Shown: positions 1 to 64,000 of the stretch, in pieces
Position numbering within the stretch: the stretch's first letter is position 1
Layout: each line of letters begins with the position of its first letter
Origin: Camelus dromedarius
Lineage: Eukaryota
DNA: 64,000 nt
NCBI RefSeq assembly: GCF_036321535.1
Contig: NC_087436.1
Span: 13,268,001-13,332,000, forward strand
Direction: 5' to 3'
Position numbers and translations under genes: made by a program
The notes under the pieces: model-generated
The model's database searches: none
Told to the model about the DNA's origin: nothing
Seen by the model: the letters and a program-made list of their open reading frames with translations, nothing else

Positions 1-129
1 TTCCTCCACTCCTGCCTTCACTATTCATGGAGAATCTTCCACAAGGCTTTATCTCCAAGGCTATGCAGGTGCAAAGGTGAGCAGTGATCTCTGCCCTCTT
101 GAAACTTAAAACCCCCTTGGGGAGATGAG

Positions 130-345
130 GGCTTAGTACTCAGATGGATGGAGAGTTTAATGAAGAGACACTTTACGAAGATGTCGGCGGTGTTAGGGGG
201 ACCGTAAGGGTTTGTGAAGCGCCCATGGATTAGCCATATGGAAAGCTATCACCGGCCCTAAGCCCAAAGGAGCAAAAGAAAGGATCTGAGACCCAGAGAG
301 AACTATAGCCACAGAGGAGGGGCTCTCTAGAAGGACCTGTGACCT
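130..345. mobile_element. Old ERVL-class LTR fragment (LTR16/LTR33-like)
   Basis: GAGAGTTTAATGAAGAGAC...TGTTAGGGG...GTGAAGCGCCC...CCCTAAGCCCAAAGG resembles remembered ancient ERVL LTR consensus; boundaries approximate. Confidence 0.4.
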
Positions 346-812
346 CATGGTCTCCACGCGAATGTTTTCTTGCTCCTTACTTCCCTCTGGCTCATCAATG
401 GCTCCCCTCCATCGTCTCCCTACAGCCTTAATTCAGCTCTTTATTCTTGTGTCTCTACTTTTCTCCATCGGAAAACGCCAGCCCTACCTAATAAGGGAGA
501 TATAAGTCCTGGCCCTTGACTTTTTCTCGTGTCTTATAAGCCAGCATCTTAAGCTTTGGTGAAATGATGATGGAAATTTTTTTTTTTTAATTTTGGCTAA
601 TTTTTCCAGCAGAGAAGGTGCAAAGGGTGAACCCTGCTATCACAAAGGAGCAGGGGAAGGGGGGTGCAGACTGTTAAGGTCCAGCTTCGTCTCACCACCG
701 GGAAGGGCTACACCCAGTTTCCTCATATCCCACCACAGTTAAATGTTCATTTTCCTCCCAAGGAGAGTCCAAAACAGCCTCAGGTAGAGAAGGAACATAC
801 CCCCTGTTAAAT

Positions 813-1365
813 TGTTAGGTAGTTAGACAAGTGGGGGCACATGGTAGGGAAGGTGCAGGAGAGGGAGGCTGGTCTGGAAGATGGTGTTGTGCCCACCTTC
901 AGCATAAAGGGGCTTTACTTCCTCTAAATGAGAGCCAGCAGGAAGCCAGTTAGACCCTGACAACTGCAACTGTGCAGTAGTGACAAGGACCTAACCAGAC
1001 ATGACCCAGTGCTCACTGTAATATAATTAACACTGTGATTTAGGTCCCCCCATGGGTTTTTCCATGTGCATCATGGGTAAGGACATGCACAAAAGGGGAC
1101 AAGCGTGACCAAGCACTCTGAGGGCAAGAGCCATCAACCAATCAAGAGACCACCTCTAAGTGAAGGTGTGAGAGAAGGGGGCAAACAAAGACCACTGCTA
1201 CCCGCCCTGGGATCAGCCCGCCTCCCGTCCTTGAAGGTGTGCTTTCCTTTTGCTAATAAAACCCTTGAAATCTTCTGCTGCACAACGCTTCCATCTCCCA
1301 TCAGAATGCTTATCTTTCGGGTAAGACAAGCAGTGGGGTCTTTCCCTTCCCCTTTTGGGATAACA
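813..1365 (+). mobile_element. ERV1-type LTR (553 bp) followed by a tRNA-His primer-binding site
   Basis: TGTTA...TAACA inverted termini, CCAAT at 1138-1142, AATAAA at 1255-1260, PBS-like TGGTGCC starting 3 nt after the end. Confidence 0.85.
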
Positions 1366-1368
1366 TCT

Positions 1369-1407
1369 TGGTGCCTTGACTCAGCTTCGAACCAAGGTTG
1401 CTGCTGC
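1369..1407 (-). other. Copy of the 3' half of mature tRNA-His(GUG) including CCA (extended PBS)
   Basis: TGGTGCCTTGACTCAGCTTCGAACCAAGGTTGCTGC vs reverse complement of mammalian tRNA-His TGGTGCCGTGACTCGGATTCGAACCGAGGTTGCTGC: 32/36 identical, two mismatches are CpG-decay type. Confidence 0.85.
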
Positions 1408-1765
1408 TCTAGTGCAGCCCTGGTGGAGGACTACACCTCCTGTTAAATGACTTGAGAAATAGCAAGCCCAGAAGTTTTGTTGTTTCTGATCCAGTTTATA
1501 TGTAAAGCCACCACACTAGCTGAAAAGAAGTTTGTCCATATCCTCATATCTGGGAGACGGCGGCCTTAGACTGTTAATTTTTAATCCCTCCCTACTGTTG
1601 GCCCAGGGTAAAGAAGAGACTCTAATCTGCTACAAACAGAAAGAGGAAGGGGAGAAATAGAAACAGGAGAGGACAGGAAAGTGGTTTTTGAAGAGAATGT
1701 GTAACAGATATTGGAATCTCTTCCCTAATTACTTCACACCTCTGATCATTAAAGAAATATTTATT

Positions 1766-2206
1766 GGTGTGGGTCGAGTTGTGTCTGCCCCTCCCCAAAT
1801 TCATCTGTTGAAGTCTTCACCTGCAGAAGGTGAACTTATTTGGAAGTACAGTCCTTGTGGATGTAATAAATTAAGATGAGGTCATGCTGGAGTAGAGCGG
1901 GTCCCTAATCCAATAGGTCTGGTGTCCTAAAAAAGGGACTTTTGGACACATACACACACCGCAGGGAGAATGCCACGTGCAGGTGAAGGCAGATGCCACT
2001 GTAATGCATCTAGAAGCCAGGGCACATCAAAGATGGCCAGCAAGAGGGCTGGAACAGATCCTTCCTCATGGCCCTCGGAAGGAACCGACCCTGCTGACGC
2101 CTTGATCTTAGACTTCTTTCCTCCAGAACAAGAAGACAATACATTTCTGTTCTTTGAGCCATAAAGTTTGTGGTCTTTTGTTATGACAACCATAGCAGAT
2201 TAATAT
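1766..2206 (+). mobile_element. MaLR LTR (MLT1A/B-like)
   Basis: CCCCAAATTCATCTGTTGAAGTC, TTAAGATGAGGTCAT, CCCTAATCCAAT, CTTGATCTTAGACTTC..CCTCCAGAAC motifs. Confidence 0.85.
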
Positions 2207-3722
2207 AATTTGAAACCTGGCACTTGAAATCTAGCCAGTGGGCATCCTGGCTGCAGCCTTGCGGCTGAGCCCGTCACAGGAGGAGCCTCTGCACCAGGAA
2301 AGGGGGCACTACTCTCCAGGGAGGGTTTCCAGGTCCACCATCACCTAGGCATGGCTGATTGTCCAGAAAGCCGCACAGGGAGGAAAGTTCCAGTCCTGAG
2401 CAGCCCCTTTGTGGAAATGCCAGGGTCTGGGCTCGCAAATTCTACTTTGATTCTTTCTCCACAGTGGTGGGCACCACCAGCATTCACTGATAAACCCGGT
2501 TACCTCTGTGGCATTCCCAGAACCATCCAGGATGAGGACTTTCTAAAATGTCTCACTTCTCACAGGCGGGTGAGCAGGAGAGTTGTTATTAATATTAATA
2601 AGGCCATGCCTATATTGATCAGAAATAAAATCAGAAAAGAAAAACTCAGAAAACCTGAACTCCTATAATAGTTTTTAAAGTGTCAGCCACTAGTGTTCAT
2701 TTATACCGCAGATCACATCTGTAAGTATCACCTATACTGCAATTCACATCTGTAACTCAGACAATAGTGCATCCCGCGGCAACCTAACTGGTTGACATTT
2801 CCTGGTGCTTTAAAGAACAGGGAGAAGTGGCTGAGTTCCCTAACCTACCACTTTTCTCTGTCTTCTCCTTGTCTGGCAGCTCTGAGTCAGCTGTCCTGGC
2901 CTCCCAGATTCATAGGTCTTAACTTTAATGGCCCTCATCAAATACTGTGCATAAAACCTAGTGCCTTCCTAAATGCTTCTACAAAGAGATGTAAAATCAT
3001 ACTCTCATTTAGGAAAAATAAAACGCTAGCCCTTCACATTTACCTGTACAGGTTAAGAGAGAGGAACCGGTGTAGATCATGATGGACAAGAAGGGGAGGG
3101 CAGACAGCCACCAAAGAGCCTAGAAAAATCCAAAGACAAGGGGGCCCAGAGCAAAATCAGACAGCTTAACAGTGGAAGATATATTAATAGCAAGAAATCA
3201 AAAGAGATGAGACAAATGAGATGGGGTTATAAGGGGCCCTACACAAAAACTTTCTGAATTTATGGCAAAGACTACTTCTAGCTCCCAAGCAGCTCGCCTG
3301 TAAAATGGTTCACATCCATTACCTTCAGTTATGACCAGCACAGGAACAATAAAAGGCACGCTGATCAAAACTCTATCGTCTCCTATTGTCAATTTTATAT
3401 TTAATTATGCTGTTTTGACACGTGCAGAATTCCATCAAAACGTCTTCGTGTACTTTCATGGGACTTACATTTAACATAAGCTATCTTTGGCTGACTTGGA
3501 AGAAACCCATCTCCAAGCCTGTATGCCAAGCTCTTCAGATGGGAGCTGCTGCCTGGAACGCAGTGTGGGGCTGGATGAGGTCAGTGATGGGTTGGCAGGT
3601 GATCAGCCAGCCTTGGACAGGGTGTTTCAAATAACCGCCTGTGTATTACTTTATAAGCTTCTGCAGTTTTGACTTTAATAGATTTTTAATATTTTAAACA
3701 TGTTTAAAGTTCACATGCTTTT

Positions 3723-4086
3723 ATTCTTTTTTTAAATTGAAGTACATAGTCAGTTACAGTGTGTCAATTTCTGGTGTACAGCAAGTGTCCCAGTCGTGCA
3801 TAGACATACATATATTCATTTTCACATTCTTTTTCATTAAAGGGCATTACAAAATATTGACTATAGTTCCCTGTGCTATACAGAAGAAATTTGTTTTTTA
3901 TGTATTTTTAATATATAGTGGCTAATATCGGCCAATCTCAAGCTCCCAATTTTATCCCCTCACACCCCCCTTCCCCCTGGTAACCATAAGATCATTTACT
4001 ATGTCTGCAAATCTGTTTCTATTTTGTAGATGAGTTCATTAGTGTCTTCTTTTTTTTCTTCTTCTTTTTTTTTAGATTCCACATAC
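3723..4086 (-). mobile_element. Young 5'-truncated L1 3' end with TSD
   Basis: T-rich tail at left, L1 3'UTR sequence, TSD AAAGTTCACAT(G/A)CTTTT at 3706-3722 and 4087-4103. Confidence 0.9.
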
Positions 4087-5269
4087 AAAGTTCACATACT
4101 TTTAGATTTTACACGGAGGCTCAGACTGGACCCAAGGGCTTTTATTTTGTCCTGCTATTGCAATGAAAATCTGTAGGACTTTTTTTAGCTCCATTGTCAC
4201 CACTGAAGAGCGGAGCCTGTGGCCAATCTTCCTGGGCCCTGTCTGAGCATGGTGACATCCGGTGATTTGACTGTGACAGCACTATGTACTCCACTGACAT
4301 TGCTAACTTCCAAGTCAGAGACCTGAGACCCTGCCTCTCCTTGGCAGCTATGAAGACTGGACGTCATAAAGGAGCTGGTCAAGGCCACATCAGCACCTCT
4401 AGAATTCAAATTCCAAGTTCTTTATTAACAGACAGACAGCACTGACACTTGAAACATACCACTAATTAAATGCCCAGATATGTAGAATATTGTCTTGGTA
4501 CCTAGTGAACAAAAGAATGCCTATTTTAATGAGTCTCTAAATATATTACCTACAGGGAGAGACAGAAGAAGGAAATGTGATCAATATGACTGACTTTCTG
4601 CTATTAGAATATACTTACCAGAAGTTATTTTTCAGCTGTGGCACAATGGCGTTAATGATGTTTTGATTTAGGTTTGTTAATACCAGCGGCGGCTTCAGTT
4701 TGTGATTTATGGACTTAAAGGATTTTGTCGGTTTTGAGAGATTTTTTTTCTCTGACGTCCCCCAGCTCATTCTGAAATGTCCAAGGTTTCCATTCTGTCG
4801 CTCCCTCCCCCTTGAACGTCCAGAGGAAGAAGTTGAGCACGGCAGGGGCGTAAGCAATGTCCTAATTCACAGAAAGGTGGCTTGAAAGCCCAGTGACCCA
4901 CACCTAGGTTTGTAATGGCAGAGCGATCCTCCTAATTTCCAGTTACTTATTCATTCAACACATCATTCTGAATCGATGACCTGGAATCATCATAATGATA
5001 AGGATTACTTTATAGTTTAAAAAGTGTTTCTGGGCACAGTATCTTCTTCCCGAGCCTCCGCCTTGTGAGGTAGGCGTTACTACCCTGAGCATCTCAATAG
5101 ATGTCTAAACCGCACATCTGCGGGAGGACTCAGGATGCCTTAGAGCACAGGGTTGGTGCCCAGCAGCCCAGGGCAGAGGTGCAGCTACAGCTCCGAGGGC
5201 AGAGAATCAGACGTTGGCTCATTTACTGGTTTTGTGTACAGTGAACATGTCTTCAGAGAGCCCTCTCGA

Positions 5270-5603
5270 TTTCCTTGCGTCTTCTTATTGTCTAGAGGCG
5301 GTCTGCATTCCTGGGCTCGTGGCCTCATCTTCTCCAAGTCCAGAAGTTTAGCATCTTCCAATCGCTCTCTGCTTCCTTCATCACCTGGTCTCTTATCTTT
5401 CCACTGACCTGCCTGCTTCTCTCTTATAAAGACCCCCACAACTACACTGGAAACACCCAGAAGCTTCAATTAACAAAAAGCTCAACTCAAGATCTTTAAC
5501 TTAATCACATCCACAGAATCCCTTTTACCATGTAAGGTAACACAGTCACAGGCTCCGGGATTAGGATGTGGACATCTCTGGGGCTGATATTCTTCCTACA
5601 GCA
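5270..5603 (-). mobile_element. MaLR LTR (MLT1C/D-like) fragment
   Basis: TTAACTTAATCACATC, CCATGTAAGGTAACA, GGGATTAGGATGTGGACATCT motifs. Confidence 0.8.
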
Positions 5604-5737
5604 GCGCCAATGTGTTCACACCACACAAGGGCCAGAATCACAGAATCACATTCCCCCACTTTGCCCTTCCTGGACAACTGCCTCACCTCTCTGCCAGCTA
5701 TTCCTACGAATTCCCTAGGGATAAATTTCGTATTCTT

Positions 5738-5895
5738 TTTTTAAGCTTTTTTAAATTTATTTTTTAAAATCTTATTTATTTTTAAATTATTTGGAGGGGG
5801 AGGTAATTAGGTTTTATTTATTTATTTATTTTCATGGCGGTACTGCTTTCATGCTAAGCACGCGCTCTACCACTGAGCTGTACCCTCTCCTCCCC
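5738..5895 (-). mobile_element. tRNA-Ala-derived camelid-type SINE with internal deletion
   Basis: Minus strand GGGTACAGCTCAGTGGTAGAGCGCGTGCTTAGCATG...(AAAT)n CCTAATTACCTCCCCC plus A-rich tail; TSD about 5723-5737 / 5896-5910 (13/15). Confidence 0.85.
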
Positions 5896-7639
5896 AACTT
5901 TCATATTCTTGCCTCCGGGACTCCTTTCTCAGTCGGGGAGCAGTGCAGAGGGTGCCTCTCGAAGGACAGTGCAGCTGTGTCTTCTTGGAAGTCAGTGATT
6001 TCCTGCAGCTCTCCTGAACTGGTTCAGGAAAGAAGTCACTGAAAGCTGGTGTTCCCAAGTTGTGGTCCTAGAGGCCACCAGCAGCAGATTCATCTAGCAC
6101 ATCTGGCAAACTGGACCATCTCTAGGCTGTATCTTCAATCCATAGCATGGGACTGAATGTGTGTGTGTGTGTATTTGTGTGAACAGTTTGCTTTAAGAAG
6201 GCTGCTTTAAAATAAGCTTATCCCCAAGGTAATGTTTTCATAAGGTTTGAGATTCTTTGGCTTAACAGACAGTATTAGCATCAGAGAGAAAAGCAAAACA
6301 TCTTTCTTTTGTCTCCAGAAAAGAATGCTTCACTCTCACCTTCCTGAGCATGACTTTTCGGGGTCTCCATCCCCCCCAGAGCACCCCTGAAGCTTCAATT
6401 AACATAAAGCTCTAAATCTGGCCATCACTACCATCAGTTTATCCAGATTCTCCCAAACTATTCATATTTGGCTTTAAAAAAAAACTCTCCTTCCTCAAAG
6501 CACTCTTGGGTATGTATTTATTCTTTTCATAAGTCAAATAAAAACATTTCTAAAATGTCTAACTCAGGCAACTGGAGATAGCCTGGAATGTTACAAAACC
6601 AAGGCAGGCCATCACCCACCGGGTATGTAATCTATTCGAGCATCAGGATGCATTTGTACAAAGATAAATAAAAAGTCAACAGGAGATTGTGAACGTGATT
6701 AATCACTGCCTTGACACTGAGTATATGCAGCTGTGGGCATGTTGGAAAAGGCCACAATGTACAGTCTTTGGATTGGCTCTCATTTATCTGATTACTTATC
6801 TGCATCGCAGCAAAAGAAACGGGAATTGTGGTCCTACCACTCGGAGCCCTTGAAGACCATCGGTCTTTGGGGAAAGGGCCAAAGAAGATTTGAGTGCTTT
6901 CTGCTGGTGTAATCCTGTCTAGAGCTAGTTCCAGGAAACACGCTCAGGGCACCACTGATTCAGTGTTTTGGGTCATTGAAATTGTGTGGCTCAGTCAGCA
7001 CATGCTTAATCCTGGAGAAAGGTGAAGCAGATAGTTATTAACATAGCTCAGGATGTCAGTGGCCCACAGTCAATATTCTGAGTTACTAAAGACATGGCCG
7101 TGATTTGATCTCCATGTTAAATCCACAAACCAAAAAACTACTTAAGCCTCTTCTATTTGTTCCACTGAGCCAGAAATCAAGCTTTTGTATTAGGGGTGGG
7201 TGGGTTTTGGGGTGGCCCCACGTTTTATATTTTGTGATTGAGTCTCCTCTTACACAGTTCCTATGAGGGAACCCCACCTTCGAGCTGCCAGGCTAATATG
7301 TTGGACAATTTGGCCATGTTTTTAAAGCGCTTACAAAAGAAAATGATGCTTGTTGGTGCCTCAGCCATGCCACAGGGAGAGGCTTTGTGAATTGAAAGCC
7401 TTGTCTTCAGAATTTTCAAAATGATGGCCAATTTAGCCAAATTGGGCAAAAGTGAATCAGGTTTCACAAATTTTGGAATGTTTATTTAAATCTTTAAAAC
7501 ACATGTTGCCACAGCTGTGTTGTAGCATAAAATTATGATGAAAATAACCCTAATGAAAATGACGGCATATTTATATAATGCCTTCCACCCACCAAGCTCC
7601 AAACCCGCGGCCCCGCTGATCTCATGAGGCCTGACTAAA

Positions 7640-7745
7640 TCCCTTTGAGCTGCAACGTAAATATTAGCTCCAATTTGCAGATGAAGAAATTGGGACATGG
7701 GCAAGACTATTTACAGCTAAGTAGATTAAGTTATAAGCAGCCTGA
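7640..7745 (-). mobile_element. MIR fragment
   Basis: ATTTGCAGATGAAGAAATTG core-like motif. Confidence 0.5.
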
Positions 7746-9128
7746 CTCGCCCATCTGTAGAATGCATTGCAATTTAATCAGAAACTCTGAAGCGGGCAGG
7801 AGGGAGAGGCATCCTTTCTCCAAGTTCCCATGTGGGTCGTCTTGTCCTAGCAATGGGGGGAGGGGGCAATGCAGAGTGTCATTCCAGAGATTTTTAGGCA
7901 ATATTCTTTCTAGGAATTCACTATATGGATCTATGGGCAGATATTAACTTCTCAAAACATAGCAGCGAGGGTGAGCATTGAGAAGGTGGCAGAAGGTTTT
8001 CTATCTGGGATTTCATGAATGGGAAACACAAGTCGTGGGAAGGAAAAGTCTAATTCAGAGCCCAGCACAGCAAGGACCAAAAAATCACCCCTGCATCTGA
8101 CCCTGCCCTTCTCCGCATTGTTCCTCAGCCTTCTGTCTTTTCGAAATTGGGGAATGGTAAGAACTTTTTACAAAATGTCCATTGTAGGCTCAAATATTTC
8201 AGTTTGGTCTACAGAACGTTGTCTTTTTCTACATCTAGATTCTCTTTAAGTGAGAGAGTTAACCCAAGCATGCAAGTGTCTTGCAGGTCAGTTGCCGTGG
8301 GTTTCTGCCAGCTAATAGCTCATTCCTGCCCATCCCCTTCTCCTTCTAGAAGGCAGCTGTGAGATACGACCTCATCGCCCAGGACTCAAACCCCAGCCTG
8401 CAAACCTGCGTGGTACCCGAACGCTAGACACTCTACCAAGTGCTAGTTTTAACTCTGCTTTCAGCAACATATTTTGAATTATAGCTCTGAAGCAGAAAAG
8501 AAAATTCTGCTTCATCTCTGCCAACCAGTATTGAAATTAGGTATGTGCTTTCCAAATGTAATAAAATAAACTGCCTTCCCTTCTAGTCGGAAAAAAATTC
8601 CATGAAGCCATTTTTGCCAAAACCTGAATTAAAATCGGCCCAGGAAGAGACAGTCTCTAGAAATAGAGGAGAAAAACAACCCTTTTGAATGTCACATAGC
8701 CTTTAAGTTTGACCTCTCAGAGTGCCACACTGCATTTAATTTTAGTAAAAATGTACTTACTTACACATGGAGGGAGGCTTTAATTTACAGACTCCTTTTG
8801 CAATGAGTAGGGCAAAAAGTGGAAATAGTAGGTCAGGCTAGAGACAGTCAAGGCTTTTCCTGCAGATGGACCCTGCCTCTCACTGGCCTTGGTTACTGAT
8901 TCACTTGTATGTGACTCAACCTTCCTGAATCCCGGATTTCCCATGCATAAAATGGAGATAAAATTGTGGTGAAGATTAAACTTTGACACAGAGTTTGCCC
9001 AGAGTAGACCCTGAAGGAATGAAGATTTCTTTCATTACCACCTTTCCAGCCACCAGTCCTCCATTAAATCTATAAAGGTCTCCAAAATCAGTATGTATTT
9101 AGTAGACTCTGTGTATGTGTGTGTGTTC

Positions 9129-9262
9129 ATTATTCTACTTCCCAGAGATAACCGCTCTTGATATTTTGGTGTTTTCAGTCCGCGCGCACACACACACACA
9201 CACACACACAAAATCAATACACCAAAATATCAAGAGCAATTATCTCTGGGAAGTAGAATAAT
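9129..9262. repeat. 44-bp inverted repeat (42/44) around a (CG)n(CA)n spacer
   Basis: Arms 9129-9172 and 9219-9262 are reverse complements except for 2 adjacent positions. Confidence 0.95.
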
Positions 9263-9816
9263 TCACAATTTTTTCTGTCTCCTTTGTCATTTTTTAATTT
9301 GCTAAATTTGCCATCATTTTAAATGGCGATGTACATTTCTAAAAGCTAGTTTTTAGCAAAAATCACTGTGTAGATACAGCTTCTTTGGGAAAAACAAAAT
9401 CCAGTTTTAAATATTGAGAGTTGTAAAAAAAAATAATAACTGAGAATTAGAAACGGCTTACCCCAAATTTTCAATTATCTGTGGAAGGAAACTGAGGACC
9501 AGAGAGACCATTTCATCCGAAGATTCCAAGCTGAAGTGAGGTTGGAAACCACTTCCTGGTGTGACTGGTACCCCAGAGCTCCCCAGCCTGTGAGCATAAA
9601 TGAGCTGGCACTTTGACCCTAAGTGTTCTGCTCAGTAATCCCAACTATTAGATGTTGTCCCTGTTCATTGATTCTACTGATTTGCACAGAGTTGTACATG
9701 GAACATTAAGTGATCTCTATAGTGGGCACCAAATTATTTGACATGTGTACAATTTATATTAAGGGCCTGGCCATCCCTACTTCTGTCAGAGGCCCAGAAA
9801 TGGGAGGCTGAGAAGC

Positions 9817-10554
9817 AGGGCCCCTAGGGTGAGGTGAATAAGGTACTCATTTCAGGCACCAGATTTAAGGGGGTGTCAAAGAACTCAGTAGTCAAATAAA
9901 TATTCTAATGGAATATTTTTAAAAAAATCAACATTGATGGAAAAATCCATCATGAAAAAAAATCAGAATTTTGAGTAAAGACAGTGTAGTATAATAAGAC
10001 ATGCCTACTGGTCTTTGTCTCTGATTCCTGGCAAAGAATCCCTAAAGCCCTTGGAATTTCCTGCCTGTCAAAAGCATCCTTTGTCATTCCTAACGTGGCC
10101 CTTTCAACTACACCTGAGTTTATCTTAATGAGGTGACCCTGGTGGTCAGCAGGCAGAAGTGAGGTGAACCTGAGCGCCCCACCAGCAGCTGACATCTCAA
10201 GTCGGGGGCAGTGCTGTGGGTCTGAGCCCTTAACCCATGGGGTCTGCCTAACTCCAGGAGTTAGTGTCAGAAGTGAATTGAATTGTTGGACCCTCATTGG
10301 TGTTGGAGAGTTGACGCACTGGTGTGGAAACGATGACAAGGATACAGTGTTGGGGAAAGAAACACACACATTTAGTGGCAGGAGTGATGTAAGAAGCATC
10401 ACACAGAAAGGACCAGTTACGCTGAGGAGCCAGGCCTAATAGAGCCAGAGACAAGAGGCAGAACAGTCCCATCTTTATTGAAAAGTTTGATATTTTGTTT
10501 ATCACGGATAGCTGGCATCAATTTCTTTTTACATGTTGCACTAAAATATTTATC
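9817..10554. mobile_element. Internally palindromic hAT-type MITE (MER96B-like), split by an LTR and truncated by L1
   Basis: CAGGGCCCCTAGGGTGAGG...ATTTAAGGGGGTGTCAAAGAACTCAGTA start; 10470-10554 is a diverged reverse complement of ~9895-9984. Confidence 0.6.
9985..10401 (+). mobile_element. MER21-like solo LTR
   Basis: TG...CA ends, GACAG/CACAG flanks, GGTCTTTGTC..TTCCTGGCA..CCTAAAGCCCTTGGAATTTCCTG and GTCAGAAGTGAATTGAATTG motifs. Confidence 0.75.
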
Positions 10555-11488
10555 CCATCATCAACAAGATGAAAAGACAAACTACAGAATGGGAGAAAAT
10601 ATTTGCAAATGATGCGACCAACATTGAAAAGTTTGATATTTTGTTTATCACGGATAGACAAACTACAGAATGGGAGAAAATATTTGCAAATGATGCGACC
10701 AACAAGGGACTAAATTCCAAAATATTCAAACAGCTCAAATAGCTGAATATCAGAAAAAAAAAAAAGCAATCCAGTCAAAAAATGCACAGAAGACCTAAAT
10801 AGATATCTTTTCAAAGAAAACATCCAGATGGCCAACAGACACATGAAAAGATGCTCGATGTCACTAGTTGTTAGAGAAATGCAAATCAACATTACAATGC
10901 AGTGTCACCTCACACCAGTCAGAATGGCCATCATTAAAAAGGCCACAAATGATTAATGTTGGAGAGGATGTGGAGAAAAAGGAAACTTCCTACACTGTTG
11001 GTGGGAATGTAAATTAGTGTAGCCACTGTGGAGGACAGTATGAGCATTCCTTAAAAAGCTAAAAATAAACTTACCATATGATACAGCAATTCTACTCCTG
11101 GGCATATATCCAAAGAAAAATGTAATTCAAAAAGACACCTGCACCCCAATGTTCATAGCAGCACTATTTACAATGCCAAGACATGGAAACAACCCAAGTA
11201 TATATATGCATACATACATACAATAAAATACTACTCAGTCATAAAAAAGAATAAAATAATGCCATTTGCAGCAACATGGATGGACCTGGAGAATGTCATT
11301 CTAAGTGAAGCCAGAAAAAAATAACATATGTTATTGCTTATGTGTGGAATTAAAAAAAGAGAGAGAGAGAGAACACAAATGAACTTATCTATAAAGCAGA
11401 AACAGACTTGCAGACATAGAGAACAAAATTATGGTTACCAGAGGGTAAAGGAGGTGGGAAGGGATAAATTGGGAGTTCAAAAATTGCA
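10555..11488 (+). mobile_element. L1 fragment (ORF2 C-terminal region and part of 3'UTR), degenerate
   Basis: GAATGGGAGAAAATATTTGCAAAT, GAAATGCAAATCAAC, ACTGTTGGTGGGAATGTAAATT, GCAACATGGATGGACCTGGAG; stops and frameshifts present. Confidence 0.95.
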
Positions 11489-11489
11489 C

Positions 11490-11645
11490 CTCTTGGGCAG
11501 TGATGGAAATGTTAGCTATCTTGATTGTGGTGGTGGTTTCATTGGTGTATACATCTATCAAAATTCATCAAGTTGTACATCTGAAGTATGTGTAGTTTAC
11601 TGTACTGAAACCATACCATGTAAAGGTGTTAAAAAAATAAAAATG
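11490..11645 (+). mobile_element. Ancient L1M (MB/MC/ME-type) 3' terminus
   Basis: GTGATGGAAATGTT..TATCTTGATTGTGGTGGTGGTTTC..TGTATACAT..TCAAAATTCATCAA then A-rich tail. Confidence 0.75.
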
Positions 11646-14258
11646 CTTATCCCGATGACTGAAGTCCTCAGCTAATGAAGTGAATACACAGAATCAATGA
11701 ATAAATAAAAGAGAGTAATCCAGGAGTCTGCAACTGAAGCGAAGATAGGATTTCTTATCTGAACGAGTAGTCATGGAGAATGAGCTGCCCCACAGTCCAG
11801 CAACTGCCCTCTTCCCAGATCCTAGGGCAATGAGGCTTTTCTCTTTTGCAGAGCATCCCAGCTTCCCCAAAGCCCAGATCCAAGGAAGCTGCACCCTATA
11901 ACAAAACAGCACCACTAAAATACCAAAGACTTGCGTCCTGGCGAGGTCTTCACTGGGTGCAGTCAAAGGTCTGCCTGGGATATGGAACTGAGCAGGGTAT
12001 GGGTCCCAGAGCTCCCACAGAGGTGACCAGGAAGCAGCCACCTGGAGGCAGCAAAACTACAAAGGGAGTCCCAAGTAGGAGGCAGAGGAAATGGGCCAGA
12101 CAGTCCGAGGTCTGCACCAAGAGGTCAACATCAATGCAACTCAGGTAATGATGACCCTCGTTAATTCCTTGTTAGACCCTAAAGGAATCAACTTTGAAAA
12201 AGGGAATTCAGACCCCATCATAGACATGGTTTTAGCATCAACCTTTGGCGAAAAAAATATTGAAAGGCATCTTTCTTCACTGTGCTTCGCATAACACCCA
12301 CACAGCTCTAGATTTTTGGAACTCTTAACATAACCTTCGAATCTCTTGGCAGCAACCCTGAAATTCCACAGCTTTGTCTAACACCCCAAGCACCAGGCTT
12401 CCATGTGCTAGAAGTCCCAGCTTGCCGTGTGAAACCACTGTCTCCAGGCAGTTTGCAGTGATGACTGACGGCACTGACAACGATATAAGTCTAGAAGCCA
12501 AAAGCTGAGGCTCTGCAAAGAGGATCACATTCTCGACTCCAGGCCAATTGCTTTCCCAGGCTATGAAATTTGGATTGTGCCACTTGAAAGATGTTTTTTC
12601 CACACCGGACTCAAGAGAGGGTCCTTTAGAATAGTTCACTTGGTCTTCACAGCCACTTTGGGTAATTTTGGAGCATCACAACTAATAAAAATTCACTGAA
12701 TTTTGTATGACTTGGTGACAACGTTATTGGATAGGTTCTTATTTTTTCTAAACTGTCTTTATAAGATTTTCCCCCTGCATTTTGTGGGATCTCTAAGATG
12801 ATACTGAATTTTAAAAGATACTTCGTCTTGCCTCGTTTTGTGGTGTTGTTGCCATCAGGTGGTTTGACTTGGTTTTGCTTTAGGTCGAGCTTGCTTGGGA
12901 AAGAAGAGCTACAACAGAAGTCTTCCACCCGACTCCAAGTTCTGAGCTGCGAAAGCTTGTGTTTTAGTCTCTACCCTGACAGAGAAGGGGCAGCTGAGAG
13001 GTTAAGGACCTAACCAATGTCACCCATTGGTTGGTGGCTGAGCCAGGGATGGGATTCAGCTCCCCAGCAAGACTCTCATTAAAACATACACTATCGGAGT
13101 TGCCCGGAAGCAAAGTTTGGTCCACATGGCTTCCACCGAAAGAGACAGAATCGTAGCAGATATTAAAACCCCTCTTCCCTAAAATGCTATGAGATTCCCA
13201 GGGGCTTATGAGGAGCCTGGAATTGGGGCAAGGGGCATAGATCTTAACTCACTGCTGTCCCTACAGTGGGCAGCTGGTGAGGCTGAGTCCTCCTCTGTCT
13301 GGCAGACACTGCTGCTCCAGGTGACTTCTGAGACGTTCCTCCCCAAATTCTACTACATGAGCCAAGAGACCCAGAGACCTTCATGCATTTCTGCATCAGT
13401 ATCCTTTGGCTCCACAGCACACCCACAGGGACCACACCCCATGCCCATCTCTACGCAGTCCCTGGGAAGGCACTCCTCTCTCTGCCTCCAGATTCGCTGC
13501 TTCCTTCAGCTCCCAGTACTGGTCTCCATCTCTTATCAGGGCTGAGACAATCCAGCATAATTTCCATGAAGAGGCCAAGAATGCAAAAGCTATTTATTTG
13601 TTTCCTGGAAGTTGTGTAAATCACGGCCAGCAGTATTGGCCTGATTGTAAAAAGAAAAGACACACTGGTCTCTTCTGATATCTTATAAATCACTGTTCTC
13701 AAAAGTCCTGGGGAGAAGGACTTAACAAGGAGAAGGCGCTCTGGGGGGCCCACAGCTCCCTTGCCTCATCTCAGTTGGCAGAAATCTCCCCATGTTCGTG
13801 TCCCCAGAAGCCTTTGCAGGCCCCCTCCACCCTACATGTGTTAAACCTTTCACTAAGTATCTGTAGCCCTGGGCTTTAGTGATATCTGCTCAGTACTGTA
13901 AAAGTCCCTCAGTGCAGAAGCGCAGCCCACCCTGAACAGCTCTAAGAAATGAGGGAGAAGGGGAAAACATTGGAAGGATAAACACAGATTGATATTTATT
14001 TAATTTATCCAGTCATATCTGGATAATGCTTACAAGGAGGACAGATTCTTGTGCATTAAAGGGAAGATGATTGGAAAGCATTACTTACCCCAGAGCTTTT
14101 GATTGCTTTATGTTAAATAATATTTTTAAATTATCAGCTCCAAGGCCATAAAAAACACTTTCTTTTTTCTACTTGCATTAAAAATAAGGCCCAACTTCTT
14201 TTTTTAAAGTTCCTGCTTTATTAAATAAAAGACTTCATGGATCTGTTTCCTTCCCTCC

Positions 14259-14714
14259 TGTATGACTTTCCTGGGGCTTCCGTAACAAATTACCACAAAC
14301 TTCGTGGCTTAAAACAAAACAAATTTATTGTTTTACAGCTGTGGAGGTCAGAATTCATAAAATCAAGGTGTCAGAAGGACTGTGTTCCTTCTGGAGGCTC
14401 TAAGGGAGAATCTGTTTCCTTGCCTTTCCAGCTTCTAGAAGCTTCTTGGTTCTCAGCCCCTTCCTGACCTCACTCCTCTCGTCATCTCTGCTTCCGTCTT
14501 CACTTCCCCTCCTCTGACTCTGACTCTCCAACCTCTCTGTTTCACTTATAAGGACCCTTGTGATCACACTGGGTCCACCTGGATAACCCAATATAATCTC
14601 CCCGCCCCAAGAGCCGTAGCTTAATCACATCTGCAAAGGTCCTTTTGTCGAGTCAGGTAACATACAAGTTCTGGAGATAAGAACATCAATGGGGACCAAT
14701 ATTCAGCCTACCAC
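14259..14714 (-). mobile_element. MaLR LTR (MLT1C/D-like)
   Basis: GTAACAAATTACCACAAACT..GGCTTAAAACAA, GGAGGCTCTAAGGGAGAATC, TTAATCACATCTGCAAAG, ATTCAGCCTACCACA. Confidence 0.9.
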
Positions 14715-15205
14715 ATCCCTCAGCCACTTGGACCTCATTGTGGCCTCCTTGACCTTGTACTCACTCCTTTCCTGCCACCTGGACCCCTGGCCCTTGCTAT
14801 CAGGCCAGACACCAGAGCCGCCCCTGGCCATTCCCTCTACTGGGCAGCCCTTACCACTCCTTCTGCTCCTCCAGACCTTTACCCAAACATCACCTACATC
14901 ACCTTCTCAACAAGCCCTCTTCCATCCACCTTATTTATAGGTTCGGCATCCTCCCTCCTCTCCAGACACTTGCTATCCCTTTGCCTAATTTATTTTTCCC
15001 CATGGTAATCACCACCATCTAACATGCTGTGTATTTCACTCATCGACTTTTTTCTTATCTTGCCTCTTTTACTCCTCCCAAATGTGGGCTCCATGATGGC
15101 ATGAATTTCTTTCTTTCTTTTTTTCTTTTTTCCTTATGAATCTTTTGGACTTAAAAAAGTACCTAGCACATAATAAGCCTTCAATAAATATTGGCTAAAT
15201 AAATC
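14715..15205 (+). mobile_element. L2 3' fragment
   Basis: Pyrimidine-rich body ending CCTAGCACATAATAAGCCTTCAATAAATATTGGCTAAATAAAT. Confidence 0.7.
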
Positions 15206-16047
15206 TGGCTGGGTCATTTCTTAGAGAACCTCCCAAGTCAGTATCTTTAAGTTTTCATGTTGGGCTGGTTAGACTCCCAATAAGACACTTTTCCTAATTT
15301 TTGCAGAGTGGCCAAGGCCCAGCTGCCCGGTGAGTTCTGGGAGGTGATTGGAGGAAGAGAGCTGAGTCCTTGCTATCCAGCACACATACTTTCACTTGAT
15401 CCTCAATTTGTGCCAGATAACCTCCAATTTACTCACCCTAGGAACCTCCAGTTCATGGTTAGGTAAAGGGAGCGAGGTCTCCAGGCTGAGTGGAGTAGGA
15501 AAAGGGACTCAGTGTCAACTGCTCTTTAAATAGACTTCCAACCAGTCCTTCCTATTTCAGATGCATTGCACCCTCACTCCCAGAGATACTAGTTGCCGTT
15601 GGCTCCTAAGGCTCTGGAGAACTCTGCAGCAGAGGTGGTGTTGATTCCTGGGTTTCCATGTTATCCATTATCCTTCACTTTTCTTTAAATCCTTTACCAC
15701 TCATTCAATTGCTTTCCAGCCTCCTAGGTTTTATTGCTGTTGTCGCCTCTTTGTTTTTCCTTCCTTGCGTGTTTACATGTTGAACAAATACTTTTAATGT
15801 TATTTTATTTGAGTTTTAGGAGGTGGTAAAAGTAGATGTACATCTATCCCCTCATCCTTATTAGAAATGCTCCATGTTTTTCTACCATTTTGGGGTTTTG
15901 GGTCTATACATGGATCTACTGTGTGTTCTATGCATGTTTATTGAGTTCTTCTCTTAAATTTTAGTATAAATCATGTTCAAAATCACACCCAAGTTGGGAT
16001 TAGGCAAATTTCCATTTATTGAATATTACATTTTAAAATTTATCTGA

Positions 16048-16150
16048 CTTAATCCTGTGAGGTAGGCAAGGATCTAAGACCCGAAGAATTAGGTAACAAC
16101 GTGCCTGAGATCAACACAGCTGGTCAGTGGTGGGCCCAGTTCTCAAACAT
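16048..16150 (-). mobile_element. MIR fragment
   Basis: CCTGTGAGGTAGG...GGTAACAACGTGCCTGAGATCAACACAGCTGGT. Confidence 0.55.
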
Positions 16151-18149
16151 GTATTCTGGCTTCTCAATCTATGTGATCTCTCCCTTCATCATTTTGCCTT
16201 TCTTTTTACAAAGAAAATACATGAGAAAAAAAGTGTTTCTTTGCATAAATGTGACACAGTTCAGAAAGTTTGCTGAAAAAAAAAAATAGGCATATTCTTG
16301 AACGTGAATCCTGAAAGCCTCTCCACTCTGGTCCCATGCAGGAAAGATGTTCTGCTGGCCCATCGGGATGGCCACATCCATCGTAATTTGTCTAGAACGG
16401 GATATCGGTGCTGACTATCCCACACAGGGGCCTACTGGTGATTTGCCTTAAGCTGAAAGTCTTCCCACTCGGTCTCTGTGGTCCTTCCTGGGTCTCAAAG
16501 CCTTCTGAAATCTCACAGATGCTCCCCCTGGTCCCCACGATGTTCTCACATCTTTGCTCCCTTAAGGAGATCCACACATATGTTTCCCATGACTGTGAGC
16601 TATGAGAAGTTGTCAGGGCCTTTCAATCACTCTAACGGCCTATAAAAGCTTGCTATATTTTCAGTTTGACTAAATATTTCTATAATTCAAAAATTATGGA
16701 AACGGATAATGTTTCTGTTCTTTGGGAATATATTTAACAGCTGTGCGTGTACCAGATGCAAATGAATATACAGAAATCAATTGTGCATTTTATAGACTAC
16801 ATATCATATTAACTGCCTTCCCCTTCAGACACCTCGGGCCATGCCCCTGCCAGAATGTGGGAGATGCTGGAGCACTTTACAAGGGGCAATTTGTCTCTTA
16901 AAGGGGTGAGGTCCCATCCAAGCAGCCTGGATACAAGTACAAGTCCTCCTGCCTAAGCCAGTGCTTCTCAAACTGAGGGACAACGTGTTAAAGGCGGTAC
17001 TGCATTCGGCAGTGCTGGGTATGGGGTTAAGCTGCTAACCTGATTTAACTCCAGTTTCCAAAGCTCTAAAGTGGAGATATTCACCTGGCAGAGTTTATTC
17101 AGGACTAAATGCGCTAAATTAGGATCCTGACAAAAAGACCAGGGACTATGGAGTGGATAGTGGTCACACTTTCAATGGCTCAACCCCTGAATCAGAAGCT
17201 GAAAAGGCCAGTTTAGTGCTTCCTAACCACTGACAGCTACTCTGCAGGCACAGGACTTAAAAATGGTCCAGTTGGTTATCACAGCCTAAGGCTTTGAATC
17301 TGAAGCAAATATTACGAAAAAGAAGGCAATTTCACAAGCCTCCTTGGTGGATCGGGGCCTCCAGGGTCCAACTGTGGCTGCAGGGTGGACTCCAGTGTGG
17401 GCCAGCAGGGGCTATGGCAGATGGCCCAGCCGTTTCTCCATGCATCCTTTCTTGTTTCCTGTTCCACTTCTGAATCGGTTTCTCTGGCCTTCCCACTATT
17501 CTGTGAACTACCCAAGAGCCCTCTAGGGAACTCACTTATGGCATCAGATAGCTTAAAATAGATAAATTCCCATGTTTATAATTAAGAACACTGGGTGTTA
17601 TGATACACGATTTTAATTGCTTTCTGCCTTTCTAGAATTTGGGATGCAACTGTCGTGTGCATCACAGGAAAGTTCCAAGTACATTACGGAGATCAGAGCA
17701 GCGATTTCCAGAAAGCTGCTTGGTAGGAACCAAGCATAGACCCCAGGATCTGGTTTACCTCCTCAGAGTCTCCATTCTGCCTTATCTCTCACATTCGCAA
17801 TTATCCAGCTCCTAAAGGCAGGAACCAGGCTGGGAATGGAGTCGTGAACAATCAGAAGGGTTAACAAGTCAACTGTTGGGGTTGCTTGGAGCAAACTATA
17901 ACTCGGGGCTTTTTTGTAAGGATCCTTTGGCTAGTAAGGATTTGGGGGAACACTCAGGATATTATGGAAAGGAAAACTTCAGTTCCTGTGGCCGGATGTC
18001 CCAGAGAAATCTCCGCAGAAGAGCTGCAGTCCTGCAGCAAGCCCTCTGATTCCCCAGAGAGGTAAGCAAGAATTCACTGGGTGAATTCACTCAGCCAGGG
18101 TTTAGAACCATGCCTCACAGGAAGAGAAGATACATACTTCAGTTCTACA

Positions 18150-18375
18150 CCAGCCTGCCTGGATCTAATCCCAGCTCTGCCTCCTGCTAGCGGTGGGACT
18201 TTGCGCAAGTTTCTAAAGATCTCAGTGTCTGAATTTCCACATCTGTGAAATCCCGGTAATAATAGCACCTATTCCATTAAGTCCTTATGGAGATTCAGTA
18301 AGTCACAACATCTCAAATGCTTCGAATAGGGTCCAGCACAGCACAGGCACTTAATATATCATAGTTATTATCGTC
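18150..18375 (+). mobile_element. MIR
   Basis: AATCCCAGCTCTGCC..CTCAGT..TTTCCACATCTGTGAAAT..TAATAATAGCACCT. Confidence 0.8.
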
Positions 18376-18529
18376 AAAAATTGCTAGCTGCCCCAAAAAA
18401 TGGTGCTTGAAGACTGAGACACTATGTAACTAAAGTTACCTTACAAGATGACTGTCAAGTGATGACTTTACCAGAATCACTAATGGTTTTATAATGGCTG
18501 GCATCTTACAAAGAACTTCTTTACATAGA

Positions 18530-18900
18530 GAGCAGCGGTTAAGGGCCCAGTCATGACATCAGAAGAACTTGGGTTCAGAACCTAATCTGTGACTTCACGG
18601 CAGGGTGAATTTGAGTAACTTCCCAGATCCTTGGTTTACCATCTCTGGTATAAAGTTAATGAGACCTACTTCTTGGGGCTATATTGAGGATTAAATTAGA
18701 TACAGCTTAGTTCTGTACCGACACATGGAAAATACCCAGTGATTATTGTCATCCTCCCAACAACTCTGCGAGGCAGTATCTTTTTGATTCTAATTTTCTA
18801 GATGAGGAACCTAAGGCTAAAAAGAGAATCAGTAACTCCTCCAGCATCACGTGACCCAGAAGAGGCCGAAGAAAGATTTCAAATCCTACAAGTTTCACCT
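18530..18900. mobile_element. Two adjacent MIR fragments in opposite orientation
   Basis: GCGGTTAAGGGC..TGGGTTCAGAACCT..TGAGGATTAAATTAGAT (+), then CAACAACTCTGCGAGG..TTTTCTAGATGAGGAACCTAAGGCT (-). Confidence 0.65.
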
Positions 18901-21900
18901 AAACACATCCAGCCCTCCAAAACTTCTTCCTGATCCGATGGGATGGTGGATTTCATTTTTGGTGGGTGGACTGTCAGATTCTATCCGATTTTCTCAACTA
19001 GGGAAAGAAGTTTCTGGGATCCTCAGAATTATGCTAGCATCATTTCTCTCTCTCTCTCTCTGTGCCCTTTTAGTACTTAAAGTCAGACGATCCCATCTTG
19101 TAGGGCTGATGACTGGGGGTGAGGAGAGCAGGGAGTTTTCTCAGGTTCAGAGTAGAGAAAGGACAGCCTTTATCCCAAATTGCGTTTTGTCAAATTCTTG
19201 CCACGCATTTTTTTTCTTGCCTATGAGCTCTTTGGCTTTTTTTCTGACTGGGACACCTTTGCTACCTTCTCTCCCTTCTCTCTGTTCAACAGGATCATTT
19301 CAGGCCTGGAAACATGTCCGTTTCCAGAGTGAAGGGCCAGAGCTTCAGAGCCTGAAATTAAAAACACAGAGAAAATGCCCTATTCCGTCCATCAGAAAGA
19401 ACTTCATCTCCTTCAAACTCCCTTTCCCATACTTCATTTCTGCTCTTTTCCCTGAGTCGACCTGACAGAAAAATTATTTGGATGTGTTATGTGCTGTCAT
19501 CTCGGGCCAACAAACTGATGGTTTAATGCAAAATGACATGGCAGCCCAGGAATTTCATACTGGAACCCACCTCACACTAGAGTTGAAGGAACAAGTCATC
19601 CCACCTGGGAATTTTAAGTAACAGCTTGGCATCACCCTAATCTGGTCATTGATTTCTTAGTGAGAAGGTACCAGCCCTGGAAAGCACAGGGGCTGGGAGG
19701 GCTGGGCGGCAGGATATACATTCTCGTGGCCCTAAAGACAAGGCTCTTCCCGCCAAAGGAGGGGAGCCTTCTCCAGTGGAAACAAATTTCTCTGTCTCTT
19801 CCCCTCCCTACTTGCTCCCTCTCTCTCAACCCACAAAAATGCTCAAAAGAACTAGAAACATCCAGCAACTCAAAAACAATGCTGGGAGTCAATTTATTAT
19901 TCTGCTTTTAGGCTTACTTGCTTGCCAAGGGAAATTGTCTGATATAAAGTCATTGAGTCATCATAGCCCAGCCAAAGGAAAGCCTCTTGCTTCGGGCAAA
20001 GTGTCGAGAACCTGATGTTGTGTGACTCTGAGTAAGTCACTTGACCTCTCCATCTGGGAAAATAGGTGGTGGGTGGAGAAGAAGGGTTGGATAATTTAGT
20101 ATTTGATGATGTGCACGCTTTATGGACCTCAGCTTGGGAAATTTGGGCTGCCCCCTGAGAAAGAACTAATGAGGAACTCTTCTAAAAGTCTGCCCTCAGA
20201 AGTAGCATGATTATTAGTTTATATGGAGAAACTACATTAGATCTAAGGACCTGAGGACATGACAACTAATGAGGTGGGAAAATCAATACGATTCCAAGTA
20301 AACTTAGAGTTGGAAGCTTGTGGGGATCTCTGTCTATCCCTTCCTTCTTCTGAGGTGGAGCCTGAAGTCCACGGAGGCCAAGGTTAGAAAGCCCTGAGCT
20401 CTTCCAATTGGCTGGAGGCCAGGGGCTGTCTCCCAATCACCTGGTTAGGATAACTCAGCTCATGAACTGTAGTTCCAGACACTTTCTGGCAAACAGAATC
20501 CCAGGAACAGAGTGAGGAATAGCTTCCCAGCATCACCTTTGAGATGTTCGATGCGACTGTCTCACTCACACATTTTTGTGGGTACAGAGGGAAAAACAAA
20601 AAGAGATCAACAGGACGTTTCTTTTTGGGAAATGGTCCTGATACTGAGCTGGGGCACCTGGGGACGAGCAGGTCTAGGGACGTTACTTGTTCATTTCATG
20701 TGACGTATTCTGCCTTTACCAAGAAACCTGCATTTATATTTTCCTTGAAATTTAGGGGAAAAAATGTTTGTGTCTCATGTAGTCTTATTTAATCATTCTT
20801 TTTCCCAATACAAGTAAAATGAACACACTCAACTATAAACACACTCATCTCTCCAGCCGCTGACCTAGCCTGATCTGTCTTCAGCTCTGAAAGTGCCAAC
20901 TTAAGGCCTGCGACAACTGTCTATGTCAACTGGCCTCAGTTACATTTTTGTACATAGTTAAATTATTTGTTTATTTAACTGGTGGCTGCATGGCTCACTG
21001 GGAGTGCTTATTATTTAAAAAGAAGTTAAACATCAACAAATAACTTTCTGAACTAAACAGTAATGCAAACACGAATAACATTTCCTGGGTTTGAGGGACT
21101 GGACTGAGCCGTCCTGAACGTGAGCTAGAGCCATCAGTTAGATACATTGACTACTGCCCGTCGACAGGCAACAAAAAAAGGAAAGTTCTATCGCATTTGA
21201 CAGAAGAAAAGGAAATTCACAGCTGAGCATGGGACGAAGGTACAAACTTCAGTGGAAAGACCACTTTCCAGAAACTATCCATTCTTTTCCTATGGGATTG
21301 GACACGAGCCAAATCAGCAGCTAAACCACAGACAACGTATTTTAATCCTATAAACCTTTAGACAAAGCAAATGTAAAAACATATTTTGGAGGAGAAAGAT
21401 TTCATTCTTTCTTCATTGTTTTAGCAGAAGACCACTAGAGAGCTTTCAACTCTGCCCCTTTTGAGCGCACTATTTTAATAAAGGACTGAGTTTATCTAAG
21501 TACCTAGCTTTAAAAAATGTGGTTACATGTATTTTGAAAACCAAGCCAAGAAATACAAGACCCATAAAATCCTGAAGCATATTAAGTGACGGTTCCTTTT
21601 TCCTAATCCACCACCACAAATATCAATTAAATGTAATTATATTAAATAGGTTCCCCTGAGAGGCAAATAAAGATTTGCCAGAACAGAAACTGCAACCCAG
21701 GTGAACAATATATAATTTTCTTGAGTACACAGACAAATACACATGGTATTCTCCAGGATGTAATGTAACAAATGTGTGTTTACTGTAACATATACACGTT
21801 TTTTTCCCTTCGCTACCAAATGGCAGAGGGCCAAAAAATACAAATTAAAATATATGAGTTTTTCTTTCTCTTTTCTTGGATGAGGGAATAAATATTGCAT

Positions 21901-23402
21901 TTTATATTAATAACTGCTAATTAAAAGGCTATTAGTCAGAGACAATAATAAATAATGAACTCTACAAGAAGCAAATGCCAGAAATAACCTTGCAGGTTTT
22001 GGCCAAAAAAAAATTGGAAAACTTATTAAAACAACTATTTTTCTTATTAAAAACAAATGTTTTACTGAGCTTACAATGAGAGGAAGAAATGAATCTATAA
22101 ATAGGAAGATAAAACAGGGAGGATAAAAAAGTATTTTCCTATTTTTAGGAGCTAACTAATCCACTCCTGCTCCCATGGAAGCAAAAGAACAAGGGAGAGG
22201 TGGGGCAGAGGGCCGAGGTGAAAAGCAGCTTTTCCGATATGAAAAGAAGCCACCCCAGCAATGTTTGAATTCAAGGATCTCAAGGACTAGTTCTCAGGAA
22301 AGCCTTTTTCTCCCCCCGCAGGAAAAATGAGCGAACGCCATGCTGTGTTCCTTTTCACGACATGAGATATAACGTTTGAAATCTTCTGTCAGATGTTTTT
22401 AGGGATGGAATTTTAATTCATTCTCGGTGTCCAATGGAAAACCTTGAAAAATAAGCAATTTAAGATTGAAGGTGCTGATATGTCCAGTATTTTTCGTCAC
22501 TGCCCTTTTTATAAAGTAATAAAAGAATTATCTAAAAACAGAATCTTGGGAGGCCAGGCATTCTCGTTTTCCTATGGCTCGCTCTCTTCAGATTGGCGCC
22601 CCCATCCCTCTGCATCACCTCCATACTGACTTTCATAGTGAGAATACTCCAATTTCAGGTCTCAGAAAAAGCAGAAGTTGGGGTTTTTTGAATCTATTTG
22701 ATCCTCAGCTTTCCTAGCTGGAAAATATGAGAAATGGCCACCTTAGTGACCACCCTCCTAATATTTGTGATTCTGTGATTTCCTGTAAAGGTGGCAAATG
22801 ATATGAACTCAAGGCATGGCTTGTCCTGATGAGACAGAGGCTGCTGAGTAAGTGGCCGTCTGCTCATTCCTTCCTCCTCGGACTCCAGGGTCAGCTCCGT
22901 CTCTCACCAGGATGCCCCCCAGGCTGCCTAGAAAGACCCCTTAGGAGCTGGGGTAGCCTGGTTCTGCCGAGCTAATGCTTGGAGAGCGCAAGGACCAGAA
23001 GAGGTGTGCTCCCACTACCGGCAAGGTGGCCGCCCCTCTCGCCCACAGAGATCCCCCACGGAGGCCGGGATCCCCTCTGCTCCTCCAGACTCCTCCTCGC
23101 TCCCTCACACTACTGCCTGCTCGGCACCCCGCCTTGCCCCACCGGCAACACCCTTAACTCTTAGTTCCCCGCGAATAATTTCTTTGTTGGGTGTTATTAT
23201 AGGTGTGACTAAACCCCAAGCTTCCTGTTCTGCCTTGTGACTCTTAGCAGCCTCTTCAACAGTGGTTGGTGAGTTTTTGCTTTTCTCTTCTGAGCTTTCT
23301 GCTGTCTGGACAGCCTGGAGCAGTGGGGGCGGGGGAGTGGGGGGGATGGGGGCGAGGGGATTCCCTCCTAGGACAGAAGAGGGGGGTGATAGAGTAGTTC
23401 TG

Positions 23403-23835
<433 letters not shown>

Positions 23836-23929
23836 TATTTGCTTTCCTAGAGGACCTTGGAGAGATTAATCACACTTTCTAGTTCATGTCACATTATCAA
23901 CAACTGGTCCCAGGAAGGCCACTCTCTTG

Positions 23930-24440
23930 TGTTATTATCCCTTTCCTCATTCTCTTCTGCTGTTTCCCTCCCCAAACCAGGAAACCATTCTAATGCTTGT
24001 TATGAATCCTCCTGTTTGAGTACGTGCTTACAAAATGCCCCAGGTACTTCTCTATACACGCTTCTCAATTTGTCGGAGTGCCATTATATTGCAGATCTCA
24101 TAATGTTTTTTTCAAAATATATTGTCACTCAGCCTCTCATATTGAATACTTTCCCTGGTGTTCTGCCAGCTTCACAGCACTTCCTGAAGTACATCCACAC
24201 GTCTCCTGGGTGGTAACTGCCTCCACGTACCTTCGACCACAATAAGCACTGCAGTGAACGCCCTTGCATGTGTCTGTTTAGGGCACTTGTGAGGATATGT
24301 TTGGGACACACACGCGGGAGCGGAGTGCCTTAATTTGACTGAATACTGCCAGATTGCCTTCCAGAAGGGCTATGCCAAGCCTCACTCCCACCTGGGGGGT
24401 AGGGGGGCATAAATGTTCCTCTATCCCCATCTCCCCCAAT
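23930..24440 (-). mobile_element. Ancient L1M fragment
   Basis: GCAGTGAACGCCCTTGCATGTGTC, TACTGCCAGATTGCCTTCCAGAAGGG, CACTCCCACC resemble antisense L1 ORF2 end/3'UTR. Confidence 0.6.
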
Positions 24441-24988
24441 GGATGTTACTTAATTAGGGATGATTATCATAATTTATAAAGTGAGAGGAAACTTCTTTAT
24501 AATCGCTGGTCCATTGCTCCCAAAAGTCTTCCCAAATTTCAAAAAGAATGGTGTCATCCATTTGGGTACATATTAGAGATTTTTTTAGAAAGAGTGTGAT
24601 AAAATGCAAAAAGAAAGGGGAAAAATTGCATTATCTTGGTCTAAATGGTCCCCAAATGTTTTTTTTTTTAACTAGGAAAAAAAATAAGTGACGTGTAAGG
24701 CTCCAGAAGAAATACATTAGGCTCTACTGGTAGTTTCAAAGATGTAGCTGGCAGATGAATCCACCTGGTCACCCTCTCATCCACTTGATCTTTAAACAGT
24801 TCCATCCTGAAAGCTTTCCCCATCCCTCAGCGCTGGTTAGGTGCATGTCTGTGCGTCAGAACAGCCTGTTTGCTTGTCTGTCTCCCTTGGGCTATCAAGC
24901 AAGTTCCACAAGTGCAGTGCCTCCTGCCTCATTCATTGCTGAACCCCACTGCTTAAAAAAGAGTCTAACCCATACTGGTCATTGAAAA

Positions 24989-25782
24989 GTAAGGGTTCTA
25001 CTTAGGGTTTTTCCCCCACGTGATCAAGCAATTCTTGTACCCCAGATGGGTGTCCCACAATTCAGTTCACTTCTGACACTCTACCTGGGGACGGCGTCAG
25101 ATCCCACAGGTTAAGGGCTCCTCCCACAGACTCCCACCCAACACACACACTTCAGCACCAATCTCAAGTCCAGGTTGTCCCTTGTCCTTCTGACCAACCA
25201 GCTATAGATCTGAGGTTTCAATGACTCCCTCTTTCAGTTCAATGAACTGGCTAGAGCCACTCATGTAACTTTGAGAAACATTTTACTTACTAGACCACCA
25301 GTTTATTATGGGAGGGTATCACTCAGGAACAGATAGGTGGAGAGACGCACAGGGCAAGGTATGGGGAAAGGGTGAGGAGCGTCCATGTTAACCAATCAGG
25401 AAGTTGTCAGCACATCGTACTTGTCCTGTTGAGGTCTTATGGAGGTAACGTTACATAACCATGATTGATTAAACCACTGGCCATTGGCAGCTGATTCAAC
25501 CTGCAGTCGCTCTCCACTCCCCAGAGTTTGAGGGTGGGGTTGAAAAGTCCAACCATGTAATTCCACAGTAGGGTGCCCTGGCTCTCAGGTCCCATCTTTA
25601 GGTTACCTGGATGCTTTCTAAAAGTCGTCTCATTAACGTGACAAAAGACATCTTAATTGTTCTCATCTCTTAGGAAATTTCAATGGTTTTAGGAGCTGTG
25701 TGCCAGAAATGAAAACAAAGACAAAATATATATATTTGGAATACATACATATATAGTCCTTATTGTAAATTACAACATCACA
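24989..25782 (-). mobile_element. MER21-like LTR inserted in an L2 relic
   Basis: CAATTCAGTTCACTTCTGACACT, CAGATCCCACAGGTTAAGGGCTC, GGTTTTAGGAGCTGTGTGCCAGAAA; same family as 9985-10401, opposite strand. Confidence 0.8.
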
Positions 25783-27168
25783 GCAGGTATTCGTTCAGTG
25801 AATGAATGCACAAAGAAGTGAACTGCTGAAACCTAACGCTGCGCCTGATCCAGACCTCGGATTAAATAAATGGATGAATGTGTGAACAAATGTCCACTTG
25901 CCCTCATGCTCCGCCCTCCCTACTCCCCTCTGGGTTCCCGCATCAGATATTCTGCCTTGAATTTTGCCAGATTCCAGGTAGGAGGACAGGGCAGCCCCCA
26001 GCAGAGCTTTAACTCATGTTACCGTTGTCACTTTTTCCTTTCTCACTCCAGGATCACTAGGTGTTGGGAAAACTCGTGGAAACGTTGAGGGCTCCGGGAA
26101 AGGAGTGAGAAAGAATAGCCAAGAGGTAATATTCCAACTCAGTGCACAAGAGCGCGCACAGCTCTCCTGCCCTCCCCTCCTGCTCCCGCCTCCCTCCCCT
26201 TCCCTTTCCGGGCTGTATCGTTCCTGACAGTTTAATGAAGGGCTGCTTTGGGGGGAAGGTCCCCTGGTCACACACAATCTATACGTGTGCATACCAAAGA
26301 GAAAACGCATATAATCATATTAAGACCATTTGTTTTCGTATCTTGACAGTTTGTAGTGATCTAAAGTTGACAGTTTCTAGGCATCGTTTTCCCTAAATAA
26401 GCCCTCCGTGTTTTTCCTGGATGTGAAAGACTGTTTTCACAGCCAGAAAGGAGCACTTGAGAAATTCCTGGGGACTGAGTGGCGCTTCAGTCTCCCCTCC
26501 TTGCTTAACAGGCAGGGAAGAACTCGTCTTAAATTGTGTTTCTACCTAATTGAAATCAGCAAGACAGCCTTTCGAATCAGAGCCATCCCATTCCAACTAT
26601 TTGGACCAGAGAACTCAGACATCTGAGAGCTCCAGCCCGAGCCATTCATCTTCCAAATATGATAACACGCTCGCCTGTGCTCAGAGCCTGCTCAGTGTTT
26701 TCACGAAGGCCTCTCACCTCCCTGAGCCAACCTGGGTGCTCATGCTGAGATTTGCAATGGAACACTGACAGCACAAATTACAGGGCCCTGACTCACTGTT
26801 CATTCAGCGATTACCTTAAAAGAGAGCATTTATGCTGAATTCATGTCCCTTGAGAACATGGTCGATCACTCACAGCTTTTAGCCTGGGGTCTTTCCTATA
26901 CAGTAACTTACCAAGCTCGACTGACTTATCGATATAAATTTAAAACTCAGACTAATCCTATTGTTCATGCTGGTTCTCCCTTCTTAGGTTGAGGACAGCT
27001 GTCCAGTTGTCTTGTCCTACCTCTGACACTATCCAGGTAAGAACCCCACCTCCCCTGGTGTGAAATCATCTTCTGAAATCCTTCAGGCTCCTTAGAAGAA
27101 AGGGGCCATTTCAGAGCAAAATAAATAGCCTCCATTTTCTATAAAACAAGTTACCCCAACCAGTCAAT

Positions 27169-27169
<1 letters not shown>

Positions 27170-27206
<37 letters not shown>
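27170..27206. repeat. (TG)n microsatellite
   Basis: Directly visible. Confidence 0.98.
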
Positions 27207-27207
<1 letters not shown>

Positions 27208-27654
27208 CAAGCAGATATTTTAAAAGACTTCTATCCTTGGAAAATAAATAGGATTTTATGTTTTTAAGCTGAGAAATTTTCTTCAAACACCCTGAGGCAG
27301 AGGGCAATTCTGCCTAGAACTGAGTAGTATGACAGCCCTCAACAGGACCAATGCATAAGAGCATTCAACCTCCCGAGCACTGCCTTCTAGACACTTAAAC
27401 TTCTGGGAGAACAGAAGGAAGGTTGGGCTGTCTGGGCCAAGGGACTTGCATACACTGGGCTGAATCACTGGATCTGTCCTCCAACTCTGGATGCACATAG
27501 GCACCTTCTGGAAAACCATCCTTTCAGCCAGGACATGAATGCCATCCTAAACTTCTTCTGGAACAAAGCAGGGAACACACACATGTTATATGCTAAATGT
27601 CCATACACTAGACGTCAAGGGAAGACCTGAAGGCCCAGAGCATCAATCTGACGG

Positions 27655-27840
27655 AAAATAATAGCTAACATTTATTCAGTTGTTGTCACAGTTCTAAGAC
27701 CCTGTGCTAAGTGCTTTACATATATTAACCCATTTAATACCATCACTGTCCTCATTTTCTGAGGAGGAAACTGAGTCACAGAGAGATTAAGCAACTTACT
27801 CAAAGTTACACAGTTCAACCAAGGCAATTGCGTTCCAGGG
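27655..27840 (-). mobile_element. MIR
   Basis: AATAGCTAACATTTATT..TGTGCTAAGTGCTTTACA..GAGGAAACTGAGTCACAGAGAGATTAAGCAACTT. Confidence 0.85.
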
Positions 27841-29443
27841 GCTTTTTCTTAAAGAAGGTGCTCTATTGTATCCCGAGGCAGCCTGGCCTCCGTCTGAGAG
27901 GGCCTGCAGGTGAAGCTCGGAGCACAGCCCCTGCCTACCAGGACCTCGGAGTCTGGGGAAGGAAAAATCATGGCAGAATTTCCAGCCAACAGGAGTGCTG
28001 AATGCACATCCAGCAGGCTCGACCCCCAGAAGACAGGAGAAATTCCTGGTGGGAACGCTGCCTTCTCTCATAAGCCCTGCCCCATTCAGGCTGCCCCCCT
28101 CTCCCCTGCCCTTCTAGAGTCACCGGTGGGTGGCTTTGGAGGAGAGGAGGGGCAGGCTGGGTGAGCAGGCTGCTTGCTTGGGATCTAAGCAAGACCATTC
28201 AGAGAGGATGCTTTTCAGAATCAGTTCCATTCTGAATGTATCCTGGGGAGAAGGTAAAGGCCAGAGATACAGTTAATTCAGGAGATACTCTCGGCGCAGT
28301 AGGAGCGAGCCTAACCATGGCACCCGTCTATGGAAGTGAGTTTCCGGGGCACCATCGCCCTGTGAGAATCCTCCGGCTCCAGATGGGGAGAATGCCTCTG
28401 TGGTTGTTACTCTGGCATGTCCCCACCATCCTGATGAGTAACTGCACTGAAGCAGATGCCTCAGTTCCTGGCGACCACCCCGCCTGCCTCCTCTCACCAG
28501 GGCTCCAGCGGAAGCCGGCTGAGAGAGCGCTCAGCCTGCGTCCCCCTGCCGCCGCTGCCTCCCTCCCAGCGCCTCTCTTAAAAGCACATCTGAGTCCGTT
28601 TCAAGAATTTCAAAGTAAATATTTTCAATCTACCAGAGCCCATTTACAAATACGAGGCTGTTAGGGAAGTTTTTCCTCACTTTAAGTGTGCCTGATACAA
28701 CCTGTGATGATCAGGATTGACACAAAAGATACATTAAAAGATGAATATTCGCGTATTTACTCTAAAAGATGCAGGCACTTCCTCTACAGAGCAAGCTTCC
28801 TTTAGTGGGTTTAATGATATGATTTAAACTCCATCCTCACCCGGACCTCCACCATACACGTTCCATCTTGTTTCATTTTAAGTGAAAGGTTTTTTTTTTT
28901 TTTTTTTTTCCAGGAACCCATTTATTTTGTGTTTACTGCATATGCTTATCTGGGAGCTTATCAGCAGAATTCTCCCTGACAACTAAAACTACGTAGGACT
29001 AATCTGAAGTCAAACAGAAGTGGTTCTGTAGACACTGGGGTCCCTGTCACCCCTGGTTCCTGGCGCTCTGCGAGTAAGTGAATCCATGCGTCCCTCAGGC
29101 TTCCCATGAGCCCACAAGCCTGCTTCCGACAAGAAGAAGCTGCTATTCAAATGACAGATAGGAGCTGGAAGGAGCAACCTGGGTCCTCACTTCAACCCAC
29201 AGGGGAAGACTGGCTCCAAGGAGGTGCATCAGAAATGACAGTTACCTTCAAGTAAACAGCTTGACAGTAAAGTACAGTTTTATGGCCCCGAGAAGTGATT
29301 TCCACTCTGTCTCACAGGTGTACATGCATATTTTTTTTCTTGGTTGAGGAAAGTGTAATATCCTACTCTTAGCACCACAGAAGCATCTCTCCCAGAGAGC
29401 ATATTAAATGACTTTCCAGTTTCCAAGGCTTAGTTAAGAGCTC

Positions 29444-29446
<3 letters not shown>

Positions 29447-29474
<28 letters not shown>
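29447..29474 (+). repeat. Poly(A) tract (28 nt)
   Basis: Directly visible. Confidence 0.95.
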
Positions 29475-29910
29475 GACGACATATTTCACACAGGCCATTG
29501 CTAAGCATGTTGACTGATTTTTCTCCCTGAAAGACACTTCCAGCCAAAAACCCATTCCGTTTTGCATGAGAGGAATTAAAAAGGACAGCCTTTTTTTTCC
29601 TTTTTTTTTTTTCTACATTTTATCTGAGGCAGCTGAATAATAGCCAGCCTGTTGGCAGTAGAACAACATCTAAATGACTGACGTGTCATCCTGACCAAAT
29701 TCTTGGATTAGTAGCCCAGAATCTGGTTCATTCAGATGTTTCCAAACCCTCATGGGAAGCCACACGTCTACTTGCAACCACCATCTTTGGTTGACTCTCG
29801 ACACCTTGGACCAATGACTCTCAGGAAAGGACAGCATCTCCTTTGCAAGCACAATTCCACGACTGCCCTGGATTTAGCACTTCAGTTGTGTCTCAGTCAG
29901 CTCGGGGTTT

Positions 29911-29988
29911 GCAGAGGTACTGGGGGCTGAACCTAGGACCTCACGCATGCGAAGTACAGCACCCTACCAATTGAGCTACACCCTCCCC
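29911..29988 (-). mobile_element. Tailless tRNA-Ala-like SINE head
   Basis: Minus strand GGGGAGGGTGTAGCTCAATTGGTAGGG...CTTCGCATGCGTGAGGTCCTAGGTTCAGCCCCCAGTACCTC with A and B boxes, no A tail. Confidence 0.8.
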
Positions 29989-30429
29989 CGGGAGTTTTCT
30001 AAATAGACATGAATTTCAAACATTAACTCAGGATTCCTCCTAAAGACTAAGAGAGCAAATACATTTTTAATTGATCGAATGCTTCATGGTGCTAGCGTGT
30101 TCCTTTTAAATGGGTCCCATTTTGGAGATGCCAGTTGTCCGTGCTGCTCAGCAAACTCTGCAGCCCTCTGGCTAGCGTCAGTGTGAGTCTGCGTTTCTGC
30201 TCATTTGGAAAGGAAGACTGTGGAGTCAAAGGCCCTCTGCTTTAGTTCCCTGCCTTTGAGACTTGGCTCTTTCATCTGTAAGTTGCCAGATGGGGCTGCA
30301 CTCCCTGGGGCCTCGGGGAATCGGGTGGGAGGCGTAGGGAAGGCATAGGAGAGCTAACCGAAGCAGTTCCAGTTTAACCTGAGTTCATACTAGTTCAGTC
30401 TAAAATTTTCTTTGATCAAAAAGGAGTTT

Positions 30430-31075
30430 TTATATCCAGAGAAAATTCTAATTTGAAAAGACATATGCACCCCAATGTTCACAGAAGTCCTATTTACAAT
30501 AGCCAAGACACGGAAACAATCTAAATGCCCATCAAGAGATGACCGGATAAAGAACTGTGATATATATATACAATGGAGTATTACTCAGCCATAAAGAAAT
30601 AAAATAAAATAGTGCCATTTGCAGCAACATGGATGGACCTGGAGATCGTCATTCTAAGTAAAGCAAGCCAGAAACAGAAAGAAAAATACCATATGATATC
30701 ACTCATATGTGGAATTAAAAAAGAAGAAGAAGAAGGAGAAGCAGAAGAAGACACTAATGAACTTCTCTATAAAACAGAAACAGACTTACAGACATAGTAA
30801 ACAGACCTCTGGTTATGGGGTTTGGGGGCAGGAAGAGGGTGGGAAGGCATACACTGGGAGTTTGAGAATTGCTAATATTAACTACTATATATAAACTAGA
30901 TTTTTAAAAAGTGTCTCCTGTATAGCACAGGGCTGTATTCAATATCTTGTAGTAACCTATAATGAAGAAGAATATTAAAATGAATATATGTATGTACATG
31001 CACGACTTGGACATTGTGCTGTACCCCAGAGACTGACACGTTGTAACTGATTATAATTCAATAAATAAAAATTTT
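30430..31075 (+). mobile_element. Young L1 3' end
   Basis: ATGCACCCCAATGTTCAC, GCAACATGGATGGACCTGGAG, TATAGCACAGGG, ending AATAAATAAAA. Confidence 0.93.
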
Positions 31076-32369
31076 TAGAAAAGAAGGCCTGCTTTGTGTA
31101 AGAATCTCAAGAGGGCACAGGAGAGGCAAAGAGCAAGGGACTGTCCTGCAGCTGAGAAAGGAGGCAGTAGAGGACAATAAGATTTAAGCAGCAGGAGGAT
31201 CTCAACAGTGGACATTAAGGCGAGAGAACGGCTCCAGAGAAGGAAACTCAGTGTGGAAGAGGACAAGGGATCTAGACCACCTTGGACAGAAGGAGGGGGC
31301 TGTGAAGAGCTTCCACGGGCAGGATCTGGAGGAGAAGACAAGAGGGAAATGAGGGGAGTACGGGATCAGAGGATGTGGTGATGGCTTAGCACGTTTGAGC
31401 GATGAACTATTTAAGAGAAATAAAAGGTAAAAATCAGACAATAAATATGAGCCAGATACAAATTTTGTAACAAAAGGAGGGAAAAAACAGCAGGGGAAAA
31501 AAAAGACAACAAAAAACCCACAGGGATTCAGCCAAGGAAGAGTTTGTTTTAAGCCACGTTTCCACAGGGAAAGATGCATCTTTGGTCGAAGCTAACAGCC
31601 CTAAAGATTAGTTTCTGAGACAAACTATCACCGAAGGGTCTTATAATCGCCCTATAAATAGCCTTATTAATTTCACAGCACTCAAAGGGCTCCGAACACA
31701 GTCTTAAACATCTTAGAACTAAAATCTGAGGGTTATGTCCAGCTTTTATTCACAGAGCTTCTCTGCTTACCATCTGCACAGCGTTTATTTTGCTTCACTT
31801 CCTCTCCTTGTGAGATCTTTATGGACACTTTTAAAAGTCAGTGAGGAAATCAAGGAAGATGACAATTTCTACAGAGAAGGGAAAGGAAGTTAGTTGAGGA
31901 GAGTGACTCCTATTACGGTCTAGAGAACCTCCTTTTGAAAATCTAAAAAGCGAAGTGATTTAAATATTATGACTCCTGGCTTCCGTGGAAAGAAAAACCA
32001 ACTCTCTTTTTAACCCATACCAGGAGCTCCCCGGCCGACCAAAACAGGCAAGGTGAGACCCTGTGGGAATAACCCAGTTGAGAAGTCCATGCCTCCTCGG
32101 GGGTTCGAATCTTTCCGCGGAATGTCTGCTGAGTCTGTCATAAAATCTGTTACTGTTTCCTTTTAAAATAGTGACAACTAGTACCCTTTATTGATAACAG
32201 TGTTATTGTGTGTATTTCTTTTCCTTAGCCAAAAGAGCAAACAGCTCTACGCTTAAGAGGAGAAAATTTTATTTTAAACAGTTTCTTAGAGCCAAGTGCC
32301 CACGACTCAGTGATGACATTAGATGTTTCATGCAAATGATAAATTAAATAAGGCCTTGTTTTGTGCCAA

Positions 32370-33240
32370 GCCCGTAATGGAGCGGTTCTGGAGCGGTTTC
32401 CTCCTTAAGCGGGGAGGACACAGGATCTATCAGTGTTCTTTTCTGGAATGTGGCTGATTTCGATGATTTACAAATCCTACTCTGCCGAAATCCCTCTCTC
32501 TGTGGGCGAGGCCCTTCCTCTCTCACATGCTGTAGAAGGAACAAAACAAAAACCAAATCGACAAAGCGGACTGGTGGGGAGCGTCCGTGGAAGGCTCGAG
32601 AAGCACGGTGCTCCCCCAGGCACCGAAGCCTAGGACGCCGCCTTCGGGTCTCTGTCCCCCTCACCAAAGCGTGAATATGCAGAACCGGGACTCCGAGACC
32701 CCACCGCCCGCGACCCCCCGCGACCTCCCAGCAGCCCCAGGCCGGCCTCTCCGCCCAGCACGCCCCCTGCCGCCGAGCCCCCAGAATGCAGCGCGCCCTC
32801 CCGCATCAGCAGTTCAAACCCCAGCTCCTCCGCACAGCATCCGACCTTCAGTGGCGCCCCATCCCTTCCTTTTCCGAATTTCTTCCGCGTCTGAAGTCTG
32901 ACCTGAGAACCTGGCATTAAATCTCACACTACTTTTTCTTTTCCTCCAAGATCAGGTACGTTTGTTTTGCGGTCCCACGGAGATGGTGAACCAGAAGACG
33001 GCGGGTGTGCCGTTACCTTCTGCTTCCCGGGCGGCCTCAGTCTAAGCCTCACTCAGGAATTACCTGCTGGGTGAATTGATTCAGTTTGATTCAGGTGAAC
33101 TGATTCTACACATCGGTCAGAACTCTTTCTCCCTTCTAAACATGCAACGCGACAAGGGGTTGGGGGCGGGGAGTGGAGAAAGACCTCCCCGCCGAAATCT
33201 CTCTCCGCTCATATTTGGGGTCAAAAATCAGCACGTGAAC
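32370..33240. promoter_or_regulatory. CpG island (promoter/enhancer-like)
   Basis: High GC and CpG density, GC box GGGGCGGGG near 33163, octamer ATGCAAAT at 32330-32337, splice-donor-like sites on both strands. Confidence 0.75.
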
Positions 33241-34284
33241 AAATGGAGGCCTTTTCTCCCTCCTTAGTACTTTACACTTTAAAAAATTGCTTGTGATTTT
33301 GGAGAAAAAGGAAAGAATAGGTGGTTAATTAAAGCCAGTTTATAAGCCTTAGAAATCTAAATTGTTTCTTTTTATTCATTCATTATGCATTTGTTAAAAA
33401 AAAAGAAAAAGAAAAAAGATATAGCTATAGGGCGGCTGCTTTGTGCACTACGATACATGCTGGGTGTGCACTGATGGATAAAGACATGCATGGCTGTGAC
33501 CCTCCCGGAGCTTGCTGTGTACCAAATGAGACAGATTTTGACCAAATAAACAAACGTATACCACAAAATACTAATGGATAGAGGATATGATCCGTGAATC
33601 ATATCACAGTAAGACTGTTACCAAAAAGATCAAGACTGCGGAGAAGGGCCTTTGTTAAGTAGAGCATCGCAGACACCTGTTTCTGCCCTGTGTTCCGCCG
33701 AGCGTGTATGGTACCCATGTAACCATGGTCAGCCTGTCCTCATGTGACGCCGGGCCAGCGCTAGGTGCTTCTTGCAACATCTGCAGCCCCGACCACGTGT
33801 GGTGAGCTGGAATTGAACCTTTCCTGTTGAAGATTATGGCGAATAGGAGGAACCACAAAACATGTAGCTGCCACCTCCTGTCGCCAACGTTCTGGCTGCA
33901 TTTTAACTTGGCTGACTGGATTGGCTGTTCCTGAGGCCCCTTCTCTCCCCCCTCTTTTGGGGGGTAACTTTAATCTCCAGCTGCTTCATTTTTCCACTTG
34001 GATGAGTCACCAGGCGGAGGACAGAGAATGGAAGTCATTACTTTTTTCATCTTTGCAGATAATTTGATACTGTACATGGTCCTTTCAAATGCTTCTTCTG
34101 TATTTATATCTTGGCAAGGGCATGTTGCATTGTTTGCAATTCTTCTATTCTCATTGCCAGCTTTTTCTGGAAAAATCATAGAAAATAAGATGCAGGATCC
34201 ATCAAGCCACAACCACTTGGCTCCCTGGTGTGGGGTTTTTCTCATTCCCCTGTCCCCCTCATCGGTTTCCAGTTCGCGCACAGG

Positions 34285-34360
34285 CGCTCTCTCGCTCACT
34301 CGCTCTCCTTCTCTCTCTCTCGCTTTCTCTCTCTCGCTCTCTCTCTCACTCTCTCTTTCT
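34285..34360. repeat. Imperfect (CT)n/(GA)n tract with interspersed CG
   Basis: CTCTCTCGCTCACTCGCTCTCC...; directly visible. Confidence 0.9.
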
Positions 34361-35846
34361 GCTGATGCTTTTGAAGACACCCTCTGTAGACTCTCCTGGG
34401 GTCCCTAGTTGTCCTCAGTGGCTGCTTGAGAACATGCTAATCCCCTTCCTCTTTCACACCCCGAAAATGAAACATTCCAAAACCAGTCTTCTTTCAGGCG
34501 AGACTGACGGGCTTAATCACTGACAGGCTTTCTACTTGTGTTGACACGGGAGGCAGAGAAAAATTAGGTGTTCTCCAACAGGCTCTCTAAGAATACAATG
34601 AAAAGAATCGAAACCAGCCCAGAATTACGTTTTGGACATGTCCTATATGATCTACAGTTTGTTAGAGCTAGCTCCTCTGGTAACAGCAGGGACTTGCTGG
34701 ACTTCCAAAAGATAAATTAAGTTACCATTTGCTGTCCAGCGCCGCGTTTAGGGAAGTTTTCCCTGCAGGGCCAAGCCAATTGTTATATACAGGCATGAGA
34801 GTGTTCCTTTGGTGAACAGAGATGAAACTTGAGAGTTATTTACCAACGTTCATCACTAATGACATTAAAATATAAGCCTTGGCCCCAGAGTTGGAGTAAA
34901 ACTGGATTTTCTTGACATTTGGGTTTAGATGTTTTCAATGTATTAAACAAGAATCTGCAGTGAAATACTGGCACTGCATTTGTTAGCTTTATGGCAGTCA
35001 CGTGTCTGAGGAAACAGTGTAGCCTGGATTTATTGGTGGGTGGCACTGTGTTTTTATTCCCCAGTGCATCTACAGATCAACTGCTGTGGAAACATTCCCA
35101 ATTACAAGAAGAGAGTAAGGTGTCATGAATGGAGAGAACTAGATACAGAGTTTGGACCATCCCCTTAAGGGGAATGCCAAGTAGCAAACTGAATAGCAAG
35201 TGTGAGTCAATTATTGCAAAAAGGGTTGCAATCAACAATTCAGAGATTCAGTCATGAGTTTGGTAATGAGCTTGAAAATGTGCAATTCCTTCCACCATAC
35301 AGACAGAGCCAAAGCATGTATTATTTTCATATAGATTTATGATAACCCAGTGATTATATTAATAATATAAACACAGCAGGGAGCCTTATCAGGGGGCTGG
35401 GCACCCAGGTGGATTTCCTTTTTCTCATCGGTTTTGGAATTTGACAGAATAATCGGTTAGATGATTAGATCAGTTACATAAGTCTGTTTCCTGGACTTTT
35501 CTCTGCAGACTTAGCCCCAGGAACATGGTGCTGCTAAACGTGGTCACCTGACGGAGGCTACACATTTTGTTACCTAGAAGTTTTCCTTGTGTTTTTAGGA
35601 AACCACATATGTAACTAATGGTGACGATTGGGCCAGTGCAGATTTGATTGTTGCTTCCAGTCTCAGGTCAGTGGACTCTACCCTTACCTCACCTGCAATT
35701 CAGAACAAGCAAAGAAAGGACTGAACTGCAGGTGCCGAAATATGAACAGAGCAAGTAACAGACACAGCCATCATCCAAGAGATTTAGATCCTATTTCCTC
35801 TTAATATAACTTGGGTCATATTTTTTCTCTGTTAAAATGTTGGGTT

Positions 35847-36285
35847 GTGTTTTGGGTTGAATTGTGTTCCCCAAAGATATGTTGAAGTCTCAATCCCTGA
35901 TATCTGTGAAGGTGACCTCATTTGGAAATAGGGTCTTTGCAGATGTAATATCATTAAGACAAGGACACAGTGGATAAGGGTGAGCCCTAATCCAATTTCT
36001 GGCTTTCTAATAAGGGGAGAGAAATTCAGACACATGGACACACAGGGGAGAAGACCATGTAAACAAGGAAGCAGACATTGGAGTGATGCATCTATGAGCC
36101 AAGGAACGCCAAAGATCGCCAGCAACTGCCAGAAGCTGAAAGAGACAAGGACGGATTCCAGAGCCTTCAAAGAGATTGCGACCCTAATGACACCTTGATT
36201 TTGGACTTCTAGCCTCCAGACCTGTGAGAAAATACATTTCTTTCGTTTATAAAGCCACCCCGGCTGTGGAAGGAAACTAATCCAG
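35847..36285 (+). mobile_element. MaLR LTR (MLT1C-like)
   Basis: GGGTTGAATTGTGTTCCCCAAAGATATGTTGAAGTC, TTTGGAAATAGGGTCTTTGCAGATGTAAT, ACACCTTGATTTTGGACTTCTAGCCTCCAGA. Confidence 0.9.
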
Positions 36286-37944
36286 GTTGATTTTCATTTT
36301 TTCTCCTATTTCAGTTACTTAATCTCTAAATTTTCTATTTTTAACTTCTATAGTGCTTGTGCCTCAAGATTTGAACATTACCTTTTTATTTAAAAATATG
36401 TTTCTGGAAATGACCTGTTTTGTTGTTGACTTTGCAGTGGAATGTCTGCACATCAAGGAGAAGAAAGAAAATGCTTGTCTGTGTGCTTCAATACATCACC
36501 CTTGCCAAAATAAAATAAATGCCCATCCATGATATGACAGTGAAACAGGAACCAATATTGCAGTGGAAAACCTGCAGAGAACAAGCCTGCCACAGACAAG
36601 GACACAAGTCACTGCACAGGGACCCACCTATGGGCTGCTCCATGAACTGTTTCTAAGGGTGGCCCTGCACATTAACCTCGTTAAGTGCTGATGGACTGAC
36701 AGAGGGTTTGAATCTTCCTCATAAAATGATCCTATCTCTTAGGGTGGCACAAGGACTATGTGGTTCCTGCACTATGAATTACTGCATTATTATACATTAC
36801 ACTATTTTGCACATTGCATTATTAATACAGTGAAGGCCCTGGGAAGAAAAACCACTATCTTTATTATTAACCATAAAGACACTTAAGATTTTCTTATTGT
36901 AAATCACTCTGAATCTTTTGTGAAAGGAAACAAAACTCTAGAAAAACAAGCGAAGTATATTCAGGAGGTAAAATTCACTGGCTCTTTTCTCAGAGCCCTT
37001 GAAAACATCTTGATACCCCCAATTCTCTCGTTCTTATAGTGTGGCTACAAATCTGTCCCCACGCCCTCTCCTTCCAACACACCAAACGGTAACAGCTGAT
37101 GTTCACCCCAGCTTCCACCGAGACATCCAGTGTTACCTGTTGACCTATTGGCAATGACCAGGACTGCAAACCTTGAGCCTGCCCAGAAAGTGGAATTGGA
37201 AAGTCTTTTGTTATGGGGCCAAATGCTAAGCCAACACCGCATTTACATTTCAGCTATGCCCATTCTCTTTGATCACTAGATTAACCTGTAAGTTAGTTGA
37301 TACCTATAGATACTAAATTTTAAGATAATGTAATTTTGTGGAAAACAGTGGTTTGCAACAAGGCACCAAACTACTTTTGGGTATGACTGGTTTTAGACTG
37401 GAAAGCTTGGTGGGTCGTATGTCCCTGTGTGACTTTGCCTGACGGTCCATCTCTGTCTGCCGTTGCCAAGACAGCGCCCAGCTGCTGTCTTAACAGAAAC
37501 CCTTCTGGTCCTCTCTCTGGAGAGCTTGTGTGCTACTGTTGCAACCTCCTGTCATGATCACGGAAACTCCTGGCAAGTGAGACCCACTTAGAGGCCCCCG
37601 GAGCGCCAGAGGGAACCCCCACCTCCCTGCCGTCCGTGGTGAGAATCCTTTCCCGCCCCTACACTGAACTGGGAACTTCTCCCTCCTCACTGCTGGAAAC
37701 TGAGGTGGCGAGAGATGCCAGCGATGCTTGTATCTGTTTTACTTAAACAAGGTGAGTATGTGGTCCCAGTACAACAACCACACTTAGGGGGAAAGACTCC
37801 TCACCCTGGCTGGGATCACCCAGCAAAGCTAAGGAAGCAGCTAGCAGAGTCGGATGGAAAGCAAGTGCGGAACAGTTGTGAGGGTCCCACGTTGTTTGCT
37901 GACATCAAATTTAATCACGTTTATTCTTATAAGTATTTTTTAGC

Positions 37945-39240
37945 TGTTTTTTTTTTAAATGATTTAAAATTTAGGTCATAAAAACAGTACAAGGTACACC
38001 CCATGTACCCTTTGCTCAGAATTACCAAATGTTTATTTTATTCTATTTGCTTGATCATTCTTTCTCCAGATAGATGGATGAATGGATAAGTAGTAAACAG
38101 ATAATTGATAGATGAAGATAGATATGTGTATAAATGGATGTGCGCACATATGTGTTTATATATTTATATATGTGCACACATTTGTATATATATATATATA
38201 TACACATACACATATACATGCATATTATTTTTTTGAACCATTTGAGAGTAACTTAAAGACATCATATGCCTTTACCACTTCATGCTTCAGTGTATATTTC
38301 TTACAGACAAGGGCATTCTCTTCTAAAACCACAGTGCCATTCTCAAAATAAAGATATTTAATTTTGGTGCAGTTCTGTTAGCTAATCCACAGGCTTTATT
38401 CAAAGTTTGTCAAAGGTCTCCAGAATGAACTGAAGTTCAGGGAACTGTGTGCCGTTCCAGGACTCACTCCAGGAGCACTCACTACATTTGGTGATCACGT
38501 TTGTTTTTTAGTCTCCTTCAACTGGGAAAAGTTTCCCCAGCCTTTGTTTTTGTTGACCTGTTTAATTTTGAAGATTACAGGCCAGTTGTTATAATAATAT
38601 TCCTCAGTTTGGGCTTGACTGATGTTTCCTCTTGGTCAGATTCAGATTACACTTTTTTTTTTTTTTTTTTTTGGCAGAAACATCACAGAGTGATGCTCTG
38701 CCCTCCTCAGTGCTCAGATTAAGAGGCTCAGGCACTGAGCAGGTCCCGTTACTGGTAACACTGACTTCCATCACTTGGATAAGGTGATGTGATGTCCACA
38801 GGATTTCTCCACTGTTAAATAGCTCTTTTTTCCTATGTAACTAATCGGTAATTTGTGGGGAGCCCCTTTGAGACCAGGCAAACATCCTGCTCCTTATCAA
38901 ACTTTCATTCACCAGTTTTAGCATCAGTTGGTGATTTTCTGAGTCCATCGTTCCTTCTGCATTTATTACATGGCATTCTATTTTATCCTTTTTGATTGTT
39001 TTTAAGTCTGTAATTATGAGTTAACATGTACTTCCCCCATTCATTTTTCTACTTGTGTCAGTATGAAATCATAGGTTTTTTTTTATTTTATTCAGTGTGT
39101 TATAATCCATAACTATCATCATGTATTATTATGCTGAAATTGAGCTAGATCAACCAGTAAGAGCCCTTTCAAGCTGGCTCTTCTGTGCTTTGACTATGTC
39201 TCCATTAATCTTTGAACACTTCTTTACTTTCTAGCAAAAT
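37945..39240 (-). mobile_element. Ancient L1MC-like 3' region
   Basis: TTTGAACCATTTGAGAGTAA, CAAGGGCATTCTC, TCACTTGGATAAGGTG..TTTCTCCACTGT, GAGCCCTTTCAAGCTGGCTC motifs. Confidence 0.8.
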
Positions 39241-42064
39241 AAAAGGTTTATGAGCACTTTTAGCAAAATAATTACCTGTGAACATTAGCTATAGCCACAG
39301 AAAAATACCATTGGAGTCAGCCTCCCCTTTGCACACCCTCATCCTGGAAGGTTCGTGGAAGGAAGGGAAGGGTATAGCATACCCAGCAAGGAGACTGGCT
39401 CTGAAACCTTGCGTCCTGCAAGGCTACCAGTAAGCCTTTGGCGACAGAAGCCTCTGTGTGGGCTTAGTCGCTGGGGCCACCGAGTAGAAGGAAAATGTGC
39501 TTTTGCCATTTATTTCTTATTCAAGCATCTCTGAATGTCTTTTGTCATCATCTGATGACAACTTTTCTGCTTTTGCATGGCAGGAGAGATGACGAAGAGA
39601 AAAATAATCAGTTTCAAAAAGAATTTGGGATCTTAGATATACACTGTCCTTGCCTCGGCCTTCAGTGCCCACAAACTGTGTTTATATCAGGCGTCTCTGT
39701 ACCAGGAGGCAAGTGCAAACAAGAGGCAGCAGCACAAAATGTGGAGGCTTTTGCAGTGGACCGTACCTGCATCCCCAGACACTTCTCCATTGGCCCACAA
39801 GTGTAACAGGATGGGGGAGACATGAATCCTGAAGGAATACGAAGGGAAGTTTGTATTTCACGTGTCAACCGAAATTCCCATTCCCCTGTGACAGAGGGCT
39901 AAGATCGATCCATTACTCTCCACTCCAAAATAAAGAACATTAAAGGATTTCACCACTAATCCCTCTTCAGACCTTAAAAGAAGATTCACGGTGTGGGCTA
40001 ATTTTACTGCACATTTTGTCTTCAGATCACAGTTTTCTAGCAGATGACATGATCACAGGGTATTCATCATAATACAAACGAATTACATCTTTTCTTGTCG
40101 GGAGACAATGACACAACTGGGAGTCCGGTCCTGGAAAGCCGAGTTCTCCACCACGCTTAGTGATGAGGAAAGGGAGCAGTCAGGGAGTCCGAGACTCAGC
40201 TAGAAAATTGAATTCTGTAAAACTCGAAGCAAATAGCTCCAGGAACTTTGCACGGATGGCCTGACGTCAGTGTTTGCCAGATACGGACCTTACCCCTGAA
40301 AGTGGGAAAACACAATCTCCCAGATCGACACACATGATGATAGACTTGAAAGAGAAATAAATTATACCCCTAATAGCCTCGATTTAATCTTTGGGACACG
40401 GTTAAACCGAGCACATGAAATGAGGCCAAAACATGTCCTCACATACCTCATAACAAAGTAAGCCCTTTTATTTCTGCAATAGACATTAATTTTATGGTTT
40501 GGTTGGGCACCATCACCCTCACCTCTCCACTTAGAGAGGAATTTCCCCTCAACTCAAATCCAGAGAAGGGTGGAGGGTGTGGGAAGAAGCAAGAGACCAC
40601 AAGCTCCAAGTGGTCCAAACGCACCACGCTTCACCTTATGTTATTGGGAAATGCAGTGACTTTAAAAGCAATTGAGAAATAAATGGGTTTGCATGTGGAA
40701 AGTCAGCCTGAACAGAATGGATAAGGGAGTCTCTTGGCACACGAAAGGTGTCTGATAAAGTGTGTTCCAGACCAAAGCTCCAAATTAAGTATTTGCGAAT
40801 GTCATCCAAAAGAAAGGGGGGTGGGGAGAGAAAGCCAAATAGTTGGCAAAAACACAGCTCAATCGTGAAACTGTACACCAGGCTGCCAAGTCTCAAAGAG
40901 TACTCTTAGGTGCAATTTACTCCACCAACTAAATAAGAGGCAGCTATAAATTACAGATGAATGCAGATGCTGGTGGACTCCAGAGTCACCTCCAAACCTA
41001 TTAAAACTTTTCTGATGCCTGATAGCCTGAAAGGTTGAAAGTAGTTGTTAATGCTATGATGACCTGCTTAAAGAAGATGGTGTGTGTGCATGTGTGCGTG
41101 CATGCGTGTATGAGAGAGAGAAAATGTGAAAGAGACAGACAGACAGACAGAGGTCTACTGCTCGGCACCCATTCTACCCTGCCAGTCCTGCCCAGTACCT
41201 CAGAGAATAAAAGAAAATGCCTGTGGAAACCACCACCTGATGCCAATGGAAAAATCAAAACTGCTCCAAGAACGAAGGTGCCAGCAGAGCTGTGGAAGTC
41301 ACAGAGCTTTCGCTGATTTTTAGGAATGTCATGCCTGCATCAGGGACTGACTTTAAACACACTCGCATTAAGATGATGCTTCAGGGAAAGCCAGTGTGAA
41401 TATCAGGGGAGGAAACCAGTTTCCACACTTCCATCGCAAGGAGATGAGGTTCCCAGGGCAGGGTTGACAGGAAGAGGCTGTGCCCCAGCTTTGGGTCCCT
41501 GAGACTCAAGGGCACAGCTCTGGTTCCTGGAGTGGGTCTGTTCGCCTCAGAGTAGCAAGGATGGTCTGGACCCCTCTCTGTGCTGTGCTCTGCTGTTGAC
41601 AGAAGGCTAGAACGTATGCTGAAATCTTTAAAAGATCCAACTCCTCTAAAGTGTTGAAAATCTTTTATTCTGAAATATGTGCTTTAGGGAACCCAAAGTG
41701 GCATTCCTAAAATACCGCCTAAAATGTTATGCAGTGGTAAAATTATGGGATCTTCCTCATCCTCCTTGAGATGATCATCAGATAGAAAGGAAAATGACCA
41801 AGGAGCAGACAATCCAGATCATTAACTCCTTTACAAGAGTGCTGTTCATGTATCTGCAATCTCCCAAACTCCTTCCTTTCACATGTCTTGCCTGGGACTC
41901 TACGTGGTACATTCACCAGACAGGCAGATTCTGTCTTCTCAAAGCTGACAACTGAAAACAAACAATCCTCCACCAAAAAAAAAAAAAAAAAAAGATATAC
42001 AAGGCAGACTGATGAACAGACAGTTCTGAACACAACGTAAATCATATGTATTCAATCTCATAGC

Positions 42065-42740
42065 AAAGAGAACAGACCTGGGAACTGGACAGAGTCCCAA
42101 GTGTACCACTTACTGTACTGATGACCTTGGACGAGTTACCGAACTTCTCTGGGCCCCACAGCTCACATCTTTGAAATGGGGTAATCATAAAAATACCTAC
42201 CAGTATTAGTCAGGGTTACCAGAGGAGCAGAACTAATGAGATGTGTATATTTCCTATTTCTATCTATAGGAAGAGATACTAAGGCATTGACCCATGCAGT
42301 CACGGAGACTGGCAAGTCCAAAATCTGCAGGGTGGGCCAGCAGGCTGGAGACTCCAGGAAGAGCTGATGAGGCAGGTGACAGCTAAAGATCATCTGTTAG
42401 CAGAATTCCCTCTTGCTTGAGGGAGCTCAGAATTTGGTTCTATGCAGGCCTTCAACTGATTGGACAAGACCCACCCATACTATAGAAGGCAATTTGTTTT
42501 ACTCAAAGTCCACCAATTTCAAGGCTTATCTCATCCAAAAATACCCTCACAAAAACCTTCAGAATGATGTTTGACCACCTATATGGGCCCCCTGGCCCTG
42601 CCAAATTGACACAGAAAATAAACCATCACACCAGCTCAAAGGATTTTGGCCAGAAATAAATGAGTCGGTTTATGTAAAATGCTTTGGCTGGTGACAGGCA
42701 CATAAGTGATATGTAAGTATTAACCATTGCTGTGCTTTCT
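42065..42740 (+). mobile_element. MIR split by an MLT2 insertion
   Basis: GACCTTGGACGAGTTACC..CACATCTTTGAAATGGGGTAATCATAAAATACCTACC resumes after 42630 as CTCAAAGGATTTTG..AAATAAATGAG..TGTAAAATGCTT. Confidence 0.7.
42202..42630 (-). mobile_element. ERVL LTR (MLT2-like)
   Basis: TATTAGTCAGGGTTACCAGAG, GGCAAGTCCAAAATCTGCAGGG, GGCCTTCAACTGATTGGA, TTGACACAGAAAATAAACCATCACA. Confidence 0.9.
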
Positions 42741-44256
42741 ACTATTATTATCATTATTCTTATCAGGTAATGAGTAATGAGTGGCAGAAGAACCACTTTG
42801 ATGATGACTTCCCAGGAGCAAGAACCATTCTTCTCCTGAGCAGTTGGGAAAGACCTCGTAGAGAAATGGGAGGTTTGGGGAAGTGTGGGAATCAGAAAGA
42901 GTGGCTGGAACACCATGAGACTAGTGTGGCCCAAGGGAAATCTGACTAGGAGCACGGGGGACTGTGTAAGAATAAGAGGAAAGGGGCAGCCTTTGGAATA
43001 GAAGGTAAAACCCTCAGGCTTCCTTTGCAGAACCACTGGAAGCCTCTCTAAGGCCTTCGTTGGGGAAGGGGGTAGAATGAACTGAGTGAGGGGGGATTTA
43101 GATACATTAGACAGAAAAGTTGAAGGAAGAGTCGAACAAGAAGAGATTGCGAAACACGCCAAGTAATGAACAAAGACGACCGTTTTGTCCACTGCCCGCG
43201 AGGACTACAGAAATGAAGGGGAAAGTGTATCATTGAGTTGAAAATATGATAGGCTTTCTTGCTGAGGATGTTGACAACTGCCTGCAGGTCGATGCCCGTA
43301 CAGGGAAAGCTTGGCCCAGGGGAGAGTGGCAGAAAATTCAGCAACTTCTTTTGACAAGTATCGTTTCCATTCAGCCTTTTCCAGAACTCCGCAGTCTATT
43401 TCTCACTTTAAATAAACCCACCCTTCTGAACTTACACCATTAATAAAATAAGACATTAATTTATTCTGCTCAAAAGGCTCAAATTTAACACTGCATGTTA
43501 GACAGTGACAAATTAGGTTATTGCAGCCTAACTCCAGTAGACATTCATAATCCAAAAGAAAAAGACAGGAAGAAAGTTAAGTTGTGGGATCCGGGTACCA
43601 GTAAATCCTCATGCATGGGAGGTTGAGAGGGCAACATTCAGAACCAGGAACTAAGAATAGGCTGCAAAGCCATTCTTTATTCAAGACCCGTGGCCATCAC
43701 TCCATGGACATCACTTCAACAACTTGTTTCTGCAGTTGTTTGATTCAACTGAAGACCTCTTTCCTTGTGAAAACCACACACATTTTATGGTAGGTTTCAG
43801 TGAAGAACTCAAGTTCCTCTCACATAAATAAATTTGACAGTTAACTTGGTTTGAATCAATCTTTTTCATCCAGCTTATCCCCTCAACATGTTAGTGGTGA
43901 AAAGAAGTGAACCCTGACCTGAGGCTCACCACGGTCCCTGAAGAAGGGACCACTGTTGCCTGACATCCCAGGTGTCAGTGTTTAGACACAGTAGGGGTTA
44001 GCATCCTCCAGCCTGGCTCTGTGACTGCCTTAACTACCTGGAAAATTCTCATGTGCCCAGGCTAGAAGGCCGGCAGCAAAGCCATAGGGATAAAGGTAGC
44101 CATAATTTCTCTTGCCATCCTTTCTGAAAAAAACATAGAGCAAGGTCAAGTTTACTTCTATTCAATGTGTACTGATCAAGTATCTATTATCGAAAAACTA
44201 GACGTGTAGCACCTACACACTGAATACCTCCAATGGGCTCACCATTTAAAAAAAAA

Positions 44257-44694
44257 TTTTTTTTATTGACTTATAGTTGATTTACAATGTTGTGTTAGTT
44301 TCAGGTGTACAGCAAAAGTGATTCAGTTACACATATATATTCTTTTCCAGATTCTTTTCCATTGTAGGTTATTAAAGATATTGAGAATAGTTCCCTGTGC
44401 TGTACAGTAGGTCCTTGTTGTTCATCTGTTTTATACACAGTAGTGTGTATATGTTAATCCCAAGCTCCTAATTTATCCCTTCCCTGCTTTCCCCTTTGGT
44501 AACTATAAGATTGTTTTTTACGCCTGTGAGTCTGTTTCTGTTTTGTAAATAAGTTCATTTGTATCATTTTTTTTAGGTTCCACATATAAGTGATAGCCTG
44601 TGATATTTGTCTTTGTCTGACTTACTTCACTGAGAATGATAATATCTAGGTCCATTCATGTTGCTGCAAATGGCATTATTTCATTCTTTTTTAT
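44257..44694 (-). mobile_element. L1 3' end (artiodactyl-type)
   Basis: TATAGTTGATTTACAATGTTGTGTTAGTTTCAGGTGTACAGCAA, GTTCCCTGTGCTGTACAGTAGGTCCTTGTTG, CATGTTGCTGCAAATGGCATTATTTCATT. Confidence 0.93.
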
Positions 44695-46654
44695 GTAATA
44701 CTTTTAATCCATTAACTCAAGAAGAAACAAGATCATTTCCTTAAAGAAATTTGATATAAATATAAATGACCCTCCAAAATGGTTCAGTAATAAAGCATAT
44801 GTAGGTAGTTGTCTTAACAGGTAACAAAGATGGCATGTTCAAGAGGGTTTCTACAGATAAGGAGATGGATGAGCGGTGAGAGCCTTCAGTGGTTGTTTAG
44901 CAGTCAGTTGTGGTTTTGTTGTAGTCGTGAGAAGCGAGCTCATGGTCCTACTACTCTGCCATCTTGACCGGAAATTCCTTGAGAGACTTCGAAGCTGAGA
45001 AAAGGTAGGTCTTCAGCTGGCTTTCAAGGATGGGTGGGATTTGGGTTGGCAGCAAGGAAAGGGTGCTCAGTCCTAGTGGAGGAAGGGCAGTGACTGAGGA
45101 ATGGAGAACAACAGTGAGTGTGGCCGTACTTTCAGGACCTGCCAAGAGATCAGGCTGCCTGAGCAGAGAGCGTATGTTAGGGAGCAACAGAAGACAAGGG
45201 TGGAGAGGTCATGGGGTCACGTTGCATCACACTGCTCTCTGGGGAAGCCCATGCTTGCTTTCTTCCCTTGCAAGGATCTGAGTCCAGCTGAGTCCCTGGG
45301 GTGACGTAGTACTAGCCCAGTGCCCACCATGTAACAGGTGTTCAGTAAGGGTCTACTGATGAACTGGCCCATCTGCTTTGCTGTCATCCATCTCTCCCAT
45401 CACAGTGATCAATTCCACAGATGTTCTGACTGTGGACATAAAGAAGGGCAGGCCCCTAGAAGCATCTCACTTGCCTTGGCTACCACACATTGGTAGTTTG
45501 GGTTGAGTGTAACAGATGACCAGAGGCCAACTATAGTCAAGTTTTTTTAAGTAGTTGAAAATGAAGAAGTATCTTTCAGACATTTTTCTTTTCTTGAGGA
45601 TTTCAGAAAATGAGGGACTTGGGGAAACCACAGGGTGAGAAAGAATGAGAAGGGAGAAACTTTTAGAAAATAAAATACACACCCCTCTCACTGGCCCCAA
45701 AATTTCTTGTGAGACTAAGTAGGGGTCTGGTTTGATGATGGAAAAAAATCACCATTAGCTTATTATTTTTACTGTACTTTCTTCCAAAAGACAAATCACG
45801 GAAAGGGTAACTGTAAAATTACAAGGAAAATCGTATCTGGAAAAGGAAGACTCAGAACTTAAAAAAAAATGGTTCAGCTTCAGAAGACTGCTTTGGTGTT
45901 ACTTCAGTGGAAGCTTAAGGACCAATGCATAACTTCCACGTTCCCTTCCCCCAGCTGTGATCAATGGAAGCACATCAAAATGTGCGTGAGCTTCTGAGGG
46001 ACGGAGATGTGTGCTGTGCCCCACTGACTTACAGAAGACATGCCGTGTGTGCGAAAAGTGAGCTTAGGTTGGGTTGAGCTGATGAGATTTCTGGGTGGCT
46101 AATGTAGCAAAACCTGGCCTGTCCTAAGACCAAAATCTGGAATAAAAATAGGAAGATAATGCTACAATTCGATTAATTGTGGGTTGTGGATTTCACCCTA
46201 ATGCCCCACCACTCTTTATTATTTGATTAATACCCTTTTAGAGTATTAAAAACTGCATAAAAATGGCTATGCAATTGGAGTAGAGGAGCATATGCCCCGC
46301 GTTCCAAACTGTGAACACATTGAAATCTCATAACCCCCAAGTCTGCAAATAAACACTGAACATGTCTAAAGCTTAAAAAAAAAATAATAGGAGGATGAAG
46401 GATATTAACTATTTTCAAATAGATAATAAGTATTAAACTGCAACATCTACAATACATTATTTGTATAGGAAACAACAATAGGGTATCATGATCTGGTTCA
46501 TTTCCCTTTTCCCTAACACATATGCCCATAATAACCTTAGAACAAATAAGGCAGATTAGTATTCTCATGACATCATTATGCATATTAAATAAATTGATCA
46601 TGCATGAGATAAAAATATTGCCTGCATGCAGTCTATTAGCTGACCCTGGAGACA

Positions 46655-46990
46655 GAAAATAACAATAGCTAATATACTGAACACTTAATATGTGCCAAGT
46701 CCACTGCCAAGCATTTTACGTATGTTATTTTGTCTAAATCTCACGACAACTCTATCATCCCCATCTTATATGGGGAAAGTGAAGTTCAGAGAGGTTAAGT
46801 CACTTGTCCAAGGTCACACAGCTAATAAAAGGTAGAGTTGAGATGAATCCAGAGTGTGGCCTCTGAGCTTCCCTGCTTAAGCAATATGCTAGATTGTCTC
46901 TTCATTTTTCCCCGAGGCAGGAGAGGTTAAATGGTTCCCCCGAGCTCACAGAGTTAGTCAGCAGCAGAGCCTCAACCAGAGTCTAGACTT
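46655..46990 (-). mobile_element. MIR plus second MIR core fragment
   Basis: AATAGCTAATATACTGAACACTT..GAAAGTGAAGTTCAGAGAGGTTAAGTCACTTGTCCAAGGTCACACAGCT. Confidence 0.85.
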
Positions 46991-47319
46991 TTTTCTCCCT
47001 TCTTCACTGCCCTGCCTCTCCCCAGCCTCTTCGCCTTGTCTTTATCCCCTCTGCGTGTTCCCCTGCTCCTGTCCAGGATTCCGTGGTGGTAGAATCCTGG
47101 GTGTGTTCTAATGCCAGGGGGCTGTATTTCTAACATACTTGATAACACCTTTCTTCTCTACTCGGAAATGGAATGGTGCACTGATCTGGCTGACTGAACT
47201 CAGCCCAGTCATCCTCCCAGTTGTCTCCAGGTTCATCATCTGCTCTTGCTATTTCTCCATTTTTTATAAAGATTTCAGTTTTCCAAATAATTTGGATGTC
47301 AGAATAAGAAACACTGCCC

Positions 47320-48150
47320 CAAGGCGGGGTGCGGGGGTGAACACGGAGGATTAAATTTGGTCCATCAGCTCCTCCTGTGTAGGGCCTGTTCCCGCACCAC
47401 CGACTGGGAGGGATCCGGCCTGTCTTTGCTCTGGGCCAGGGTGGTTCTCCACAGGGCCCCCAGCTCCCCTTCTGTGGCTGCGGAGGCGCCTCGATCGGGA
47501 GGAGTCAGGTCTGTGGCAGGAAGAGAGGAGCCGCCCAGGCCCACCTCTGGCCTCCTGGCGTCCTGCTCTGGTCCAGGATGGGAAGCCACACTTCTTGGGA
47601 ATGCTCTTCTTAGGGAGAATTTTAAGGGTCGGGTAAATCCTCTGAGAACCCCTGACTTCTTCTGCATTTCTTTCCAAACAAGCCTCCAGTTGAAGACAGG
47701 CAAGCGGCTGTAAGGAGAGGAGAGGCCCGGCTCTGCGGAAGCCGGCTCGGAGCCCAGGCGGGAGAAGCTGCGGCCAGATTCCAAACGTTGATTTCATTTC
47801 CATGGCTCATCGTGGCAAGAGCAGAGGATGTGCCCTGAAGGATTTGACGCATCCTGCCCCTACACTTTTGAGCTGTTTTATTTCCTTTCAGACTCAGGAA
47901 ACTTGGATGGGCGTTGAGGGAGTGCGGAGAAATCAAGATCTCAGTTTACAAGACTAAACCAGAGCCCCCGCAGGTCGTTTGGGGAGAGGTATCACACTTC
48001 ACTGCGCACGCGCCGTCCTGCGCTGGCTCAGCGCCTCTCCCGGACTCCGCAACCCAGGACCTCGCCTGGCAGATGATTGGAGATGGGAGGTGGGAGATGG
48101 ACCCGCCAGACTCAACAAGGCAGGAGCAAGATGGCCACCGTTCAGCCTCC
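47320..48150. promoter_or_regulatory. CpG-rich island (orphan)
   Basis: Local GC/CpG enrichment (e.g. GCGCACGCGCCG near 48004) with no recognisable CDS. Confidence 0.6.
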
Positions 48151-49254
48151 CAGGTCCAAGGGAACTTGACAAACTCAGTCTTTTGCTGTAGAAATCAGAA
48201 TTCCTGATGGTGATCTGGGAAGGGTGGGTGGGTGGGGGAAAGGACGAAAAACTAGACAAGAAACCCAGCGGTTTTGTTCCCTTGTCTTCATATTTATGAA
48301 CCAGCAGCTCGGAGATTCCCAACGTACCTTCTCCTGTTATAGCTTCTTTTTTTTTTTTTTTAACTCCTGAAAGTTAGTAGACCTGAGCCAAGTTTTCTCC
48401 CTGGAGAAAACAGGGGAAAAGGGGGCCTGTGTCCTGCATTTTAAAACATCTGGTGGGACCATCAGGAGTAAAAAAAAAGCAAAGGCTATATATAATTTAA
48501 CTTACCTTTTGGGATAGTTTTTATTACATTTACTTTCTTGGATACACAAAAAAGTTTGGCATTTCCCCCATTAGTTAATGGGTTCGGAATTTTATTAATC
48601 AATGTCTAGATGTTCATAAAATAATGCCACCTTTTAAAAGCAGGGGCAAGGACCATTTCCAAATGCTTCCAGTCAGAAGGAATAATATTAAAATGCAGGT
48701 TGCATATGTGCTAAAACCAGTCTTTGGGGAGTGGGACATAAGCTCTCAATTATCCCAACTACCTCCAGAGCCTGAGATCAAGGCCAGAAATACACCCCAG
48801 GCTGAGGAATGCACCCGAGGACTGGGCCGACAGGGCCCTCAGGCAGCCAAGCTAAGCTCCTCACTTCCCTCCACCCAAGCCCCACTGGAAACTCACCTCT
48901 AGTCCAGCCCTGAGCTGTGAGGCATTAATCACTCATCTCCAGGGAGTGCGCTGGCTCTCAGGCCCAAGGGGTTCTCCTTGGAGATGATGTGCAGGCCTCT
49001 ATGTGCTGGAAAAGCCCAAAGTATACCCTACAGCTCCCTTTTTTTTCAGAATCACACATTTAGTGTGACTGTTTTTGTCAACTTCTCCCACTGGTTGATA
49101 AGATTAGTAGGAACAGGGACCATGTTTGCTTTGCTCACATTCAGTATCAAGCACCCAGCAGAGTCGGATATAAAATAGTTGCTTAATATGTAGTTAGTGA
49201 ATATCAAACAATGTCACTCCTCGGTAGCCACTAAAGAGAAATGAGTGCATTTGT

Positions 49255-49600
49255 GCATTAAATAGCATGGATGCAAATGTTCATAGCAGATCTATTCTTA
49301 ATAGCCAAGACCCAAAAACAGCCCAAATGTCTGTCATGAGTAGAATGTGGGGTATTTGTACAATGGAGTACCTAGACATTTTTTTTAAAGAATAAGAAAA
49401 CAAAGCTACTACTTTTCAACAACACAATATTGAGAAAAAGAAGCCCCCCTGCCAAATGTGTGATTACATTTATATTAAAGTTCAGGGACAAACAATAAAT
49501 CAATGATGACAGAAGTCAGAAAAGTAGCTGCTTCTGAAGGGGCTGAGTAGCTGTAGGTGGATAGGCAGGTGCCAGGGGTATGGACTGGAAAGAGTCTAGA
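49255..49600 (+). mobile_element. Ancient L1M 3' fragment
   Basis: AATGTTCATAGCAG..TAATAGCCAAGAC..CCCAAATGTC, ATGATGACAGAAGTCAGAA. Confidence 0.6.
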
Positions 49601-49949
49601 ATTCCTTGAGGCTCTGGAAGTCCTTCCTCTAGTTCGAGGAGGAACAGATGCTGGACTGGTCCACACTGAGAATGATAATTGGTGAAGGAAAGCTAGTTCT
49701 GCCGAAGAATTTGGCCTAATGAATTGCCCTATAAAAGGAAAAGTGTAAACAGTGACTTGTCCTTGTTCATCCTGAATCTCAGAACAGGGCCCATCGAAGA
49801 GTAAAAGGCTTTTTGAATGAAGTCAAACTTTGGCCACACTCCCTTCTGGCGTGATGCTCCCACCCAGTACCCTGGCATGCTCAGTTGACACTCTCCCTGC
49901 CCACAAGACCCTGCTAAGCCTGGAGGACCAGCTGCTCTCTCCAGGCAGA

Positions 49950-50710
49950 AGGTCTAAAAGGCACATCTCAGATCCCCTCCATCAGCCCGTTCTATCTCCT
50001 GGGCTGCTGCCTTCTCTGCCACCTCCTCCCAGTTATTCACATCTGACACCTCAGCCATCTTTAATGTCTTCCTCTCCTCCACGTCTCCCAGCTACTCAGC
50101 AGCCAAGCCCATCTCATGTACCTGTTCCCCTGTCAGTTTCCACCACTATCATTCTAGCTCAAGCCTTGATTACTTTCAAAGACTCCTTATTGCCTACCAG
50201 GTAAGACACCACACTCCTTGGCCTGCCACTGAAGACAGTCTAAAAATAAGCCTCAAAATACCTTTTTAATCTTTATCTCCTATTACTCCTTCACAGGCCC
50301 CATTCATTTAAGTCAGACTGAGTGATTTGAATTCCCCAAGCAAAGGTGGCTGTTTCCCACCCTCCACAGCTTTGCTCATAGCTTTCCCTCTCCTGGGAAC
50401 ACCTCCCTCTCTTGTCTGTCCACCTGGTACCCTGCATACCACCATCAGCTCCACTTGTGATCTTGACCATCCTTCACAAATGCTCAGCCTACCTGTTGCC
50501 TCCCCACTGTGAGCCCCTGAACTCCCCAGGTGTTTGTCCTTAGTTCCTGCCCTCAGTTGATTCTTTTTTTATTTGTGTCATTCTTACGGTACTTACTATA
50601 TACTGTCTTATGGTAGCGTCTCCAGCTCATTTAGGGCACAGTACAGGTCTTATTCCTCTTTAAACTCACACAGTATCTTGTCCTCAGGCAAAATTGAATG
50701 CATGTTGATG
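49950..50710 (+). mobile_element. L2 fragment, highly diverged
   Basis: CCACCACTATCATTCTAGCTCAAGCC, CCACAGCTTTGCTCATAGCTTTCCCTCTCCTGGGAAC typical of the L2 3' region. Confidence 0.55.
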
Positions 50711-52249
50711 GAAAGAATAGACACAGGAAGGGAAGAAAATCAACCCTCGATTAGCTGTTATATTGAAGGAGTCAATAAATTAAATGAAAAAATGACTGTA
50801 ATGATGAAACATTACCTATGTAGTACTGGAACTTCCTGGCACCACCTCAGATCAGATCAAGAATTCTACTTTGGATAAAATCAGCCTTAATGACTGGCAA
50901 GGCTTGGATATTTTAGGATTCCCAAGAGGTGTCTATTTCCCTTGTGACCTGATACAATCGTACAATACCACTCAGCTCAAAATAAAATAAGACTAACATT
51001 ACCTTCTCTCTGCCATCCACTGCAATATGTAGTTTTGGAAAAGTGAATGACGTCCCAGGCTCAGTGACCTTATCTGTCAAATGTGACTGCTAATCCTGCT
51101 TTGTCAGATTCTTAGGACGAGTGACCCAGTGCAGGCAGGTAGAAGGTGCTGAGGTGGCCTTTAGCATACTGTTTCTACTCTACCACAGCTGGGGAGCTCG
51201 TGGTCCTGTCTGGCTCCGCATGGCTTTGGCAGGAAAAGGGAACCTGCCTCTCTCCATCCCCGGACACAGCAGGGGGCTGTTCTAACCTCCTCTCTCTTGC
51301 CCTTGTGAGAAGTTATATACCAGGAGGCAGTTTGAGGCAGGCTCCCTAAATTTTATGAATTCCTCCACTTCTGAGTTCACTAAGACCAGAGCAGCTTTTC
51401 CCAGGAAGGAGAGAAACATTCCAGTCTGTTGAGATAAAAATGCCCAGGGGATTGTCCAGGGGAAATCATACAGGAAGGAGACTGACAGGATTACGTGGCA
51501 GAGGCTTCACGAGAACACAAGGTCACAAGGTCAAGCAGGCAAAGTGAGAAAAGGAGAGGAGGCTTCTGCCAGTTCCTGTAGATGATCACATAGGCTTAGC
51601 ACCAAGAGCAAACACACACACAAATGCACATTAAAGATACCAAAAACAAATCCCTTGGAAAAAATTATCTTCCCTGGCAGAAAACTGGGAAGTGAACTGT
51701 GAGAGGCCGGGCTGTTTTGGCTGGCGTTCACTAGACACTCCATACATTGAAAACGACTGCTCACTAGTCAGGCCAGAACCCTAGGCCGGCCCTCCGCTCT
51801 CCCTGGCTCTCCTCAGGGACCGTGTCCAACTGGCAGTGCATCTGAATTGGCAGGGTCCCACCTTGCTCTAAGTGAATGCATGTGCCCCTCTCAAGCTCAC
51901 AATCGCTAGCCTGGCCGATTGCCCCTTTCTGGAAAGTTAAGGTGGCCTTTGACCAATGCATGACAAAGCCCAACTACGCGACTAGCCATCCCCTGAGCAG
52001 TGGAAAGAGGCCTTTGCTCCCCAAGCCCCTGGACATATAAAGACTTTCTGTTCAAAGAGTCAAATGCAGGCTCCTGGATTCTCCGTGCACATTTCTGTGG
52101 CTCTTAGGTCCAAAGTGGAGAGACGTTGGTAGAACCGAAAAACCAGTTAGCCACTGAGCAGGAATCTAAATATGCCCCAGGGAACACAGCCCAGAGTAAA
52201 ACTGTTAATTAAATCGCAGTGGAAAACGAAGTCTAACCACAGACATCTT

Positions 52250-53710
52250 GAGTCTAAAACGGAGCAGCTAAGGAAAAACGGGGATGCGACCTGTGCAGGT
52301 GCCCGCGGGAAGCTGGTCACTGCCCCGCGGTGGGGGACGGGCGTCTGCACTGACCTTGACCCGCAGGCAAGACGTGAGGGAGGTGGGGTCGAAAGGAAGC
52401 CTGAGGCGTTGGGGATTTGACACGTGGCTTCCTTCCCTTTGGAGGGGCCCGCACTCTCCTTTGCTCCATCCTCCCCTTTGTCTTTAGGTAAATTCTTCAA
52501 AATAATGGACTTCCTAATTCGATGATTCTATTCGGCTCTTTGAGAAACGTTGCAGAGGGGGGTCGATCGATCGCCACTCCTTGAAGGAGTGTGTGTGGCT
52601 GGGTCGGGCAGGTCGGGTGGTGCAGTAAGTAAGTAGCAAATGTTTAAGGACAGGGGTGAAGGTTTGGAATTCCTTCTGTCCAAAGTGTAAAATACTAGTA
52701 AGCAGAAGGCTTCTGGGGGCGCTACATGCCCAGCTGTTGTCGAGGCCGCTTGTGTGGAGTGGCTCCCATCTACCTGCAGGGCCGAGTGGCCTTCTCCAGC
52801 TGCCGGCTGCAGCCGGGGTATAAACAAGGAACACACACGCGCGATCAAGGCCAGGCTGGAGGGTCTGAGGGACACCGAGGCAAAAAAGCACGGGTGGTGG
52901 CAGGAGAGGGCTTGATTTCATGGGTCACATCCAGTCTGCCGAGGAGGGAAGCAGAGGCAGAAGGCGGCTGAAGGACAGAAAAATCCAGGGCTCAGGACGC
53001 TGAGGAACCTTCAGGAAGTCCCAACTCCGAGCGCATCTTTCTGGGGCCCTCTCTGAACAGAGTCACCCAAAGGCACCTGCAGAGCTCCAGGGGGTCTGCT
53101 CTGGGTGGGTCTGGCGCACACACAGGAGACCCCTCTCCGCCTCCACAGCCCACGCATTCTCGGCTTCAACTTGGTCCTCACACGGGGCTGAGGGGAGAGG
53201 CGGAGAGGAGACTAGGAGAGAGGGAAGGACAGAGCTCTGGAACACAGGACCAGGAAAGATGGTGCCAGGCAGCTTTCTTTTCTTCCCTCCGCTCCCCCTT
53301 CCTTTCCTTTCCTTTTCTTTTCCAGCTCCTTGATGGGTAATTATTTAGGAGGGAGAGTCAGAGACCCAGGAAGTCTGCCGCCCTCACCTTGCCGCCCATC
53401 AACCACAGCTCAGGCCGCAGGGCAGGGACCACGGAGGCCAGCGAGGCAGCAGGCCGGCCAACCTCGGCTCCCCCCACTTCTCTGCCCCGTCCCTCCCTCT
53501 GGGAAGAAGGGAAGCGGTGGACGGTGCCCCTGCTGCCTGCCCCACCTTCCGCACCCGCTGTCCTGGGCAGTGAAGGCTGACCACCCCACCCCCCCAACCC
53601 CGGTATCTGCAGCATCAACAAGCCCCTCCCACGGACGCAGTGACGTGTGACAAGGTGACGCAGTGACGCACGGTCTAATCAGGTTGCCGCCTGTCCGTGC
53701 CCCGCCTAAC
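52250..53710. promoter_or_regulatory. CpG island with TATA/forkhead-like element and TGACG cluster
   Basis: High CpG; TATAAACAA at 52819-52827; TGACG at 53641, 53656 and 53664. Confidence 0.7.
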
Positions 53711-53883
53711 ATGCTTTCCAGAGAGAAACAGAAACAAACCAGCCTTCTTTGTTTGTTTTTTTTTCTGTGTTAATTTTTGAGAACTGGCACATAGCACATC
53801 TGTAGATATTCTCAATAAAACGATTGTCTTCTATCAGGGACACTGGTTGAAACTGTCAGATGAGGTGAGAGAAAGAGTGGATT

Positions 53884-54594
53884 ATAGTCATCTCTTGGTA
53901 TCCACGGGGATTGATTCCAGGACCTGCTTTTCTTTCTTACTTTTTCTTTTTCTTTTTCTTTTTCTTTTTTTTTTTTAATTGAAGTTTAGTCAGTTACAGT
54001 GTGTCAATTTCTGGTGTACAGCACGATGTCCCAGTCATGCATATACATACATATATTCATTTTCATATTCTTTTTCATTAAAGATTATTACAAGATATTA
54101 AATATAATTCCCCATGCTATACAGAAATTTGTTTCTTTAATCTATTTTTATATATAGTGGCTAACATTTGCAAATCTCAGCACTATTTACAATAGCCAAG
54201 ACATGGAAGCAACCTAAATGTCCATCAACAGATGACTGGATAAAGAGGTTGTGGTATATTTATACAATGGAATACTACTCAGTGGTTAAAAAAAGAATAA
54301 GATCATCATCCTAAGTGAAGTAAGCCAGGACCTTCTCAGACACCAAAAGTCCATAGATGTTCAAGTCCCTTATATAAAATGGCTGTATTTGCCTATAACC
54401 TATGCACATCCTCCCGTACACTTGAAATCATCTCTAGGCTACTTGTAATTCCTAATACAATGTAAATGCTATATAAGTAGTTGCCCACATGGCAAATTCA
54501 AGATTTACTTTTTGGAAGTTTCTGGCTTTTTTTTTCCTGAATATTTTCATTGAATGGATAAATGTGGAATCCACAGATACAGAGGGACTGACTG
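53884..54594. mobile_element. Tigger-derived MER2-like element interrupted by L1
   Basis: AGTCATCTCTTGGTATCCACGGGGATTGATTCCAGGACC ... CAAGTCCCTTATATAAAATGG ... CCACAGATACAGAGGGACTGACTG (TIR-like ends). Confidence 0.85.
53926..54324 (-). mobile_element. Young L1 insertion with 5' inversion
   Basis: Antisense L1 3' end 53926-54179, sense L1 segment 54180-54324, TSD CCAGGACCT at 53917-53925 and 54325-54333. Confidence 0.9.
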
Positions 54595-55299
54595 TTCATA
54601 TATATACAATGTTTTCTTCCCATGAGGTGGTCAAGAAAAAGTATAAGGTTTCCAAGATGACACTAAGATTCATTCCCAAGGAAGAAAAGGTGAACAGTGA
54701 CATGACAATTAAGGTGGCATCTCTCAGCTCTCTTTGGCTGGCAGGGTCCACCTGGACCTGTATGACAGAGTGGAGTGAATCTGGACCTCCAAGAATCATA
54801 GCAGCTGCAACCAAATACACAACCATGGCCTTGGCCCCAAGACCTAGAGACAAAGAAAGGCAGAGACCTACCAGTGGTCAGTGCTGTCATAAGTGGGACT
54901 AGTGATGTCTCAGTGGACATTGTGAGGGACAGTGGAGGTTACTTACTGAAGGATAGAAGTCTGGGTCCAGACTCACTTCTGAATTCCAGGGGATCTGGGA
55001 TGTTCTTGGGGGTAGAGGTGGAGGTGAAGGCCAGGATAAATCACATGCTTTCTCACAAGTAACCAGCCAGCCTGGACTTGTGCTCAAGGCCCCTGGTCCC
55101 ATTCTAGAGGAAGATCTGACACAATTGCTGACCCCTACTTCCAACAACTTAATTCAAGTGAAATCAAGTTAAAATGAATATCAGGGACATCTTCAAGAAA
55201 AAATAGAAGGGATGGTGTAGAACATGGTAACAGTACTACCTCGGGATGAAGTAAGGGAGGGGTATTAACACCCCTGGTCCTACTAACTAAAGGCAAAGC

Positions 55300-55490
55300 C
55301 ACATTTAAATCATGGGTCCACCGCTTAATGACTGTGTGATCAAGTTATTCAACCTCTCTGAGACTCAGTTTCTTCATCTGTGAAATGGAAACAAATCTTA
55401 GAACTTACTTCAATGGGTTGTTGGGAGAATTAAGATAAGGTGCAGTGTCTGGCACTTATAAGAATTTGCATGAATGCAGGCTTTTATTAT
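55300..55490 (+). mobile_element. MIR
   Basis: CAAGTTATTCAACCTCTCTGAGACTCAGTTTCTTCATCTGTGAAATGG. Confidence 0.85.
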
Positions 55491-55872
55491 GTTTAATAGG
55501 CAGGATCCAGCATATTAGCCAGCTCCTACCCTCAGCAGCTTCTCTGCTGGGTGACTGTCCACAGTCAATTGTAGATTCACTCACATCAGTGGTCCTGGGG
55601 CCTCTCTCTTACCTACCATAGTGTAAGGATGGCTCCTTCTGACAGCCATCTCCATCTGTGGAGATCAAGCCCCTCTCATGCCGGTGCACAGGACTCCAAA
55701 CTTTCCAAGAGAGAGGTTGGTTGATTTTAGTAAAACAGGTCCTACTAAAAATAATCAGCCAACCTGATTGTAAGGCAAAGGCAAAGACTTGCCATCCAGG
55801 CTGGCAAATCCATGCCTGGTATTCGCAACCGCAGATTCTCTTTGGCCAGCACGTGTTTCCTGGGTGATAAAG

Positions 55873-56392
55873 TGTTTTGAGTCCAAACTCGTTCTGTTTG
55901 CCACACAACAGGCCAATAAATTGGGAGATGAGGTGTTGGAGCAAGGAATAATGACTTTATCAGAAAACTGGCAGACCGAGGAGATGGGAGACTAATGTCC
56001 TGGAGAACCATTTTCCCCCAAGTCAGAATTCAGGCTCCTTTTATACTACAAAGGGGAGGGAGAGTAGTTGGTTGTTGCAGACTTCTTGGTATCAAACTCC
56101 TTTGTTTTTGCAGCTGTCCGTGTAGGTCAGGTCATGGTGTCCCTCTAAACGTCCAGCAAGACAAATGTTATTTTCTATCTTGCAAGTTTTTATCTTTATA
56201 TGAATGGGAAAGTGTTAATATCTTTAAAGGACAAAGCTTTGAGAATGGGCTCTCCTGTCTATTTCAGGCTCTAGGCAACATTCTTTTACAAAAGCTGCAG
56301 AACCAGCATGACTGAGCACAGGAAACAGAGCCCCGGGTTAGAGCCAAAGGAACAGATCTAATATGGAATCAGATTTGTTCTTACCTATTACA
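55873..56392 (-). mobile_element. ERV1-type solo LTR (520 bp)
   Basis: TG...CA ends, exact 4-bp TSD AAAG (55869-55872, 56393-56396), minus-strand TATAAAA near 56039-56045. Confidence 0.85.
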
Positions 56393-56469
56393 AAAGCGAG
56401 ATCAAACCCTCAGAGGCTGAGATGTCATTTTAAAATGTGGGAGAGAATCTAGAATAAGCTGAAAGTTTT

Positions 56470-59400
56470 CTTTCTTTATTTGCACTTTAAGTTACCATTT
56501 ACATATGGTAAAATTCATCCTTTTTAGGTGTACAGTTCTGTGAATTTTGACAAATGTATACAGTCATGTAACCACCACCACAATCAAGATAACAAATAAT
56601 TCCATTATCCTTGAACCCTTTTGTAGTCAATCCCCTCCCACGACCATCAACTCCTAACAGTCACTGATCATTTCTATCATAATTTGCCTTTTCACAGAGT
56701 GTCATATCAATGGAATTAGACAGTAGGTAGCCATTTGTGTCTTTCTTCTTATGCTTATCATAATGCTTTTGAGATTCAAAAAAATTTCATTTTTCAAAAG
56801 CAGTTGCATTTATCAATAATTTGTTCCTTTTTATGGCTGAGTATTATTCTACTTTGTGGATGTTACTACAATTTGTGTAGTCATTCTCTAGTTGTTGAAC
56901 ACTCGAGTTGTTTCCAGAATTGGGGAAATGTGAACAAAGTTGATAAAAACATTCACGTACTGGTTTATATGATGATATATGTTTTCATTTCTCTTGGGTA
57001 AATATCTAGGAGTGGGGTTGCTGGGTAAAACAGAAGGTGTATCTAACTTAACAAGCTATTTATAAAGTAGCTGTAACATTTTACATTCGTATTAGTTACT
57101 CTGGTTCCTTGTCAGCACCTGGTATTATTGTTTGTTTTTTAATTTTAGCCATTCTAGTCAGTGTGAAATGGTATCCCATTATGTTTTTTATTGAGATATA
57201 GTTGATGTACAATATTATATAAGTTACAAGTATATCACACATTGAGTCACAATTTGTAAAGGTTATACACCATTTATAGTTGTCAAACATTGGCTGTATT
57301 CCTTGTGTTGTACAATATCTCTTTGTAGCTTATTTATTTTATATACAATAGTTTGTACCTCTTAATCCCATACCCCTGTCTGGCCCCTTCCCCCTTCTTG
57401 CTCCCCACTGGTAACCACTAATTTGTTCTCTATATCTGTGAATCTGTTTCCTTTTTTGTTATATTCACTGATTTGTTTGATATTTTAGATTTCACATATA
57501 AATGATGTCATACAGTATTTGTCTTTCTCTGTCTGACTTATTTCACTTACCATAATATCTTCCAAGTCCATCCATGTTGTTGCATTAGGCAAAATTTCAT
57601 TCTTTTTATGGCTGAATAGTATTCCATTGTATATGTGTTTATGTATATATATACACACACACATATATATACATGAATGTATATATATTCATGTATGTAT
57701 ACATGGATGAATGGACACTTAGGTTGCTTCCATATCTTGACAACTATAAATAATGCTGTTATGAAAATTGGGGTGCATGTATCTTTTCAAATGAGTGTTT
57801 TTGTTGTTTTTAGATATATACCCAGGAGTGGAATAGCTGAGTCATATCGTAGTTCTATTTTTATGTTTTTGAGAAACTGCCATACCGTTTTTTACAATAG
57901 ATGCACCAATTTACATTCCCACCAACAGTGTACGAGGGTTCTGTTTTCTCCACATCCTCACCGACATTTGTTATTTGTCGTCTTTTTGGTGATACCATTT
58001 TGATGACAGGCATGAGGTGATACCTCTGTGGTTTTGATTGCATTTCTCTCATGATTGATGATGCTGGGTATTTTTGATGTGCCTGCTGACCATCTGTATG
58101 TCTTCTGTGGAAAAAATGTCTGTTCAGGTCTTCTGCCAATGTTTTAATCAGGTTGTTTGTGTCTTTTGCTGTTGAGTTGTATAAGCTGTTTATATATTTT
58201 GGATATTAACTGCTTATCAGTCATACCATTAGCAAATATTTTCTCGCAGTCAGTTAGTTGTCTTTACATTTTGTTTATGGTTTCCTTTGCTGTGCAAAAG
58301 CTTTTAAGCCTGATTAGGTCCCATTTGTTTATTTTTGCTTTTATTTCCTTTGCTTTAGGAGACAGATCCAAAAAAACATTGCTATGATTTATGTCAAAGA
58401 GTGTTCTGCCTATGTTTTCTTCTAGAAGTTTTATGGATACTGGTCTTACATTTAGGTCTTTAATCCATTTTGAGTTTAGGTTTGTATATGGTGTAAGAAA
58501 AATGTTCTAATTTCATCCTTTTAAATGTCACTGTCCAGATTTCCCAGCACCACTTACTGAAGAGACTATCTTTTCTCCATTATATATTCTCACCTCTTTT
58601 GCCATATATTAATTGACCATAAGTGTGTGGGTTTATTTCTGGGCTCTCTTTTCTGTTCCATTGATCTATTTGACTGGGCCAGTACCACACTGTTTTGATG
58701 ACTGTAGCTTTGTAGTATAGTCTGAAGTCAGGGCACATGATTCCTCTAGCTCTGTTCTTCTTTCTCGAGATAGTTTTGGCTATTTGGGATCTTTTGCATT
58801 TCCATACAAATTTTAGAATTATTTATTCTAGTTCTGTGAAAAATGCCCTTGATATTTTGATAGGGATGATTTTTTTAATTTGTATTTTACTAATTACTAG
58901 TATTTTTAACATCTTTTCATATGCATATTTGCTTTTCATGTCACTTCTTTGGTAAAGTGTCTGTTTAAATCTTTTGTCCATTTTTTAAATATTGGATTGT
59001 TTCCTTTTCCAGGTTTGAGAGGTTTTTTAACAGATTCTGGTTACCAGTCTTCTTTCAGGTGTGTAGCTTGCACACTATTTCTTTCCATTCTCTTACTACT
59101 GGCTTTTAATAAACAGAAGTTTTTAATTTTTATAAAGCCCGACTTGTCAAAATTACCTTTTATCTTTTGTGTTTTTTTATTTCTCTATGGTTTGTATCCT
59201 ACCTAAAAAAACTTTGCCTAATTCAAAGTCACAAAGATTTTCTTCTATACATTTGTCTAGAGGTTTTATAGTTTTGCATTTTACATTAGTTCTATGATTC
59301 ATTTGAAGTTAATTTTGTAGATAATATAAGGTAATAGATCAAGGTTCCCTTTTTTCTTGAATATGGTTGCCCAATTTTCCTAGTATCATTTTCTAAAGGC

Positions 59401-60570
59401 TATCCTTTCCCCATTGAATTTTCTTTGTTTCTTTATCAAAAATCAATTTATCATACATGTGTAGATGTGTTTCTATATCCTATTGTGTTCTATTCAACTG
59501 TGTGTTTATATTTTCGCCCACACCACAGTCTTGATTATTGTTTCCTTATAGTAACTCAAATATTCTGAATCCAACAATTTTTCTTGGTCTCAGATCCTTT
59601 TTATTTTCCACATACACTTTAGAACAAACTAGTCTATTTCTATTTAAAAAAAAAAAAACTTGCTAAAACTTTGTTTGAGATAATATTGTATCTACAAATT
59701 GATCTGTGCAGAGAATTGACATCTTGACAACACTGAGTTATCCAATCTATGTATATGTCTCCATTTACTTAGGTCTTTTTGTACATATTTTTTAGATGTA
59801 TTCTTAAAAGTATTCTTTCACAATATGTGTTATTATTGTTGTTTGGGGTACTATTATAAATTATACTGTTGTTATTTCAATTCCTAATTATTTATTGCTA
59901 GTGTATAAAAGTACAATTGATTTTGGTATAAGGGATTTTTATCCTGCAATTTAATTAAATTCAATTATTGGATATAATAGCATTTTTCTAGATTGAGATT
60001 TTATATGTAAACAATTGTGTCGTCTGAGAATAAAGTAGTTTATTGCTTCTTTCCCAGTATGAATTCCTTTTATTTCCCTTTCTTGCCTTATTGCACTGAC
60101 TAGAACCTCCAGACAATGTCAAATAGGAGTGGTGGGGGCAGAATCCTTGCCTTGACAATCTTAGGGGGAAATTAGTCTTTTATCATTAAGTATGATGTTC
60201 AATTTTTCACAGATACCCTTTGTCAGGTCAAGGAAGTTTCTATTTCCTGTTTTCTGAGAATTTTTATCATGAGTAAATGCTGAATTTTGTTGCATGTTTT
60301 TTCTGCATCTAATCAAGTTGATGATATGGTTTTTCCTTTTCAGACTGTTGAATTACATTGCTTTCCAAACATCAAACCAACCTTGCATTCCTGAGAGAAA
60401 CCCCATTTAGTCATCATGTATTATCATTTTTATATATTATTGGATTCAGTTTACTACTTTTAAAAGGATTTTCATGTTTGTGAGAAATATTGGTCTGTAA
60501 TTTTCTCTTTTTATAATGTCTTTCTCTGGCTTTTGGCATTAGAGTAATGCTGGTTTCATATAATAAACCA
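56470..60570 (-). mobile_element. Old L1M element (ORF2 3' part and 3'UTR) with a younger L1 nested at ~57181-58866
   Basis: Continuous antisense L1 motifs; the old copy breaks at TGGTATCCCATT and resumes at TTTTAATTTGTATTTTACTAATTACTAG. Confidence 0.9.
57181..58866 (-). mobile_element. Younger L1 (ORF2 C-terminus and 3'UTR), nested
   Basis: Own T-rich tail at ~57184; minus ORF 57861-58139 shows L1 ORF2-like residues ([22 protein letters not shown]). Confidence 0.9.
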
Positions 60571-61076
60571 GGAGATTCAGTTCCAAGTGAATTTTCAGTA
60601 TGATCATAAATCAGAAGGAATTATAATGTCTGACCCTGAGCTGTTTGCTCTGCCTCCAGCTGGCTCTTAGTCACAGTTCTAGATTTGGAAGAACTTTCAT
60701 GTCTGGTAGATTTCTGCAATTGAAGGAAATGAGTGTTGATTTTCAAATAACCGTTAAGAGTCAAGAAAATAAAATGTCACAACTATGGGGATCTTTTCTT
60801 CTGAGTAACAAAAAGACTCTGTCATTTATACAATGGCAGGTATAATTCATTTACTGACCAAAGTGATTTTTGTCTAGGGTCCTTGGTTACCGTAACTAAG
60901 GATCATGGAAGAAGCAATACTGATTCAATGATTAGCAGTCTCCAAAACAGAAATTGAAACAAAATATCAATATGTCCATTAAATCTTCAGTTTGGGTATT
61001 TAGATGAGAGCATGCTTCCCCATGCTAAGGAAGTACACTTTGAAGACTCACATTTCTGTAGACAAGAATATAGATT

Positions 61077-61285
61077 AGTGCTGCCCAACAGGATTTTCTG
61101 TGACAATGGAAATGATCCCTATCTGTAATGTCCAGTAAGGTAGTCACTAGCTATATGTGGCTACCAAGCACTTGAAATGTAACTAGGGTGACTAGGAAAC
61201 TAAACTTTAATTTTACTTAATTTTTTAAACTTTAGATTTAAATAACCACATGTGGCTAGTGACTACCAAATTGGACAATCAACAA
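61077..61285. mobile_element. hAT-Charlie MITE (MER3-like)
   Basis: GTGCTGCCCAACAGG..ATGGAAATG..CACTAGCTATATGTGGCTA..GCACTTGAAATGT..CCACATGTGGCTAGTGACTACC..TTGGACA. Confidence 0.85.
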
Positions 61286-63209
61286 TAGAATGTCAGTTTT
61301 ATTTCTTGAAAAATTTTAGGAACAAAAGTTCTCATAAGGAAAGGGGAGGGGAAAGACTAAGGAACAAATTGTAAGGCTAGAGATAATAAGGTTTACTGAG
61401 CAAACTGCAGGTGAAATTTCCATCAGATTACAGACTGATGGAGTCTCTATGCTTCGTAAGTCAATTCTATTCTGATTTACTTGGGCATTTATTACCATCA
61501 TGCTGACAAAAGTATAAAGTTGACAATGGGTAGAACATTATTGTTTTTATGTGGAAATAGATGTTCTTATGGTGCTCTGTATTTTTATATTTGTACTCTC
61601 TGTGGGAAACATCACATTCTATTCAACATGGCTTCTCTGAGATTCCCACACATTGAAAAAATGTTTTGGCCCTTGAGGGTGGTAGCATGAATGTCTGAGC
61701 TTTATATCACTAATAGGAGATTCAAAAAGGAATCAGACTTCATTTTTGTGTTTTGGGTTTTGCTACTTAATTTCATTTTCTGCCTTTCCTTTTCTCTTTC
61801 TGTTTTCTTTCTTTCATATTTCTTTCTTAATAACTAAGACGGATAAGGGGAACAATTAAAAATAAATGGCATGCTTTGGAGTGGCATTGAGCTTGACTCC
61901 ATTTTTGTGCATTTCCCTCAAAGGACTTTTATGTTAAATCACTTACTTGCTATCAGAGATCCTCACAGTGAACACAACTTAGAGATTCATCAAAATGACA
62001 AAACTGAGAGTCTCCAGGGCAGGAAAAGGTCACCAGACTCTGTACAGCGCTTGACCTGTTTGAGTCCTTAACAAATGCTCTCGGGATGGGGATGCCTTTG
62101 TTCTCATCCGTTCTGGTGGAAATGATTTAGTGAATGCTCTGCACCTTTCTCTCCCTTCAATGCCACCCTTGACCCCTCACCCCCCACCCTTTCACATTAG
62201 ATCTTTTTGCTTCACTGGCCTTTCCGGATGAGGAAGAGTCTCACCAAATCAAGAATGCACCTTTTGAGAAGAGGTCAATTAGTCCTGGCGCGTAATGAGG
62301 ACTAAGCTGCTCTCTCCACTTTGACCATTGATTTAAACACTATTCACAGGCTCCAGGGTGCTCATGAGGCAACGCTCTGGGAACTGATGAGGGACTTCAT
62401 CCTCCATTCCCATAACCCATGCCCAGTCACCCCAGAGAATCAGCCACCAGCCACAGCTCCCTCCCATCCAGCTACATGGTAACCAAAACAAGCCCCTTCT
62501 GTGTACAGTTTCTGTAGCGTGTAATTGCCAACTGGTGAAAGAGAAGAATAGAAAGGAAATGTATTGAGGGAGCTCTGACAGAATTATCATAACAAGGGTT
62601 CTGAGGCCCCCACCCCACATGCCAGGAGGCATACTTTATGGCATGACCCATGCCTGCAGGCTGCCCAGTGCAGGAGCTGCTCCATTCAGAACCTGGCCCC
62701 TTCACTAATGCTTGTGTTTCCTAAAGCCATGGACTCTCAGAGTCAAGAGACCATGGAGAGCCTTTCTCAGCATGAGGTTTCCTTCTTCATATCCTCCCCA
62801 GGTGACCACCATGGAGACACCAACCACTATTTTCCTAGAATACATCCAGTTGAACCAAATAATTCATAAGCTATCCAACTTTCCTTGATTTTATCATTTC
62901 TGCCCAAAGCTAAATTTCTCTGGTCCTTTCAATTGTGTCTCATAAGGCATGATTTTAAGGTTATTCCCTGTCCTTGTTACTCCGATAGTCAAGGTCAGTA
63001 AGGACATTCAAGCTCAGCCACATCTTGTAGATGTCTTCATTGACCTCTATGTGTTTTATTTGAGTTTAGCAGAGTAGGGTCAGAGGTTTGTGAAGAGTCT
63101 TGAGGTAGAAGGTCAGGGGAAGGGGAAGCAGCATTGGGTTAGGGTGAGCATACCTGGAGACGGGAACAAGGTTTCTCACTGTGAAAGAACTTCAGTCTTA
63201 GAAATAATC

Positions 63210-63390
63210 GTATCAATCTTGAGCACCTATCAGGAAGTATATCCGGCATTTCACATACATTAATCCTTACAAGAAAGTCAACCGTGTGACTGTCACTTTG
63301 CAATGAAAGTATGAAGTTCATAGAGATTAAATGATTTGCCCAAGGTCATGTAGCTAATCAGTGGCAAAAAATGTATGACTCCAAAACTTC
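63210..63390 (-). mobile_element. MIR
   Basis: TTGAGCACCTA..AGAGATTAAATGATTTGCCCAAGGTCATGTAGCT. Confidence 0.7.
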
Positions 63391-64000
63391 TAACTTAGAA
63401 TAATTTCTCCTGGCCAATGCCACATCCTCAAATCATGCAAACTCTTAAGGTCCAGATGTTTTCTGTTTTGACCTTTCAGATCTGGCCATTCACTCCTCTT
63501 TGGTCTGATAATTCCGGGCTCAGCTCATTACCTACTATGGCCTTCAGTTCTTTCCTGATCCTTTCAGACGTCTTGCTCTGCACTTGGATATCTTCCTGAT
63601 ACCACAAACTAGTCAGAGTCCCTGGTTCTCCCCTTATTGTTCTGCGTGGACACACACTTGCACTCCCTTAAGAGAAAGGAAGATTCCAACCCCCTGAATC
63701 ACTGAATCCACGTGTTTCTTCCTGGCCAGTTCTGTGAAATGATACTCTCGGTGTTCAAAGAGGAAAGCTAGTTCTTTTGTTCTAGGGCTTCCAAATGCCA
63801 TTAGGTGAATTTTAAATTCTCCAAATGTGCTAAATGTTCACATTTTCCTTCTTTTTTTTTTCCTTTTGGTGGTGATCTTCCTCAAAGAATGCAGTGTCCT
63901 GTGGATGCTCCCTGATTGTCAGAAAGTGAAAGAAGGAATGGAACAAGCATCCAGTCATTTAAAGGCTCATTAAGCTGGCTTTCAGCTCATTCTCAAATGT

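Follow-up and report, generated by a model that had tools for sequence, protein, structure and literature searches.

An endogenous retroviral LTR followed by an over-long copy of its tRNA-His primer: a candidate fossil of aberrant replication and integration

Why would an endogenous retroviral LTR be followed by a double-length copy of its tRNA primer and stand inside a long flanking duplication? This question is raised by a locus near the start of a 64,000-nucleotide stretch of Camelus dromedarius DNA, hereafter the window, to which all coordinates given without a contig refer. The original prediction, made from the window alone, described an LTR at 813-1365, a TCT spacer and a complement of tRNA-His that matches at 32 of 36 positions (1369-1404), or 34 of 39 when extended to 1407, and comparison with the genome's own tRNA-His genes gave the same figures. 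The parts of the locus are listed in Table 1. The locus is real, lies well above chance and is best read as the fossil of a replication-integration error; no function is implied.

Table 1. Features of the LTR locus and its flanks (window coordinates)
Feature	Position	Strand	Description
Left duplication copy	791..812	+	Adjoins the LTR start exactly
LTR, full	813..1365	+	TG...CA ends, AATAAA at 1255; old multi-copy ERV1-like family with a tRNA-His primer
Spacer between LTR end and PBS	1366..1368	+	TCT, unprocessed U5 end
PBS, ordinary 18 nt	1369..1386	+	Complement of tRNA-His 76-59 including CCA, 15/18
Over-extension	1387..1407	+	tRNA-His complement from A58 to G40 (1387-1404, 17/18), possibly to C38/G37 (1406/1407)
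Filler, origin ambiguous	1408..1426	+	Could include tRNA copy rich in errors as far as 1417, older duplicated sequence starting at 1415, or both
Right duplication copy	1427..1448	+	Pairs with 791-812

An old ERV1-like LTR family

Searches of 2.3 Gb of the genome in 171 contigs return 1348 candidate copies of the LTR, the best 39 other copies being 81-84% identical to it. The best 29 copies, which were fetched, place the family ends at the same TG (813) and CA (1365), except for a few in which a terminus is mutated or its position less certain. The window LTR shows a mean identity of 83.4% to these 29 copies, which are 83.5% identical among themselves, both figures coming from a set that is biased in consisting of the best matches. 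Since the LTR is about 17% diverged from its relatives, its insertion is old, presumably tens of millions of years at the neutral rate that we assume. The TSD of the family is 4 bp, with a mean flank identity of 0.75 at 4 bp versus 0.26 to 0.39 at 3, 5, and 6 bp, and at least three of the four TSD bases match in 21 of the 29 fetched copies. None of these 29 relatives carries a His PBS (the best candidates match at 6-11/18), and a shared interior is also absent from them. Twelve of the 40 best LTR matches, the window copy included, lie in G000:C1:7.6-14.9 Mb, and another six cluster in C13:43.4-45.5 Mb; regional mutation rate, insertion bias or an artefact of the search might account for this.

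A His PBS is found behind related LTRs at three loci, L049, L057, and L061, the last of which is 80% identical to the window LTR over its full length. A match to Gag_p30 (E value of 2.5e-7) is present in one of the four fragments searched of L063, a member of a sister family that has R/U5 alone in common with the window LTR. Because this sister family, with the same R/U5, combines a His PBS with Gag_p30, sequence similarity places the LTR group with the gamma-like ERV1 elements that use a tRNA-His primer; for the window's own LTR family no coding interior turned up, the gag evidence being that of the sister family. The start of the LTR appears to resemble MER48/HERVH48. With the HERV-H/F-like ERV1 elements that have a His PBS, the group shares the common tRNA-His PBS and the 4-bp TSD, as well as gamma-type Gag_p30 in the sister family, whereas the PBS of normal members is 18 nt long, unlike that of the window copy.

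The window also contains a second, unrelated solo LTR-like element with TG...CA ends at 55873-56392; there is no other match within the window. The TSD of about 4 bp that had been ascribed to this element is present as an AAAG/AAAG duplication.

A double-length copy of mature tRNA-His

A sequence pattern taken from the window matches the window itself and nine tRNA-His(GTG) genes, and no others; ARAGORN agrees with the gene calls at all seven loci scanned. The template was mature tRNA-His, because none of the seven genes that were read encodes CCA at its end, whereas the window copy includes it. The 18 nt past the PBS match the tRNA at 17 positions (p = 8e-10), and three of the four mismatches in the whole 36 nt fall at CpG sites of the tRNA. 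Position 1387, opposite A58, is the correct T. The copied tRNA is the cognate one, in the position and orientation of the PBS. Rfam and ARAGORN searches at the tRNA piece gave no match.

The end of the copy is blurred, since position 1405 mismatches the tRNA and a GCT run at 1400-1408 could represent slippage. Counting from the 3' end of the tRNA, C38 faces 1406 and G37 faces 1407. A loose tRNA register can be followed to 1417 (39/49), in which four positions of the 5' anticodon stem match but six of the nine at 1405-1413 do not; the likelihood ratio for a tRNA origin of 1405-1417 ranges from 0.07 to 12, depending on the assumed error rate.

More ordinary identities were tried and rejected. 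A regular solo LTR is ruled out by the presence of the PBS and by the flanks, AAAT to the left and TCTT to the right, which do not form a 4-bp TSD. The 5' LTR of a truncated provirus is ruled out as well, the 18-nt PBS being followed by tRNA sequence and not by viral leader. The right flank gave no ERV-internal match when compared by BLAST with the fetched loci, and the leader position of eight sister loci showed no consistent alignment with 1387-1476, although L049 and L061 do align there. Finally, a tailless tRNA retropseudogene made by L1 is ruled out by the 3' part with CCA and by a duplication that encloses the whole LTR. Tailless retropseudogenes (PMC5322556) likewise lack an A-tail, carry a long flanking duplication and consist of a partial tRNA copy whose end is close to a loop. 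However, they are L1-made, 3'-truncated 5' parts of tRNAs, whereas the window holds a 3' part with CCA at the PBS position of an LTR.

Absence of the over-extension from the related copies tested

The relatives tested do not normally carry the 36-nt tRNA complement; its regular presence in the family was what the original prediction had named as fatal to its reading. Among 13 matches to the LTR end plus TGG are seven related LTRs, three of which have a His PBS (14-16/18) and then match the tRNA at 4-6 of 18 positions beyond it. At 19 gag-leader loci of the sister family, the His PBS is recognizable in 17 (13-17/18), and the match beyond the PBS is 0-5/18 in all 19. The next six letters of the tRNA complement, TCGAAC, follow the PBS in none of the 91 PBS-pattern matches (41 in the control); the match nearest to the tRNA continuation failed on follow-up, and the next six letters are not those of the tRNA in six further PBS-bearing candidates from the same set. 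When 1261-1420 was used as a query, in which the over-extension occupies positions 127-144, none of the best 39 other matches aligned past query position 114 of 160. In this comparison, L061 is the sole PBS-bearing copy that matches the window LTR over its full length, and the sensitivity for old copies is limited: the window's own PBS is absent from the 91 PBS-pattern matches, and the tRNA-His gene search likewise missed the window's own tRNA piece. As far as tested, then, the over-extension appears not to be a family trait, and a single copy was found.

The tRNA-His gene search yielded the nine genes, one full-length decayed copy, and six partial copies, all of which are 5' halves without CCA that end at G36/G37. 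The spacers of the relatives are 4-7 nt long and pyrimidine-rich; a pattern that joined the LTR end to a His PBS through a fixed 3-nt spacer matched the window and seven unrelated places. The genome-wide search that had been proposed for further loci of this kind, carried out with an LTR end followed by the complement of any tRNA T-loop, stayed at the chance level (11 matches versus 5 in the control); this generic search demanded exact identity and would pass over old copies, the window's included. The one T-loop match that was fetched is not an LTR junction, as judged by BLAST against the loci in hand, and the other 10 were judged from the table.

Two of the PBS-bearing loci have structures of their own. 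L061 (G000:C30:21552758-21555779, minus strand) contains a full LTR of the same family, a His PBS, and about 60-85 nt of leader, followed by apparent host DNA with no viral interior in 1.5 kb; its best flanking repeat, 15/22, is not convincing. It is possibly a second aborted integrant, or else a deletion. L049 (G000:C1:90658033-90661053) contains, at about 1340-1620, R-U5, a His PBS, and the short leader of a related ERV with an A-rich tail. It has a flanking direct repeat of about 17 nt, lies inside L1-like sequence, and looks like an L1-made, processed copy of a truncated ERV RNA.

A 22-bp duplication around the LTR

The 22-mers at 791-812 and 1427-1448 are, as first reported, identical at 18 of 22 positions, with the last 10 exact. 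Among 20000 random anchors, two attain 18/22 and one combines that score with the exact 10. Around the other family copies, none of 34 flank pairs reaches 16/22, the maximum being 15. The divergence of the two 22-mers (18%) is close to that between LTRs of the family (17%); since four differences in 22 are what 17% divergence predicts, the duplication can be as old as the insertion. The sequencing runs recovered for the locus were all near-identical carriers of it, and contigs from four of them, placed at 80% likeness, were swamped by other LTR copies and did not reach 1382-1465.

Gapped alignment lengthens the duplication to 775-812 versus 1415-1448, with a nonsignificant p value of 0.09-0.14. 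With such a 38-bp duplication hardly any filler would remain, and a CAG microhomology would fall at the end of the loose tRNA register, which is attractive but not significant. The best nearby template for the filler has a p value of 0.03 among six tests, which establishes neither a template nor a clear microhomology. Short stretches within 695-745 resemble the right 22-mer and, in reverse complement, also the filler (a gapped 14/15 match; p = 0.03, uncorrected for the six tests); they might reflect chance or a templated repair patch. Positions 704-714 resemble the first half of the right 22-mer, an indication of some local internal similarity.

Routes to the observed structure

The U3 end of the locus is exact and its U5 end is unprocessed; the cognate mature primer is copied to double length, and the flanking duplication is long. 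As judged from its sequence, it has the makeup of a one-ended aberrant integrant, with an exact left end, an unprocessed right end bearing an insert, and an enlarged duplication. It is probable that the reverse transcriptase passed A58, that the resulting DNA was integrated by one end, and that host repair made the long duplication. Of the interpretation offered originally, the read-through of A58 on mature tRNA-His and the one-ended integration with a host-made duplication thus stand, whereas the strong-stop size of the integrated DNA and the stall at m1G37 are not established.

The route that we favor, with a probability of roughly 0.5, is that the locus preserves, from a single germ-line event, an ERV replication intermediate that went wrong and was arrested at the second strand transfer, with a complete left end and a tRNA-copy flap at its 3' end. 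Plus-strand synthesis from the polypurine tract would have copied U3-R-U5, passed A58 of tRNA-His, and stopped at about position 40-37. The stop would lie near m1G37, a known block; the copied sequence is there to be read, and from it we infer why synthesis ran through and why it halted. At the second strand transfer, the 18-nt PBS would still pair with the end of the minus strand, allowing the correct U3 end to be completed, and the extra nucleotides, about 20, would form an unpaired 3' flap, so that the plus strand would not be extended into the viral interior. Integrase would then join the good left end, and the plus strand's free 3' end would prime host synthesis on the DNA just upstream of the join, producing the filler and the duplication of at least 22 bp, as suggested by the one-ended model (PMC5041404). 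Against this route stand the single copy, diverged by about 17%, and a flap step that is the authors' own proposal.

Over-copying of the primer and one-ended integration with host repair each have a laboratory precedent. In HIV-1, m1A58 is the main stop for plus-strand synthesis, and minor products end at 55, 54, and 37 (PMC13191261, PMC11251516); the product ending at 37 cannot serve strand transfer (PMC13191261). The over-extended HIV-1 strong-stop DNA, which ends at ms2t6A37 of tRNA-Lys3, likewise passes m1A58 and reaches the modified base 37. In that source, however, it is a product formed in vitro and in mutant cells, neither integrated nor inherited, from another primer with another modification (PMC13191261). 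When integrase inserts just one end, the free viral 3' end acts as primer for host synthesis on DNA close by, often with a long duplication as the result (PMC5041404). The one-ended integrants of ASLV and HIV-1 share with the window an exact integrase end, a host-repaired other end, and a duplication longer than the normal TSD. They differ in being somatic and induced by drugs or mutant ends, with duplications that are often far longer, and the consulted part of the source describes no tRNA copy in them (PMC5041404). The duplications are usually much longer than 5 bp, up to hundreds or thousands of base pairs, and about 22 bp is not among the sizes stated in that part (PMC5041404).

The exact left end, the bad right end, and the long duplication could also have belonged to a full provirus whose U5 end carried the over-extended primer copy and which was integrated by its left end, with later reduction to a solo LTR by LTR-LTR recombination. 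A strong-stop fossil and a collapsed full provirus leave the same structure; the strong-stop size is not separable from the sequence because such recombination would erase the difference. A solo LTR is the usual fate in this family, the 29 best relatives being all without a PBS or shared interior, and a second round of plus-strand strong-stop synthesis, for example, might have been the source of the bad U5 end. In HIV-1, PBS pieces of 2-15 nt are known from 3' provirus-host junctions with intact 5' junctions (PMC2797772) and from 2-LTR junctions (PMC5618025), which thus show the same unprocessed U5 with primer-derived sequence next to a normal 5' junction. However, in the consulted parts of both sources these precedents cover PBS-length pieces alone, and the integrated ones have repeats of 0-3 bp (PMC2797772). 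A provirus of this kind also presupposes that plus-strand strong-stop DNA was made twice, or that the primer was not removed, and that recombination followed later, and we consider it a possible but rather unlikely origin.

The base-exact U3 end argues against any capture without integrase, be it the patching of displaced, single-stranded, over-extended strong-stop DNA into a break or the making of a target-primed copy by L1. Ty1 cDNA is captured at chromosome breaks. Mobilization by L1 has local parallels, since tRNA-His halves and related ERV RNA have been mobilized by L1 in the same genome, and 22 bp falls in the TSD range of 8-35 nt that was screened for tailless L1-made copies (PMC5322556). 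However, the locus has no A-tail, its site (GAGA/AGGA) is unlike TT/AAAA, and the six partial tRNA-His retrocopies represent the opposite end of the tRNA, again without CCA. Such a capture is improbable.

Finally, the locus might be the product of two later events, in which a break deprived a 5' LTR with its PBS of the interior and the 3' LTR, and repair then used a PBS-annealed tRNA-His as template, the similarity of the two 22-mers being older or accidental. L061 shows that remnants consisting of an LTR, a PBS, and a short leader exist in the family, and the resemblance of 704-714 to the first half of the right 22-mer also fits. This sequence of events, which seems very improbable, leaves unexplained a duplication that adjoins the LTR start exactly (2/20000) and is of the same age as the LTR.

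Possible imprint of tRNA modification

Human tRNA-His carries m1A at the site equivalent to A58 as well as m1G37, and many reads stop just before G37 (PMC6675128); m1A can be removed from tRNAs by ALKBH1 (PMC10275265). The correct T opposite A58 is compatible with an unmethylated primer. A stop just before G37 is predicted at 1406, and the observed end is at 1404-1407 (or 1417); by our estimate, roughly 4 of about 57 possible end positions would fit m1G37. The odds that the end of the copy marks a stall at m1G37 are roughly even.

An end point of another kind, which would fit any of the routes discussed above, has a chance slightly below even: the primer may have been the 3' half of a tRNA cleaved within the anticodon loop, or host repair may have trimmed the copy. 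Fragments from the 3' part of tRNA-His exist (PMC6675128), aberrant integration ends are often truncated (PMC5041404), and the register beyond 1404 is ambiguous, with the wide range of likelihood ratios given above. Against such an end point, the predicted stop lies within 2 nt of the observed one. The locus is a single old molecule with a blurred end, which primer cleavage or trimming during repair would also explain, and it is only suggestive as a record of the modification state of the tRNA.

The six tRNA-His 5'-half retrocopies (L092 to L097) all end at G36/G37, a sharp hotspot where m1G37 lies. Flanking direct repeats are seen in most of them and 5' leader-like sequence in some, features that suggest tailless retropseudogenes.

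Significance and minor observations

The need for m1A58 in the plus-strand stop and the host repair of one-ended integration are known from biochemistry and from infected cell lines, and this locus appears to unite the two errors in a single inherited molecule that dates from an old infection of the germ line. The open full-text literature, covered at the level of listings and the openings of abstracts, yielded no account of an endogenous LTR that combines an over-copied primer with a long duplication; older reports describe tRNA sequence in retroviral circle junctions. Taken alone, the locus is inert and no more than a curiosity; it is valuable as a search template, an LTR followed by more than 25 nt of primer complement and enclosed in a long duplication, that can be applied across mammalian assemblies; the distribution of end points across such elements would test which tRNA modifications stop the reverse transcriptases of germ-line ERVs.

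More speculatively, and in our view doubtfully, the locus might be the first recognized member of a rare, recurrent 'primer-overrun' class of LTRs, left by a germ-line ERV that was primed by a tRNA lacking m1A58. If this class exists, the 3' ends of its members would map blocks to reverse transcriptase, in this case m1G37 of tRNA-His, and methylation would be readable from the base opposite position 58. Modification of tRNAs in ancient germ cells would thereby have left a dated record in ERV fossils, which would also provide evidence that hypomodification of the primer aborts ERV replication in vivo.

Elsewhere, the window contains an inverted repeat at 9124-9267, with 52-nt arms that are 90% complementary and a CA-repeat spacer, and a pyrimidine simple-repeat tract, (TTTC)n, of about 430 nt at 23396-23825.
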